DNA of 64,000 nucleotides from an uncultured Pseudomonadota bacterium (GTDB taxonomy: Bacteria; Oederibacteriota; Muellerivitia; Muellerivitales; Muellerivitaceae). The stretch lies in assembly GCA_963836235.1 (NCBI GenBank), contig CAWIIP010000005.1:32001-96000 (forward strand), given 5' to 3'. The notes below the pieces were generated by a model that saw only the letters and a program-made list of their open reading frames with translations, made no database searches and was not told where the DNA came from. The translations under genes and the position numbers were made by a program. This document shows positions 1-64,000 of this stretch, one piece after another; positions within the stretch are counted from its first letter, which is position 1; every line of letters starts with the position of its first letter.

Positions 1-838
1 GGGTTACATCCCTTTTCCCTTCCCAATAATCATCCACCCCCAACAGGGCCAGGGTTTTACCCTTCCTTTTCAGGTAAACCACGTCATTTTGTAAAACCTT
101 GATTCCGTCATCTTCGAGGGCTTTTCGCATTGCCGCCGCCCCTGCCCAATGATCGTGATTTCCCAACAAGGCATAGACACCCATAGGCGCCTTGAATCCT
201 TTAAAGAGCCCCCGCATCGGCGCGATATCTTTGAAATGGGAAACAAAATCTCCCGTAAAAGCGAAGAAATCTGGTTTGAGTTTCTTGGCTTCCTCAAAAA
301 CCATCCGCAGGTAATCCTTGTGGATATATTTTCCAAAATGGATGTCTGAAATCTGGACCAGGGAAATCCCGGAAAAGGCCTTGGGCCATTGGGGCAGGTA
401 AAGGTCGTATTGGACGACTTCCAGGTCATAAATTTGATTGTCGATAAAAAGATTTTCTAGGAAAGGCAGGGGAACCTTGAAACGGGGCGGATGATTCGGA
501 AAACGTTGGGCGACCATCCGGGCATCGACGGGTTGTAGCCGGAACCAATACCATCCGAAGTGGCTTACCGCCATCAGGAAAACCCATAAGACCGAACCGG
601 CGGTATAAAACCGCCATGGGAAAGCCACTGATGGAAAGGATTCCATACGGAAATCCCAAACATGGGCCAAACCCAAGATCAAGGCCGATTGAATTCCAAA
701 AATGAGAAGGGTGCCACCGATAACCCAAAGGTCTTCCGGAATAACTTGGCGGGGATGAAAGCTGACCCGGTTGACGAGAAATACGAATATCAAGAATTGG
801 AAGAGAAGAAAAATCCAAAAAAGCGGCTGGAGAAACAT
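1..838 (-). CDS. Membrane-anchored metallophosphoesterase (YkuE-like), 3' end outside window; not in the ORF track
   Basis: Manual translation from ATG at 838: hydrophobic N-terminus MFLQPLFWIFLLFQFLIFVFL, then calcineurin-like motifs QISDIH, FTGDFV and LGNHDH; frame runs off the window start. Confidence 0.85.
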   Translation of the reverse strand, partial: MFLQPLFWIFLLFQFLIFVFLVNRVSFHPRQVIPEDLWVIGGTLLIFGIQSALILGLAHVWDFRMESFPSVAFPWRFYTAGSVLWVFLMAVSHFGWYWFRLQPVDARMVAQRFPNHPPRFKVPLPFLENLFIDNQIYDLEVVQYDLYLPQWPKAFSGISLVQISDIHFGKYIHKDYLRMVFEEAKKLKPDFFAFTGDFVSHFKDIAPMRGLFKGFKAPMGVYALLGNHDHWAGAAAMRKALEDDGIKVLQNDVVYLKRKGKTLALLGVDDYWEGKRDVT

Positions 839-939
839 CTAAAGTCTCGGTTCTAAGTTTTAGTTAAAAGAAAGTTTTAATCAAAGGCAAAAACCGCCAA
901 AACTTAACAGTCAAAACCCAAAGCTTAAAGCTTTCATTT

Positions 940-1956
940 TTATCTGTTTATCTCTTCCAAAAGCCGTTGACTGAGTTCCTCCGCCGAAACCGTAGCCACG
1001 CCCAGCTTCTCCACTTCGATTCCCGCCGCGTAATTGGCCAAGGCCGCCGCTTGGAAAAGGCTGGCGCCCGCCGTTAAGGCCAGGGTCAAGGTTGCGATCA
1101 CGGTATCTCCCGCCCCGGAGACGTCATAGACTTCCCGCGCCACCGTGGGAATGGTTCGGGGAGGCTGGTTCGGCTCAAAGAGAGTCATACCATGCTCACT
1201 GCGGGTCAAAACAACCGATTTGCAGCCCAAGCGTTTCATGACCTTAAACCCGATGGTCTCGAAAGTCTTGCCGACGGCGTCGGGGCCCAAGGCCTCCGTC
1301 ACTTCCTTCATGTTGGGTTTCATGACCGTCACGCCCTTGAACTCAAAAAAGTTGTGGAACTTAGGGTCCACCGTGATGATCTTCTTTTTCGACTTGGCGT
1401 AAGCGATGGACTTACGGATGACTTTGGAGGTTAAAAGCCCTTTGTTGTAATCCTCAAAAATAACCCCGTCGGCGTCACGGATCGCCGCGATAGCCCTTTG
1501 GATAACCTGGTCCTGCTGTTTGTCCGTAAGGGCGGATTTGACTTCACGGTCAATTCGGACGACCTGCTGGGTATTGGCGATAACGCGGGTTTTTTCAGTG
1601 GTAGGCCTGTCCGAAAGGGCGAGGATACCCGAGGTATCCACCTTAAGGTTTTTAAGTTCCTTAACCAGTTCTTTGCCCGCCGTATCCTTCCCGATCGTTC
1701 CGATAATGGCGGATTTTCCCCCGAGGGCGGTAATGTTGGCCGCCACGTTGGCCGCTCCGCCCGGCATCTTTTTATCGTCCTCGTTGATTTCCACCACGGG
1801 AATGGGCGCCTCGGGTGAAATCCGGGCCACTTCCCCCTTGATATAAACGTCCAGCATCATGTCGCCAATGACGACGACTTTCTTGTTTTGAAGGGAACTG
1901 ACCAAAGCCAACAATTCGGTTTGATCGACGGAAGAAAGGAGGGATTTCTTTTTCAT
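940..1956 (-). CDS. rfaE1: D-glycero-beta-D-manno-heptose-7-phosphate kinase (stand-alone RfaE domain I / HldA)
   Basis: VVIGDMMLDVY, RISPEAPIPVV, PGGAANVA, DVSGAGDTV (PfkB signature); start taken at MKKK. Confidence 0.93.
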   Translation of the reverse strand: MKKKSLLSSVDQTELLALVSSLQNKKVVVIGDMMLDVYIKGEVARISPEAPIPVVEINEDDKKMPGGAANVAANITALGGKSAIIGTIGKDTAGKELVKELKNLKVDTSGILALSDRPTTEKTRVIANTQQVVRIDREVKSALTDKQQDQVIQRAIAAIRDADGVIFEDYNKGLLTSKVIRKSIAYAKSKKKIITVDPKFHNFFEFKGVTVMKPNMKEVTEALGPDAVGKTFETIGFKVMKRLGCKSVVLTRSEHGMTLFEPNQPPRTIPTVAREVYDVSGAGDTVIATLTLALTAGASLFQAAALANYAAGIEVEKLGVATVSAEELSQRLLEEINR

Positions 1957-1957
1957 G

Positions 1958-2527
1958 TCAGGGAAACATCGCGGATTCAATGAGTTCGCAGAAGATATGC
2001 CCTATCAGCATATGGCACTCTTGAATGCGGTCGGTGGAAGAAGCGGGTACGACAATGGCGATATCCACTTCCTTGGCGATCTTACCGCCGTCACGGCCCA
2101 AAAGGCCTATGGTGTGAACCTTGTTTTTCTTGGCGGCCATCACGCCTTTCAGCACGTTCTCCGAATTACCGGAGGTCGACAGACCTACCGCTACGTCGCC
2201 GGACACGCAAAGTCCCTCAATTTGGTGCGAATAAATTTGATCGTAGCCGTAGTCATTCCCCAGGGCCGTCAAGGTGGAAGTATTCGTGTGCAAGGCCAGG
2301 GACATCAGGGCACGGCGGCGTTTCAGGTAATCGCCCACCAGTTCAGCGGCAATATGTTGGGCATCAGCCGCGCTTCCGCCGTTGCCGAACCAAACCGCCT
2401 TGTTCCCCCTTTTGTAGGCGTTCACCAGGACCTCTCCCGCCTTCTCAATTTGTGGCACGCACTTCGCCAGCAAATTCTGTTTGACCTGGATACTCTCTTC
2501 GATACGGCCCCGGATTTTGTCGATCAT
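1958..2527 (-). CDS. gmhA: Phosphoheptose (sedoheptulose-7-phosphate) isomerase
   Basis: GNGGSAADAQHIAAE, NDYGY, STSGNS, RIQECH motifs. Confidence 0.96.
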   Translation of the reverse strand: MIDKIRGRIEESIQVKQNLLAKCVPQIEKAGEVLVNAYKRGNKAVWFGNGGSAADAQHIAAELVGDYLKRRRALMSLALHTNTSTLTALGNDYGYDQIYSHQIEGLCVSGDVAVGLSTSGNSENVLKGVMAAKKNKVHTIGLLGRDGGKIAKEVDIAIVVPASSTDRIQECHMLIGHIFCELIESAMFP

Positions 2528-2719
2528 AAAAGGCGCTCCTATACTTCGACTCGGTTAAAAGAAATCGGGATATTTTAACGTCCCATTGGCGGCTTAGCCA
2601 CCTCAAACAGTCCGGTAATATACTTGATGGCGACTCCTGGGCCAATAATAATGGACCTAAGTGTTTTTGAGCGCCCAGATTCTCCCGCGCACCCGGCTTG
2701 AGGCTTCAAACTTCCCAGG

Positions 2720-4114
2720 ATGGTTGGAATTAACTCCAACAAAGGACTCTATACCACATTGAAATCAAGACCTCTTGTCCCCGCGGACAAGCTTAAACCT
2801 TCCCCTCGGCCGCTACCCCAAACCACTCCTTGGTTTCTCTTCGCTTTGGGATTGGCCTTTTTGTTCCGGCTTGGTTTCGGCCTTTGTTCCGAGATCTGGT
2901 TCATCGACCAACAGCAAATTTATTTGATCGGTTTAAAGTATTACACGACCGGCCTCTGGCCCTATTTCGGCCCGGATGTGGCGCCACAAATCCAACTTCC
3001 CGGCGCCCTTCAAGGCCTCGTGGTAGGACTCCCCCTGGCCCTTTGGCCCATTCCCGAAGCGCCTTATCTATTCCTGAACCTTCTTTCCTTCGCGGGGCTC
3101 TGCTCTTTCGCCTGGTACTGCTCCAAACGCCTTCCCCAATTTCCCCAGTGGATCATTTACACCTGGCTCTTAACCGCGCCTTGGGTGATGAATTGGTCAA
3201 CTAACATCGATAATGATTCTTACGTGATTTTCGGGAGCTGTTTCTTTTTTATCGGCTTCCTGGAAACCCTGCCCGCCTTGAGCCTCGATCTTGTTTCCTT
3301 GCCGCTTGCCTGTTTCATGATGGGTTCAGCCCTCTTTTGGAACGCTCAATTCCATATGTCTTACGTGGTGCTGTTTCCTTTCGCCTTGGCGGCCTTGGCC
3401 CTTCGATGGCGGTTAACGCCTTCCCTGAAGATGCTTCCCCTAGGCCTGTCTTTTCTTTTGGGCGGGTTAATAACTGAAAGTTTTGTCATCCCAACTTACC
3501 TAAAGTATGGCTTGGCCCAAGGTTCCGGAGGTGCCTTGAACGCCATTGCCTTCAACCCCGAGAACTTCAAAAGCTTCTTCAATGTTTTAGCCCGGTTTTT
3601 CGCCCTCGCCGCCTGCGAAATTCCCCGCTTTATCGGCGCCAATAACGTGGAACGGTTTCAATTTTTATCGGAAAATCCCTGGATCGCGCCCTTTGCCGGC
3701 ATCGCCGGCATCCTGGGTTTGGCCCAATTGATCGTTTTGATCGTTTCTTTATTCCGGAAAGACCATCCCCAAAAGGATTGGGCGGCGGTGAAGTACTTGG
3801 CCCTGGGCACTTTCTTTTTGATTTATCTTAGTTTCCTCTTCGCCATTAAACCCCCGGCCGCCCATACCTATTACCTGGCCCTGCCGGTCGCCATGCTTTA
3901 TGGCTTTTATGTTTTCAGCCCTTGGGCTTCAAAAAGGTGGTTCCTCAAGGTGGCGGCCATTCTTTTGGCCTGCAACATCCTTTTTCACCTGGGACTCGCC
4001 CTACATAACCTGCCCCTTAAATCCCTCTACAAAAACCGGGATTTGTTCACGAGGGCTATCGCCGAGAAGAACTATCACTTGCTAGGCGAACGGCGGGAAG
4101 GCACGATTTACTAG
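2720..4114 (+). CDS. Polytopic membrane protein, probable GT-C fold (ArnT/PMT-like) glycosyltransferase
   Basis: About 11-13 hydrophobic segments; acidic loop (WFIDQQQI) after first TM followed by G.WPYFGP. Confidence 0.5.
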   Translation: MVGINSNKGLYTTLKSRPLVPADKLKPSPRPLPQTTPWFLFALGLAFLFRLGFGLCSEIWFIDQQQIYLIGLKYYTTGLWPYFGPDVAPQIQLPGALQGLVVGLPLALWPIPEAPYLFLNLLSFAGLCSFAWYCSKRLPQFPQWIIYTWLLTAPWVMNWSTNIDNDSYVIFGSCFFFIGFLETLPALSLDLVSLPLACFMMGSALFWNAQFHMSYVVLFPFALAALALRWRLTPSLKMLPLGLSFLLGGLITESFVIPTYLKYGLAQGSGGALNAIAFNPENFKSFFNVLARFFALAACEIPRFIGANNVERFQFLSENPWIAPFAGIAGILGLAQLIVLIVSLFRKDHPQKDWAAVKYLALGTFFLIYLSFLFAIKPPAAHTYYLALPVAMLYGFYVFSPWASKRWFLKVAAILLACNILFHLGLALHNLPLKSLYKNRDLFTRAIAEKNYHLLGERREGTIY

Positions 4115-4139
4115 AGCCTGTTTGGCTCTCTTATTTTTT

Positions 4140-5960
4140 TTATTTCTCCGAAACAACAGCCGGATTCGGCTTTCTCTTAAACAAGGCGATCCCAAACCGG
4201 TTCGAGGTATAGGGAAAACTTCCAAAAACTTGGAGCAGGTCGTAATTTTTGAGGATGTAACCCATGATGTCCGCCCCGTAATCCTTTCCAAAAGAAGAAA
4301 AGCCTTGTTCGGTCGTGTCCCTTTGTAGAACCGCGACATAGGTAACCCGATAACGGTCCAATTGGTCCATTACGCGGGCCGAGGTGCCTTCAGGCGTCAA
4401 ATCCACCGGGTTATAGATGTAATCCGTCAGGGGATTAGTCCGGTCGGACAAGAAATTAAAACCTATGCCCTCGGGAAAAACGGCCAGGGTTTCATCGGAA
4501 AGCGTGTTCTGCTCGAGATATTCGAGGAATCGCTGGGAACTGAAATAGGGCTCGGTGGGAAAAAAGAATAAACTGCCCCGGGAGGATTTGACCTCCAAGG
4601 TGCTTTTACTGTACCAGTTCAAGGAGACTTTCACGCTTGCCAGAATGAAAAGAAGGCTCAGGAATATAAAGCCTCCTTTTACGAAAAGCCTGACGCTCTT
4701 TTCCGGAAAAAACGAGGGGATCATCCGCAAAAAGAAAAGGTAATAGACGATCAAACCCGGAACGATCAGGGTAAAACCAAAATGGCCTTCCCACACCCGG
4801 AAAAAAATACGAAGAAGCATCAAAAAAGAAAACAACGAAAGGGCCAGCACCAGGGATTCCCGCTCAACCTCTTGGCCCCGGTATAAGTTGCGGGCCGCTT
4901 GCAACCCCACCACCAGGCAAAGCAACGGCAAACAGCGGAACTGCGCTTGATAGCCGAAAAAAGAAATGAATAAGTAATAAGCGAAGCCTAGGGTGAGAAG
5001 GGCCGCCAAAAGGGTGAGAAAGCGCGCTTTAAATAAGGTGAATGAATTTTGGATGGACGAAGCGATGAACCCGCCCCCGGCAAACAAAAGGGCGAATAGC
5101 GTGTATAAAGAGCCGCTTATAAACCAAACCCGCAGGTTATCGCCGACATCATTCAAACCGGATAGGTTTTGCTCGAATGTTCCCCGGCTCGAAATGCGAT
5201 CGACAAAGGCCTTCCCGATTCCCGTCTCCCCCCAAAAAAGGGTTCCATAAAAAATAAAAAAGACGAGGATGGCGGTTCCCGCCGAAATCAAGGCAAGGGT
5301 CAAAGCCAGGCGGATCTTAGGCTTGCCACGGGATTTGTCCGCCATAAACTCCACCAGCGCCGGCAGGAAGAGCGCGGCCAATGCCATCAGGCCAACTTCA
5401 GGACGGGTCAGCAACGCCGAGCAAAGGAAGAAAACGGATAATATTCCCTGAACTTTCCCGGTCTTGTTTTCATTTCTTTTAAAAAAGAAAATCCCCAAAA
5501 GAGCGAAAGCCAAGCCATAGGTAACAGCGTAGGTGTAAGGGATGATGAAGTTGTAATTGCAAGGAGACACGTAATAACCAAAGGCGCAAACCGAGATAAA
5601 GGTAACAACTACCAGAACCGCCAAAAGCGGCCCCAAGACGGCCTTCGCCAATTTGTGCAGGGCGTAAACCGTCAGGAGGAGGGACAGGATTCCGCTGGCC
5701 ACCAAGCTTCCAATTTGAATCCCGCCGATCCTAAAAAAGAGGGCATTCAGATAAGGAACCAAGGGGCCGTATAGCCAAACTAGGTCCCGGTAGAGCATTT
5801 TCCCCGAAAGCAATTGGGCCGGAAAGTACCACTCTTTGCCGGTATCGACGATCAAGTCCCCCCATTTCATCCAGGAAAGTTGAAGGAAGACGGCGATCAA
5901 AAGGCCATAAAGTAAAAAAGGTGCGGAATCCAAAAAGCGCCGCTTGATGCCTTCATTCAT
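4140..5960 (-). CDS. Polytopic membrane protein, probable GT-C (family 39-like) glycosyltransferase
   Basis: DTGKEWY..LLSGKMLYRDLVWLYGPL after first TM, many TM helices, soluble C-terminal domain. Confidence 0.6.
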   Translation of the reverse strand: MNEGIKRRFLDSAPFLLYGLLIAVFLQLSWMKWGDLIVDTGKEWYFPAQLLSGKMLYRDLVWLYGPLVPYLNALFFRIGGIQIGSLVASGILSLLLTVYALHKLAKAVLGPLLAVLVVVTFISVCAFGYYVSPCNYNFIIPYTYAVTYGLAFALLGIFFFKRNENKTGKVQGILSVFFLCSALLTRPEVGLMALAALFLPALVEFMADKSRGKPKIRLALTLALISAGTAILVFFIFYGTLFWGETGIGKAFVDRISSRGTFEQNLSGLNDVGDNLRVWFISGSLYTLFALLFAGGGFIASSIQNSFTLFKARFLTLLAALLTLGFAYYLFISFFGYQAQFRCLPLLCLVVGLQAARNLYRGQEVERESLVLALSLFSFLMLLRIFFRVWEGHFGFTLIVPGLIVYYLFFLRMIPSFFPEKSVRLFVKGGFIFLSLLFILASVKVSLNWYSKSTLEVKSSRGSLFFFPTEPYFSSQRFLEYLEQNTLSDETLAVFPEGIGFNFLSDRTNPLTDYIYNPVDLTPEGTSARVMDQLDRYRVTYVAVLQRDTTEQGFSSFGKDYGADIMGYILKNYDLLQVFGSFPYTSNRFGIALFKRKPNPAVVSEK

Positions 5961-6179
5961 GCCGTGATGAATCCCTCCAAGTGGTGGACAGCCCAGACTA
6001 TTGTAGCCATTTCAAATGCGGGGCCGGGAAGGAAAGGGAGCAGATGCGGCCGTGGCGGGTCATACATTCCAGGTCCGGAATAGGGGAAGCCTCTTTCGTC
6101 GCCAAGGGAAAATCACGAGTCGGGCCTGAACCCACTCAAAATGGATAATAGAAGCCAGCTTTTCAAGAACCAATTGATA

Positions 6180-6953
6180 TCAATTTTGATTGATTTTTGA
6201 ATACGTAAAATTGAATACGTGGTGTTCATCACCAGCTTCTATTGTAATCGTTAATTTACCGGGGGTTTCTGTAATGGTCGGTAATTTAATTTTTACAATC
6301 CCGCCATACCAAGATTTCGGAAATATCGTTTCTTTTTTTAATACCGTTGACGATAAATCATGCATGTTCGTTTGATCCTCATCTACAATTCTCGCAAACC
6401 TTGCATCCGAATCCGCTTCGGCTTGATTTCGTGCCGCTTGAGCTTCAGCGTAGTTATATGTTGAACTTGAATAACTACCATAACCACTCGTACCGTATGT
6501 ATAAGTACCGTAAGTTTTTGAGTAACCCGCATTTTGTGCTTGAATCGAATCAGAAACGCCTTGAACTGCCGCGGACACAGTCTCCCAAGTTTCTCGATCC
6601 TTTTCTTCCTTAACCAAATCCTCATAGCTAAATATTTTCAGCGGTATTTCTCCACTTGATTCCGAATCTGTGGATTTTGCAGAAATGTTATCTGTAGAAA
6701 ATACAAAATCTCGGCGCAAACCATTTTTTACTTCGATTAAAAAATCACCCCTTTGCTCACTGGAAAACTTGTCTTCTAAAGGCGTAACAATGACTATATT
6801 TTTTTTTAGGGATATAAGCGATTTCTTTCCATCCTTAAATATTGCCTTTTGATTCTCGATCGGAGTAGCCGTTATTAATCCGTAGGTAGCGCATCCGAAT
6901 TCTAAAAAGGTAAATGGTAATAAGAGAAGCCAAAATAAATTCCTCATATTCAT
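6180..6953 (-). CDS. Hypothetical lipoprotein, visibly AT-rich
   Basis: 257-aa ORF, signal peptide ending LEFGC, GGAG-type RBS upstream. Confidence 0.7.
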   Translation of the reverse strand: MNMRNLFWLLLLPFTFLEFGCATYGLITATPIENQKAIFKDGKKSLISLKKNIVIVTPLEDKFSSEQRGDFLIEVKNGLRRDFVFSTDNISAKSTDSESSGEIPLKIFSYEDLVKEEKDRETWETVSAAVQGVSDSIQAQNAGYSKTYGTYTYGTSGYGSYSSSTYNYAEAQAARNQAEADSDARFARIVDEDQTNMHDLSSTVLKKETIFPKSWYGGIVKIKLPTITETPGKLTITIEAGDEHHVFNFTYSKINQN

Positions 6954-7093
6954 TTAATTTTCTCCTAACATGAATAATAACGCTATTTCTCGAACCATTT
7001 TACAATAACTGGGTTTAAAAAGTTCCTGCCTCCATTCTCCACTTCAAAAACCCCATCCCAAAAGTAGCCACTCAGCGACATTTTACGAATCCT

Positions 7094-7420
7094 TCATTTG
7101 CCAACCCGGTAAGCCCTTCGACGTTGCTCAGGGTAGATCGCCCGGGGTTCTTCCAAAAAACCGATTCGTTTCTTGAGTTTCTCGGGCGCCTTCATCAGTT
7201 CGCGGATGGCGCCAAGGGACGACCCAAAGGGTCGCCACTTGTCCTACGCCTTCGCTCAGGCCAAGTGCACGGCTAGTTCCCGGCTGAAGCCGGGAACATA
7301 GACTAGCCGGTCGAACACGGCTTGAAATTGGGCGTCGTGGGAACCGACCTTCTTTTCTAAAGCTTCCAGTTTCCGGGCCAAGTCTTTATGTATGGTCAGA
7401 GCCTCCCGAAAAAAAAATGG
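7094..7420 (-). pseudogene. C-terminal remnant of an ORF6N-domain-type DNA-binding protein, interrupted by a 99-bp insertion
   Basis: HKDLARKLEALEKKVGSHDAQFQAVFD | AIRELMKAPEKLKKRIGF is continuous once 7211-7309 is removed; resembles the usual C-terminal tail of ORF6N proteins. Confidence 0.65.
7211..7309. repeat. 99-bp multi-hairpin inserted element (REP/MITE-like)
   Basis: Hairpins cggctag-ttcccggct-ga-agccgggaa-cataga-ctagccg (7270-7309) and cgaccc-aaa-gggtcg. Confidence 0.55.
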
Positions 7421-7554
7421 GGCCAGGCCACCATTAACCATTTTGCGATGAATCCCTTCCCAATAATGCCCCACCGCCCCATAGCTTACCCCATTCTTTC
7501 TCCGATCTCCTTCAAGCTCAAGCCCGATTCTTAAACCCAATGCCGATGGGCCCC

Positions 7555-9420
7555 TTAAAACCCAAATATTCCCTTCACCTTATCGGTAGCCGATTTGGCG
7601 TCGCCCGCCGTGCTGACCACGCTTTGATATTCCTTCACGCCATCCCCAAGGGCTTTGAGCGGGTCCTCAGCCTTCGACACCCCATTCCCCGTGTCACTCG
7701 ACGTTACTTTATTTGGATTAGCTGATGAGACACCTTTGCCTGAGTGAGGAGTTGAAACCCCTTGATTCGTCGCAGCCACCCCTTGGCCGCTATCGCGACC
7801 AAGGGCGATAGAACCCATCGAAGCTTGCCCCACGGCTTGAGCCGAAACGGCTTCAGCCGGTTCCCCTTTGGAACCGGCACTGCCTTGGCTTTGGCCTCGG
7901 CTAGCGGCCTCGTCCAAGGTGGTTTGGACACTCGCTCCCCCTGCGCTCATGTGGCTTTGGGGGACAGGCTGGGCAACTTGTGGTTGGCCGCCAGCGGGGA
8001 CGGATGCCCTCACGCTACGACTGCGCAGGTAATCCGTTGCCAGGTGGAAGAGGGACACATACAAATGGGGGCTCAACAGGAAGATCACCACCAAGGCCAC
8101 CAGGGCGGTAACGATCCAGCGTCGAACGAGATGAACCAAGGCCCGTTTGAGCTCGATGAGCAGGAAGGATTTTATCTTCGGCCACCACCCCTGAGCCGAG
8201 CCCGATTGTGTGGCTCCGGTACCGTCGCCACTCCGGCTCGGCACAACCAGGGCTTGTCCTCCACCTAGTGGGGTGGAGGACAGGTGGGCGGAGGCCACCA
8301 GCCGAGGCCCTTGCTTTGGGTGTGCCGGTTTCATAGAGGAACCGGCCCCCCGGATCGAGGCCCCAGCAGGCCCGGGTGTTTTGGATGGAGCAGGAGCTTT
8401 AGCGACGACCGAAACCTTTTCGGTAGCCGTTTTAGGCTGGACAGGCCGGCCTTCCGTTGGCTGAACCGGCGCAAAACCCTTGGCGGTGTAATCCTCCGGC
8501 TGTTTGCCCTGTTTGATCCAGGCCACGAACCCCTTCACGTCCGCCTCGGTCATGGCCTTGTCGCAGGCGATCTGAAGGGCCCGATAGAATAAATCCTGGG
8601 TTTCGGGTGGAGCGAGTTGGATGGTCCCGATAGGGGCCTCCCCCGGCTCCACAGCCGAGGCCTTTTTCTTTGGGCCCGGCTTGAGGCCCGTACCCGGGCC
8701 CAAAGCGGTCAGGCGGAACAGGGCTGTCTCGGAAATACCCCAAATTCCCTTATTATAATTATTCGGAATCCGAATAATTAAGGCCCTGGCTTCGGGGTTG
8801 ATAAGGGGTAATAGGCGGATGGCCCAATTCACTGACTCCAAACTCATGTCCAACTTGACCGCAACCAGGTCTTGGTTCAGGCTCGGATTGGCCCGGATGA
8901 GGTTCTCGACATCCTGGTAACCGGCCCACCAGCCCTTATCCCGTACCCGGTTGTCCGTCCGGCCGATGATGACCGCCTCTTCCTCAGTTGGGTTCTGGAT
9001 ACCCGCCGGAATAGTGGGCCTTTGAAGCCGCCGGAAGGCCTGGTACCGGGATTGGCCGCTCATGAGCCGATAAATGAAATCCGCCACCCTCCATGGTCGT
9101 CCCACCTGGGCCGAAGCCTCAAGCTGAGGTCCACTCTTTGGTTGTGCCAGTTCCAAAGGGGAACTGGCAAGAGCTAACCGGGGATTTTCCGGGTGCAGGG
9201 TCACCCCCGGGGCCAGGGGGCCGGTGGGCTCGGGCCGAAGCTTGACAGGGTTCTTAAGGCCGACGGCCTCGATATTGGCGGCCAGGTCGGCAATCTCCTC
9301 GTCGGAAGCGGCGGGGCCAGGATTGTCCGGGTTCAGGCGGATGTTGGCCAGGGGGACTTCCTGGGTGCCGGGAAAGAGTTCGGGCAAAAGGGCGAGAACG
9401 TCTTCAATGGATACGGGCAT
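7555..9420 (-). CDS. ParB N-terminal domain protein with HTH, low-complexity linker and C-terminal transmembrane segment
   Basis: VPLANIRLNPDNP...LAANIEAVGLKNPV, GxxRxxA motif (SGQSRYQA), HTH-like NQDLVAVKLDMSLESVNWAIRLL, TM WIVTALVALVVIFLL; GGAGG RBS before ATG at 9420. Confidence 0.75.
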   Translation of the reverse strand: MPVSIEDVLALLPELFPGTQEVPLANIRLNPDNPGPAASDEEIADLAANIEAVGLKNPVKLRPEPTGPLAPGVTLHPENPRLALASSPLELAQPKSGPQLEASAQVGRPWRVADFIYRLMSGQSRYQAFRRLQRPTIPAGIQNPTEEEAVIIGRTDNRVRDKGWWAGYQDVENLIRANPSLNQDLVAVKLDMSLESVNWAIRLLPLINPEARALIIRIPNNYNKGIWGISETALFRLTALGPGTGLKPGPKKKASAVEPGEAPIGTIQLAPPETQDLFYRALQIACDKAMTEADVKGFVAWIKQGKQPEDYTAKGFAPVQPTEGRPVQPKTATEKVSVVAKAPAPSKTPGPAGASIRGAGSSMKPAHPKQGPRLVASAHLSSTPLGGGQALVVPSRSGDGTGATQSGSAQGWWPKIKSFLLIELKRALVHLVRRWIVTALVALVVIFLLSPHLYVSLFHLATDYLRSRSVRASVPAGGQPQVAQPVPQSHMSAGGASVQTTLDEAASRGQSQGSAGSKGEPAEAVSAQAVGQASMGSIALGRDSGQGVAATNQGVSTPHSGKGVSSANPNKVTSSDTGNGVSKAEDPLKALGDGVKEYQSVVSTAGDAKSATDKVKGIFGF

Positions 9421-9636
9421 ACTGACCTCCACATAAGGGTTAACCAGCCTATGGGAGGAAGCCTACCGAATATTTTTTGGATTTCCAGAAGTTTCAGCGG
9501 CGGGAGACTTAAAATGCCTTTTCTCGGTCAGCTTTTAGGCAAAATTGAGACGATCAAAGGCCCTATAAGGCATATTATTATTTTATTATTTGGTCGCCTT
9601 TCAAAATACTTGTCCAACGTGGTCACAGTTTTGGTT

Positions 9637-10605
9637 CTACTTTTGATTCCCGATTTCGGTGTCAACTCCAGACACTTTTACAACCGCCCGCCAAAGGGCG
9701 TCCTGATTCGCGCGGTCATGGAGATGTTCATGGCGCATGATCTCAATGGGACCCGTCATCTTTTTTGGAGGCGAGCAAAAAAACTTGCCAGAAACATCGA
9801 CGCCAAACTTCGAGGCCGTGAGATATCTTTTGGCCCCTTCATCGACGGAATGTGACATTCCAGGAATAAGTTTCGAAATCCGCACAAATACGTTCTTCAT
9901 AAGAAAACCTAGATTGCGAGGCGCCAGGGTATCCGGAGCCGCTCCGGGTGAAACGGCGTATACGGCCATGTCCGCGGGTAGCTTTCGAGCAAGGGCCGCG
10001 GCCCACCACGCGACAAATATTTTAGCGTCAGAGTAAGCCGTGCTAGCCTTGTATTTTACATTCGGGGAGCTGCGCAAAATCGCTTCTATGGCTGAAACCC
10101 GGTCGCCTTTGTACTCTTTCGCGGCAAACGCCGCCAAGTCGGTAAATTGAAACAGGGGCACATCACCTCGCGCGGGTTCCGCGCCGGCAATAACGATACG
10201 AGCGTCCGGCGCCAGAAGTCCGGCCCCTAAAAGTCCCATCGTTAACTGGTGATGGCCGATCAACGGCGCTTGCGAAGCCTCAATGTTCTCGCTTGTCACA
10301 ACACGTTCTTTGCCTGGCATCATGCCAGCGTTAAGAAGGAGAAAATCTATGGGTTCGCCTCCCTCTCCCTTAACTAGCTCGGCGACCGCCTTCTTCACGC
10401 TTGCAAACGAATCTAGGTCGAGAGCAAGACCAACGATATTTTTAGTTCCGGCATCGGTCCTTAACCTGCTAACGGCTTCATCCACTTTGGCCTGGCTACG
10501 TCCAGTGACTATAACCTGGCTCCAACCATCCTCGGCCAGTTGCTTAGCTGCCGAGTAGCCTAAGCCAGACGTAGCGCCAGTAACGAGTGCGACAGACTTT
10601 TTCAT
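9637..10605 (-). CDS. Short-chain dehydrogenase/reductase
   Basis: VTGATSGLG, LLLNAG, YSDAK (YxxxK). Confidence 0.92.
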   Translation of the reverse strand: MKKSVALVTGATSGLGYSAAKQLAEDGWSQVIVTGRSQAKVDEAVSRLRTDAGTKNIVGLALDLDSFASVKKAVAELVKGEGGEPIDFLLLNAGMMPGKERVVTSENIEASQAPLIGHHQLTMGLLGAGLLAPDARIVIAGAEPARGDVPLFQFTDLAAFAAKEYKGDRVSAIEAILRSSPNVKYKASTAYSDAKIFVAWWAAALARKLPADMAVYAVSPGAAPDTLAPRNLGFLMKNVFVRISKLIPGMSHSVDEGAKRYLTASKFGVDVSGKFFCSPPKKMTGPIEIMRHEHLHDRANQDALWRAVVKVSGVDTEIGNQK

Positions 10606-10650
10606 AGTTTGTCTCCTAGTCTAAAATTGTGGAAATTTCATCAATCACTA

Positions 10651-10713
10651 TCTGTAGTACACGCTACAGAGAATCCCAACCGCCGTCAAGCGATATTGTT
10701 GCGGTTGCTACAA
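10651..10713. promoter_or_regulatory. Two candidate TetR operators in the divergent promoter
   Basis: Perfect IR tctgtag-tacacg-ctacaga (10651-10670) and related ttgttgc-ggtt-gctacaa (10696-10713). Confidence 0.6.
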
Positions 10714-10752
10714 ATAGATTGTCCGAAGTGTTTCGTATGAGTAAAATGAGGA

Positions 10753-11340
10753 ATGGCTCGAAAAATAGAATTTCATTACGATAACGCGGTGGATCAGGCG
10801 ATGCGGGTCTTTTGGGGTAAGGGATACTCTGGCGCGTCGTTAAAAGACCTTCTCAAGGCGATGAAAATTGGGGAAGGCTCCTTCTACAATACCGTCAAAA
10901 GCAAAAAGCAGCTCTATATTGAATGCTTGAATCGATATGGAGAGGTCGAAGCCAAAAAAAGACATTTGGCCTTAACATCAGCCCCGAATGCGCGTCTCGG
11001 GATGCGGGCTTTGCTAGGCGCTATGTTCGATTGTCTCGATGATCCGAAAAATCCTTCGTATCTTTGCATGTTCGCGGCAATGATTTCTGAAGATGTCATG
11101 GCTGATAAGGAATTAAAGAAAACTGCTGTTGCCACCGTTACTCACGCACAAAAGGTAATTGAAGATAAGCTTGATGAAGACAAGAAAGCGGGGCGTCTTC
11201 CTAAAAACTATGACTCACATACAGTTGCCGCTGTCATAGCTACTTACTGTCAGGGTATATGGCGTATGGCCATGATTTCATACAAACGGGAACAGTTCGA
11301 GCGCGAATCGGAAGCCTTTCTTCGAGGATTGGGTCTTTAG
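10753..11340 (+). CDS. TetR/AcrR family transcriptional regulator
   Basis: AMRVFWGKGYSGASLKDLLKAMKIGEGSFYN HTH; divergent from SDR. Confidence 0.93.
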   Translation: MARKIEFHYDNAVDQAMRVFWGKGYSGASLKDLLKAMKIGEGSFYNTVKSKKQLYIECLNRYGEVEAKKRHLALTSAPNARLGMRALLGAMFDCLDDPKNPSYLCMFAAMISEDVMADKELKKTAVATVTHAQKVIEDKLDEDKKAGRLPKNYDSHTVAAVIATYCQGIWRMAMISYKREQFERESEAFLRGLGL

Positions 11341-11437
11341 GTTTAGAATTCCGAATCACACTGATACTCCAACTTCCAAGTCAGCGACACTTCGTCCGAA
11401 GTGAAACAAGAAAATTAGTACTAAAATATATTTTTTC

Positions 11438-11467
11438 TTGTCCACAAAGGGTCCCCGTCGTGGACAA
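11438..11467. repeat. Palindromic intergenic repeat, copy A
   Basis: ttgtccacaaaggg-tc-cccgtcgtggacaa. Confidence 0.9.
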
Positions 11468-11484
11468 ACGCGAATCCTATTTAC

Positions 11485-12456
11485 TCAAGGTTTCTCGGGC
11501 GACCACTTGTATAACTTCAAGACTTTCCTGCCGCTGATCGTAACTGGTTCGCCTGTGTAAAACTCCCCAGTCTTTAAATTCGGGACTTGATAGTCCATAT
11601 GATCGAAGTAAGTTAATAAATTGAAATTTCTGTCGTAAATATAAAGCCGCCTTTTAGTGAAATCCTGCTCGCTTCCATCCGGGTACTTCTGGTTTTCGGT
11701 TTGAGTGGAATATTGGGCATAGACATTGCCAAAATCGTCGATAGCGAGAATTTCATTAAAACCGTAATGGTCCCCAGGGTGTTTATTATCCCCGTACCAG
11801 TGCGGCAAAAATATTGTTTTTCCCCCGACCTTGACCTGGTAACGCCCGTTAAACCCATGCTCACCCGTATAAGCCGAAGCAAAGATCTTCGACTTGATCT
11901 TGCCGGAGTCATATCCGTTGATCACGAACAGAATTCTTCCATCCTGCCAGGAATAAAAGACGCCGTTGGATAGGGAGTAATAACCCGGCCAAAGGCTACT
12001 CCCTTTGTCGTTCCATCCGGTTTGAACGAGTCCTTTGTCCCTATTCAGGACGTAAATCCGGTCCCCGTCCAAAACAAGAATATTGCCGATTTCATCCACG
12101 AATATTGTATTTATCTTATGAAGACCTTTTTCCGTCCAGCCCGGCGGAGGTTTCCAATCCAACCTCCGTGCCAATTTCCCGGTTTTGTCGTAAATGAGGA
12201 TGGAAGATCCACAAAAGAAATAAAGGTTGTCATTCACATCGAACTGGACCCTGAAATAGGAATTCTGATCAGGACAGGGGACGGTATAGAGGTCGTGCCG
12301 GACGTATTTTTCCTTGATTGGATAATTTTGGGGGGGCTGTTCGTAATAATCCTTGGCCTTCTCACGGAGGTCCTCCTCCATACCCCAGGCTTTGAAGGGG
12401 CAGAGGACGAGGAACACCGCCATCAGTAAGAGAATGTTTTTTATGCCGTACCCCAC
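11485..12456 (-). CDS. Hypothetical secreted protein with possible beta-propeller (NHL-like) blades
   Basis: Signal peptide ending KAWG; recurring motifs FDVNDNLYF, FVDEIGNILVLD, AIDDFGNVYA. Confidence 0.65.
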   Translation of the reverse strand: MGYGIKNILLLMAVFLVLCPFKAWGMEEDLREKAKDYYEQPPQNYPIKEKYVRHDLYTVPCPDQNSYFRVQFDVNDNLYFFCGSSILIYDKTGKLARRLDWKPPPGWTEKGLHKINTIFVDEIGNILVLDGDRIYVLNRDKGLVQTGWNDKGSSLWPGYYSLSNGVFYSWQDGRILFVINGYDSGKIKSKIFASAYTGEHGFNGRYQVKVGGKTIFLPHWYGDNKHPGDHYGFNEILAIDDFGNVYAQYSTQTENQKYPDGSEQDFTKRRLYIYDRNFNLLTYFDHMDYQVPNLKTGEFYTGEPVTISGRKVLKLYKWSPEKP

Positions 12457-12464
12457 ATTACCCT

Positions 12465-12479
12465 CCCCGTCGTGGACAG
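12465..12479. repeat. Palindromic repeat, copy B (right half only)
   Basis: ccccgtcgtggacag, abutting the RBS of the 323-aa gene. Confidence 0.85.
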
Positions 12480-12551
12480 GTCGTTTCAGGCTTTGGTAGC
12501 CAGCTTTATAAATTCATCATTTATAATGTTTATTAAACCTTGCCCATCCGG

Positions 12552-13493
12552 TCAACGGACTGCGGGTTGTCCCGTCTTTGAGTAAGCCAGCCTACCGCCG
12601 GCCTTGGCTACTTTGACCAAGGCCTTCCATTCCTCTTTCTCCTGGGCCGAACCAGCCTTTCTGAAACCCGCCTCCAACAGTTGCTTGACGAAAGTTCGGT
12701 AGAGGCCCTCGTTGGCTTCGCTCTCGTCCACCCAACCGCCCTTCCCAAAGGAGAAAACCCAGTACCAATCCACCCCCGGCGCAACCTCCTGCGGGATGAC
12801 CAGTACCTGCCCCCGGCCGTTGTCCGTGTCCTCCGGAATCAATCCCCGGGTAAGGATTTGGCGTTGGCTTAGGAAGTCCACGTCATGCACTTCCACTGCC
12901 CGGTAAGTCAACGTCCCCTCTTTTTCACCGTTATCCTGGTCGATGAACCTGAAATGGTTCTCGTCCAGGGTTACCACGCCAGTGAAAGTGACCCCTTCTC
13001 TGCCTTTTTCGTTTCCGAAATACCAGGCCCTCACAGGGTGGGCCTGGGTATCAATGAGATAAAGGTCGTCCAGGCTGCGCACTATGGTGAACCTTTGATT
13101 CCCAGCCGTAATGGGGTCAACCTCCAGGTTCACAGCGCAGTCTTTGCATCTTGTCTCTGAATAGATATCGGCCCCGGCCTGCACTTCGCTGACCGCCCCG
13201 GCACGCTCATGCCACACCAAACTGATTTGGATATACAACCCAAGTTCCTTCAACCGCGCCACCGCGGGGTCCCAATCCTTTTCGTCCGGGGATTGGGCTT
13301 GCTTCAACAGGGCCGGGATGTTGTTGCTTTGGGATATTCTCAAAGGGGTCATTTTCTGGCCTATTTCCGGTTTCATTTCCAGGAAGCCGCTGGACAGGCT
13401 TCCATCCGGGTTTAAAATCTGGCCACCCCAAGCCGCCGGACCCGCGACAGCAAAAACCAAAACAATCATCAGCGGATTTTTTATTTTCATCAT
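12552..13493 (-). CDS. Hypothetical secreted protein
   Basis: Likely start MMKIKNPLMIVLVFAVAGPAAWG (signal peptide) after a G-rich RBS; no family recognised. Confidence 0.65.
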   Translation of the reverse strand: MMKIKNPLMIVLVFAVAGPAAWGGQILNPDGSLSSGFLEMKPEIGQKMTPLRISQSNNIPALLKQAQSPDEKDWDPAVARLKELGLYIQISLVWHERAGAVSEVQAGADIYSETRCKDCAVNLEVDPITAGNQRFTIVRSLDDLYLIDTQAHPVRAWYFGNEKGREGVTFTGVVTLDENHFRFIDQDNGEKEGTLTYRAVEVHDVDFLSQRQILTRGLIPEDTDNGRGQVLVIPQEVAPGVDWYWVFSFGKGGWVDESEANEGLYRTFVKQLLEAGFRKAGSAQEKEEWKALVKVAKAGGRLAYSKTGQPAVR

Positions 13494-13575
13494 TTCCCCC
13501 CCATCACGGAATAAAAGCTTCACCCTGAGCAACCAATCATAGCCCAAAGTACTAAGCGGGAAGAGAGTCGAAGTA

Positions 13576-13592
13576 GTCCCCGTCCTAGACAA
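13576..13592. repeat. Palindromic repeat, copy C (degenerate right half)
   Basis: gtccccgtcctagacaa, 15/17 identical to gtccccgtcgtggacaa. Confidence 0.75.
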
Positions 13593-13600
13593 CCCTCACA

Positions 13601-14578
13601 TTATTTTTGGATCAAGCCGACATTGGGATGTTCAGCCATTGATCGGGCTTTTAATTGGCTCTCCATGGCCGGGCAAAGAAAAAGTAGCACCGCCATGATC
13701 AATAGGACCGGGGTGAGGTAACGGCTCCATCGGGCCGATACCTCATTCTGCCCGAGGATCTCCGTTTCAGTGGGTGGGTCCAACCCTTTTGCCCCGGGCG
13801 CTGGCAACCACCAGCAAGTGAGTCCCCAAGCGGCCAGAGCGGACAAAACCAACCCCGCTACCTTCCAAATATTGGAGGGCGCAAAAAACGAAGAATGAAC
13901 CGAAGCCGTCGAGGAGATCACGTCTATACCCAAATGCATCACCATGAATCCCCACAAAACGTTCCCTCCCCTCTCAAAGAGAAAGGCGGCGGGAAACGCA
14001 AGGACAAAGGACGTAAACATGGGGACCAAGATCGGTCTCAGATAAAAAGGGCCTGCTCCCGGAACATATCGACCGATATGGTAAGCCGACCACAGCAGGC
14101 CAGACAGGATGGACGCCCCAAAAAAGGACCGCCCAGACCTCAAAAATTGAAAAAGAAATCCCCGGAAGAAAGATTCCTCAAAAAGCCCCGCCATAAAGAC
14201 AAATTTAATCAAAGCGATAGTGGGGACTTGTCGGAAAGAAACAAGACCGGTTTTAGGCGCAATGAAGAAATCGCAAAAGAATATGGGAACCAGGGAAAGA
14301 AATCCTATGGCCAATTGCCTCAAAAGAGGTTTTTTAAAACCGAGGCACCCAAGTGTTTTGGACCAGGAAATGGATTTAAGGCTCTTGGTGAATAAGACGG
14401 TCAGGCCCATCAGGACAATGGCCGTAAGGATATTATGAATTTCCCAGAATGGCTCGTTCCCGGGGCCGAAAGGAATGAAAAACAAGTCCGCTGTTATGGC
14501 CAAAGGCAGCATGATGACCAATATGATGACCGACCAAAACAGAAGGGCCCAACGGAAGCGCCAATAAGACGGTTTCAT
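13601..14578 (-). CDS. CPBP family intramembrane metalloprotease (CAAX protease/Abi)
   Basis: EESFFRGFL, WSAYH, MHLGID motifs in a polytopic protein. Confidence 0.88.
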   Translation of the reverse strand: MKPSYWRFRWALLFWSVIILVIMLPLAITADLFFIPFGPGNEPFWEIHNILTAIVLMGLTVLFTKSLKSISWSKTLGCLGFKKPLLRQLAIGFLSLVPIFFCDFFIAPKTGLVSFRQVPTIALIKFVFMAGLFEESFFRGFLFQFLRSGRSFFGASILSGLLWSAYHIGRYVPGAGPFYLRPILVPMFTSFVLAFPAAFLFERGGNVLWGFMVMHLGIDVISSTASVHSSFFAPSNIWKVAGLVLSALAAWGLTCWWLPAPGAKGLDPPTETEILGQNEVSARWSRYLTPVLLIMAVLLFLCPAMESQLKARSMAEHPNVGLIQK

Positions 14579-14634
14579 GAAATGGACGCCCCCTTTATAA
14601 GCAACTTCATATCCATTGCCTCATCATATTACCC

Positions 14635-14660
14635 GTCCACGACGGGTCCCCGTCGTGGAC
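14635..14660. repeat. Palindromic repeat, copy D (perfect 12-bp arms)
   Basis: gtccacgacggg-tc-cccgtcgtggac. Confidence 0.92.
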
Positions 14661-14676
14661 AGATGAAATATTTTTT

Positions 14677-15414
14677 TCAAAGAATCCCGCTAAAACAATC
14701 CAAGATCGAGGCCTTGATGGGCATGAAGTACGCGTTTCCATCTACGGCAGTGATACGGCTCAAAACCGTCTCAGCAAATTCCCGGTTCCAGTCTAGTGTT
14801 GGCCTAAAATTCTCAGGAAACACAACTTTGTTTCGAGTCTCCCAATAATTTTTTGAACCGAGGCTTAAAACCGGTGAAACACCCCAAAAGACCTCATACG
14901 ATTTAAGTAACTCGGAATAAATGTCAAAGAGACGAATATCGAAAAAAGGTTGCGTGAAAAAACCATCGGCGCCGGCATCACGTTTGGCATGGGCATATTC
15001 GAGTTCTTTGTGAATCCCTTGGCGGTAAGGATCAAAGGCGGCATAAATCTTAATTCCGGGGATTTCCCGTTTGAATTTTTTGATAACTTCCAACACATCG
15101 GATGGGTACATTTTTCTGGACATGTCTTGGGGAATGTCACCGCTGATAACAATGATTTCTTTAAAATGATTCTCTTTCAGAAAAACGGCCATTGGCAAGG
15201 GTTCCTTCAAGTTAATATCAACGGCCCGAAAATGCGGTATCGCGTTTTGAAAATAGGGTTTCACATATCCGCATGCCACCCAGCTTCTTAAATCAAATCT
15301 CAATAAATCCGGAATGTTTATCGCGTTTACCTTCTTCAGGTTTTTTGAGATTTTTTCCACTTCTTCCAAAATGGATTCTTTACTTCGGGGAACCAATTCC
15401 AATGAAATTCTCAT
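14677..15414 (-). CDS. metF: Short methylenetetrahydrofolate reductase family protein
   Basis: ISLELVPR, INIPD, VISGD, AGADGFFTQPFFD. Confidence 0.8.
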   Translation of the reverse strand: MRISLELVPRSKESILEEVEKISKNLKKVNAINIPDLLRFDLRSWVACGYVKPYFQNAIPHFRAVDINLKEPLPMAVFLKENHFKEIIVISGDIPQDMSRKMYPSDVLEVIKKFKREIPGIKIYAAFDPYRQGIHKELEYAHAKRDAGADGFFTQPFFDIRLFDIYSELLKSYEVFWGVSPVLSLGSKNYWETRNKVVFPENFRPTLDWNREFAETVLSRITAVDGNAYFMPIKASILDCFSGIL

Positions 15415-15475
15415 AGTGTTTAACACCTGTTCCTAATGATTAAGCATCAACGCTTCATTTTCTGACGGCCCACCT

Positions 15476-15505
15476 TTGTCCACGACGGGCCCCCATCGTG
15501 GACAA
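15476..15505. repeat. Palindromic repeat, copy E
   Basis: ttgtccacgacggg-cc-cccatcgtggacaa. Confidence 0.9.
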
Positions 15506-15587
15506 GAGCCAACTCACCTTGACATTGACTAAGATAGTGAATTTATGAACCTGAAACCATTTTGAAATGGGGGGAAATCTCCGCTTT

Positions 15588-16796
15588 TTACGGCGAAACC
15601 CTCGAGGTCAACTTTCCCCCGTCGCCGTTGATATCCGGAACGACGGCGTCCAACAGGGAAACCTCGATATTGCCGATCACGATGGCGCTTTTAATCAGGA
15701 CCGGGATGTGCCGGTCATCGGCGGTGATCCAAAGGTCGATATCTTCCTTGTTCCGGAAAAGAGTCCCATACTTGATAAAAGGCTTGGCGTGTAAACAATC
15801 GAAAGTACCCGCGGGGCTCTTGATTTTTTCCCGGCCCACGATTTTTATGATCAGCTTGTAGTTTTTCCCACTCGAGGAAGTCGGAATAAGGTATTTCTTC
15901 CCCACTTCCATTGGAAAGAGACGGAAATAATAAAAACAGGAAATGACGTCCTGGGTGTAAGGCTGGATATCCATTTCCTCGATGGCATCCTGGTTATGCT
16001 GATGAACCAGTCGATGCTTGATCTGGTCATAGGATTCCCGGTTGCGGGCCTTGTAATCCCCCTCTTGGACGTCGTTCTGAAATTTCCAGGTGAGGTAATC
16101 CACCGAGTCGAAGTAGCTGGTTTGCACGTCGTTCACGGGATAAAAGGTGCTGAAAGGAAAAGCGGTCTTGGCTTTCGCCACCAAGGTATAGCAGGGCCGG
16201 TTGTCCACTTTCACGAAGTTTTCCACGGACAAAGTGGCGTAGCCCGCCAAGACCCCAATGGCCCGGACCTCGTAGGTCAGCCTTTCACCCTGGGCGAAAG
16301 CCTTGTTGGCCTTTGGCCGGGGAACCTTCTGAACATCCTTCTCGTCTTCGGACGAATCCGCTTCCGAAAAGGCCTGGGAAGGCTTGCTGAGAGCGACGGG
16401 AGTCGCCGACTTGGAAAGTTTTTGCAGGTAAGCCTGTCTTTTTTGGTCCAACTCCCCCTTATCGGGATAGTTGAGGGGATTGATGATTCTCAAAACCCGC
16501 CCCAGCTTAAGGGGTTTGCGGGGGTTCAAATGGTTTTGCCGGGCCAGCTTCCCCTTGGCGGATTCGGTTCCATAATAGGCCTCGGCGATAAATTCCAAGC
16601 TGTCGCCATTCTGCGCTTGATAGTGAAGAACTACCGTCCGGTCCATTTGCTTTTCTTGGGACTTCGCGTAAGGGGCCGCCGCGGGCTGCATGGAGGCGAT
16701 ACTGGTTTTACCCTGGGCCACGAACAGCAAGGAACAACCTTGGAGGAAGGGAAAACAGAGGAACAAAAAGACTAAAAAAATATATACCCGTTCCAT
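15588..16796 (-). CDS. Lipoprotein with LysM domain and DUF3108-like domain
   Basis: Lipobox LQGC; YQAQNGDSLEFIAEAYYG...LARQNHL (LysM); GERLTYEV, D..SCFYYFR, G.EKIKSPAGTFDC, LWITADDRHIPVLIK (DUF3108-like). Confidence 0.75.
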   Translation of the reverse strand: MERVYIFLVFLFLCFPFLQGCSLLFVAQGKTSIASMQPAAAPYAKSQEKQMDRTVVLHYQAQNGDSLEFIAEAYYGTESAKGKLARQNHLNPRKPLKLGRVLRIINPLNYPDKGELDQKRQAYLQKLSKSATPVALSKPSQAFSEADSSEDEKDVQKVPRPKANKAFAQGERLTYEVRAIGVLAGYATLSVENFVKVDNRPCYTLVAKAKTAFPFSTFYPVNDVQTSYFDSVDYLTWKFQNDVQEGDYKARNRESYDQIKHRLVHQHNQDAIEEMDIQPYTQDVISCFYYFRLFPMEVGKKYLIPTSSSGKNYKLIIKIVGREKIKSPAGTFDCLHAKPFIKYGTLFRNKEDIDLWITADDRHIPVLIKSAIVIGNIEVSLLDAVVPDINGDGGKLTSRVSP

Positions 16797-16822
16797 TCTT
16801 AAAAATCGGGAGATTTGAAGGT

Positions 16823-17872
16823 TCACTTCGGTTTGGATTCTTTTTTGATGTATTTTTCCATAGCTTCCAAAACCTCTTCCACCTTGATGGCGTCCATGGG
16901 GTCGTGAATCCCGCAAACACCCAATTGGCAATCAGGGCATTGGAGATTGCGGGGCATGAGGACCGTCGAGGTGTTTCCCCAGGGGCCCCATCTCACGGGT
17001 GTGGTGGCGTGGATCGGGCAAAAAAGGGCGACGGTAGGGGTCTTCACGGCCGCGGCGAGGTGCATGGTCCCGGTGGAACCCGAAAGGAAACATTCCGCCC
17101 TCTCATAAACCGCCGCCAACTGACGAAGGCTGCACTCCCCGATCAACAGCACGGGTTTTTGTTCCTGGCTAAGGCCCCGGACATGGGTCATCACCTCGGC
17201 AATAAGCGGGGTTTCGTCGGGACCGCCGGTAATGACGACCTTTCGACCCCGATAGGAAAGCTGGGAAATCGCCTGTCCGTATCGCTCCGGTTTCCAATTA
17301 AGGGCCGAGCCCTTGTGTCCGGGATGAACCACCACGTAACGCGCCCCATAAGCGATGCCTTTTTCCTTGAGCAGGTCATTGGCGAAAGACCTTTCGTTAT
17401 CGGAAAGGGGAAATGTAATTTTTTCCGCCCCGGGCGTTACCCCCAAGGGCCGCGTCAAGTCCAGGTTATATTCCACCTCGTGCCGGTCGCAGACGGAACG
17501 ATGGATATGCGTCTTTCGGTTCAGGAAAAAACTGTACCAGCGGTAGGCGGTTCCAATCCGGATGGGTATTCCCGCCATCCAGGCCGCGATGACCTGTTGA
17601 GGCCTGGGATAAAGGGTGATGAAAACATCCGGGGCCAGCGTTTTAAACCGGCTCGCCAATTTCCATAGGCTCTCTTCGGGATCCAATAATTCCACCGCGT
17701 TCACCGCTGGATGGTTTTGAACGATCTCCTTGGCATAGGAGCTGACCAATGCCGTGAGCCGGGCCTGGGGAAAGGCCGCCTTGAGCGTTTGGAACACAGG
17801 CAGGGACAAAAGAAGGTCACCGACCTTGTCGGTTCGGGCAACGAGAATATGTTTCGGGTTGATTTCGCTCAT
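16823..17872 (-). CDS. Glycosyltransferase family 9 (heptosyltransferase)
   Basis: RTDKVGDLLLSLP, VVHPG, STGTMHLAAAV.TPTVALF. Confidence 0.93.
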   Translation of the reverse strand: MSEINPKHILVARTDKVGDLLLSLPVFQTLKAAFPQARLTALVSSYAKEIVQNHPAVNAVELLDPEESLWKLASRFKTLAPDVFITLYPRPQQVIAAWMAGIPIRIGTAYRWYSFFLNRKTHIHRSVCDRHEVEYNLDLTRPLGVTPGAEKITFPLSDNERSFANDLLKEKGIAYGARYVVVHPGHKGSALNWKPERYGQAISQLSYRGRKVVITGGPDETPLIAEVMTHVRGLSQEQKPVLLIGECSLRQLAAVYERAECFLSGSTGTMHLAAAVKTPTVALFCPIHATTPVRWGPWGNTSTVLMPRNLQCPDCQLGVCGIHDPMDAIKVEEVLEAMEKYIKKESKPK

Positions 17873-18348
17873 GGTTTCGTGGTTAAGGGGCCGTATTTTC
17901 GGAGGATTTCTTGGATTAGTTTATCAACTGTATGGTCTGTTCCCTCTTTTATCACGACCACCTGGCCGCCAAAAGGAGACTCTGTTTTGGCCGGCTGGCC
18001 CTGTCGCTTGGCGTAAATAGGGGGTTTCAACAGGTGAAGAAGGGGTTCGACTGTATCTTCCTGAAAGGACGTCACAAAATCGACCATCTCAAAGGCCGAT
18101 AGAACCCCCAAGCGGTCTTCCAAAGGTAAAAACGGCCTGCCTGGCCCTTTTATTCTTTTGATGGATTCGTCCGAATGGAGGGCTAAAACCAATAGGTCTC
18201 CCAGCGCCTTAGCCGCGCGCAGATAACGTACATGGCCCACATGTAAAAGGTCAAAGCACCCGTCAGCCAACACGACTTTTTTGCCTTGAGCCTTCAAGGC
18301 CTCTAGCTTTTTGGAAAGTTCATTTTGATTTAAAACTATTTCAGCCAT
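17869..18348 (-). CDS. rfaE2: Heptose-1-phosphate adenylyltransferase (stand-alone RfaE domain II / HldC)
   Basis: GCFDLLHVGHVRYL, SDESIKRIKGPGRP. Confidence 0.88.
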   Translation of the reverse strand: MAEIVLNQNELSKKLEALKAQGKKVVLADGCFDLLHVGHVRYLRAAKALGDLLVLALHSDESIKRIKGPGRPFLPLEDRLGVLSAFEMVDFVTSFQEDTVEPLLHLLKPPIYAKRQGQPAKTESPFGGQVVVIKEGTDHTVDKLIQEILRKYGPLTTKP

Positions 18349-18357
18349 AGAAACCTT

Positions 18358-18951
18358 TCAGATAGATGACTTAGACGCAATCCATTTCGCCGCTCCTAAA
18401 ATATCCGAAACAACCTCGCACTTGGGAAGGGGGTGGGCTTTTAGTTTCTTCTCGTTCTTTCGTCCATTTCCGGTGCGGACCAGAAGGCCCCCCGCCAATT
18501 TGGCCTTACGGGCCAATAAAAGATCGTCCATTTTATCCCCTACCACATAGCTTCGCTTAAGATCGATGGGGTATTTGCGGACCGCTTGCCGAATCATTCC
18601 AATGGCCGGTTTGCGGCAATCGCAAAGCTTGCTATAGGCCTTTACCAACCCATTCTTATAGTGTGGACAATAGAAAAAAGCGTCAATCCGCGCGCCTTTG
18701 GCTTTCAACATTTGTTGAAGCCTTTGATGGACTTTTCGAACCATGCTTTCCGGAAAGAAACCCCTAGCCACCCCCGATTGGTTGGAAACCACGAAGAGGT
18801 AAAAACCCGCTTTTCTCAATAGCTTGAGGGCCGCGGGAGTCTTGGAAAATAGCTCGATTTGCGAAGGCTGGCTCAAATATTCCGCGTCGGCAATGATCGT
18901 CCCGTCCCTATCCAGGAACACCGCCGGGCGCCGCGATTTATTTTTTCTCAT
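18358..18951 (-). CDS. gmhB: D,D-heptose 1,7-bisphosphate phosphatase (HAD IIIA)
   Basis: FLDRDGT, VSNQSGVARG, CPH...CDCRKP, VGDK..D. Confidence 0.93.
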   Translation of the reverse strand: MRKNKSRRPAVFLDRDGTIIADAEYLSQPSQIELFSKTPAALKLLRKAGFYLFVVSNQSGVARGFFPESMVRKVHQRLQQMLKAKGARIDAFFYCPHYKNGLVKAYSKLCDCRKPAIGMIRQAVRKYPIDLKRSYVVGDKMDDLLLARKAKLAGGLLVRTGNGRKNEKKLKAHPLPKCEVVSDILGAAKWIASKSSI

Positions 18952-18967
18952 AAAGCCCAAATCCTTT

Positions 18968-19040
18968 GCCGCGAATTCGCGCCGATTTTCGCTTTGAAGC
19001 CAAAATCTTTATCCCCGTAAATTTTGCGTTAATCCGCGGC
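18968..19040. repeat. Intergenic imperfect inverted repeat (REP-like)
   Basis: gccgcgaattcgcgc...gcgttaatccgcggc between msbA and gmhB. Confidence 0.5.
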
Positions 19041-19049
19041 TCAATGTTT

Positions 19050-20843
19050 CTATTGTTCCTTCGAATCCGCGGCCGAACGGAACTGCATTTTATATAACTT
19101 GGCGTAAAGGCCCCGTTTTTTCAAAAGGACATCGTGCCTTCCCTGCTCCACGATTCGTCCCTTATCGACGACCAGGATTCGATCCGCCTTGCGAACGGTG
19201 GAAAGCCGATGAGCGATGACCAAAGTCGTACGGTGGCCCATGAGATCATTCAGGGCCTTCTGAACCCAATGCTCGCTCTCCGTGTCCAAGGCTGAGGTGG
19301 CCTCATCCAGGATCAGCACGGGCGGGTTTTTCAGGATAGCCCGGGCAATGGCCAGGCGCTGGCGCTGTCCGCCGGAAAGCTTGATCCCCCTCTCGCCGAT
19401 GAGGGTGTTGAAACCCTGGGGCGTATTGTCGATGAACTGTTTGGCATAGGCGGCCTTGGCCGCTTCCTGAACGTCCCAAAAAGAGGCGCCGGGCCTCCCA
19501 TAGGCGATATTTTTCATGATCGAATCATGGAAAAGGATGGTTTCCTGGGTGACGATCCCGATATGGGAACGCAGGGAGGAAATTTTGATTTGAGAAATGT
19601 CTTTTCCATCCCAAAGGATTTCACCCGAATTGGGCTGGTAAAAACGGGGGACCAAATCGGCCAAGGTGCTTTTGCCGCCTCCGGAGGGGCCCACTAATGC
19701 CACCACCTCGCCCTTCTCGATTTTGAAGGAAACTTCCCGCAAAACATGGTGTCCGGAAACATACTCGAAACTGACGTTCCTGAATTCGATGGCTTTTTTG
19801 AGGGGCAGGACCTCCACCGCGTCTTTCGCGTCCCTCAAGGGGTCCACCATATCCAAAATCTCAAAACAACGGTCGGCGGAAGCCAGGGATTGCTGGAGTT
19901 TCCCCCAAAGGCCGTTGAAGGTTTTTAAATTGGGATTCATCGTCAAGGCGGAGGCCAGGAAAGAGATGAAGCTCCCCACGGTCAAGGTGCCCAAGAAAAG
20001 GGCGCGATAGCCCATCCAAAGGATCAAGACCAAGAGAACAACTGTCGCGATCATTTCCACTAGGGGGGAGGAAGCCGCGTAGGCCCGATTGGCCCGCATG
20101 GTCGTGGAAAAAAAAGTGTCGTTGGTCTCCTGGAATTTCCGTCTCTCAAAATGTTCCATGCCAAAAGCCTTGACCACCCGGATGCCGGCGATGGTTTCAT
20201 GGATTTGGGCGTTCAGGTCGGAAAGAATACCCTGCCCTTCCCGGGAGGCTTGCCGGATTTTCCGGCCGTAAAGAAAAATGGGGTACAGCGCGACGGGAAA
20301 AACGACAAAAGCCAATAGCGCCAATTGCCAGTCCCGATAAACCATCCAGCTCGCCAAAGCGATGACCGTCAGGCCCGAATTGATGCCGTCGCCCACGACA
20401 TTGATCATGGAATCCTGGAGAACCTGGACATCGCTGGTAATCCTTGAGGCCAAGCCGCCGGTACGCTGGGAATTGAAATAAGTCATCGGCAATTTGAGAA
20501 AGTGGGAATAAAGGTCGTTGCGGAGGCGCTGAACAACCCTCTGGCCCAAATAGCGGTTGAGGTAATCTTGCCCATATCCGCTTAAGGCGCGGACAATGGC
20601 GATCATGAAAGTTACCGGTATCGTAAAATAAGCGAGATGTTGAAAAGTTCCCGCGGGGTCGGCTGTTTTGAGAAAAGCCTCGTTGATGATGGGTTCTAAC
20701 TGCCTCATGACCAAGGCGGTCGAACCTGCCGACAGCCCCATACAAGCCAGGGCCAAAACCACGCGCCCCCGCCGGTCATTGAGGTAAACCAAGAGGCGCA
20801 GGTAAAGTTTGAGTGAATTTTTAAAATCGGTCCCGGCGGGCAT
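19050..20843 (-). CDS. msbA: Lipid A flippase-type ABC exporter
   Basis: 6-TM domain plus GPSGGGKST, LSGGQRQR, ILDEATSALD, IAHRLST; lies with LPS core genes. Confidence 0.85.
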   Translation of the reverse strand: MPAGTDFKNSLKLYLRLLVYLNDRRGRVVLALACMGLSAGSTALVMRQLEPIINEAFLKTADPAGTFQHLAYFTIPVTFMIAIVRALSGYGQDYLNRYLGQRVVQRLRNDLYSHFLKLPMTYFNSQRTGGLASRITSDVQVLQDSMINVVGDGINSGLTVIALASWMVYRDWQLALLAFVVFPVALYPIFLYGRKIRQASREGQGILSDLNAQIHETIAGIRVVKAFGMEHFERRKFQETNDTFFSTTMRANRAYAASSPLVEMIATVVLLVLILWMGYRALFLGTLTVGSFISFLASALTMNPNLKTFNGLWGKLQQSLASADRCFEILDMVDPLRDAKDAVEVLPLKKAIEFRNVSFEYVSGHHVLREVSFKIEKGEVVALVGPSGGGKSTLADLVPRFYQPNSGEILWDGKDISQIKISSLRSHIGIVTQETILFHDSIMKNIAYGRPGASFWDVQEAAKAAYAKQFIDNTPQGFNTLIGERGIKLSGGQRQRLAIARAILKNPPVLILDEATSALDTESEHWVQKALNDLMGHRTTLVIAHRLSTVRKADRILVVDKGRIVEQGRHDVLLKKRGLYAKLYKMQFRSAADSKEQ

Positions 20844-20861
20844 AAGCCTTCCTTGAAAATG

Positions 20862-20887
20862 AAAAAGGCCCGGACGAAGGTCCGGGC
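20862..20887 (-). terminator. Intrinsic terminator downstream of citrate synthase
   Basis: gcccggac-cttc-gtccgggc followed by a T-run on the minus strand. Confidence 0.7.
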
Positions 20888-20961
20888 TCTTTGAGAGGGG
20901 CTATTTTAACGGAGAACGTGGAAACCTCCCCACAAAAAGAAAGGGAGGATTTCCGGCCTTA

Positions 20962-22080
20962 TTACCGTTTGTCGATGGGCAGGTAATGCTGGTCGCGAGC
21001 GCCCAGGTATTCGGCGCGGGGGCGGATCAGGCGGTTGTGGGCCAATTGCTCCATCACATGGGCCGTCCAACCCGTCACCCGGCTGCAGGCAAAGATCGGG
21101 GTAAAGAGGTCGGTGGGAATCCCCAGGTAGTGGTAGGTAGAGGCGGAATAGAAGTCCACGTTGGGCAAAAGCTTTTTCTCTTTCTGCACCACGCTGTCAA
21201 TCACGCGGGACATTTCGAACCATTTCATTTCACCCTTCAATTTTCCGAGGGATTCCGAGAGTTTCATGAGGTGCTTGGCCCTGGGATCCCCGTTCTTGTA
21301 GACTCGATGGCCGAAACCCATGATGCGCTCTTTGCGGACCAAGGCATCGTGAATCCAGGCTTCCACTTTACTGGCATCACCCACCTTTTGAAGCATGAGC
21401 ATTACCTGCTCATTGGCGCCCCCATGGAGGGAGCCTTTCAAGGTTCCGATCGCCGAGGTAACTGCGGAGTGGATGTCGCTCAAGGTGGCCGCCGTCACAC
21501 GGGCGGAAAAGGTGGAGGCGTTTAATTCATGGTCGGCATGCAGGATTAGGCAAACATCAAAGGCCTTCACCGAAACCTCATCGGGTTCCTGACCGGTCAA
21601 GATATGGAGAAAGTTCCAGGCCTGGGTTTTTCCGGTTTTTTGTTCCAGGATGTTTTTCTTGTTGCGCAGACGCTCGAAAGCCGCCACCAGGCTGGGGATT
21701 TGGCCGGTCAGGCGGATGGCTTTTCGCAGGTTGGCTTCCGCGCTGTTATCTTTATATTCGGGGTCGTAGAAAGAAAGGGCGGAAACCGCGGTCCGCAGCC
21801 AATCCATAGGCGGGACGGTGAGGGGAAATTGTTTAATAAGATCCAAATGGGCGGCGGGAATTTTACCGCCGACGGCGATTTCGTCTTCCAGTTTTTCCAA
21901 CTGGGCTTTGGTGGGCAAGCTGCCGTAAAACAACAAATGGGTGACCTCGCCGAAGGTGGCCTTTTCAGCCAATTCATCGATGTTATAACCCCGGTAAGCC
22001 AGCACTCCATTCTCGATGGAGCACACCGAAGTACTGGTCGCGATAATGTCTTCTAAACCCGCATCCGCTTGCGTTGCCAT
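20962..22080 (-). CDS. Citrate synthase (short dimeric / PrpC-like type)
   Basis: LHADHELNASTF, LHGGANE, MGFGHRVYKNGDPR, PNVDFYS. Confidence 0.95.
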   Translation of the reverse strand: MATQADAGLEDIIATSTSVCSIENGVLAYRGYNIDELAEKATFGEVTHLLFYGSLPTKAQLEKLEDEIAVGGKIPAAHLDLIKQFPLTVPPMDWLRTAVSALSFYDPEYKDNSAEANLRKAIRLTGQIPSLVAAFERLRNKKNILEQKTGKTQAWNFLHILTGQEPDEVSVKAFDVCLILHADHELNASTFSARVTAATLSDIHSAVTSAIGTLKGSLHGGANEQVMLMLQKVGDASKVEAWIHDALVRKERIMGFGHRVYKNGDPRAKHLMKLSESLGKLKGEMKWFEMSRVIDSVVQKEKKLLPNVDFYSASTYHYLGIPTDLFTPIFACSRVTGWTAHVMEQLAHNRLIRPRAEYLGARDQHYLPIDKR

Positions 22081-22133
22081 AAAAACCTTCCCTTGCCCGG
22101 CATAAATATTTTATAAAGCCTTAATTCCTTCTC

Positions 22134-23204
22134 TTACTTACTCGCCTGAACATCGATGGGTATCGTGGGTTGTTCATCATCGTTGGTATATATAATGACT
22201 TGGTCTTTACCGTCGCTTTCCTTCGGAATGTTTTTATTCACGGAAACAATCAAGGAATACTGGTTGAAACCAGACGATCCCTGCGTTTTGACGATATAGG
22301 GACGAACCAAATGCTTCGTGGATTCCACCCGACGAATCGCGAAGCTTTGGGGCTGATCCGCCGTAAAAGTAATGGTGATCGGGCTGCTTTGCTGGGGAGC
22401 GAAGTAAAGGCTTTTCGGATTAAACTGAACCTTACCGGTAATCTCACCCAAGATCGGAATGGTCACCTCGGGCTTCTTCACGTTATCGGTCTTGACCACA
22501 ATACTGTCGGTGAAGCTTCCGATGGTTTGGGCGGCGGACAAGTTAACTTGGATGGTTGCGCCGTTTCGAATTTGTTTTGGATCGCTGGTGTCCTGATAGG
22601 GGGTGACGCTGGCGACAGTTACAACGCCGCTGGAACTTTGCGCCGAAAGAATACTTAAAGGCATGCCCGGTTTTCCCAAAATCGTAACGGAGGCGCTATG
22701 CGGTTCGCCATGTTTCAACCCATAGAGGTAAAGGCGGTCGGGATGGAGATCAATGTCCCGAACGACCGTCATATCCAGCTTCAATTGGAATCCCGGATTG
22801 ACTGGGTCGTTGCTGGTGACGGTAATAATCTTGGTCGCGTGACCCGGACGCCCGGAGGTATGGTAGGTAGCCTTAACGACGAAAGCGGCGCCCGGCATGA
22901 CCGTCACCGGATAACTCGCTTTGTCATCAGTACCTGTTTTTGCCATCAGATTTTTAATAACGGCCGCTGTGCAACCACAGGAAGTGGAAACATTAGTGAC
23001 GACCAATTTGCCAACGCCCCGGTTACGGCAATGGAACTCATGCACGATATCCGGGCCTTCATCCACGTTTTTGAAATCGAAGTTAGGGTGGGCGCAAGTG
23101 ACCTTGGGGCCATTGGCTGCCTTGACCGCGGGCGCGGGAACGCCTTGGGCCATAACGAATAAGGGAATGCTTAAAAAAGCGGAAAGAGCCAGAAAAGATT
23201 TCAT
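22134..23204 (-). CDS. DUF1573 domain secreted Ig-like protein
   Basis: Signal peptide MKSFLAL..., VSTSCGCT motif, K.ITVTSNDP, repeated beta-sandwich segments. Confidence 0.8.
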   Translation of the reverse strand: MKSFLALSAFLSIPLFVMAQGVPAPAVKAANGPKVTCAHPNFDFKNVDEGPDIVHEFHCRNRGVGKLVVTNVSTSCGCTAAVIKNLMAKTGTDDKASYPVTVMPGAAFVVKATYHTSGRPGHATKIITVTSNDPVNPGFQLKLDMTVVRDIDLHPDRLYLYGLKHGEPHSASVTILGKPGMPLSILSAQSSSGVVTVASVTPYQDTSDPKQIRNGATIQVNLSAAQTIGSFTDSIVVKTDNVKKPEVTIPILGEITGKVQFNPKSLYFAPQQSSPITITFTADQPQSFAIRRVESTKHLVRPYIVKTQGSSGFNQYSLIVSVNKNIPKESDGKDQVIIYTNDDEQPTIPIDVQASK

Positions 23205-23418
23205 CCAAAGCCTCCACGGATAATTATCATGAAAATACACAGATTTATTCCGATTCATCTTTATCTCGACTTAGGTCGAAAAGCAACAAGAAGAGGGCAA
23301 CAATCCCAAATTTCCCGCAAGTTTTTTACCACAAGTGAGGGCTTTCTATAAAGGGCTAAGATCATCGAACTGAAAAAAAACGGGGTAAATCCAGGTTTCG
23401 ATTTAAACCTAAAAATTC

Positions 23419-24354
23419 TTAAACCACACCCGCTAAAAGGGCGATTCCCAGCGCCAACCAAACGGCCCGGCCCATCCAGCCCGGATTTATCAGATATTCC
23501 CGGAAGGCCTCAAATCCAAAGCCAGCCATAAAAACAAGGACCCACTTGAGGATTTCAAACTCCAGAACCGCGGCCAGGTTTAATCCCGACCAGAACAAAA
23601 AACCTATCAGGACCAGGAGCAAGGGAAACACCACATGCCGATAGGTCCCCTCTTTTTCCCTTTCAAGCGCGGCAAAACCTAACCACCCCAATAGTAAAAA
23701 GGGGAGAAACCGCTGTTCGAACAAAAGCTCATAAAGATCAATCCAAGTGAATTGAAAGTAATAGCGTCCTTTGAAAAAAAAATAGAGGACCAGGACCGTC
23801 AAAACCCCGCCTATCCGGACCCACTTCGAGTTTTTAAACCGGCCAGGCGGCGCCGTGATAAAAGTAAGCGGCAACAAAAAAGAGAATTTAAAAAGCCAGA
23901 TCAGGACCGTCCAAAAAAAAATCAACCCGCCCAACAGCTTTTTGCCGTCCCAAACCGCCAGGATTAAAATTTCCGAAGCCAGGAAAAGCGCCAGCCACAA
24001 CCAGTACCGGTATTCTTGAAGGGTGCATAATTGCCATTGGAATTCGGAAACCGCCAGCCACAAAAGGGGGAACATGCCTAAAAACCAAAAACCCTTGAGG
24101 GAAAAAAGGGCGGAAAGATGATAAAGAACCGCCGCTTCCACCAACAATAAAAGCCCCTTGCCAAAAACCCCGATGGAAAAAGGCGTCCCCAGTTGGGCGT
24201 GATAAACTTGCTCCCCCACCCAAACGAGGATAGCGACGAGGCCCCAAAGAACATTCAATCGAGAAGGGGGGAAAAAGACCATCGAATGGGAAAGATTTTT
24301 CTTTCTTGGCACGGGCTTGATTGTAACAAGCGAAAGAGCCTTTCTAAAGCTCAA
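23419..24354 (-). CDS. Hypothetical integral membrane protein
   Basis: Long ORF with about 9-10 hydrophobic helices; start uncertain. Confidence 0.6.
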   Translation of the reverse strand: MSFRKALSLVTIKPVPRKKNLSHSMVFFPPSRLNVLWGLVAILVWVGEQVYHAQLGTPFSIGVFGKGLLLLVEAAVLYHLSALFSLKGFWFLGMFPLLWLAVSEFQWQLCTLQEYRYWLWLALFLASEILILAVWDGKKLLGGLIFFWTVLIWLFKFSFLLPLTFITAPPGRFKNSKWVRIGGVLTVLVLYFFFKGRYYFQFTWIDLYELLFEQRFLPFLLLGWLGFAALEREKEGTYRHVVFPLLLVLIGFLFWSGLNLAAVLEFEILKWVLVFMAGFGFEAFREYLINPGWMGRAVWLALGIALLAGVV

Positions 24355-24503
24355 ACAAACCCCGGTAATTTCAATTTATTTTGATTTTAAGACGAACCCA
24401 AGGTTAAGATAAACGCGGTGCTTACGAAATCCACCAGCAAAGTTACGCGGGAATGTAGGCAGATACCGTTCTTATTGAAAGCTTGGGTAAAAGGAAAAGT
24501 CGA

Positions 24504-25643
24504 ATGACCCGGTGGCGCTTACTTCCCCTCTTTTTTTTATTCCTTCCCATGCGCCTCCTAGCTCAAGACGCCCACAGTCTTGCCATTGGCGGGGCGGCAA
24601 CGGCGGCTCCCATGGGAATTTTTAGCATGGTTTGGAACCCCTCGCAAATCGCCGTACCTGATACAACAGCTTGGACCGTCGCCTCGGGCTTTTCCGCTTT
24701 CGACACCAGTAATTCAGGCGTCCCCATCGTCCACTTCAACCCCGAGGATGCCTTAGGCGCTTCCCAGGACCCTATCCAGCGTTACCAACAATACCAAGGA
24801 ATTTTCGGGGTGAAATACCTCACTTTCAGTGGAGGAGTTTTATGGAACCAACAATTGAATTACCTGGCCTCACAAGGCGCCCTTCAGTTTTTCAATGATC
24901 GGGCTAACGGTTCCCTTTCCCTTTTACCCTATGCCCTCAATTACCAGCAAACCACCCAACAGGTCGCCACTTTGGTGGTAAGTTACGCCATGCCAATTCC
25001 GTTAGGCTCTTTCCCCTTTGTCTCCGTCGGTGGAAGCCTGAAATACCACGATGGGCTTCAATATCAACAAACCTCCCTCACGGGCACCTATACCTCAGGA
25101 AACACTACTGGCTACACCTACACCAAAACCACATCCACCTCAGGCTTGGGTTTAAGCATGGATCTGGGATTTTTCGCGAAAATCAGCGACTCGATTCAAA
25201 TAGGCCTCATGTTCCAAAACATCCAATCCAACTTTAATTGGCAGGCCCAACAGCAAAGTTATACCTTGGATCCCGCCACCGGCGCCGATATTGCTGGCCC
25301 CGTTACTAACGTCACGGTATCTACCCCCTATCCCTATGCCAAAAAATTAGGTGCCTCATTGAGTCCTTCGGGCAATAATGTGATCTTGGAGGGCGAGGTT
25401 TCTTGGTCCGAACAACAGACCCGGTGGCGCTTTGGCCTAGAAAGGTATTACCCCGAAGCGAATATGGACGTCCGCCTCGGTACTTACACCGACGATATCT
25501 CCAACCAGCAATTATGGAGTTTTGGTGCCGGCTATATCGCCAAGAGCTTCAATATCGACTTATCTTTCCTGACCCGCAGCCTTCCTAACCTACAGAACTC
25601 AATCGCCTTGGGCGGCGCGCTGGACGCGGAAGTCAGGTTTTAA
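24504..25643 (+). CDS. Outer-membrane beta-barrel protein (FadL/PorV/TraF-like N-terminus)
   Basis: Signal peptide, SLAIGGAATA...VWNPSQI motif, amphipathic strands, C-terminal Phe (AEVRF). Confidence 0.7.
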   Translation: MTRWRLLPLFFLFLPMRLLAQDAHSLAIGGAATAAPMGIFSMVWNPSQIAVPDTTAWTVASGFSAFDTSNSGVPIVHFNPEDALGASQDPIQRYQQYQGIFGVKYLTFSGGVLWNQQLNYLASQGALQFFNDRANGSLSLLPYALNYQQTTQQVATLVVSYAMPIPLGSFPFVSVGGSLKYHDGLQYQQTSLTGTYTSGNTTGYTYTKTTSTSGLGLSMDLGFFAKISDSIQIGLMFQNIQSNFNWQAQQQSYTLDPATGADIAGPVTNVTVSTPYPYAKKLGASLSPSGNNVILEGEVSWSEQQTRWRFGLERYYPEANMDVRLGTYTDDISNQQLWSFGAGYIAKSFNIDLSFLTRSLPNLQNSIALGGALDAEVRF

Positions 25644-25659
25644 TCGGGTTCAAGATTAC

Positions 25660-26628
25660 CTATTTCGTTTCATTTCCAAACTTAAACGAAGCCTGCCATC
25701 CATATTTTCTTGAAAAATAGCGGTCTTTCCACTTCTTGGCTGGATGGTAATGGTGGGCCGATACGATTTCGAAAAAAAAGATACAGGAAAAAGGTACCGT
25801 CAGCCACAACAACACCGCCTCAATCGGCAGGTGCACATTGATGCTGTCCTGCCAGGCGCGAAGGAAAAGGCCCAGCATGGCCTGGGGCTGGTACCCCCAC
25901 CACTTCAAAGGCACCCCCATCGTCGGTTCCCAAATGATGGAAGTCACCAAAACGTAAAAAATCGTCAAGGTCATGGCCTGCCAGTTCACCAGGTTCTTGA
26001 CCACGCTATAGAAAAAAACCGTCGGCAGGAATACCGCGCCTAATAGGAAGAAGTAATACTCAGGACAGAGACCGGTACCCGGCGCCCAAAGATACTTGAG
26101 ACCAAAACCCAGGCAAACCAATAAAACAGCGGAAATGAAAAAAGGGTAAGAAATCCGGACAAGAAACTGTTCCAACCCCAATTTCAGGCGCTGGGATTCG
26201 GGGCTAGTGGCCTTCAGGAAATAGGAGTCACACCAGAAATAAACCAAGAGCATGGCCACGGGGCCGAGCAGGTAAAAGATAAACTCTTCATAGGGAATCC
26301 CTAGTAAAAATCCGCAATAGGAGCCTTCGAAAGTAAGGATATCTTTCCCAAAAACCAGGTCCAGTACCGACCCCCCCACCAGGATAAAACCCGTAGCCCA
26401 GTAAAAGGCCTTGCGACGGCGAGAACCCGGCACGGCCTCATGGAAAAAACGCGGCGAGAGGGCGACGATAGGCAGAACCCAAAAAAACTCACTGTGGAGA
26501 TAGGTTCGGTCCCAGAGATTGAAGAGCAATAAAGGGCACAACCAGCTGGCTATGACCACAATCAGCCAGTCGTAATTCAAATAATGGTGTAAGACACCAC
26601 CAGACACCACTTTGCTAGACTTAGCCAT
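25660..26628 (-). CDS. Membrane protein with two lycopene-cyclase-like (CrtYc/CrtYd-type) repeats
   Basis: GIPYEEFIFYLL and HLPIEAVLLWL (PxE motifs) in two hydrophobic halves. Confidence 0.55.
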   Translation of the reverse strand: MAKSSKVVSGGVLHHYLNYDWLIVVIASWLCPLLLFNLWDRTYLHSEFFWVLPIVALSPRFFHEAVPGSRRRKAFYWATGFILVGGSVLDLVFGKDILTFEGSYCGFLLGIPYEEFIFYLLGPVAMLLVYFWCDSYFLKATSPESQRLKLGLEQFLVRISYPFFISAVLLVCLGFGLKYLWAPGTGLCPEYYFFLLGAVFLPTVFFYSVVKNLVNWQAMTLTIFYVLVTSIIWEPTMGVPLKWWGYQPQAMLGLFLRAWQDSINVHLPIEAVLLWLTVPFSCIFFFEIVSAHHYHPAKKWKDRYFSRKYGWQASFKFGNETK

Positions 26629-26688
26629 TCACTCCGCCTCCCCAGACCGCACGATTTGTGAACCATTAAATTCCAAATAATAAGAATT

Positions 26689-27504
26689 TTATAAATTCGA
26701 AGGTGTCGCCGGAAGCACTTTCTTCTTATGAGGTTTGGACTCTTCGACATTTATCGCATCGACAGAATCGCACACATCCCTCATTGGATAAGGAAACCGA
26801 AGATTGTTTTTCAACAAAATAAAATCTAAGTCCTTTTTGTACAGATTTTTTATCTCCCCGCTTTTAAAACCGCAAGATGCCTCATCCCAAGCATAGGAAT
26901 GTAGTGTTACTTTTGTGCAAGTCGGTTTACCTTCTGCATATTTCAAATCATTTCTATACTCAATGATGTTAATTTGATCGGTTCCAGAAGATAAGACTTG
27001 TGTTTGGAGCCAACAACCAGCCTGAGTGCATGACTGGCTAGGAAATTGAAGAACACTTAAAAATTCTTTGTTTTTATAAATCAAAACATCGGAACTATAG
27101 TTATAAACACCATCATCGAACTTAGCGAGACCAACTAAGAGACCTTGGTGCTTTCTCCACGAAACTATTTCTGCAGAAACACTAAAAGCTTTTTCCTTTA
27201 GGATCATATGAAACTGGTCCTCATCAAATTGGAATACATAAACACTGCCAAGACCCACAAAACCGTTTCCGTCTTCCAAAAAAACAACAAGATCTTCTTG
27301 ATTTGAACCAGATAGGTTGGCAGTAAATTTATGTGGATAAACTTTCGAAGGAGCCCAATCAGGAAACTCTTGTTTTAAGTCATTCTCGAAATCATTAATT
27401 GCATATTTTTCTGCATTATCAAATCGAATTTGGCAATATGAATTAATAGGTAACGAAACAAGTAAAAACAAAAATAATACAGATTTTATTACGACCTCAG
27501 TCAT
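26689..27504 (-). CDS. Hypothetical secreted protein, AT-rich
   Basis: 271-aa ORF, signal peptide, AGGAGG RBS. Confidence 0.65.
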   Translation of the reverse strand: MTEVVIKSVLFLFLLVSLPINSYCQIRFDNAEKYAINDFENDLKQEFPDWAPSKVYPHKFTANLSGSNQEDLVVFLEDGNGFVGLGSVYVFQFDEDQFHMILKEKAFSVSAEIVSWRKHQGLLVGLAKFDDGVYNYSSDVLIYKNKEFLSVLQFPSQSCTQAGCWLQTQVLSSGTDQINIIEYRNDLKYAEGKPTCTKVTLHSYAWDEASCGFKSGEIKNLYKKDLDFILLKNNLRFPYPMRDVCDSVDAINVEESKPHKKKVLPATPSNL

Positions 27505-27576
27505 AGAAATAACACCTCCTAGGTTGGACTCGAATCACTCTTTTGTTGTCTTTTCCGTCAACTACCTTGATCACCA

Positions 27577-28899
27577 TCAAAAATAGCCGATACCCACTTG
27601 GGGCTTATCCAGATTCGGCAAGTTTAACTTCCCATCTCGCTTGCCCATAAGCCAATAGGCCCTCAGCTCGCCCTTGCCCTTCACGTCAATAAGGCCTCGT
27701 TCTTCCATCAAATAACGCTTTTGCAAGCGCTCATAGACCTTTTCACTCACTTGAATCCGGCCCGCTTGGCTGTTGGATTCCATGCGATTGGCCACGTTTA
27801 CGGTGTCTCCCCATAGGTCATAGCTGAACTTCCGGCGGCCGATCACCCCGGCCACCACCGGACCGCAATGGATGCCGACGCGAAGTTCCAACTGATGGGC
27901 GCTGGTGACGCGCTTTTGAAAAACCTCCTGCATGGCCAGGGCCATATCCGCCATGGATTCCAAATGGCCGCTATTGGGTTTGGGCAGGTTTCCCACCACC
28001 ATATAGGCGTCGCCGATCGTCTTGATTTTTTCCAAGCTGAACTCTTCGGCTAGGATATCAAAAAGGCTGAAGATGCTATTAAGCATCGCCACCACCGCGG
28101 CGGCCGGCATTTGCGATGAAAACTGAGTAAAACCGGCGATATCGGCGAATAATACACTGGCATCCGGAAAAGACTCGGAAATGGTGGTATGCCGGCTTTT
28201 CAATTTTTCGGCGATGCTATCCGGCAGGATGTTCCTTAAAAGCCGTTCCGTCTTTTCATGCTCCCTCGTGAAAAGAACATGTTCTTCCTCCAATTGTTCG
28301 GAAAGAGTGCGTTTCAATCGAAACACAAAACCAATGGAAAAGAAGAGAATAAAGCTGTTTCCGGTGAGGTTGATCATCAAAAGATAAGGGGAATAGACCG
28401 GAGGGATGTGAAAACCGTGGGCCACCCAGTAACTTTCGGTCAGCAAGGAAACACCCACGAGGCCGATAAAAGCCACAAGCCAAAGCCAGGCCAAGGGCAG
28501 TTCCTGGAAAATAGCCACCAGGGGAGCCACGATGGCCCAAAGGCCCAACCCGCCCGTATGGGCGAAACCGCCGAGAAAGGACTGGGTTACGAAAGGGAAA
28601 AAAAGGCTTAAGAAAATATGCAGATGAAGAAGGGGCCGATAGAAGCGAGGCATGTAAAAGAAGGTAACTGCCATGCCCAGATCAAGGGCGCATATTCCAA
28701 AGCCAATCATGCCCCCAACCCACATCCCAAAGAAAATAAACAAAATGCCCGCGACCAGGGAGACTAAAAAACTGGCGATCACACCGGCCAAGAAAAGTTT
28801 CTTGCGAAGGCGAAGTTCCTCCGCCTCGTTCACATGGACGACGGAACCCACCGAATATTCCAGAAACTTCTCGAGGTAGTAGTAATAAAGATTTTTCAT
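27577..28899 (-). CDS. Membrane-bound class III adenylate/guanylate cyclase
   Basis: 6 TM plus LFADIAGFT, KIKTIGDAYM, YDLWGDTVNVANRMES. Confidence 0.93.
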   Translation of the reverse strand: MKNLYYYYLEKFLEYSVGSVVHVNEAEELRLRKKLFLAGVIASFLVSLVAGILFIFFGMWVGGMIGFGICALDLGMAVTFFYMPRFYRPLLHLHIFLSLFFPFVTQSFLGGFAHTGGLGLWAIVAPLVAIFQELPLAWLWLVAFIGLVGVSLLTESYWVAHGFHIPPVYSPYLLMINLTGNSFILFFSIGFVFRLKRTLSEQLEEEHVLFTREHEKTERLLRNILPDSIAEKLKSRHTTISESFPDASVLFADIAGFTQFSSQMPAAAVVAMLNSIFSLFDILAEEFSLEKIKTIGDAYMVVGNLPKPNSGHLESMADMALAMQEVFQKRVTSAHQLELRVGIHCGPVVAGVIGRRKFSYDLWGDTVNVANRMESNSQAGRIQVSEKVYERLQKRYLMEERGLIDVKGKGELRAYWLMGKRDGKLNLPNLDKPQVGIGYF

Positions 28900-28918
28900 T
28901 TAATGTGGCTTCTTCTCC

Positions 28919-30010
28919 CTAGTTCTTGCCTTTCCTTCCCATCATGTCCAAGGCAACCGCGATCACCAGGATGCTTCCCTTGATAATGGGTTGCCAGAAA
29001 GCCTCGGTATTCATCAGGCTCATGCCGTTATCCAGCGACGCCATGACCAAGCCCCCCAATATGGCGCCCCATACCGTTCCCCGCCCACCCATCAGAGAAG
29101 TCCCACCGATAACAGCTGAGGCGATGGCGTCCAGTTCCATCATACGGCCCGCGTCCGAGGTCGCCGCGCCAACCCGAGCCGTCAAAAGGATACCCGCGAT
29201 GCCCACCATGGAACCCATTAAAGTAAAAACCAACACGATATGTTGATTGATGTTGATGCCGGAATAAAAGGCCGCTTCCCGGTTACCACCGATAGCGTAA
29301 AGGTGCCGCCCAAAAGGCGTTTGTTGGGCCAAAATCGAGAAAAGGGCGGCGAAAAAAATCATCAATACCACCGGAACAGGAATACCCTGATAGGCATTCA
29401 TAATAGCGACGAAGATACCGACGAGGACCAATAAGCCGATCCATTTCCAACACCCTCCACTCTTAGCGGTGAAAGCCTTAGCCAAAAAAAACAGGGCGAG
29501 CAGCCCAAAAAGCACCCATCCAAATAATTGGGAAACATAAGCTTGGCCTACATAGAGATAGTCCGGCGTGGGGCTGATGGCCACACCACCGGTCAAACCC
29601 AATAAGGCGCCTTGGAAGACCAGCATGCCGCCCAGGGTCACGATAAAGGGCGGAATATTGAACCAGGTCACCAAGTGGCCTTGAACATGGCCTAGCAAGG
29701 CCCCCAGAAAGATGGTCACGGCAAAGGTGGCCCAAAGAGGCCAGCCATGGGTAACGAAAAGAACCGCCGAAACTGCGCCCAAAAAGCCCGTCATGGCCCC
29801 AACCGAAAGGTCAATCTGCCCCGCCACGATGACCAGCACCATGCCGATGGCCAGGATCGAAGTCACCGACATTTGCCGCATGAGCAGGGACAGGTTGCGG
29901 GGTTTAAGAAATGTTCCATCGGTGGTTATGGAGAAAATAATCCATATTACCAATAGTGCCCCCACCATCGTGAGCGCCCGCCAGGGAATGTTCAGTTTAT
30001 TTTCTTTCAT
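28919..30010 (-). CDS. xylH: Monosaccharide ABC transporter permease (XylH-like)
   Basis: IDLSVG, IPPFIVTLGG, YAIGGNREAA, ELDAIASAVIGGTSLMGG. Confidence 0.85.
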   Translation of the reverse strand: MKENKLNIPWRALTMVGALLVIWIIFSITTDGTFLKPRNLSLLMRQMSVTSILAIGMVLVIVAGQIDLSVGAMTGFLGAVSAVLFVTHGWPLWATFAVTIFLGALLGHVQGHLVTWFNIPPFIVTLGGMLVFQGALLGLTGGVAISPTPDYLYVGQAYVSQLFGWVLFGLLALFFLAKAFTAKSGGCWKWIGLLVLVGIFVAIMNAYQGIPVPVVLMIFFAALFSILAQQTPFGRHLYAIGGNREAAFYSGININQHIVLVFTLMGSMVGIAGILLTARVGAATSDAGRMMELDAIASAVIGGTSLMGGRGTVWGAILGGLVMASLDNGMSLMNTEAFWQPIIKGSILVIAVALDMMGRKGKN

Positions 30011-30062
30011 GCTTTCTCTTTTCTCCCTCTCCACTTGTGGGAGAGAAAAATAAAAAAATCGT

Positions 30063-31583
30063 TTATGCGCCAACTTTCAACGCCGCCGCGGCCAGAACTC
30101 TCTCAGGCGTCGCTTCCGCCGCTTCCAACTTGGCGGTCGTCCGCCCCTGGTTCAAAACCAAAACCCGGTGGCTCAATCCCAAAATTTCAGGAAGGTCCGA
30201 GGAAACAAGGACAATACCGATGCCTTGGGAAGCCAACTGGCCCATCAATTCGTAAATTTCCGATTTGGCTCCCACGTCAATCCCCCGGGTAGGTTCATCC
30301 AGTAACAGGACCTTTGGCTTGGTCATGAGCCATTTCCCCAGCACCACCTTTTGCTGGTTGCCTCCCGAAAGCTTGTTCGCCCAAACCAAAAGGTTGGACG
30401 CTTTGATGCGCATGGCTTTAACTTGAATTTCGCATTGCCGTTCAATGGCTGGATGGTCCAAAAACCCGTGTTTCACCAGCTTACGCATGAAAGCCAAAAT
30501 AAGGTTTTCCTCCACCGCGCTTTCTAAAACCAGACCGTATTTCTTGCGGTCCTCGCTCACTAGGGCCACACCCGCCTGAATGGCCTTTTCGGGCGAGGAA
30601 AAGAGTGGCTGGGGTTTCCCTTGGACCACCAGTGACCCCTGGGTTTTTCCCCGGGCCGCCCCGAAAAGTGAACTAAGAAGAGCCGTCCGGCCCGATCCCA
30701 TCAGCCCGGCGATGCCTAAAACTTCCCCTTGTCTGACTTCAAACGACACCTTTTGAACCACGTAGCGGCCCGGATTGACCGGGTCTTCAACGCTGAAATC
30801 CTTAACCGCCAAAAGGGTTTCTCCCATCGCGGTTCCGGGCCGGAGATAAAGGTTTTTCACTTCCCGTCCGACCATGTGGGAAATGATTTTTTCCTGACTC
30901 AATTGCGACATAGGCGCGGTCACGATGGACTTCCCATCCCGCAAAACGGTAACCCGGTCCGCGATCTGGCCCACTTCCTCCAAACGATGGCTGATATAGA
31001 TGGAGGAAACACCCTTTTTTTTCAGTTGTTTAAGGAATTCCAGGAGCCGATGGGCGTCGGCTTCGGTTAAAGCCGCCGTCGGCTCGTCCAGCACGAGGAT
31101 TTCGGCTTTTTTGGAAAGAGCCTTGGCGATTTCGATCATTTGCTGCTGGCCGATACCCAATTCCTTGACGGGCCTATCCAATCCCAGAGGTAGGCCCACC
31201 AAATCCAAGGCTCTTTGGGCCTCCCGATGAACCTCCTCCCATCGAATGAAGCCGCCTTTTACGGGCCAACGGCCTAAAAGGAGATTCTCGGCGACCGTGA
31301 GTTCGGGGACCAAAGCCAGTTCCTGGGCGATCAGGGCAATGCCTTTTTCTTCGGAAGCTTTCAGGTTTTTAAAATGAACAGGCTGATTATTGAGAAGGAC
31401 TTCACCGCCATAGGAGCCGGAGGGATGGTAACCGCAAAGGATTTTAATAAGCGTACTTTTGCCGGCGCCGTTTTCGCCGCAGAGGGCGTGAATCTCGCCC
31501 ATTTCCAGGTCAAAGGAAACGCCGTCCAGGGCCTTTACGCCCGGAAATTCCTTGGTGATGTTTTTAAGTTCCAACAAAGGCAT
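30063..31583 (-). CDS. xylG: Monosaccharide ABC transporter ATPase (XylG-like)
   Basis: GENGAGKSTL, LDEPTAAL, LSGGNQQK, LDEPTRGIDVGAK; start at MPLLEL. Confidence 0.88.
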   Translation of the reverse strand: MPLLELKNITKEFPGVKALDGVSFDLEMGEIHALCGENGAGKSTLIKILCGYHPSGSYGGEVLLNNQPVHFKNLKASEEKGIALIAQELALVPELTVAENLLLGRWPVKGGFIRWEEVHREAQRALDLVGLPLGLDRPVKELGIGQQQMIEIAKALSKKAEILVLDEPTAALTEADAHRLLEFLKQLKKKGVSSIYISHRLEEVGQIADRVTVLRDGKSIVTAPMSQLSQEKIISHMVGREVKNLYLRPGTAMGETLLAVKDFSVEDPVNPGRYVVQKVSFEVRQGEVLGIAGLMGSGRTALLSSLFGAARGKTQGSLVVQGKPQPLFSSPEKAIQAGVALVSEDRKKYGLVLESAVEENLILAFMRKLVKHGFLDHPAIERQCEIQVKAMRIKASNLLVWANKLSGGNQQKVVLGKWLMTKPKVLLLDEPTRGIDVGAKSEIYELMGQLASQGIGIVLVSSDLPEILGLSHRVLVLNQGRTTAKLEAAEATPERVLAAAALKVGA

Positions 31584-31588
31584 GATGA

Positions 31589-31691
31589 ACCGCCAAGGCG
31601 CCGAATCCGCCAAAAAAATCAAAAACAAACCCAGAGAATTTCTTAAAACTTTTTCTTCGTTGTCTCTTGGCGTTCTTGGCGTCTTGGCGGT
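31589..31691. repeat. Intergenic inverted-repeat element built of CGCCAAG units
   Basis: accgccaaggcgccgaatccgccaa...cttggcgttcttggcgtcttggcggt. Confidence 0.75.
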
Positions 31692-31696
31692 AAAAA

Positions 31697-32707
31697 TTAC
31701 TTTTTATACACGTCTTCTTTTTTCTGGTAGCCGTCGGCTATGACGGTGGAATCTAAATTGGCCTTGTCCACCTCGATGGGTTCCAAAAGGATAGAAGAGA
31801 CGTCTTTCTTGCCGTTATTAACCGTTGAAGTCTTGTCCGTCAGGGGCTGCTTTTGGGCCAGAGCTATCGCCAGCTCAGCCGCCTTTTCCGCCAGTTTCTG
31901 GATAGGCTTATAGACCGTCATGCTCTGGGTACCCGCCACGATGCGCTGGCAACCGGCCAAATCCGCGTCCTGGCCCGATACCAGCACCTTTCCCGCCAAG
32001 TTTTGCTCGGAGAGCGCCTGGATGGCGCCGCCCGCCGTGCCGTCATTGGAAACCAAAACCGCGTCCACTTTGTTGTTGTTCTTGGTCAGGGCATTCTCGG
32101 TAATTTTCAGGGCTTCAACCGCTTGCCAATCCGTGGCCCATTGGTCCACGACCACCTTGATGTCCCCCTTATCCACGTAGGGTTTCAGGATATTCATCTG
32201 TCCCTGGCGGAACATGATGGCGTTGTGGTCCGTTGGGGCCCCGCCGATCAGCACATAATTCCCTTTGGGCTGATGCTTAACGAGATAGTCAGCCTGCATC
32301 TCTCCCACTTTCACGTTGTCAAAGGAAACATAAAGGTCCAGGTCACAATCATTGATGAGCCGGTCATAGGCAAGTACGGGAACACCCGCCTTGTGAGCCG
32401 ACTCCACGATAGTGGCCGCGCTCTTTCCATTATGGGGAACCACTACCAAGACGTTTACGCCCTCGGTCAGGAGGTTCTCGGCTTGGGAATTTTGGAGGGC
32501 GTCATCCGAATTGGCGGCCTGCACCAGCACATCCGCCCCCAGGGCCTTGCACTTGGCCACGAAAAGATCGCGGTCGTGCTGCCAGCGTTCTTCCTTGAGG
32601 GTATCCAGCGAAAGCCCGATTTTAATTTTGTTGTTTGATCCATGATTTCCACATCCCGCCAGCAAAACAATGGCCAATCCAAAGACCGCCAAGGGCTTCA
32701 ATCGCAT
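31697..32707 (-). CDS. xylF: D-xylose-type ABC substrate-binding lipoprotein
   Basis: Lipobox LAGC; ERWQHDRDLF, AYDRLI, SFDNVKVG, GGAPTDHNA, SGQDAD, QSMTVYKP. Confidence 0.88.
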   Translation of the reverse strand: MRLKPLAVFGLAIVLLAGCGNHGSNNKIKIGLSLDTLKEERWQHDRDLFVAKCKALGADVLVQAANSDDALQNSQAENLLTEGVNVLVVVPHNGKSAATIVESAHKAGVPVLAYDRLINDCDLDLYVSFDNVKVGEMQADYLVKHQPKGNYVLIGGAPTDHNAIMFRQGQMNILKPYVDKGDIKVVVDQWATDWQAVEALKITENALTKNNNKVDAVLVSNDGTAGGAIQALSEQNLAGKVLVSGQDADLAGCQRIVAGTQSMTVYKPIQKLAEKAAELAIALAQKQPLTDKTSTVNNGKKDVSSILLEPIEVDKANLDSTVIADGYQKKEDVYKK

Positions 32708-32920
32708 GGGTTCCTCCCAGTGGTATTAAAAGGCGAATAGGATTATAAGGCATGTGCGAGCGGGGGAAAAAAAGATTCAAAGATTTAACCCTCAAAAAAA
32801 CCGCCATTGAAACAACAGTCCTTGTTTTCCAGGTTGTTTCACCACCGAACCTGGTTGACTAAAAATTTGTTTTTTGTAATCCTCATGCAGGAATTACTAA
32901 TCCCGGCCTCAGAATGAACC

Positions 32921-33952
32921 ATGCCCAAATTGGACCAATATCTCCAAGTCTGTATTGACGGAAAAGGTTCCGACCTTCACGTCTCCTCCGAGTCCCCCGT
33001 TTATGTGCGCCAATTGGGCAGACTCCAACCTATCACCGAACCTCTTCCGGTCCAAACCTGCGAGGAACTGATTTTCGAAATCCTAGACCCCGCCACCGCC
33101 GATAGACTGAAGACGGAATGGGAAGTGGACACTTCCTACACCATGGCCAGCGGGGAGCGCTTCCGGGTTAACGCCTACCGCCAACGCAAGGGTTGGGACG
33201 CGGTGCTGCGCCATTTCAGTTCCCGGGTCGCCTCCATCGACGAGCTGGGCTTGCCGCCCATTCTGAAAAAATTTTCCGACGCCAACCAGGGCCTCATCCT
33301 CATCACCGGTCCCGGCCGTTCCGGCAAATCCACCACCTGTGCCGCGCTGGTGGACTACATGAACCAGGAAAGTGAGGAGCACATCATTACCATTGAGGAT
33401 CCGGTGGAATATATTCACCAGCGCAAGCGCTCCCTCATCAACCAACGCAGCGTTGGCCCCCACACCGCCAGCTTTTCGGCGGCTCTTCGCAGCGCCTTAC
33501 GGGAGGATCCGGATATCATCGTGGTGGGGGAAATGCGCGACACCGAAACCATGAGCCTGGCCTTGACCGCCGCTGAAACGGGGCATTTGGTCATCGGAAC
33601 CCTTCACACCGGTTCGGCTGCCGCCACTATTTCCCGCGTTATCAATCTTTTCCCTGCCGCCGAACAGTCCCAGGCCATCGCCAGCTTATCCGAGAGCCTG
33701 GTCGGCATCCTGTCCCAGCGCCTGTTGGTCAACGCCGAGGGGACCGCCATGGTTCCGGCTTTTGAGATTCTCGTGAATTCCCTTGCCATGGCCAACACCA
33801 TCCGAGCCGAGGAATACCACAGAATCCCATCGATGATTACCACCGGAAGCGCCGTTGGGATGCAAACCATGGAAGCCGCCTTGAAAGCCCTGGCCGCAGC
33901 CAAGAAAATCACCCAGGCTCAGGCAGACGAGATACTGCTGGAGGAGTCCTGA
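32921..33952 (+). CDS. pilT: PilT/PilU family type IV pilus ATPase
   Basis: GSDLH, GPGRSGKSTT, TIEDPVE, ALREDPDIIVVGEMRD, GHLVIGTLHT. Confidence 0.88.
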   Translation: MPKLDQYLQVCIDGKGSDLHVSSESPVYVRQLGRLQPITEPLPVQTCEELIFEILDPATADRLKTEWEVDTSYTMASGERFRVNAYRQRKGWDAVLRHFSSRVASIDELGLPPILKKFSDANQGLILITGPGRSGKSTTCAALVDYMNQESEEHIITIEDPVEYIHQRKRSLINQRSVGPHTASFSAALRSALREDPDIIVVGEMRDTETMSLALTAAETGHLVIGTLHTGSAAATISRVINLFPAAEQSQAIASLSESLVGILSQRLLVNAEGTAMVPAFEILVNSLAMANTIRAEEYHRIPSMITTGSAVGMQTMEAALKALAAAKKITQAQADEILLEES

Positions 33953-35052
33953 TGGCAACCATCGACAGCCTTTTTGAGAAAATGGTGGAACGCAAAGCTT
34001 CCGATATGCACCTGACCATCGGCAACCCTCCCTTGATCCGCGTGCGGGGCGACTTGGTTCCTTTGGATGATTGGATCGTCACCGACCAGGTTCTGCATGT
34101 TCTTTTGTTTGAAACCATGACTCCGGAACAATGGGAATTGTGCTGGCAACGTCACGACTATGACTATGCCTATGAGGTTCCCGGGCTGGCCCGTTTCCGG
34201 TCCAACGTTTTTTTCAACCAACAGGGTATCGCCGCGGTGTTCCGGACTATCCCGGCCAAAATTTTGACGCTGGACGACCTCGGAATGCCCCCGGTCTTGA
34301 GGGAAATGTGCAAAGTGAAACGGGGACTCATTTTAGTTACCGGTCCCACGGGAAGCGGAAAATCCACGACTCTGGCGGGCATGATTGATGAAATCAATTC
34401 CAACCGGGAAGCCAATATCCTCACAATTGAGGACCCCATCGAGTTCGTCCACCCCGTGAAGAAATGCAAGATCACCCAGCGGGAAGTCCACCGTGACACC
34501 CATTCCTTTAAAGCGGCCCTGCGTTCCTCCATGCGCCAGGACCCGGACATCATTCTGGTGGGTGAAATGAGGGATTATGAGACTATTTCGTTAGCCATCG
34601 CCGCGGCGGAAATGGGCATTTTGGTCTTTGGAACCTTGCACACCAACTCCGCCGCAAAAACCATCGACCGCATCATCAATGTTTTTCCATCGGATGAACG
34701 GGAAAAAGCCCGTGGCGCCTTAGCCGCCAGCACGAAGGGCATCGTGGCCCAACAATTGTGCCCCACCAAGGACGGAAAAGGGCGTTGTGCGGCCATTGAG
34801 ATACTAACCTATGAAAGAAGCCTTCCCAACCTTATCCGTACCGGAAAAATCTCGGGGCTTAATTCCCTCATAGAATTAAGCGGCAAAGCGGGCATGCAAA
34901 CCATGGACCAGTGTCTGATGAGGTACTTGGAAGCCGACAAGATTACCGCCGAACAGGCTTATTTGAAGGCTAACGAGAAGAAACGGTTCCAACCCTTGAT
35001 GGAAAAAGAATTGGCCGAGGCAAAAAATGGAATCCAGAAATCCCACGCCTAA
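33952..35052 (+). CDS. pilT: PilT/PilU family type IV pilus ATPase, second paralog
   Basis: ASDMH, GPTGSGKSTT, TIEDPIE, RQDPDIILVGEMRD, GTLHT; TGATG overlap with upstream gene. Confidence 0.9.
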   Translation: MATIDSLFEKMVERKASDMHLTIGNPPLIRVRGDLVPLDDWIVTDQVLHVLLFETMTPEQWELCWQRHDYDYAYEVPGLARFRSNVFFNQQGIAAVFRTIPAKILTLDDLGMPPVLREMCKVKRGLILVTGPTGSGKSTTLAGMIDEINSNREANILTIEDPIEFVHPVKKCKITQREVHRDTHSFKAALRSSMRQDPDIILVGEMRDYETISLAIAAAEMGILVFGTLHTNSAAKTIDRIINVFPSDEREKARGALAASTKGIVAQQLCPTKDGKGRCAAIEILTYERSLPNLIRTGKISGLNSLIELSGKAGMQTMDQCLMRYLEADKITAEQAYLKANEKKRFQPLMEKELAEAKNGIQKSHA

Positions 35053-35076
35053 AAAAATAAAACTTTCCAAACCCAC

Positions 35077-35110
35077 AAAAAAAGGGTGGGCCCTTTGGGT
35101 CCACCCTTTT
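35077..35110. terminator. Bidirectional intrinsic terminator between convergent pilT and ahcY
   Basis: aaaaaaagggtgggccc-ttt-gggtccaccctttt. Confidence 0.85.
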
Positions 35111-35146
35111 AATTTTTCAACTCAACCCCATCAACTACTAAACTTT

Positions 35147-36403
<1,257 letters not shown>

Positions 36404-36426
36404 TTAAATCGTTCCTCCGAATATTT

Positions 36427-36517
36427 ACCGTCAAGACGCTAAGCGCCAAGAACGGCTTAAAGTTCAATTGCAAAAGAAGTCATGCCTTGAGCCACATCTT
36501 TTTGGCGTCTTGGCGGT
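36427..36517. repeat. Second CGCCAAG-unit inverted-repeat element
   Basis: accgtcaagacgctaagcgccaag...ttggcgtcttggcggt. Confidence 0.72.
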
Positions 36518-36524
36518 GAAACGG

Positions 36525-37697
36525 CTATTTCAGTTTTGCGGCTTTACGAAGAGCGGCGGCTTTATCCGTTTTTTCCCAGGTGAAGTCCTTATCATGTCGT
36601 CCAAAGTGGCCGTAAGCGGCGGTCTTTTGATAAATAGGCCGGCGCAAATTGAGAGATTTCATGATTCCTCGCGGGGTCAGATCAAATACCTTGCGCACCA
36701 ACTGGGTGATTTGCTCTTCGGGAAGGCGTCCAGTTCCGAAGGTGTGGACTAGAACGCTGGTGGGTTCGGCCACGCCGATAGCGTAAGAAACCTGCACTTC
36801 ACATTGATCGGCCAAACCAGCCGCCACAATATTTTTGGCTACCCAACGCGCAGCGTAGGCAGCGGAGCGGTCGACCTTCGAAGGATCTTTTCCCGAAAAT
36901 GCGCCGCCACCATGGCGGCCGTATCCGCCATAGGTATCGACAATGATCTTGCGCCCGGTCAGGCCCGTATCGCCCAAGGGCCCTCCAATCTCGAAACGGC
37001 CAGTTGGGTTTACAAAAATCTTGGTTTTGCTGTCAATCATGTGGGAAGGAATGACTGGCTTGATCACATGGCGGATGACCTCCGCCCGAAGCTTGCTTTG
37101 GTTGACCGGAGCATGTTGGGTTGAAACTACCACCGCGTCCACGCGAACCGGCTTTCCACCAATGTATTCCACCGAAACCTGGCTTTTGCCATCAGGCCGC
37201 AGATAACTGATTTTCTTGGACTTGCGGACTTGCGCCAGTTTTTCCACTAAACGATGGGCCAGCATGATGGGAAGCGGCATCAGTTCTGGTGTTTCCCGGC
37301 AGGCGAATCCGAACATCATGCCCTGGTCACCCGCTCCACCCGTATCCACGCCCATAGCGATATCGGGCGATTGGCGGTTGATGGCCACGGAAACCCCGCA
37401 GGTATCCGCATCCAAGCCGGCCTTGGCGTCGATATAACCGATCTTTCGGATCGTATCCCGGACCACTTGGGTCCAGTTCACCTGGGCTTTGGTGGTGATT
37501 TCACCCGCCACCACCACCCAATTGCAAGTTAAAAGCGTTTCACAAGCGACACGGCTAAAGGGATCCTCTTTCAGGCAAGCGTCTAAAATTCCATCCGATA
37601 CCGCGTCCGCCACCTTGTCCGGATGGCCTTCGGTTACTGATTCCGACGTGAAAAAAAACTTTTCCTTGCCCAATGGCGAAAGCGCGGCACTCTTCAT
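36525..37697 (-). CDS. metK: S-adenosylmethionine synthetase
   Basis: [28 protein letters not shown]. Confidence 0.98.
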
Positions 37698-37817
37698 TCC
37701 AAATCTCCTTTGAGGGATAAATTAACATCATTAGCTGCTAACGATCAGTGAAGTTATGGCGTGGAGAAAACAATCATCCTTGTTAAAAGATACAGAAAAT
37801 CATTGACGAAAACGAAA

Positions 37818-37844
37818 GCCCTTATTCCATCTCTGGAAAAGGGC
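37818..37844 (-). terminator. Probable terminator of the sugar ABC operon
   Basis: Minus strand gcccttttcca-gaga-tggaataagggc followed by tttcgttttc, about 50 bp after the permease stop. Confidence 0.55.
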
Positions 37845-37892
37845 CAATTCAGAAAAGTAATTATAGGTTTTAAAGTCAAAATTTCAAACGAA

Positions 37893-38834
37893 CTATTTCA
37901 ATCCCGTGGTCGCGATACCCTGAATAAAGTACCTCTGTCCTACCAAGAAGATAATCGCAATCGGGATGGATACCAACAAGGATGCCGCCATCAAGAGGTG
38001 GTAATCTTGTCCATAGAGCGAAACGAAGTTTTTTAAGCCTAAAGACAGTGTTTTCTTGCTGTTGGAATCCAAATAAATCAGGGGGTTTAGGTAATCCATC
38101 CAGTTATAAACGAAGGCAAATACCGCAACGGTCGTAAGGGCTGGTTTACAAAGCGGCAATAGAATCCGCCAATAAACTCCAAAATTACTGCAACCATCGA
38201 TTTTAGCGGCTTCGTCCATCTCATAGGGAATGCTCATGAAAAACTGCCGCATCAGAAAAATGTTATAAGCTCCGCCCCCCAGAAAAGCAGGGACAATCAA
38301 GGGATAAAAGGTATCGTACCACCCCAAATTCTTAAAAAGTATGAAGGTCGGTATCATAGTCACTTGAGCCGGAACCATCATGGTAGCCAGGCACAAAAGA
38401 AACAGTGGGCCCCGACCCGGAAAACGAAGACGGGCGAAAGCAAAAGCCACCAGTGAGGAAGACATTGTTGCCCCCAAGCAACTCAAAACGGAAATCGTGA
38501 GGGTATTCACAATATAGGTAGTGAAAGTGATTCCATGGAAAGTGATTCCGAGGAAACTCCAATCTTCTCCGGAGTACATTCCCGAAATGGTCCAGGCTGT
38601 AGGATAATTTTCAAAATGAAGAGGGTTCGGAATCCAAACAGGCGGAACCGAAAATACATCCGTCCTCGTTTTGAAAGAAGTGGAGAGCATCCAGACAATA
38701 GGCAACATCATGATGAAGGACCCAAAGATCAAAAGAGCTGAAACGACAATCTTAGTGATTTTCTCGGTGCGACGTTTGCTGGCCCAAAAGCCGTCTGGCG
38801 CGGCGGTCGGAGAGGCGATGGTTTGTTCGGTCAT
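37893..38834 (-). CDS. Carbohydrate ABC transporter permease (CUT1, MalG-like)
   Basis: EAAKIDG loop, AFAFARLRFPG. Confidence 0.93.
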   Translation of the reverse strand: MTEQTIASPTAAPDGFWASKRRTEKITKIVVSALLIFGSFIMMLPIVWMLSTSFKTRTDVFSVPPVWIPNPLHFENYPTAWTISGMYSGEDWSFLGITFHGITFTTYIVNTLTISVLSCLGATMSSSLVAFAFARLRFPGRGPLFLLCLATMMVPAQVTMIPTFILFKNLGWYDTFYPLIVPAFLGGGAYNIFLMRQFFMSIPYEMDEAAKIDGCSNFGVYWRILLPLCKPALTTVAVFAFVYNWMDYLNPLIYLDSNSKKTLSLGLKNFVSLYGQDYHLLMAASLLVSIPIAIIFLVGQRYFIQGIATTGLK

Positions 38835-38841
38835 ATTTTCC

Positions 38842-39753
38842 CTATTTTCTCAATTCGCCTTCGTAGTAAACCCACTTGGAATATTTAAATTGAACCCAAG
38901 TGGCCAGCATAATCACGATGAATAAAACCCAAGACAAAGCCGAAGCGTAACCCATTTGGTAATATTTGAAAGCTTTTTGATAAATATAAAGAACCATCAC
39001 CAAAGTGGAATCCGCCGGGCCGCCCAATCCATCAGTCATAACGTCTACTTGCGTAAAAATTTGAAAGGAACTGACAATGGAAATGATCAATTGAAAAAAC
39101 ATAACCGGCGAAAGACCAGGCAGGGTAACGGTTAAGAACTGTTGCCAACGATTCGCCCCGTCAATTTCAGCGGCTTCATAAAGTGCCGTGGGAATACCCT
39201 GGAGTCCGGCCAGATAAATGATCATGCTACCGCCGACTCCCCAAAGACTCATGATTACCAGTGCGGGCTTGCTCCAAACCTCGCTAGCCATCCACTTGGG
39301 GCAATCCGACATAGGAATGCCTGTCAAAAGGGAAATCATGTAGTTCAAAAGTCCGGAATCCGCGTTGAAAATCCATTTCCAAAGAACCGCAACGGCCACA
39401 CCCGCACCCACAACGGACGGAAGATAAAAAAGCGTCCTGTAAAGGCCAATCCCTTTTACCTTTTGGTTCATCAAGAGGGCCACCACAATGGACAAAACCA
39501 ATCCAGGAAGAACGGAAAGGATAGTGAAATAGGCCGTATTCCCCATGGCTTTCCAAAACCGCGGGTCATTGAAAAACATTTCTTTATAGTTGTCTAAACC
39601 CACAAACTGGATGGGAGTCAATATGTCCCATTTGCAGAAAGATAGGAAAAAAGCCGCCAATATGGGCCCACCCATAATAAAAACCATCCAAATCAAAAAA
39701 GGTATTAGGAAAATAAAAGCACTAATAGCTTCTTTACGTTCGGCGGATGTCAT
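38842..39753 (-). CDS. Carbohydrate ABC transporter permease (CUT1, MalF-like)
   Basis: FVGLDNY, LAGLQGIP..LYEAAEIDGA. Confidence 0.93.
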   Translation of the reverse strand: MTSAERKEAISAFIFLIPFLIWMVFIMGGPILAAFFLSFCKWDILTPIQFVGLDNYKEMFFNDPRFWKAMGNTAYFTILSVLPGLVLSIVVALLMNQKVKGIGLYRTLFYLPSVVGAGVAVAVLWKWIFNADSGLLNYMISLLTGIPMSDCPKWMASEVWSKPALVIMSLWGVGGSMIIYLAGLQGIPTALYEAAEIDGANRWQQFLTVTLPGLSPVMFFQLIISIVSSFQIFTQVDVMTDGLGGPADSTLVMVLYIYQKAFKYYQMGYASALSWVLFIVIMLATWVQFKYSKWVYYEGELRK

Positions 39754-39768
39754 TCTTCGTCGGTCTCC

Positions 39769-41061
39769 CTATTGAACTTGCGGCGGATTTTTTTCAAGCA
39801 AAGGTTTTAGATTTTCCATGGCTTGTTCGGCCGTTTCCGTTCCGTTCCAAACTTTATCCATCTCCGGGTTGATAATGCTGTCGTGGACTTCCAACCAGTT
39901 CTTGCACATGGGATTGTATTTCACGTACTTCATGGCTTCCAAAATCATTTTCTTATTTTTCGGGTCTTGACCATCGAGGAAAATGGGAGAATTTGATACC
40001 GACATGATGGCCGGTTGGGCCAGCCCAGTGGCCGCCAGTTTTTTCGCTCCCTCTTGGCCAGCGATATATTTCACTAAATCCCAAGCCTCTTTCTTGTTGG
40101 CCGAGGACTTTAATATCCCATAGCCCGATCCGCCCGAGGAAAATCCTCGGAAACCGCTTGGGCTTTTAGGCAACATGACCACATCCCAATTGAGATCCTT
40201 GGCTCGGCGGAAGGTGGGGGTCTTCCAGAGCCCCGAGAGGAACATCGCCACGGTTCCATTCGTGAACATGTCACCCGTGCCCATGCCGCCCATGGCCGTC
40301 AACCCCGAAGGCGGAAGCATGACTTTGTATTTGTTAATCAAGTCGGCGCGGAATTGGATTCCCTTGAGAGTGTTTGGATCTGTGGCAAAAGTCCACTTAG
40401 TGGGATGTTTCACGTCATCGGTAAAACTGCCGCCTGCGTCATAAACCCAGGCGTCAAAAAGTGGCCAATCTTCCACGTAGCCCCAACGGGTGACCTTGCC
40501 GGAAGCATCGGTTTTCATGACTTTCTTGCCAGCGGCCACGAATTGGCTCCAATCCCAATCGTCGGCGGGATAAGGAACGCCGGCCTCGTCAAAAGCTTTC
40601 TTGTTGTAGTAAACCACTCCAATAGGAGCCGTGTCCCGCGGAATGACATAAGTTTGGTTATCAACCGTATAACGGTCTATGACCTGGGGATAATAAGCAT
40701 TCAAGTCCAAATGGTCGGCTTGGATGTAAGGATTCAAGGGCTCCAAAGCCCCCCGCAAATAAAAGCTGACAAAATTATTGGCTTCCACAAAGATCACATC
40801 AGGGGCTTCCCCGCCAGCGATCTGAGTCAAAAGATGCTGAACGTAATCCGGAAATGCCGTGCGTTCCAAGACGGCGGTGACGCCAGGATGGGATTGGTTG
40901 TATTGGTTAATAAGATCAACGAGGATTTGATTTTCTTCGGGAGAACCCCAAGAAGAAACCCGGATTTTAGTCCCTCCGCCCTTGGAACATCCCGTCAAAA
41001 CAAAAGTTGTCGCAAGAATCAAACATACAAAACCAGCCAAAACCAACCGAAGATTTTTCAT
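39769..41061 (-). CDS. Sugar ABC transporter substrate-binding lipoprotein
   Basis: Lipobox LTGC, APDVI, YYNKKAFDEAG; GGAGG RBS before ATG at 41061. Confidence 0.9.
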   Translation of the reverse strand: MKNLRLVLAGFVCLILATTFVLTGCSKGGGTKIRVSSWGSPEENQILVDLINQYNQSHPGVTAVLERTAFPDYVQHLLTQIAGGEAPDVIFVEANNFVSFYLRGALEPLNPYIQADHLDLNAYYPQVIDRYTVDNQTYVIPRDTAPIGVVYYNKKAFDEAGVPYPADDWDWSQFVAAGKKVMKTDASGKVTRWGYVEDWPLFDAWVYDAGGSFTDDVKHPTKWTFATDPNTLKGIQFRADLINKYKVMLPPSGLTAMGGMGTGDMFTNGTVAMFLSGLWKTPTFRRAKDLNWDVVMLPKSPSGFRGFSSGGSGYGILKSSANKKEAWDLVKYIAGQEGAKKLAATGLAQPAIMSVSNSPIFLDGQDPKNKKMILEAMKYVKYNPMCKNWLEVHDSIINPEMDKVWNGTETAEQAMENLKPLLEKNPPQVQ

Positions 41062-41199
41062 GAAACCTCCCAAACAGGTACTGGGTGTCTTTTGTTGGAT
41101 GAAACGGAAAGGGCTCAAACGGTGTACAGTATGTCATAGCCCCCAATGGTCGTCAACGAAGAAAACCCCGCCACCTTTATTCGACGAGAATTTTTTTAA

Positions 41200-41213
41200 A
41201 GAAAGCGCTTGCT
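41200..41213. promoter_or_regulatory. Candidate LacI-family operator
   Basis: agaaagcgcttgct fits WGNAANCGNTTNCW, between divergent sugar ABC and GH3 genes. Confidence 0.35.
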
Positions 41214-41373
41214 AATACACGAACTCGGCAAGGTTCCCAATTCCTTCAAAATGACCACAAGAAAAAATGAATTTTTCTTTGTGGTTAAGATGGTTAGGTT
41301 AGAATTGTTGCTCGGTTTTCCCTGCAATCTTTTACCATTGCTGAAAACCTTCAATCTTTTAAAGGAAACATCA

Positions 41374-43656
41374 ATGAAAAACCAATTTGTTGCAATGGCA
41401 TTGTTGCTTTTATCAGCATCATCTTTAGTTGCGACTCAAAGCATTTCTTCTTCTAGTGCCAAGACACCTGCCAAACCCAAGGCTTCTCCAAGCCGTTCTC
41501 CTATCGATGCTAAAGTGAATGCCCTTTTGGCGAAAATGACCTTGGACGAAAAAATTGGCCAAATGGTTCAGTACGCGCCTTGGAAATCCACCGAAGACAA
41601 GATCAAGGGTGAAACAGCCCAAGGACAAGTCGGCTCCCTACTGAATGTATTCGGGGCGAAGAACGCCAATGAATACCAAAAAATCGCCGTCGATCAAACC
41701 CGCCTTCATATCCCTCTCTTGTTTGGTCTTGATGTAATCCACGGTTACAAAACCATCTTTCCCATTCCCTTAGCGGAAGACTGCGCGTGGAATCCAGATT
41801 TGCTCCAAAAATGCGCTGGCGTGGCTGCCCAGGAAGCCTCTGCGGCAGGCGTACGCTGGACTTTTGCTCCCATGGTAGATGTTTCTCGTGAACCCCGGTG
41901 GGGCCGCATTTCGGAAGGTTCGGGAGAAGATCCCACGCTAGGTTCGATTCTTGCCACCGCTCGAGTCCACGGTTTCCAGGGCCAGCATTTAAGTGATCCG
42001 GGTTCTATCGCGGCCTGCGCTAAGCATTTCGTGGGTTACGGCGCTCCTGTAGCCGGTCGGGAATACAACACCACCGACATGTCGGAAGTTACTTTGCGTG
42101 AAATCCACTTGCCTCCCTTTAAAGCCGCGGTGGAAGCGGGGGTGGAAACTTTAATGAGCGGCTTCAATGATCTCAATGGCGTGCCCGCTTCCGGAAACAA
42201 ACATACTCTTCGAGAGATCCTAAAAGGCGAATGGGGGTTCAAAGGTTTCGTGGTTTCCGACTGGGCTTCCGTCCAACAACTTGTTACGCATGGGTTCGCG
42301 ACCGATAACAAGGACGCAACCATGAAAGGAGTTTTAGCGGGCGTTGATATGGATATGCAATCCCACGTTTATGGTGATTACATCTCCGAGTTGGTAAAAG
42401 AAAAGAAAATTCCCCTACGATTAATAAATGACGCGGTACGCCGCATCCTCAAGGTGAAATACGAATTGGGGCTTTTCGATAACCCTTATGCCGACGAATC
42501 TAAGGAAGCCGACCTCACCCTGACCCAGGCCAATCTCGACCTAGCCCTCCAAGAAGCGGAGCAATCCATCGTTCTTTTAAAAAACGACAAGAATCTGCTT
42601 CCACTTTCGAAGAACCTGAAAGCCATTGCCGTTATTGGATCGCTTGCCAATTCCAAGCTCGATCCCCTGGGTTCCTGGCATTGTCGCGGCGAAGATGTTT
42701 TGGATAAGGTCACCACCGTTCTGGACGGCATCAAGTCCAAGGTTTCGCCTGATTGCAAGATCCTTTACGCCCCGGGGGTAGGCGTCACGACGGAAACAAC
42801 AACCGATAAATCCTTGACCGAAGCGGTTGACACCGCCAAAAAATCTCAAATAGCCATCGTCGTCGTTGGCGAAACCCAGAACATGAGCGGTGAAGCCGCC
42901 GCCCGCACCTCCCTCGATCTACCAGGCCGCCAGGAAGAGATGGTGAAGGCCCTCCAAGCAACGGGCGTACCAGTAGTCTTGGTCTTGATGAACGGACGCC
43001 CCCTCACCATTCCTTGGGAAGCGGAACATCTCCCCGCCATCGTGGAAAGCTGGTTTTTGGGAACCCAACAGGGGAACGCCTTAGCCAATATTCTTTTCGG
43101 CGACACGAATCCTTCCGGCAAGTTAGTGGTAACTTTCCCCCGCAACTTGGGACAAGTTCCCATTTACTACGCTCAAATGACCACGGGCCGCCCGAACATC
43201 GGGAAGGAAAAATGGGAATCAAGATATATCGATTCTCCCAATAGTCCGCAATTTCCTTTCGGCTTCGGCTTAAGCTATACACAGTTTGATTACAGCAACC
43301 TGGTTTTAAGCGATAAAACCCTTGGCCTCTCCGGCCTGTTGAAGATCACCGCCATGGTGAAGAATACGGGCGCCATCAAGGGAAGCGAAATCGTCCAGCT
43401 TTATATCCAAGATATCGCGGCTAACATTACCCAACCCATTCGAAAGCTGATGGATTTCAAACGCCTGACGCTAGAAGCCGGTGAAAGCCAATTGGTGGAG
43501 TTTGATCTTCCCGCCTCCAAACTCGGTTATTACAACGAATTGGGAAAATATGTCGTGGAACCCGGAAAATTCAACCTTTGGGTGGCCAAGGATTCCACCG
43601 ACAGCGCTTTGACAGACTCCTTCGAATTGACCGGAATTCTTAAAGCCGTCCATTAA
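41374..43656 (+). CDS. bglX: Periplasmic GH3 beta-glucosidase (BglX-like)
   Basis: Signal peptide MKNQFVAM..., DVIHG, PRWGRISEG, CAKHF, GFVVSDW (nucleophile), Fn3-like C-terminus. Confidence 0.9.
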   Translation: MKNQFVAMALLLLSASSLVATQSISSSSAKTPAKPKASPSRSPIDAKVNALLAKMTLDEKIGQMVQYAPWKSTEDKIKGETAQGQVGSLLNVFGAKNANEYQKIAVDQTRLHIPLLFGLDVIHGYKTIFPIPLAEDCAWNPDLLQKCAGVAAQEASAAGVRWTFAPMVDVSREPRWGRISEGSGEDPTLGSILATARVHGFQGQHLSDPGSIAACAKHFVGYGAPVAGREYNTTDMSEVTLREIHLPPFKAAVEAGVETLMSGFNDLNGVPASGNKHTLREILKGEWGFKGFVVSDWASVQQLVTHGFATDNKDATMKGVLAGVDMDMQSHVYGDYISELVKEKKIPLRLINDAVRRILKVKYELGLFDNPYADESKEADLTLTQANLDLALQEAEQSIVLLKNDKNLLPLSKNLKAIAVIGSLANSKLDPLGSWHCRGEDVLDKVTTVLDGIKSKVSPDCKILYAPGVGVTTETTTDKSLTEAVDTAKKSQIAIVVVGETQNMSGEAAARTSLDLPGRQEEMVKALQATGVPVVLVLMNGRPLTIPWEAEHLPAIVESWFLGTQQGNALANILFGDTNPSGKLVVTFPRNLGQVPIYYAQMTTGRPNIGKEKWESRYIDSPNSPQFPFGFGLSYTQFDYSNLVLSDKTLGLSGLLKITAMVKNTGAIKGSEIVQLYIQDIAANITQPIRKLMDFKRLTLEAGESQLVEFDLPASKLGYYNELGKYVVEPGKFNLWVAKDSTDSALTDSFELTGILKAVH

Positions 43657-43664
43657 GGCTAATT

Positions 43665-44378
43665 ATGGGTTCGGTTAAAAAATGGGATGGTCAGCGCGAA
43701 ACCCTGGATGATCTTTCCGAAGCCACCCATTACAACGAATGGATTTACAAGATACTGAAGCCTTATGTTGGAACCCGCATTTTGGAGATCGGTTGTGGAA
43801 CCGGAAACCTGACGGGATACCTCCAAAAGCACGGCCCAGTTTTGGCAGTGGATTTTCACGCCGGGTATCTTCAGACGGCTCAAAAAAAGCTCAAGTTTCT
43901 TTCCGGCATAACTTATAAAAAAATTGATCTCGAAAAAAGTCTGACTTCCTTGCGCGCCTTTCATCCCGACACTCTCATTTGCGTTAATGTTTTAGAACAT
44001 CTCTCAAACGATCAGCAAGTTTTAAATCGATGTTTCCGCCTTCTGCCACCCGGCGGAAGACTTTTATTATTCGTCCCCGCTTTCCAATTTCTTTTCGGCA
44101 CCATGGACCTAAGTTACGGCCATTTCCGCCGCTATTCCCTTTCGGAGCTGAGGAATAAGATGGAAAGGACGGGATTCCAAGTCGACTATTGCCGTTACTT
44201 AAACTTATTGGGTGTTTTGGGTTGGTGGCTGAACGGAAAAATTCTCAAAAAGAAAATCATTCCCAAGTCACAGATGCTTCTTTACAACAAAGTAGTCCGG
44301 TACTCCTCAAAAATAGAAAAATTTCTTCCAAAACCATTAGGGCTTTCCCTTTTTTGCGTCGGCCAAAGGCCTAAGTGA
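43665..44378 (+). CDS. Class I SAM-dependent methyltransferase
   Basis: ILEIGCGTG, NVLEHL, GHFRRY. Confidence 0.9.
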   Translation: MGSVKKWDGQRETLDDLSEATHYNEWIYKILKPYVGTRILEIGCGTGNLTGYLQKHGPVLAVDFHAGYLQTAQKKLKFLSGITYKKIDLEKSLTSLRAFHPDTLICVNVLEHLSNDQQVLNRCFRLLPPGGRLLLFVPAFQFLFGTMDLSYGHFRRYSLSELRNKMERTGFQVDYCRYLNLLGVLGWWLNGKILKKKIIPKSQMLLYNKVVRYSSKIEKFLPKPLGLSLFCVGQRPK

Positions 44379-44475
44379 TTCCCTGGAAGAAAATTCGTTT
44401 TTATTTGCTCGTTGAATATTAATCTTATACAGTGAGGGCTAGCATTTCCTGACATATTACGCGCCTGGAAAAAAA

Positions 44476-45180
44476 ATGGTTTTTCAAAAACCTCGATCCT
44501 TATCCATCATTGTTCCCGTTTATAACGAAGAAAAAACCCTTCTCCAACTTTTAAAAAAAGTCCAGGCGGTTAAACTTTTGGGGCTCAAAAAGCAAATTAT
44601 TATTGTCAACGACGGCTCTACCGATAAAACTCCCCAAATTCTTAAAACCCTTAAGATTCCCGGCGGCAAGATCCTCCAACACGATAAAAACCGGGGTAAA
44701 GGTGCCGCCATCCGGACGGCCATTCCCCATACCACAGGCGACATCGTTATTATTCAGGACGCGGACCTTGAATATGACCCTTCCGACTACAAAACCGTCT
44801 TAGCCCCAATTTTGGACGGGTCAGCGGACGTCGTTTACGGTTCCCGCTTCAAGGGCATCCATCGGGCGTTTCTTTTCTGGCATTACGTTGGAAATAAATT
44901 TTTGACCTTTTTGACAAACCTCTTATATGACACTGTTTTGACCGACATGGAAACCTGTTACAAAGCCTTCCGAGGTGAAATTATCCGTTCCTTGCGATTA
45001 CGATCGAATCGTTTTGATTTCGAGCCTGAAGTCACCGCCAAAGTCCTGAAGCGCGGATGCAAACTTTTCGAGGTCCCGATTTCGTTTCGCGGACGTGGGT
45101 TTGAGGAAGGTAAGAAAATCACCTGGCGAGACGGTGTTGTGGCACTATATTGCCTTATTCGTTACCGCTTCTTGGATTGA
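44476..45180 (+). CDS. GT2 glycosyltransferase (polyprenol-phosphate sugar synthase-like)
   Basis: IVPVYNE, VNDGSTD, IQDADLEYDP, VYGSRF, DMETCYK. Confidence 0.92.
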   Translation: MVFQKPRSLSIIVPVYNEEKTLLQLLKKVQAVKLLGLKKQIIIVNDGSTDKTPQILKTLKIPGGKILQHDKNRGKGAAIRTAIPHTTGDIVIIQDADLEYDPSDYKTVLAPILDGSADVVYGSRFKGIHRAFLFWHYVGNKFLTFLTNLLYDTVLTDMETCYKAFRGEIIRSLRLRSNRFDFEPEVTAKVLKRGCKLFEVPISFRGRGFEEGKKITWRDGVVALYCLIRYRFLD

Positions 45181-45380
45181 TCGTCTCCCCCCCATTAGAA
45201 GATTTCGAGCCATTTCAAAAGCCCTGAATACAAGGGTTTTGCCTTCTTTTAAAGGTTCCTAATTTCCCTGTTAAAAAAACCTTTACAAGCTCATTTTGCG
45301 GGCAAAAACTCCTGTAAACATGTTATCTTTACTTCTCTTTCGACCGACCGCCGTGATTCAACTATGGAGCGAGGAAAATC

Positions 45381-46385
45381 ATGCCAAAAATTTCAAGGAA
45401 AAAAAGCTCACTCAAAAGCAAATCTGCGGCCAAACGAACCCCGCGCAAAGGATCAAGAAAAATATTATTCCTTTTCGTGATTTTGGGATTATTTATATCG
45501 GCAGATTTGATTTCGGTACTCTACAACAAATCCAACGAGGCCAAGATAATCACCGTTCAGAAAATTCAGGAATTCACCGGTGACAGCCAAGCTTCCGGAG
45601 CTTTCAAAGGCTGGGATATTTTAGCCCTTCCAAACGCCATAGCCCTGACGGACCAAGGCCAAAGCCGGATTCTCCTATTTGACCGACAGGGAAAATTTCT
45701 GAGTAAAATCGACCAAGACCAATCCGGCCCTCCTCCCTTCAAAGAACCTTCCTGTCTGACCGCCGATTCAAATGGAAATCTTTATGTAATGGATACCTGG
45801 AACACCATGATCCGCGGTTTCAACACCAAAGGAGATTCCATCCTCAAGCTTGACCTAAGCGCCAAAAGTTTTTATGGTCCCCGGGGTTTGGCTTGGGATA
45901 ACAACGCTTTCGTAATCGCCGATACCGGCAGTCATCGCGTCGCAAAGGTTTCACCGGATGGAACGGTCTCCGGGGCTTGGGGGAGCCGAGGGTCAGGCAA
46001 AGTCATGTTTAACAACCCTTATGAAGTCGCCACCGATGGCCACAGTAATTATTATGTGGTTGACCGGGATAATAACCGGATCGAAGTTCTTGATTCACAA
46101 GGCCGGTTTGTCCGCGAAATTCGCATTGGCGCTCCCCCAACGGCCGAAGCCATTGATCCAGAGCGCAAACTGCTTTATGTCTCTTCCATGGACGGACAGT
46201 TTGTTAAGGTTTTCGACTTGGATGGCAAATTCATTGGCAGCGTCTCTGAATTAGGTCAAAAGGGACAGCCCTTGACGGGAATCAACGCCCTCAGTGTTTT
46301 CCCGGATGGAGATATTTTGGCCCTTCGTGACGGAAGCCGGGTCCAAATTTACCACACTGTTCCCACACCCGAAAAGACACAATAG
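45381..46385 (+). CDS. Membrane-anchored NHL-repeat beta-propeller protein
   Basis: FKEPSCLTADSNGNLYVMDTWN, FYGPRGLA...IADTGSHRV, FNNPYEVA...VVDRDNNRI; single N-terminal TM. Confidence 0.88.
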   Translation: MPKISRKKSSLKSKSAAKRTPRKGSRKILFLFVILGLFISADLISVLYNKSNEAKIITVQKIQEFTGDSQASGAFKGWDILALPNAIALTDQGQSRILLFDRQGKFLSKIDQDQSGPPPFKEPSCLTADSNGNLYVMDTWNTMIRGFNTKGDSILKLDLSAKSFYGPRGLAWDNNAFVIADTGSHRVAKVSPDGTVSGAWGSRGSGKVMFNNPYEVATDGHSNYYVVDRDNNRIEVLDSQGRFVREIRIGAPPTAEAIDPERKLLYVSSMDGQFVKVFDLDGKFIGSVSELGQKGQPLTGINALSVFPDGDILALRDGSRVQIYHTVPTPEKTQ

Positions 46386-46548
46386 AGATTCTTAGCATGC
46401 TTGTCTTACCCTATGGAAAACCCTTGATCAGAATGTATCTGCCTAAACAATCTGTACTTTGCATTTTACAAAGTTGTCTATTGAATTCGAAAAGTTTGTT
46501 CTTCGATTTTTTTAATTCTTCATTAAATTTATCCCAAGAAAGTACACT

Positions 46549-47673
46549 GTGAGCTTTTTCAAGCAAGATTGCAAACACTTCACTGGTGAGAAACCTTGTG
46601 CCCCCCACAAGGCCGAAGGCGTAGTCTGCCAGGACTGCCCTCGGTATGACTCCGTCAAGGAGCGGGTTTTAATCATCAAATTGGATGCTGCGGGGGACGT
46701 TTTGCGCTCCACTTCTATCCTCCCCGCCTTCAAAACCGGCAACCCAGGGCTTTCAGTCTGGTGGGTGACGGAAAACTCCTCAAAACCTCTTTTGGAAAAA
46801 AATCCCTATATCGATGTCCTTTTGGGAATCGACTCTGTTCTTCCAAGCCTTCTTTCCACCGTTTCTTTCGGCCGCGCCTTCAATTTCGATATGGGTCGAA
46901 AAGCCGCGGCCATTTTGGCCATGGCCAACAGCCAAGACAAAAAAGGTTTTGGCCTTTCCCCGGAAGGTTCCGTTATTCCCCTGGAAAAGTCGGCCGAAAC
47001 CTGGTTTGAGATGGGCATTTTCGACACCATTAAGCGCGCCAACCAAAGAACTTACCAGGACCACTTATTCCAACTAGGTGGATTTAAATACCGGGGTGAA
47101 AAACCTCAATTGATCCTGACATCCAAGGAAAAAGAATGGGCCCAGGCTTTTGCCAAGAAAAACAAGCTTTCCAAGTTCAAAAAGATTGTGGGCCTCAACA
47201 TTGGATCAGGCGGACGTTGGCCCATGAAACGCTGGCGTTTGGACGGGTTTGAGTGGCTGGCTAAGGCGCTAAAGAAAAAACAGCCACAAGCCGGCATCCT
47301 GCTCTATGGCGGTCCGGAAGAAAAAAACTTGATGCCGGACCTCGCCAAAAAACTAAAAGGCCTTTGCCTGCCGACGGGCACGGAAAACACACTCCGCCAA
47401 TTTGCTTCCCTAGTGGGTTTGGTTGACGTTCTGGTGACGGGCGACACCCTGGCCTTGCACGTGGCGGTAGCCTTGCAAAAGCGGCTCGTGGCTTATTTTG
47501 GTCCCACTTCGGATACTGAAATCGACCTTTATGAAAGTGGGGAAAAAGTGCTTCCCGTCTCTCCTTGCCAATGTTATTACCAGAGTCAATGCACCGTGAA
47601 GATTTCCTGTATGGACAACTTGAAGGAAAAAGACATGCTGGCGGCGGTTTTAAGGCAACTAAAACAAAGCTAA
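46549..47673 (+). CDS. Glycosyltransferase family 9 with Cys-rich termini
   Basis: IIKLDAAGDVLRST, KRW, GDTLALHVAVAL, FGPT. Confidence 0.9.
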   Translation: MSFFKQDCKHFTGEKPCAPHKAEGVVCQDCPRYDSVKERVLIIKLDAAGDVLRSTSILPAFKTGNPGLSVWWVTENSSKPLLEKNPYIDVLLGIDSVLPSLLSTVSFGRAFNFDMGRKAAAILAMANSQDKKGFGLSPEGSVIPLEKSAETWFEMGIFDTIKRANQRTYQDHLFQLGGFKYRGEKPQLILTSKEKEWAQAFAKKNKLSKFKKIVGLNIGSGGRWPMKRWRLDGFEWLAKALKKKQPQAGILLYGGPEEKNLMPDLAKKLKGLCLPTGTENTLRQFASLVGLVDVLVTGDTLALHVAVALQKRLVAYFGPTSDTEIDLYESGEKVLPVSPCQCYYQSQCTVKISCMDNLKEKDMLAAVLRQLKQS

Positions 47674-47708
47674 ATACGAATTTCAGATCATTGAGAGCGA
47701 CTCCGCCA

Positions 47709-48437
47709 ATGAAGCTACTAAAAACCGTCATTATGGTTCCCACCTACAACGAAAGGGCCAATATTGCCGAATTGGTCAAACTGCTTCATAAAAGCGTTCC
47801 ACAGGCTGAAATTTTGGTCGTTGACGACTCGTCTCCCGACGAAACTTTCACGGAAGTTAAAAAATTAATGAAGAGAGACAAAAAGCTGCATTTGCTATTA
47901 AGGGATCGATCCATCAAAGGCAGAGGCTGGGCTGGTCGGGATGGATTTATGAAAGGTCTTTTAATGGGGGCTGACGCTATAGTGGAAATGGACGCCGACT
48001 TGTCCCATCAGCCGAAATTTATCCCTGCTATGTTGAAGCCCCTTCTTATCAAGGAAGCGGATGTCGTCATCGGGAGCCGTTATATGGAGGGCGGTAAAGA
48101 TATGGATCGCCCCTTTCACCGCCAATGGACCAGCAATTTTGCCCGCTATTATTTGAAATTTTTCTTGGGTTTAAGCCCGAAGGATCCTACTTCCGGATTC
48201 CGTGTTTTTTCAAAAGAAGCTCTTAGAAAAATCAAGGTTGAAACCCTAACAGCCCGCGATCCCTTCACGGTTTCTGAAATCTTGTACCGTTGTTCACGGG
48301 CGAAATTGAGGATAAAAGAAGTCCCGATTGAATTTATCGACCGGACCCGGGGCGAATCCAAATTACACCTTACTACTCTTTTAAAATACCTGGGCCGAGC
48401 CCTCTTACTCAGGCTTGGCCCTAATCCTCTCAACTGA
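47709..48437 (+). CDS. Polyprenol monophosphomannose synthase-like GT2
   Basis: VPTYNERANI, VDDSSPD, EMDADLSHQP, IGSRY, DPTSGFR, F.DRTRGESK. Confidence 0.88.
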   Translation: MKLLKTVIMVPTYNERANIAELVKLLHKSVPQAEILVVDDSSPDETFTEVKKLMKRDKKLHLLLRDRSIKGRGWAGRDGFMKGLLMGADAIVEMDADLSHQPKFIPAMLKPLLIKEADVVIGSRYMEGGKDMDRPFHRQWTSNFARYYLKFFLGLSPKDPTSGFRVFSKEALRKIKVETLTARDPFTVSEILYRCSRAKLRIKEVPIEFIDRTRGESKLHLTTLLKYLGRALLLRLGPNPLN

Positions 48438-48519
48438 TAAAACCAATCTTTAATTCCGTCAGGTAAAAAAATAAAGCAAAATTGTAGAAATAAAATTTTT
48501 CGTTTAAGTGCTGAAAATT

Positions 48520-49239
48520 TTATTTCTTGGCGGCGACATAATACTGAGCGCCCAAAGGAAGCCAGCTGAGGCCCCGATCAAACGAGCGGAAAAGACCGCC
48601 TCGAAAAGGAGTGAATAAAATATATTTCTTTTCAACGACCTCCACTGGCGCCTGCCCCATAAGTTTTTCCACCTGTCTCGTCCTCAAAAGAATGGCATCG
48701 TCATCCATATCACAGTTAGAAACCGCGATTTGAGTAAGGGGATTCCAGGGATTGTGCTCAAAAATGGCGATCAATCCCCCTTTTTTTGTCACCCGGGCCA
48801 TCTCACTAACAAATTGGCTCAGTCCATCCGGCATCACGTGATGCATAACGCAAATGGCAAAGGTGATATCCATGGATTGGGAAGGATAAGGAAGGATTTT
48901 CCCAGCGTAATGGCGGTAAGACCCTTGGGAATTCAATGCGGCAGCTTTCTGAACAACTCCCCGGCTTAAATCCACGCCATAAAGTTTACGGAAATACCTG
49001 ATTAAATAATAATCGGTGATCCCCACCCCACAGCCGACATCCAAAATTTTCAGTTTCGAGGGATCGCCTACATGCCGGCGCGTTAAATCCAGAAGATAGT
49101 CCGCTTTGACTTGGGTAAAAAAATCCAAATCCTGGCCGATAAATGATATTGACTCTTGGATTTCCTGACGATAAGTGTCTTTATAACGCTCAAATTCGAC
49201 TCGAGATGGAATGTCTAATTTAAAACGTTTGGAATTCAT
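48520..49239 (-). CDS. Class I SAM-dependent methyltransferase
   Basis: ILDVGCGVG, VMHHV, FEHNPWNPLT. Confidence 0.9.
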   Translation of the reverse strand: MNSKRFKLDIPSRVEFERYKDTYRQEIQESISFIGQDLDFFTQVKADYLLDLTRRHVGDPSKLKILDVGCGVGITDYYLIRYFRKLYGVDLSRGVVQKAAALNSQGSYRHYAGKILPYPSQSMDITFAICVMHHVMPDGLSQFVSEMARVTKKGGLIAIFEHNPWNPLTQIAVSNCDMDDDAILLRTRQVEKLMGQAPVEVVEKKYILFTPFRGGLFRSFDRGLSWLPLGAQYYVAAKK

Positions 49240-49456
49240 GCATTTTCCAATTTTAAGCGTTATTGAAATACTCGATGGGTATTTTAAACTGGGATAAGTT
49301 TATCATAACTACTTTAGGATCCAGGCAAAATTTCAAAACCGCTTTCTCAAAAACTCACCCGGTATTTTGAAAGTTTTCTCTATCCCGCGCCCATGGAAAA
49401 GAAGGCTCTATCAATTAACCGTGACTTCCTCCTTTTTTACTTTACTAAAAGTCATT

Positions 49457-49930
49457 TCAAAAACTTTTAAAGAACAATAGGTACATAGAACCACCATAGG
49501 TCTTCAATACCCGGTCATAGCGCACCAAGACACTCGGGAAATTGGCAATCAGCTGATAATTTGTTCCGCAACCACAGTTTCCGATACCGTTTGAGCATCT
49601 ATCCTGGTCGATAACCTTCCGGTTGTTGCGTCGGACCAGAATAATGGGTTGAATGCGCCTCCTCTTTAGAAGCTTTCGGACTTTATTGAAGTCGCATCCC
49701 CAGTCAGCGATCAGCCTTTCAGGTTTTCTCTCTACCACTTGGACTATCCAAGGTCACTTCCAGAAGCTTCACTTCCGACAGGGACGCTGAGTCCCGATAT
49801 GTTCGTAATGGAGCATCCGCGTCATCGACCAGAACCATACATTTTGTTCCTTTCCCCCTCTTGGTTTTCCTGATTTTAAAACACATTTTTTAGCCCGGAA
49901 AAAGGATCCGTCAAGGAAGCACTCAAATCC
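49457..49930 (-). mobile_element. Degenerate IS5-family transposase remnant
   Basis: Fragments ECFLDGSFFRAKK, KTKRGKGTKCMVLVD, ERLIADWGCD, LVRYDR in shifting frames. Confidence 0.75.
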
Positions 49931-50119
49931 GTCCCGAATTGGTAGCCGCCTCTTTGAATGGATAGATTAAATTCTTGATGTGATTTTTCTACCAAGACAT
50001 GGTAAGAAAAGACGAAACGTATCATCCTCTACCCAAGGTTTTGACAAACAAAAGTCCTAAAATTGATACCTCAACCCAAAACATTAAACAGCAAATATCC
50101 TGAGCGCCCCAACCAATAA

Positions 50120-52165
50120 TCATTTCGAAGTTTGGCTTTCAAAAGGAATTAGCTTTTGATGGATAAGTTCATGGGCAAATATGGTCCCCAGCAAAGTATG
50201 CCCATTATGGTTGAAATGATAAATACCGCCGTGCTCTGCGGTGGGATAGGAGCTCGCTTTCAAAACGGACATTTGATCCGTCAGATCCATGAACGAAAGA
50301 CCACTTCTCGCGCAAACGTCTTTCCAGAAAAGACGGTAAGGTTCGTTAGGATATTCCGAATCACCAATATTTCCAATTGGAAGAAACCAAAGTCCAAACA
50401 TCATTGGTTTCCCATCCTTCGTTTTCATCTTTTCAATCTTTTTTCCTAATAAAACCGATGGTTTGCCGACCAATTGAATCAAATCCTCCCGAACATCCCC
50501 ATCTCCCAACATCTGGTCCATTGGGACAAAGGTTTCAAGATTGCCGGCCTTACCGAAATGATTTTCGATACACCGATGGTAAAAATCCTTTAAGACAGGG
50601 CTTTCTTCCGCTCGCTGGTCCAACGGTTTCAAAAAAAATTCCGTGTCCACGTTTTCACCCGGAATCCCATCCTTCGTTAAAGGGCTAAAAAAATACGGTT
50701 TGTACTGATCCTCCGTGGAAGGCGTCATCACCAAAAGACAAAGATCGATGTCGTAGGTCTGGAGAACAGGTGGAACTTCATAATAGGGCCACAAACCTAG
50801 AAAAAAGGTTCCGTCACGCCCTAAGCTCAATACCTGGAAGTGAACCGGAACATCCTCCAGGGCTCCCCAAGTGTTCAACATCTGCTCAAGCCGTTTGGGA
50901 AATGTTTCCATTCGGTTGTAACCCCAATCCCATCTTTTTTTATATTCATCACTATTGGTATGAACAGTATGGGAATCCCCGACGATAAGGATCCGAAAAG
51001 TATTAGGGGGTTTTGCGGCGGGAAAATCAAAATCCGTAATGCCTCCCGCCGTTCTTCGATCCCATACAAAATCGGTGTCCTTGTACTTGTCAAAACGGTA
51101 ATCCCGAAGACTGAAAATCACATTGCGGTTGGACATTGAAACAAAAAACCGCTTAGGATCCGCCGGATCGGCGACAAAACCTGGCAAGTAAGGTATGTAG
51201 TTCATCAAAACCGAGAGGTCGGGTTCACCTTTGTCTTGAATAAAGTCTCCCCAGACCGACATCATTTTAAGCGGACCGGCTTCGTTGGCGGGGGCGATTT
51301 GTACCCAATCGTTACCCTGACCCCAAGGCAATCCGTACAAAACGTCACCGGAAGAGGCTATAGCAGATATTGGGGTCACGCTTTTACCGACCATCGAAAT
51401 TGCGACTTGGGCGGTTAGGGTTCCAGCGCCGGGTTCCAATTCATATACCGCATTCGATACTCCGTCACCGACACAAACATGATTTCCGTAAACACATATT
51501 CCCCAAGGATGCGTCATTTCCAACCGGCCTTGGACAACGTTTGAAAACAACTGTTTTTCCATATCTAGTTTCGAAACTATTCCTTCACCGCTCCGGGTAA
51601 AATAAATAGAATTTTCCTCGGGAAAAAAAATCATGTCGCCCACGTCTGCGATGGTATCTAACACACTGCCATCAGAAGTCTTAGGATGAAGCGTTGACAC
51701 CATTTGCGTGTTCAAATTGACAAGGCGGAGACGGCCCTGATCGTAAACTACCAACTGGTTCGTTGGCAAGAAGACTAAAAGACTAGGTTTGTTAAAAGTA
51801 GTTTTTGGAAAAGAACCATCTTTGTTGCCCCTTATGGATGAACCCGCAAGCGTTTGGACTTCATTATTCTTGTCCAATCCGACAACCCGAATTCGGTGAT
51901 TTTCAGCATCAGCTACAAAAAGTCGGGTTCCCTTTGCGTCAACCGCGAGGCCTTGTGGCGTGTCGAATAAAGCCGAAATAAACGAGCCGTCACGGAACCC
52001 CCTTGCCCCCTGTCCGGCAACAAGATCGTTATACTCCACCATGGGCGTTATTCCCCACAGTTTCGGGGAAAGTATTAGAAATAAAAAAATTATTTTTTTC
52101 AAAGTCCGCCTTATTGTGCAGGATTTCCGAAATGACCTTTCATCGACGCGAAATACGTTTACCAA
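50120..52165 (-). CDS. Secreted NHL-repeat protein fused to an SGNH/GDSL-like domain (true start probably TTG at 52102)
   Basis: FDTPQGLAVD...FVADAENHRIR; RILIVGDSH and YHFNHNGH. Confidence 0.72.
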   Translation of the reverse strand: MVNVFRVDERSFRKSCTIRRTLKKIIFLFLILSPKLWGITPMVEYNDLVAGQGARGFRDGSFISALFDTPQGLAVDAKGTRLFVADAENHRIRVVGLDKNNEVQTLAGSSIRGNKDGSFPKTTFNKPSLLVFLPTNQLVVYDQGRLRLVNLNTQMVSTLHPKTSDGSVLDTIADVGDMIFFPEENSIYFTRSGEGIVSKLDMEKQLFSNVVQGRLEMTHPWGICVYGNHVCVGDGVSNAVYELEPGAGTLTAQVAISMVGKSVTPISAIASSGDVLYGLPWGQGNDWVQIAPANEAGPLKMMSVWGDFIQDKGEPDLSVLMNYIPYLPGFVADPADPKRFFVSMSNRNVIFSLRDYRFDKYKDTDFVWDRRTAGGITDFDFPAAKPPNTFRILIVGDSHTVHTNSDEYKKRWDWGYNRMETFPKRLEQMLNTWGALEDVPVHFQVLSLGRDGTFFLGLWPYYEVPPVLQTYDIDLCLLVMTPSTEDQYKPYFFSPLTKDGIPGENVDTEFFLKPLDQRAEESPVLKDFYHRCIENHFGKAGNLETFVPMDQMLGDGDVREDLIQLVGKPSVLLGKKIEKMKTKDGKPMMFGLWFLPIGNIGDSEYPNEPYRLFWKDVCARSGLSFMDLTDQMSVLKASSYPTAEHGGIYHFNHNGHTLLGTIFAHELIHQKLIPFESQTSK

Positions 52166-52617
52166 TTACAACACACCCTTCCTGCCCTACCACTCTATGC
52201 TACCTGATCGTGTTTATGACCATTCGACATATCAGGAAGTCGATGCTCACTAGTTTGGTATCGTCATATTTTTAAGAAGCCAGGAAATCGAAGATCAATT
52301 GACGGCTAAATTCTTTCGTCTTTCATTGCGCATTCCCCTGAATTCAATCAGCCAGAAGGCGGTTTCCAATCAACTCTTTCAAACAACACTTTTTCCAACT
52401 CATAATGGTTGTCAACCCGTCATAAGTAGGATTTACCCTCATTAAGCTTCATTTTAAAAACCCATCAAAAACCTCTGAAGATTCCTTTCGCCAGTTTATC
52501 CGTTGTTTTTTCTCCGGTAGTCTCCAAAGTGAAAGATGTCGCAACCATCATGCGAAAGATGTTCTATTTACTTTAAATAAATTTCATCTGAAAAACCCGA
52601 AATCGAAGCCTCTTAAC

Positions 52618-55600
52618 TCAAGGAACTTCACCAAAAACCGAGGTCGGCATGACCTCTCGTTTACCGTCGGGCTTGACCCAATAAAGGTTAAAGTTTGAAA
52701 GGTTGGACCCGGTCCTCCAACCATAGATATCTATGGAATGCTTACCGGCCATCAGATAGATTTCTTGGTTTTGTCCATTCGCCATTTCTGGAGTTTTATT
52801 ATCAATCTTCAGTTCCTTTTGGCTGTCCGTTTGGATAAAAAACTGGTAATGCCCCGACTCCGCCACGTTGAACTTCCCGATCCAATGGACGGCGCTGGCA
52901 GGCACGGTGAAATCATTACCATTAGTATAATTTAAAATCGGGTCATATTCGGACAAGTAGGGTGTTTCGCTCCAATTCGGCCCACGAAGATAGTCTCCCT
53001 TAAGCCCTCTGAAGGGTGGCAAGCTATCAAATGCGCCCGCGTCCAACAAAGTCGGAACTCCCTTCTCACTCACTTGTTGTATCTGGAGGTTGGGCTTAAC
53101 TCCTTCCGGCACGTCCATTTTGACTTTCACCGGATAATAGCCCTTAATCAAGGACTCGAAACGGGAAGAAGAACGGGTCTTCCCTACTTTCAAAACGACC
53201 GGAAAATCCGCCTTAATCACCCATTGGTAATTCCCAGGTACATCCACGTAAAGATGCCCGGTTAAGGTCACGTGATAAGGTCCAGCCGGAAGACCCGATG
53301 GGAATTGGGCGATTTGCTGATCCGTTTTCCCGCCAACTTCTCGATCAAAATGAGCCGTCAGGCCCCGAACCTTAGCAACTTCTTCAGCTGGGACTTTATA
53401 GAAATACTCCACCGTGTTTCCCGCAGGATCCACCATGTACTCATCATGACCACCCGGGTAAAAATATTGAAGCATAGGAATGAATCCCGTCTTCCCTTCT
53501 TCCATGGCAAAGTAGAGGCCCCGGGAAGTATCGGCACTATGAGAAATGAGGGAATTCGGCATTAACAATGGAAAGGTTTGCTTTTGATAAAAATAGCCTA
53601 AAAAATCAATGGTGTAATAATTGTAGTAGTCGGGCGAGACATAGTAATTATAGGCATCGCCGTTTTTTTGAATGATACGGCCTACCATTGTTTGCTGGGG
53701 GGCATATTCATGCCACCCGCCGAAGCTTTTGGCCTGTTTATTGAAATAAACATCGAAATTCTGGGCGGCCATCAGCCACAGGAAGGGAGCCAAGAAAACA
53801 AGGAACATCCATTCATTTTTTTCTCCGCCAAAGCTTTTTATTCTTCCCCAAAAGGCAGATATCGGCGCGGCCACAAAAAAAGCGATGAAAGGCGTCAAGG
53901 CGAATAAACGATTGGCATGGGCGGCATCGATGGAAAGAACGCAAGGCAGGCTCATCACCAGGAAACCTACCACAACATAAAAATACTTCCGGCGGAACAC
54001 GCGAAAAATGGAATAGGCAATTCCCAAAACAAAAAGGGCGCCTGAAATATCGTCCAGCATGCGATAATCCTGAAGATTATGGCGGGCATTGGGATCCCCC
54101 AGTCGGTTAAACATAATGGCGGTGCGCCCGACCACTTGCAGAAATTGTTTGAGGCCATGAACCATCAAGTCGTGCTCCCGAGTCTGGGGGTTCCAAATGA
54201 CGGGAAGACAAAGAACTATGGATAATCCCGCGAATAATGCGATTTCTTTCCAAAGAATCCTGACTATCTTGAAATTAACAAAAACCTCATACAAACCATA
54301 AATAAGTATAAGTAGGGGAAAAACTTTATAAGCCTGGTAAGTGTATGCCCCTGCCACAAAAAAACCGGCCGCGATAAGGGTCGCCACAAGCGGCTCCCGA
54401 TTTTTCGAGGTTTTAACTAAAAAGGTCAGAAAAGAAAGAACGGCTAGAGTTAAAACCCCCGATAAGATAGCCAGTGGTAAACGCATTTGTAATAACATCG
54501 AATAAAAAGAAAAAAAGGCGAAAGGGAAAACACCTAAGACAAAGAATGCGCAAGATCCAATGGTCATTGCGTAAAATAGCTGTTTCTTAGAAGACTTACT
54601 CCCATGAATGGCATAAATCAAAAAAGCAATGGTCCCAAACATATAAAGGGACATCTGAACGGTAGGAAACCCGTTCCGGCTGAAATTAATATTCCAACGC
54701 ATGACAGCTAGGATGAAAAGAGAAAGCAAAGCTATGCGAATTCCCGCCAACTGCCGAAAAGTCCAATAAATAAGAGGAAAACCAAGAAGTCCTAAAAAGG
54801 CGTAAAAAAGCTTTAGGCTTACTTCGTTAGAACCAAACAGCTTAAACCAAAGAGCCAACTGGAAAAGGGCTAAAGAATAAGCGTGAAATACATCTTCCAC
54901 ATAAAAAGGATGCCAGCCTTCATGCAGAATCCGAAGAGCCGCAAGCCCCTCAAAACCCTGGTCAATAAATAATCCCGATGGGACAGAGGCAATTTGGTAA
55001 GCCCGCATGAAAATGGCCACAACCATGACAAAAACCAAAAAAAACATTTCCCACTTAAAATCCAGGGATACCTTCTTCAACTGCTCACGGTACCAAGGCC
55101 AAAAGCTGGTTATAAATAAAATAACCGCCGCCAGGAAAAACCATGCTCCCTTAGGAAAAGTGGAGGCCTCCGCCGATTGGGCCCAATAATTCTGGCCAAT
55201 CCCGGCCAGGACGAGCGAAACCACCGCCCCAAACCCTCGCAAAACAGCTAAAGGTTGGATAGTTTTAATGGGGAAGGATGAAAAGGATATCTTTGAAGGC
55301 CGTATTTTTATTTCCCTTCTCCTCTTTTGAGGGCGAATGAATGAATATCTCTTTTTTCGGAATAAGAAAATAATTTCTTCTTCAAAATACGTTGCCAATC
55401 CCAAACAAACCGCCAACAAGGAGATGGTTAAACCCCAACCGGATCGACCTTTAAAAATAAAAACTTGTCCAAGAACCAACAGACCTAAGGCGATAAAATA
55501 TATAAAATTTATGACATTTTTATTTTTTTGAAGGGGCATTGCTCTATTTGAAAAAGCTGTCGGTAAGTTCTTCTTTGCCGCCAGCTTTCCTTTATGCTTT

Positions 55601-55638
55601 TTGGATGGCAAGCTCGGCTCCTCTTGACCAAAGTTCAA
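52618..55638 (-). CDS. ArnT/PMT-like (GT39) glycosyltransferase with two PA14-like domains
   Basis: RAYQIASVPSGLFIDQ, many TMs, WNINFSR, GLKGDY..G.NW...DPILNY..WIGKF. Confidence 0.8.
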   Translation of the reverse strand: MNFGQEEPSLPSKKHKGKLAAKKNLPTAFSNRAMPLQKNKNVINFIYFIALGLLVLGQVFIFKGRSGWGLTISLLAVCLGLATYFEEEIIFLFRKKRYSFIRPQKRRREIKIRPSKISFSSFPIKTIQPLAVLRGFGAVVSLVLAGIGQNYWAQSAEASTFPKGAWFFLAAVILFITSFWPWYREQLKKVSLDFKWEMFFLVFVMVVAIFMRAYQIASVPSGLFIDQGFEGLAALRILHEGWHPFYVEDVFHAYSLALFQLALWFKLFGSNEVSLKLFYAFLGLLGFPLIYWTFRQLAGIRIALLSLFILAVMRWNINFSRNGFPTVQMSLYMFGTIAFLIYAIHGSKSSKKQLFYAMTIGSCAFFVLGVFPFAFFSFYSMLLQMRLPLAILSGVLTLAVLSFLTFLVKTSKNREPLVATLIAAGFFVAGAYTYQAYKVFPLLILIYGLYEVFVNFKIVRILWKEIALFAGLSIVLCLPVIWNPQTREHDLMVHGLKQFLQVVGRTAIMFNRLGDPNARHNLQDYRMLDDISGALFVLGIAYSIFRVFRRKYFYVVVGFLVMSLPCVLSIDAAHANRLFALTPFIAFFVAAPISAFWGRIKSFGGEKNEWMFLVFLAPFLWLMAAQNFDVYFNKQAKSFGGWHEYAPQQTMVGRIIQKNGDAYNYYVSPDYYNYYTIDFLGYFYQKQTFPLLMPNSLISHSADTSRGLYFAMEEGKTGFIPMLQYFYPGGHDEYMVDPAGNTVEYFYKVPAEEVAKVRGLTAHFDREVGGKTDQQIAQFPSGLPAGPYHVTLTGHLYVDVPGNYQWVIKADFPVVLKVGKTRSSSRFESLIKGYYPVKVKMDVPEGVKPNLQIQQVSEKGVPTLLDAGAFDSLPPFRGLKGDYLRGPNWSETPYLSEYDPILNYTNGNDFTVPASAVHWIGKFNVAESGHYQFFIQTDSQKELKIDNKTPEMANGQNQEIYLMAGKHSIDIYGWRTGSNLSNFNLYWVKPDGKREVMPTSVFGEVP

Positions 55639-56070
55639 TCACGGTTTCTCAAACAGGCTAGATTTTATTACCTTAACCAGCCTTAAAGAAGGATGAAATG
55701 TGATTTCAGCTGGTAAAACAAGTAAAAACCCTCAACTTTTTTAAAAAAATATTTTCTTTTTCATCGGTTTTAAAAAATATACTCTTAAGCATAAAAGCTC
55801 TCTTCGTTTTATTCCAACTTACTCCCATGAAGCTTTAAAACCGAATAAGCATCTATTTAAACAAGATGCCGGGCCAAAACCCCGGGAAGCCTTCCCTGAC
55901 CGAAGAAATCATATTGAATATAGTTTGACTTCCGGCTTACAAAAAAATTTTAAAATCATTAAGAAGACCGCCCGTTAAAAAAACTAGTAACACGGTTAAA
56001 ATGATCAACTTAATCATGATCATTTTTTGCGACTTTTTAAAAAATTTTAAAAATTTTTTTCCAAATGTTA

Positions 56071-58422
56071 TTAAAGCTTTATCTTCTTGCCGCGGTTGGA
56101 TCGTTTTGGGGAAAGAATTTCTTCTTTTGCCAATTCAACAGTTCTTGGACTCGTTTGTAAAGGCATGGAGAATGGCCAAATCCCTCCCAAAGAATCCCGG
56201 ACCCACACTCCAAGACTCTGCCGCTTCAACCAGCCGATCAATAATACGACCCAGATAAAAAGTGAATACCAAAAGGTATAAACAATTATTCCCGGGTGAT
56301 AGGACATTTTTACCGTATGATGACCTGGATTTTTAAGCTCCACAACACGGAAAGCTGAGTCGGCCTGATAAACAGTCTCTTCTTTTCCATCCACTGTGGC
56401 CCTCCAACCGGGATAGTAAGTGTCCGATAAAAATAGGAAACAAGGCCGGTTGTTAGTACAGTCCATCTCCAGGTCGTTGAAATCGTACTGGGTGATTTTC
56501 GCCGCTCCAACCCATCCCTGTGGCCAGGAAGGTTTTCCCTCCGGCTCGGCGGTCAAAATAACTTCTTGGTGCGCGTCCACCTTTGCATCGCGGATGTCGT
56601 AAACCGTTTGATCCGTATCGGGATCGACCTCATACCCCCCCACCATGAAGGCCCGGGGAAAGGCCTTCGTGTCCGTCATGTAACCCGCATTTCCAAGCAA
56701 GGGTTGCCATCGATCACTGACTTTCCACTCGGGTCGCTGAAAGCGGTAGGTCAACCGAATAAGATCAGGTAAAGGCGTTTCATTGTAACGCCATTGTTCC
56801 GCAAGATATTTATGGGAAGTCTGGATAAGTACGGGATACCCCGTCATAGCCGCAGAAATTCGGTGTAAAATTTCATAGTCCTCAATTCCTTCGGGTTGTA
56901 CTCGCGGATAGCTATCGTCGAGCTGGATTTTTGCTAACAATGAAGGGTCCATTATCGTTGCCGGGCTTAAAATAGAATAAGAATTGTCAACGACAAGATG
57001 CTTTTCGTCGAATCGCCAAAGATCTGTAATTGTTCCGATTAAAAGAAATCCGGGTGTCAAAAACAAAAGGAGGGCCCGAGATATCTGCCCAAGTTTCTGA
57101 CCGCGCCAATACCTAAACCAAGCATCCAATCCCAGCCCCGCCAAACTCGATAGGGCAAAAGCGGTCACCACCATAATCCGCCCTATGCTTCGATTGTGGC
57201 CGAATCCAGGAAGATACTTGAAAAAAAAGAGGTAGAAGGAATGAGTAAAGGTGGTGGAGTCTCCCATAGCCAACAGAGTGCTGAAAAGAATAACAAGAAA
57301 AAGCCACCAAACAAAAGGTCGTTTCAAGAAAAGCCACAAAAATCCTAAAGACGCCAAAAAAAATGGGATTAAACCAATATAGATAATGATCTCGTGATAA
57401 CCCCAGCGCCCAATGTCACCTCCCGGCATCCCCAGAGCAAAAGGTTGAATGAGAATGCGTAAATACGAAGGAGAAAAATAATCTTTCATTAAATCGTTCC
57501 ATTGCCAAACCCATCGATCACTCAATCGCGCAAACTGGTAGGCGGGGGCTAATTGACACAAGGAAAGGGAGAAAGAGACAAAAACAAAAACTATCTCCGA
57601 TAGCAGAAGTTGTTTAAACGTAATTTTTCGCCGCACCCATCCCCATCCAAGCAATAGTCCGCTAAACATCATGGCATACATGTTCATTTGCGGCATACCT
57701 TCCAGGACACAAAAACCCATAGCCACCGCAGCTAACAAAATGTCAGAAAAAAGGCCACTATTCGTGAACCGTTGGACACCAAAAAAAACGAAGGGAATCC
57801 AGCTGGCCGCCAAGACAATGCAAGTATGCCCAGCGAATAAGTGTCCAACAAAAAATCCAGAAAAAGCGAAGGATAGGCCGCCCAAACAACCCGCCAACCA
57901 TACGCATCCCAAACCACGAATGAAAAAATAAGTTCCCACCGCGGCTAAAAGAAAATGGAAATAGTAACTTAAGGTGAAGGCATAAGAGACGGAAAAAATA
58001 AAAAATAGAAAATTGAGAGGAGCATAAGGACCAGACTCGGTCATAGCCAAGAAAGGTTGGCCTAAGGCACTAAAGGGGTCCCAAAATGCAGGATAAAAAT
58101 TTTTGAGGCTTTGAATCCAAACATATTTGTAAGCATAGAAATAGGAAATATCCATGCAGCCAGGAACCATGTCCGGATGAGTCAAAGGCTTCCAAAAAAC
58201 GAAGAGGGCAAAGACAGAAAACAGCAAGAACGCACTGAACGAACCTTTATTGAAAATTTTGGTCAAGGCTTGCTTTTCCAAGATATTTTCGTTTAATGAA
58301 ATACTGGATATCCAAGAAAAGAAAGACTCACGCCGTCCGGGCGCTGGAAACGAAGTTGAAAATGACGGGTCTAAAATAATGCCTTTTGCCGGTACTTTCT
58401 GTTTTGGAATTGTTTTTTTCAC
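56071..58422 (-). CDS. YfhO-family membrane protein (GT-C fold)
   Basis: FWDPFSALGQPFLA, YIGLIP, AFPRAF, LSDTYYPGWRATVDG. Confidence 0.85.
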   Translation of the reverse strand: MKKTIPKQKVPAKGIILDPSFSTSFPAPGRRESFFSWISSISLNENILEKQALTKIFNKGSFSAFLLFSVFALFVFWKPLTHPDMVPGCMDISYFYAYKYVWIQSLKNFYPAFWDPFSALGQPFLAMTESGPYAPLNFLFFIFSVSYAFTLSYYFHFLLAAVGTYFFIRGLGCVWLAGCLGGLSFAFSGFFVGHLFAGHTCIVLAASWIPFVFFGVQRFTNSGLFSDILLAAVAMGFCVLEGMPQMNMYAMMFSGLLLGWGWVRRKITFKQLLLSEIVFVFVSFSLSLCQLAPAYQFARLSDRWVWQWNDLMKDYFSPSYLRILIQPFALGMPGGDIGRWGYHEIIIYIGLIPFFLASLGFLWLFLKRPFVWWLFLVILFSTLLAMGDSTTFTHSFYLFFFKYLPGFGHNRSIGRIMVVTAFALSSLAGLGLDAWFRYWRGQKLGQISRALLLFLTPGFLLIGTITDLWRFDEKHLVVDNSYSILSPATIMDPSLLAKIQLDDSYPRVQPEGIEDYEILHRISAAMTGYPVLIQTSHKYLAEQWRYNETPLPDLIRLTYRFQRPEWKVSDRWQPLLGNAGYMTDTKAFPRAFMVGGYEVDPDTDQTVYDIRDAKVDAHQEVILTAEPEGKPSWPQGWVGAAKITQYDFNDLEMDCTNNRPCFLFLSDTYYPGWRATVDGKEETVYQADSAFRVVELKNPGHHTVKMSYHPGIIVYTFWYSLFIWVVLLIGWLKRQSLGVWVRDSLGGIWPFSMPLQTSPRTVELAKEEILSPKRSNRGKKIKL

Positions 58423-58466
58423 ACGCTACTCCATTCCCTTTGAAAAGAAGGAATTAAATAATTCGA

Positions 58467-60959
58467 TTAGGGGTTCTTAGCTGGTGTTACGAAAGAAGAG
58501 TTATTGTTCAAGTCTATGGAAAGTTCGTCCAAGGATTTATCCCATCCACCCGAAATGGAATGCACATGGACCGTTGGAAATTGGTGTTCCTGGATAAAAG
58601 CCGTCAAAATCTCAACCGAATGATTTCCTGCCGTGAGGTTTAACTTGGACTTTCGTGGAAGATTACCCTCGGGACTTTTGGTCACCAGTACTTCTCGCCC
58701 ATCCACCCATAACTCGCTGGTATTGGCCGTTTGAAAACTGACTTCATATTCACCCGGAGTGGTCACTTTCCATTCGCCCGTAATTCGGCCAACGTATCCG
58801 CCTTGTAGAAAAGGCGCGGGAACTGGATCGTTCCAACGAGCCTCCCGATCCTCGAATTGGATCATCCCCCGGCCCAAACCTAATCCCGCGTAAAAGCGCC
58901 GGAACCAATCAAAGGCGGGTTTGTACCGGACATAGAAATAATCAGTGGGATTCTGGGATAATTTTTCAAAGGGCACGATGATCCATTTAAGGGAAGTAAT
59001 GGGCCAAGCGCTTACCCTTTCATGCCATGTTCCCTCAGGGAATGCCCTGCTTAATTTATCCTTCGCCGGATCATCTCCCCCCCAAATGACTATCGCCAAG
59101 TCTTTTCCCTTTTCCCCTTCCACGAGGTCGATGGGATTAGAGTCGATCGCCAGATGGGCGTCCCTTCCCTCGCAAACTAAGTCCAGTCCGCTTTCCCCAA
59201 AATGCGAAGGATTTGGAACTAGGTAAGCCCTTTTCCCGGCGATGGAAGGGTCATCCAAAACATCCTGGGCCAGGGTATCGTTCCAGCGCATGTTCATCCA
59301 TTTTTCCAAAATTTGGACGTTCGTAACCAATGACCAAACTCCGATAATCAAAAGTAGGACTGTCCCCCATTTCGCTCCATTCCGAATCGTGGAAAAACGA
59401 AAAGCTTGCCATAACCGGTAAGCCCCCCAGGCCGCGATCAGATACATTGGCAGAAGGGTCGCCATCAGGCGATTGGAATGGGCCCCGTGGGTCACGAAGA
59501 AGGCGGCGTATCCCACGAAGAAAAGACCAAGAGTAACGCTCTGAATGAGGCGGGGCCGCGCCAGGAAGGACGCTAAGGCCGCCAGGCCGAAAGCGGGCAC
59601 GAAGAAATCCATATAGGAATCGCCCTTCATGGGGGGAATGTTCCAGAATGGATTCTGGTCGTCCCAGCTGAATAAAAGCTTGAATCCATTCCAAAAATTC
59701 GCGATACAATATTTTGTCGCTTCCCATTTGGTCAACTCGAAGCGCGGATCGAAAATGACCATCTCATTGGGATGGGCCGAGTACCCAGGCTGCATCCAAA
59801 GGGGGCTTAACAACATGGCTGTTAGCAGGGACCCGGTGGCCCACTTCCAAACCCAGTCATTTCCCCGGCTATCCAGCCCCACTCGAACATAAAGCGCGCC
59901 CAGGCCCGCCAAGATCATCCAGAGTCCCCAACCCGAACCGAAAAATTGCACCCATCCCCATTCGTGAGGCACAACTCGGTTCACGTAAAAAAAAGCGAAA
60001 GCCCAACTCAACATCACGGAGAAAGCCAGTGCCCAAGCCATCCGGTTTTTAGGCCTTAAGGACGGACTCCAAAGCATCCAAAGCCACAAACCTCCAATCA
60101 GGACAGGGGTCCAAAGACGAAAAGCCACATAGAGATAAGACCCCAGGGTCAAGGCCAACCCCCACGCGATGAAACGGGAAAGCTTTGGATTCTTCAAGAG
60201 CCGGAAGAGGAAAAGGACCACTAATGCGCAGGCCAAGACATCGGTGTGGAAGCCAAAATTAATTTTTGAAATTTGGATAAGGGTCTTGCTGATGGTCCCC
60301 ATTACCATGAGGAGGATGCCTACCCGCCGCCCGCCCACTTCCTTGCCCAGAAGGTAAAAAGACCAAAGGATAAGAAGGTCCACCACAACGCAGGATATTC
60401 GCATGGCGACAATGGCGGTCGCGTGGGGCATAAGAGACCAAAGGGCAGCCGAAAAATAAGCAAAAAGCGGTTCTCTCGTACCATAAGGCAGGAGGATAGG
60501 CCGGTCTCCGGCCACCATGATTTGGAGCGCCTCATTGGCGTAAATCCAATGGTCATTGTCAATGCAACCCGATATCCGGTGCAGGTCATATAGCCGAAGG
60601 ATGGCGCCTAACAAAAGAAGCCCGAAAAAAGCCGGTCGGGAAACAAGAGGACCTATGTCACCTTCCGGCCCACTTTCGGGAATTTTCCGAAAGAAATAAA
60701 CCATCCCGGCAAAACCCAGCAAAAGCAGCGGGTAAAATGGAAGTTTGGAAAAAAGATCCCAGCCAGGAATGAGGAGTTGGGCATTGGGAAGGGACAAGAG
60801 GGCCAGGAACGTCAAACCCCAAGAAGCCAACAAGCCCCAAAAAACAGGAGACTTCACTATCACTTCGGAAGTCGAAAGAACGGGGACGGAAGTATTGATT
60901 TTTTTTACTCGAACGGACTTACGCTGCGGGACGGATTTGCGTCTTTTGGTGGATGCCAT
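58467..60959 (-). CDS. ArnT/PMT-like glycosyltransferase with C-terminal PA14-like domain
   Basis: LRLYDL...DNDH, REPLFAY, YLLGKEVGGRRVG, PGEYEV...LWVDG...LTAGNHSV. Confidence 0.75.
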   Translation of the reverse strand: MASTKRRKSVPQRKSVRVKKINTSVPVLSTSEVIVKSPVFWGLLASWGLTFLALLSLPNAQLLIPGWDLFSKLPFYPLLLLGFAGMVYFFRKIPESGPEGDIGPLVSRPAFFGLLLLGAILRLYDLHRISGCIDNDHWIYANEALQIMVAGDRPILLPYGTREPLFAYFSAALWSLMPHATAIVAMRISCVVVDLLILWSFYLLGKEVGGRRVGILLMVMGTISKTLIQISKINFGFHTDVLACALVVLFLFRLLKNPKLSRFIAWGLALTLGSYLYVAFRLWTPVLIGGLWLWMLWSPSLRPKNRMAWALAFSVMLSWAFAFFYVNRVVPHEWGWVQFFGSGWGLWMILAGLGALYVRVGLDSRGNDWVWKWATGSLLTAMLLSPLWMQPGYSAHPNEMVIFDPRFELTKWEATKYCIANFWNGFKLLFSWDDQNPFWNIPPMKGDSYMDFFVPAFGLAALASFLARPRLIQSVTLGLFFVGYAAFFVTHGAHSNRLMATLLPMYLIAAWGAYRLWQAFRFSTIRNGAKWGTVLLLIIGVWSLVTNVQILEKWMNMRWNDTLAQDVLDDPSIAGKRAYLVPNPSHFGESGLDLVCEGRDAHLAIDSNPIDLVEGEKGKDLAIVIWGGDDPAKDKLSRAFPEGTWHERVSAWPITSLKWIIVPFEKLSQNPTDYFYVRYKPAFDWFRRFYAGLGLGRGMIQFEDREARWNDPVPAPFLQGGYVGRITGEWKVTTPGEYEVSFQTANTSELWVDGREVLVTKSPEGNLPRKSKLNLTAGNHSVEILTAFIQEHQFPTVHVHSISGGWDKSLDELSIDLNNNSSFVTPAKNP

Positions 60960-60962
60960 AAG

Positions 60963-63509
60963 TTACCGAGTCCCCAGCACGGGGATGGATCCCTGCGAAG
61001 AAGCACCTGCCGCCAGTTCGTCCAAGGGAACTTCTCCTGCCGCTCCAGGAGCCGTAACCATGATCAGGGGAACTTGATGTTCCGCCGCGAAAGCCGTGAC
61101 CAGTTCCACGTGATGGAGGCCCGCCGCCAGGGAAACCTCCCGAGTCTTCACCTGACTTTCATCGGGCTTCATTTCCAATACTTTTTTTCCATCCAGGAAA
61201 AATCGGAACACATCCCCGGTGTGTAGCTCCAATTTATATTCCCCGGGCGTTTGGACATTCCAATCCCCTTCCACCCGCATGGAATTATTCCAATCGATGA
61301 ATTGGCGGGGGGGTAAGGAATCATTCCACCGGGCCGCACGGTCTTCATAAAGGATCAAACCACGGCCCAAGCCGTAATAACCATAGCACCTGCGCTTCCA
61401 AGTCTGGAGCGAAACCCGCCGGACATGAAAAAAAGCCTTCTCGTCTTGGGGAATCCGGTTAAAGGGGATCTCGGTCCACCACATATATGGAATATCGCCT
61501 TCCCCTTGCAGATAATAACTCTTCTTTTGCCATTGGATTCCGGGAAACTCTTGCTCTATCTTTTTTTGGCTTTCCACGTCGCGTCCAGCCACGAAAACGG
61601 CCAAATCTTTTCCTTTTTCATCGGGCGTTAGGTCAATGCTATTACTATCGGTTGTTTGAAACAAATCGGCCCCGTCCGCCAAAACCTCCATGGCGCAAGC
61701 GGCATAAAAACCAGGATTGTGCTCCACAATATATACCCGGTGGTCGGGCATTTCCTTTCGGGCCTGATCCCAAACAATGGTGTTTTGGGCCTCCTGGGCG
61801 ATCCACTCCCAAACGAGCTTATGATTCTGACCCGCTTCCCATCCCAAGCCCAAAAGGATCACGCCCACGAAAAGGCCGTTCACCCACTTTCCAGACCTGG
61901 TTTGAAGAAGGGCAAGCCAAAGCCTGTTAACACCCCAAGCACCCGTCAAGAGGAGGGGCAGATCGCAAATCACGTAACGGAAGGAATGAGGCCCGTTAGA
62001 TAGGATTCCCGCCACCGTGCTGACGAAAAAAAGCGAAACGATAAAAGCGGAAAGCCACCTTGGTCTGGCGATAAAATAGGCGGCTCCCAATAGAGCGCAA
62101 GCGGCTACCATAAATTCGTAAAGCGAATCCCCGATGGCGGGCATGCGAGATACGTGATCCACTTGCCCGAACAGAAGTTTGAAGGTGAAAGACGTGTTTC
62201 CGATAACCTTCGCCCAGCCTTGCCCCGGTTCGGTAAATTTGGAACTAAAAGCCGAGATATCCGCCACATGCTCCGAATAATGGGGATGAAGGTAAAAAGG
62301 AGCCATAATTAGCGCGGTCAAAAGAGCGCCGGTCGCCCACCCAAAAAGCTTGCTGAATCCCTTTTCTTTTTCCTCCAAGAAAACTTTCGCGTAACTTCCG
62401 GCTAAAGCCAGTGCCGCAAGGATGGCCCCGGGACCGGAAAGAAAGCGGACCCACCCGCTGGTTTCGGGCAAGAAAGAGTTTTTATAAATGAAAAGGAACG
62501 CCCAAGCGACCAGGAGGCCTGGCCCCAGGACTAACCGATAAGGTCCAAATTTTCTTTCTTTTGGGTCGCTGAATACCCATAGCCAGGCCCCTCCCAAAAA
62601 AACTGGAACCCAAGGCCGGAAAGGCACGTAGGCAAAAGCCCCAAAACCGAGGGCCGCGCCCCATTCGAGGAAATGGGTCATATCGGGTTTCTTAAGAAGC
62701 CGGATGAAAAAGAGGGTCGCCGCCGCGCTGGCTAGGACCGCCGTATCGTTGCCATACTCAAACTTGGTAACCATAATCATGGTCTTGCAGATGGACCCCA
62801 TGGCTAAAAGCAACAGACCCATCCTGCGTCCGCCGATTTCCTTGCCCAAAAGGTAAAAAAGCCAAAGTGCCGTCAGATCGATGATGACTGAGCTCCATAA
62901 AACGATGATCAGCCCGGGGGCCTTGGGAAATGGCACCCAAAGCAATGCGCTCAAATAGGGAAAGAGCGCTTCCCTCCATCCGACGGGAAAGAGGAAATAA
63001 AACTTGTGGAAGTCCAGCATGTTACGGATATCGGAATCGATCGTGTAATGATCGTCCCAGAAAAACCCGACAGGTTGGTTAGGATTTTCCAATCGGAAGA
63101 AAGCCCCGACAGCCATAAAAAACCAGAAACCGGTTCGGGCTGCCCAAACAGGAATATCCCACTCTCCTTCCTGCACAGGTGGTATCAACCTAAAAAAAAC
63201 TATCAACGCGATGAAGCCAACCGTAACCAGCAAGCCCCCGGGAAGCCTGGCAAACAAATTATCCGGAGGAAAAGCTTGGATTTGATTGAGAATAAAAGCG
63301 TTCCCCTCGTGGAAAAGCAGATTGTAATTAGGAAAAGCAAAAAGACCCGCCATCACCACCAACCATGCGATGAGAAGGTATACGAATTTTTCCAGCCCGA
63401 AAGAAGCCGATTCGGGCGCCAAAACCGCCACAGCCCTTGGGGCCTTCGCCTTAGAGAACGGTTTAATATTCCGGGTAGATTTTTTTCTAGACGTTTTTCG
63501 GGTTGGCAT
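60963..63509 (-). CDS. ArnT/PMT-like glycosyltransferase with C-terminal PA14-like domain
   Basis: FRLENP...WDDH, REALFPY, YLLGKEIGGRRMG, PGEYKL...FLDG...LAAGLHHV. Confidence 0.75.
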   Translation of the reverse strand: MPTRKTSRKKSTRNIKPFSKAKAPRAVAVLAPESASFGLEKFVYLLIAWLVVMAGLFAFPNYNLLFHEGNAFILNQIQAFPPDNLFARLPGGLLVTVGFIALIVFFRLIPPVQEGEWDIPVWAARTGFWFFMAVGAFFRLENPNQPVGFFWDDHYTIDSDIRNMLDFHKFYFLFPVGWREALFPYLSALLWVPFPKAPGLIIVLWSSVIIDLTALWLFYLLGKEIGGRRMGLLLLAMGSICKTMIMVTKFEYGNDTAVLASAAATLFFIRLLKKPDMTHFLEWGAALGFGAFAYVPFRPWVPVFLGGAWLWVFSDPKERKFGPYRLVLGPGLLVAWAFLFIYKNSFLPETSGWVRFLSGPGAILAALALAGSYAKVFLEEKEKGFSKLFGWATGALLTALIMAPFYLHPHYSEHVADISAFSSKFTEPGQGWAKVIGNTSFTFKLLFGQVDHVSRMPAIGDSLYEFMVAACALLGAAYFIARPRWLSAFIVSLFFVSTVAGILSNGPHSFRYVICDLPLLLTGAWGVNRLWLALLQTRSGKWVNGLFVGVILLGLGWEAGQNHKLVWEWIAQEAQNTIVWDQARKEMPDHRVYIVEHNPGFYAACAMEVLADGADLFQTTDSNSIDLTPDEKGKDLAVFVAGRDVESQKKIEQEFPGIQWQKKSYYLQGEGDIPYMWWTEIPFNRIPQDEKAFFHVRRVSLQTWKRRCYGYYGLGRGLILYEDRAARWNDSLPPRQFIDWNNSMRVEGDWNVQTPGEYKLELHTGDVFRFFLDGKKVLEMKPDESQVKTREVSLAAGLHHVELVTAFAAEHQVPLIMVTAPGAAGEVPLDELAAGASSQGSIPVLGTR

Positions 63510-63531
63510 TTTTTCTCCCTCGCTTTAAAAC

Positions 63532-64000
63532 TTATTGACCCAGGACTTGGGAGAAACCAATTCCCGGATTTCTGATGGTGACGTCCTCAAACCAGGCGTT
63601 CGATATTAAAAAAGATAAATAATGAATTTGATGAGGGCCTTTTGAAAGAAAACGAGTCTGAGAAACTGCGTGAGGCCTTATCCATTCGACCGGAATGGAC
63701 GAAAGGGCTTTCTTCCCGTCGATCCAAATTTGAACCGGATTGGGACTGTTAATGGTAAAGGTATATTTCCCATTCTCCGGTACCATCCATTGGCCGTCCG
63801 CTGATACAGAATGAGCCCCCATTCCCCCAGGTAACGGGTTCAATTTGGCGTTAGAATCTTCATACTGAATCATGCCTCGTCCCAAGCCAAAGTAAGTGAC
63901 ATAAACGCGTCGGAGCCACTTTTTTTCCGGAACCACCCGAAACATGAACAACTTTCCTGGCTTTTCGGGTATGTCCCCTGCGGGAATGACCACGTCATAC
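63532..64000 (-). CDS. C-terminal part of a further paralog (PA14-like domain), 5' end outside window
   Basis: WLRRVYVTYFGLGRGMIQYED, GKYTF...IWIDG...LSKGPHQI matches the two downstream paralogs. Confidence 0.75.
   Translation of the reverse strand, partial: YDVVIPAGDIPEKPGKLFMFRVVPEKKWLRRVYVTYFGLGRGMIQYEDSNAKLNPLPGGMGAHSVSADGQWMVPENGKYTFTINSPNPVQIWIDGKKALSSIPVEWIRPHAVSQTRFLSKGPHQIHYLSFLISNAWFEDVTIRNPGIGFSQVLGQ

Follow-up and report, generated by a model that had tools for sequence, protein, structure and literature searches.

The 64-kb window, by which we mean the whole stretch of DNA analysed, raises the question of why a single palindrome should recur behind successive genes on one strand, and whether it is a site at which genes are added in tandem by a recombinase encoded elsewhere, as the initial annotation proposed. 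The five copies recognised in that annotation were recovered both by reading the sequence and by an arm search, and their coordinates proved right to within 2–12 bases. The search, performed with a 12-mer and at most one mismatch, returned six arm matches, all between 11454 and 15503, whereas 100 shuffles gave an expectation of 0.21 and never as many as six; no copy was found elsewhere in the 64-kb window, so the housekeeping part is free of the motif, as had been noted. Three copies are two-armed, one is a half site, and one is decayed. The plus-strand right arm, described as kept in all five, is exact in three copies and carries one mismatch at 15492–15504 and two at 13579–13591, while the left arm is indeed lost in two of the five, namely the half copy (12451–12478) and the decayed copy (13564–13591).

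In the direction of transcription, the array starts behind the resident LysM-DUF3108 gene (15588..16931, minus strand, Pfam), which closes a conserved heptosyltransferase/cytidylyltransferase operon. The first, promoter-proximal site (15477..15504, minus strand) lies 84 nt past the stop codon of this gene, is two-armed with the centre GGGGGCCC, and is predicted by RNA folding to form a hairpin of −29.4 kcal/mol (z −5.6). It is followed by cassette 1 (14677..15426), a small MTHFR-like gene of 249 aa with a weak match to Pfam PF02219 (31.4 bits), a perfect two-armed site (14634..14661) that is a breakpoint in other samples, and cassette 2 (13601..14578), which encodes a 325-aa Rce1-like CAAX protease/immunity-type membrane protein (Pfam PF02517, 47.3 bits). 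The next site (13564..13591) is decayed, with 13 of the 15 core bases kept and the distal arm lost; it does not fold (z +0.4) and is not a breakpoint in other samples. Cassettes 3 (12552..13493, 313 aa from the ATG) and 4 (11485..12456, 323 aa) match no Pfam family and have signal-peptide-like N-termini, that of cassette 3 being read by eye. The half site between them (12451..12478) retains the gene-proximal arm and the centre (12464–12478), its distal arm being replaced by the ribosome-binding region and beginning of the gene that follows, and does not fold (z −1.2). The terminal site (11440..11467) is two-armed, has the variant distal arm CCCTTTGTGGACA (gene strand), and is a breakpoint in another sample. 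All cassettes and sites are on the minus strand, and each interval holds a single ORF, as previously described; the ORFs derive from a crude ORF picker, and their start codons are uncertain. A TetR-family gene (10753..11340, plus strand, Pfam) converges on the array end, and the same gene occurs about 100 nt past a site in genome G001 (L024 14078–14767). A ParB/Noc/KorB-like DNA-binding protein of 625 aa (7555..9432, minus strand) is encoded 2 kb past the array end.

On the gene strand, the 28-bp palindrome reads TGTCCACGACGGGGACCCGTCGTGGACA and consists of inverted arms of 10–13 bp separated by the asymmetric centre GGGGACCC. Its conservation is sequence-specific and limited to these 28 bp. 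Perfect copies form a hairpin of −28 to −29 kcal/mol and half copies are unable to fold, and no Rfam family matches the site, even at E ≤ 1. In this genome, the distance from stop codon to site start has a median of 18 nt (40 nt or less in 40 of 61 copies), and the upstream gene is co-oriented with the site in 61 of 66 copies. The 15-mer core, with up to two mismatches, occurs 118 times in the genome versus 8 times for the reversed control, and 66 of 75 curated copies fall in 12 clusters, each single-oriented save for an end copy in three of them. Of 30 other genomes of the family, 26 carry the site, as does the one sister-family genome, and the sequence is kept across 17 genera of one family. 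The site was found in none of 68 genomes from 21 other families of the phylum. The system is limited to one clade.

Comparisons among genomes showed that single cassettes are gained, lost, and transferred between genera, with ends at the sites. For instance, within this genome C2:1195350–1196625 is 100% identical to C4:58803–57528 over 1276 bp, from site to site and with unrelated flanks, and a toxin-antitoxin-like pair recurs in two arrays at 91% identity, the homology stopping after base 18 of an array-terminal site. Between different genera, 851 of the 858 bases of G000 C2:1479155–1480012 are identical in G021, again with unrelated flanks and with homology running from one site to about base 19 of the next; the Xer-like proteins of the two genomes are only 67% identical. 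Across 100 directed homology blocks between array loci, 101 of the 200 ends fall in a site (±3 bp) versus 2% of random positions, and 33 blocks have both ends in a site.

At the window's own locus, the operon preceding the array shares 77% identity with its counterpart in G001, the closest relative and a member of the same genus, as far as the first site, and the homology ends at about window position 15522. G001 has no array at this locus and no site within 10 kb downstream of the orthologous operon. The MTHFR-like cassette is 80% identical in G001 at another locus, beside a decayed site, and further cassettes are common to the two genomes in a different order. The operon ending in LysM-DUF3108 is also syntenic in L009–L013, where nothing 3′ of it is shared. 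Additionally, metagenome contigs identical to the window part from it precisely at intact sites: those of runs X3, X4, and X1 follow it as far as 14661/14662 before departing, and an X4 contig matches it from 11449 rightward, a breakpoint inside the terminal site, with a different distal arm and flank to the left. The decayed site is crossed unchanged by contigs of X2 and X3, and the half site by contigs of X2, X3, and X4. None of 13 loose-end 30-mers from the diverging contigs was found in this genome with up to three mismatches allowed, and the comparison, made on assembled contigs only, reported no excised circle or empty-site joint. The motif is clustered rather than dispersed, gene content between repeats varies among relatives rather than being fixed, and breakpoints coincide with the repeats, three findings that run counter to the refuting outcomes named in the initial annotation.

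We regard it as fairly probable that a gene-cassette system recombines at the 28-bp palindrome, with exchange inside the site centre. A cassette would comprise one gene, sometimes two (toxin-antitoxin pairs), together with the site after its stop codon, and breakage and joining inside the site centre would exchange cassettes, so that the upstream gene would carry away the gene-proximal arm and centre, and the following unit the distal arm. Cassettes entering an existing site would build co-oriented tandem arrays behind resident genes, with the cassettes transcribed by read-through; copies without a distal arm would be inactive, and the genes flanking them would for that reason stay joined. The array at C2:164698–168037 has an x–D junction upstream and a P–y junction downstream, with P denoting the gene-proximal arm plus the centre, D the distal arm, and x and y unrelated flanks. 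In 46 cases, hybrid sites with an unrelated distal part depart from the consensus after bases 13–19. Single-arm copies are lopsided, 108 keeping the gene-proximal arm versus 7 the distal arm, where simple secondary-site insertion predicts equality, so the proximal half may have a function of its own. Joining would be site-specific rather than homologous and would presumably pass through a circular intermediate; one point against a cassette system is that identical stretches of 28 bp might, in principle, permit homologous exchange on rare occasions. As for the original proposal, gain, loss, and exchange of single genes at the palindrome are strongly borne out by the comparative evidence, but the dedicated recombinase that it placed elsewhere was not found.

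The palindrome could instead be a protein-binding or RNA element, such as a loading or operator site for a ParB/Noc/KorB-like protein or an mRNA 3′ hairpin, the shuffling being a by-product of homologous recombination between 28-bp copies; we consider this unlikely. Arrays are indeed bordered by ParB-like genes that encode a GExRYRA box and an HTH, 7 of the 10 members seen having a site within 1 kb of the stop, and the N-terminal 315 residues gave a high-confidence model that matches Noc, ParB, and KorB. This subfamily is confined to the motif-bearing family (13 of its 30 other genomes versus 0 of 68 elsewhere), and the window protein at 7555..9432, from a family that recurs at array borders, is a candidate link to the system. 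The excess of gene-proximal half-sites, as if that half had its own role, and the stable fold of perfect copies would also suit a protein or RNA element. In contrast, the subfamily was not found with the query used in G001, G012, and G022, which carry 40, 20, and 15 copies of the 18-mer, and is absent from 80 metagenome loci; a symmetric binder leaves the strict orientation and the asymmetric centre unexplained, and the inability of half copies to fold also counts against this reading. Homologous exchange, for its part, cannot produce hybrid sites joined to unrelated sequence or single cassettes at loci that are site-less in a relative, and, even where identity is 99–100%, block ends do not stray from the site.

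If the palindrome is a cassette recombination site, its enzyme is presumably not IntI and would not be encoded beside the arrays. None of the eight tyrosine recombinases in the genome reaches the TIGR02249 cut-off for integron integrases (best score 77.9 bits versus 265) or was found to adjoin an array, in line with the earlier remark that no integrase is nearby, and the cut-off is passed by none of the 31 family genomes. The 80 motif-bearing metagenome loci (335 kb) contain no homologue of this genome's recombinases, save two RAYT-like genes and one intron reverse transcriptase. No recombinase was found to adjoin the arrays or to track the motif, except a single Xer-like gene (C1:328834–329895) with close orthologues (56–77% identity) in 23 of 24 genomes of the family and also in G025 from the sister family; Xer proteins in other families are only 27–35% identical to it. 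The sites might accordingly be read as dif-like and used by this single host Xer-type recombinase, as in IMEX and the Acinetobacter dif/pdif modules, which we judge quite improbable. The Xer-like gene is the only recombinase with a clade-matching pattern, the closest solved structures to its product are XerA and XerD, and the site length of 28 bp fits dif; the junctions fall anywhere in bases 13–19, so that the 11-6-11 geometry of dif is possible and a centre of 8 bp or 2 bp is equally allowed. Of the XerD and XerC arms of dif, one is conserved and the other degenerate, as is also seen in the cassette site. However, the Xer-like gene has its own AT-centred 28-bp dif-like palindrome 2 nt upstream, at the strand-bias switch of the chromosome, which is found again next to the orthologue in G012, G016, and G004 and whose arms bear no resemblance to the cassette site, confirming the view that the latter is not the host dif. 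Moreover, the co-occurrence of gene and motif stems from a single clade and counts as one event. The suggested co-occurrence of a recombinase with the motif was seen for the Xer-like gene, with its different dif, and was found for neither RAYT nor any other recombinase.

One alternative raised in the initial annotation, ordinary REP elements disseminated by a RAYT (Y1 HUH) transposase, is largely refuted and very improbable. Like REP elements, the site is a short extragenic palindrome placed after genes, and the genome encodes three Y1 genes, one of which passes the NCBIfam cut-off for REP-associated tyrosine transposases (88.1 versus 80 bits). In contrast to REP elements, the copies are clustered, co-oriented, without inverted doublets, and bound mobile genes, and the same sequence is maintained across the 17 genera; the palindrome does not occur on either side of the Y1 genes, and a RAYT-like gene was not found in seven genomes, namely G018 (112 core copies, 99% complete), G023, G001, G003, G013, G020, and G025. 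An intrinsic transcription terminator common to these genes, which the strong hairpin just past the stop codons might evoke, is hardly credible, as a T-run after the site is absent and a terminator scan calls none of the five window copies, sequence rather than pairing is conserved, half copies persist, and the element is confined to accessory arrays.

The textbook means by which bacteria accumulate and trade single genes is the integron; a second example, narrower in scope, is provided by Xer/dif modules. As in integrons, sedentary chromosomal integrons, and CALINs, the arrays described here consist of tandem, co-oriented, mostly one-gene units that each end in a recombination-site-like palindrome, and they show the integron-type order of ORF, then site, in each cassette. 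Arrays without an integrase nearby are shared with CALINs, and a varied cargo with an abundance of toxin-antitoxin and acetyltransferase genes, cassettes common to different arrays and taxa, and IS elements and a group II intron within arrays are shared with integrons. Unlike integrons, the family lacks IntI in its 31 genomes, there is no attI/Pc platform, the arrays begin behind many different resident genes, and a genome holds a dozen of them. Whereas attC sites span 57–141 bp, with R''-L''...L'-R' boxes (RYYYAAC/GTTRRRY), extrahelical bases, and a conserved structure rather than sequence, the site here is 28 bp long, sequence-conserved, and devoid of RYYYAAC/GTTRRRY ends, so the earlier statement that it is not attC stands. 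The Xer-dependent dif/pdif modules and module islands of Acinetobacter are described as unrelated-gene modules bounded by 28-bp sites, in linear multi-module arrays on chromosome and plasmids (PMC12907356); the present arrays resemble them in the 28-bp sites, the unrelated genes, an enzyme encoded elsewhere, and one better conserved arm. They differ in that the cassette site is unrelated to the organism's own dif-like site and in the presence of a single Xer-like gene instead of XerC and XerD. In addition, pdif sites alternate in orientation, whereas all sites in an array here are direct repeats.

Literature searches found no earlier description of such a system, and these arrays are probably a new cassette platform, whose mechanism we infer. 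Tentatively, they could be a third independent platform beside integrons and Xer/dif, characterised by a 28-bp site, a recombinase that is new or of a family not yet tied to cassette capture, a dozen arrays per genome, and single genes passed between genera of an uncultured order. This would represent a further solution to the stockpiling and exchange of single genes, notable for the many arrays per genome, the lack of an integrase next door, and the clear recent intergeneric transfer. It raises the concrete, testable question of which enzyme acts on the site, and the compact 28-bp site and its enzyme could be a useful recombination tool. Being short, sequence-conserved, and easily searched, the site could also serve as a simple marker of the mobile genes circulating in an uncultured lineage about which little is known.

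The cargo of the arrays is heterogeneous and rich in toxin-antitoxin genes: 78 array proteins match 102 Pfam families, no family is matched by more than three proteins, and the recurrent families are PIN, MazF, BrnT, MqsA, GNAT, and peroxiredoxin. IS elements and a group II intron are also lodged in the arrays. The intron, which carries a reverse transcriptase/maturase (412 bits) and the RNA domains RF02005 and RF00029, lies inside a site at two places in the genome. According to PMC3001079, group IIC-attC introns home to palindromes and attC sites and occupy the bottom strand, against the direction in which cassettes are transcribed; the group II intron found here is likewise inserted in a site, but in the sense orientation of the cassettes and within the distal arm.

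The palindrome occurs five times in the window, with all copies between positions 11440 and 15504 and none elsewhere in the 64 kb. An arm search of the window allowing up to one mismatch returned 6 matches versus 0.21 expected, a number reached in 0 of 100 shuffles. On the minus strand, which is the gene strand, the full element reads TGTCCACGACGGGGACCCGTCGTGGACA and is composed of two 13-base inverted arms flanking an asymmetric GA; a parse into 10-11-base arms with a 6-8-base centre fits equally. According to the window sequence and the core search, two-armed copies are located at 11440-11467, 14634-14661 and 15477-15504, a copy retaining only the upstream-gene arm and the centre at 12451-12478, and a decayed copy at 13564-13591, all on the minus strand. 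Each interval holds one minus-strand ORF: two without a Pfam family, one encoding an Rce1-like CAAX protease and one a small MTHFR-like protein. The initial annotation had described this five-copy array, its positions and its single gene per interval, and the sequence, arm search, ORFs and Pfam matches agree with that description. Conservation ends sharply at 28 bp; bases 1-18 are nearly invariant, which is partly built in by the search design, while bases 19-22 vary and bases 23-28 (TGGACA) are kept in 85-90%.

When considering the whole genome to which the window belongs (G000; 3.97 Mb, 5 contigs, among them C1, C2 and C4), the 15-base core with up to two mismatches occurred 118 times, compared with 8 for a reversed control. 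After curation, 66 of 75 copies fell into 12 clusters of 2-14 copies each, and 9 were solitary. Copy orientation was uniform in nine clusters, and in the other three one end copy scored opposite. The upstream gene was co-oriented with the copy in 61 of 66 cases, with a median stop-to-site distance of 18 nt (at most 40 nt in 40 of the 61) and a median of 62 nt from the site to the next ORF start, the ORFs coming from a simple in-house caller whose start positions are approximate. Among the 40 relatives scanned, the 15-mer core was present in all 24 genomes of the family (Muellerivitaceae; 17 genera), and core copies per relative genome ranged from 0-3 to about 100. An 18-mer with up to one mismatch was found in 26 of 30 other family genomes and in the single sister-family genome, in contrast to 0 of 68 genomes from the 21 other families of the phylum; viral contigs gave 0 matches to it. 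The scan proposed in the initial annotation thus returned a motif clustered in G000 and, within the phylum, confined to the family and its sister family. Additionally, variant forms of the palindrome (of TGTCCCC...GGGGACA type, plus one with GTCGAC) are the apparent target of one G000 array, at C2:164698-164725 and C2:168009-168036, and also occur in other families of the phylum (G039 and G028); they may be the sites of sister systems.

Several comparisons indicate that the unit that moves is the cassette, i.e., a gene with the site after its stop codon. For instance, a 1276-bp segment composed of a site, a 377-aa gene and a site is 100% identical in the contig 2 and contig 4 arrays, with flanks unrelated up to the sites, and two G000 arrays share a toxin-antitoxin-like gene pair at 91% identity, the homology stopping after base 18 of an array-terminal site. 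The cassette at C2:1479155-1480012 shares 851 of 858 bases with one in the relative G021, which is of another genus, the homology running from the upstream site to about base 19 of the downstream site, beyond which the distal arm and flank differ. Since the Xer-like proteins of the two genomes are only 67% identical, this looks like a recent transfer of a single cassette. In G001, a member of the same genus and the closest relative, the operon preceding the window array keeps 77% identity as far as about window position 15522, just past the first site, and no site copies were found within 10 kb downstream of that operon. Its MTHFR-like cassette (80% identical) is situated elsewhere, next to a decayed site and within sequence syntenic with G000 contig 2, and several other G001 cassettes are common to G000 arrays in a differing order. 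The comparison of the orthologous locus suggested in the initial annotation therefore placed the end of homology near the first site, with the array absent and one of its cassettes elsewhere. In the relative locus L013, an inserted five-site array separates two operon genes that are neighbours in the window.

Metagenome runs from other samples gave a similar picture. In runs X3 and X4, Logan contigs match the window without a difference across the CAAX cassette, pass the 14634-14661 site and then continue into other sequence; alternative continuations at 14661 are also present in X1. Rightward from 11449, a contig of X4 is identical to the window, whereas the distal arm and flank to the left differ, so that this break lies inside the site. 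Mis-joins with other G000 arrays do not account for these ends, since the genome contains none of 13 loose-end 30-mers, even with up to three mismatches. Contigs of X2-X4 cross the two defective internal copies unchanged, and breaks were therefore seen at intact palindromes only; in these runs the MTHFR-like cassette, the LysM operon and the TetR side had no contig cover, from which no conclusion is drawn, and the small-share runs X5-X11 were left out. Deletion or circle joints were not reported in the window-matching Logan contigs, a material in which rare forms cannot appear.

Across array loci of six genomes, 101 of the 200 ends of 100 directed homology blocks (at least 200 bp, at least 75% identical) fell in a site within 3 bp, versus 2% of random positions, and 33 blocks had both ends in a site. 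Copies with an unrelated distal part depart from the consensus after bases 13-19 (46 cases), and the array at C2:164698-168037 is joined to its surroundings by a distal arm alone on the upstream side and by a proximal arm alone on the downstream side, the pattern that entry into a secondary site should leave. From these hybrid copies and junctions, the exchange point maps to the site centre, with a resolution of bases 13-19 and no finer; a 2-bp centre would be of serine type and one of 6-8 bp of tyrosine type. These comparisons demonstrate mobility at the site.

We consider it probable that the arrays constitute a cassette system working like an integron or a dif-module island, with its own 28-bp core site and an enzyme encoded elsewhere. 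This enzyme would cut and rejoin the site within its asymmetric centre, and we infer site-specific catalysis at the palindrome as well as a circular cassette intermediate. The main fact without an explanation in the cassette reading is that, of the copies with a single half, 108 keep the gene-proximal half versus 7 the distal one, an excess that leaves room for a separate role of this half. Such a role would suit the main rival, in which the palindrome is a binding or RNA element and exchange proceeds by homologous recombination; we regard this explanation as unlikely. A canonical terminator was rejected, as perfect copies form a hairpin (-28 to -29 kcal/mol) but are followed by no T-run, and half copies do not fold. 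A REP/RAYT origin was likewise set aside: the copies form clusters, none of the three Y1 genes of G000 is flanked by the palindrome, and a RAYT-like gene was not found in seven motif-bearing genomes (G018, with 112 core copies, G023, G001, G003, G013, G020 and G025), so that the suggested co-occurrence of RAYT and motif did not hold. An integron is dismissed, in line with the initial annotation, by the lack of IntI in G000, by 0 of 31 family genomes passing the cut-off, and by a site that differs from attC in length and lacks its boxes; Rfam returned no family for the site.

In the literature searched, which excluded supplementary files, the motif sequence returned only unrelated primer matches, and queries on dif-like cassettes, on integron-like systems that lack an integrase and on arrays of 28-bp palindromes returned only work on integrons and Acinetobacter dif modules (PMC12907356). 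We found there no description of the motif or of a comparable system beyond these two. If the enzyme proved to belong to a new family, the system would be categorically new.

Regarding candidate enzymes, G000 encodes eight tyrosine recombinases, namely six paralogues of ~370 aa, one of 425 aa and one Xer-like protein. The six paralogues (C2:1185612-1186715 and five others) were rejected as the cassette enzyme and read as island integrases because four of them are directly beside, and upstream of, tRNA genes. One has orthologues in six genomes (G001 and five other genera) at 88-90% identity, far above the 56-77% of the Xer-like protein, which suggests recently spread islands. The Xer-like protein (C1:328834-329895), the sole one in G000, has close orthologues (the 56-77% just given) in the sister-family genome G025 and in 23 of 24 genomes of the family, while other families of the phylum have distant Xer proteins only. 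A different 28-bp palindrome, with arms GTTCGGTATAT and centre CTGTAA, lies 2 nt upstream of its gene at C1:329898-329925; it is AT-centred, with 10 of 11 arm bases complementary, and is situated at the strand-bias switch of the chromosome, whose terminus is near C1:327 kb by GC skew and strand bias. The same palindrome is again found next to the orthologous gene of G012, G016 and G004, and most simply it would be the protein's own dif. XerS/difSL is a single-recombinase module with the dif site next to the gene, and the Xer-like gene with its adjoining palindrome is probably, by analogy, such a module. The protein is therefore a weak candidate for the cassette site. Two serine recombinases are also encoded, one of 515 aa and the other truncated (278 aa) and 35 nt from an array end, with an orthologue in G022 likewise next to sites; its family was rejected as the general enzyme, being present in only 8 of 24 family genomes. 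No IS110-type gene was found in G000, and among the hand-picked candidates profiled, the Xer-like gene is the only recombinase that co-occurs with the motif. In 335 kb of motif-bearing metagenome contigs, no homologue of the G000 recombinases was detected except two RAYT-like genes and one intron reverse transcriptase. RAYT-like Y1 genes with a DnaA-C/sigma-70 region 4-like HTH tail occur in G012 and G005 (20 and 12 matches per genome), several with in-frame TGA or TAG.

The sole large family recurring at array borders is a ParB/Noc/KorB-like protein, encoded in the window at 7555-9432 on the minus strand, with paralogues at C1:368632-370986 and C2:1205629-1207404. These large proteins, found at array borders in G000, G021 and G023, have a GExRYRA box, an HTH and a long disordered and coiled-coil tail. 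For seven of the 10 members seen, the stop codon is no more than 1 kb from a site. Within the phylum the subfamily is restricted to the motif-bearing family, and the query used did not find it in three array-rich genomes. It was rejected as a recombinase, its predicted fold being a DNA-binding CTPase clamp with a ParB/Noc/KorB-like N-terminal half ahead of the tail. PADLOC assigned no family, save a 14.6-bit methyltransferase match of one paralogue.

The cargo is diverse. The 78 ORFs in G000 arrays matched 102 Pfam families, none in more than three ORFs, and when 1241 ORFs of about 115 array loci were clustered, none of the resulting families extended beyond 11 loci; the most recurrent families over these loci were two PIN families, MazF/PemK, MqsA, GNAT acetyltransferase, peroxiredoxin, SDR and LOG-like proteins. 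Copies of IS1380, IS66 and IS256 are located in or next to arrays. The IS1380-family element (C1:372053-373762 and at least five other places) has at least six copies 98.9-99.8% identical and one more at 88%, two of them in or next to arrays. A complete group II intron (maturase, 412 bits; RNA domains RF02005 and RF00029) interrupts the site at C2:1476562-1478501 and C1:223049-224988, in copies 99.8% identical. It is inserted between site bases 18-19 and the remaining distal arm and runs in the same (sense) direction as the cassettes, and its exon junction restores a normal site; in contrast, group IIC-attC introns lie in the bottom strand of attC (PMC3001079). An array on contig 4 contains a LysM-DUF3108 gene (C4:141268-142530) that is paralogous to the resident one in the window. 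Finally, one small array at C2:275984-277663 contains three 122-135-bp repeats, 88-94% identical and each after a cassette boundary, which may represent a shared leader or promoter.
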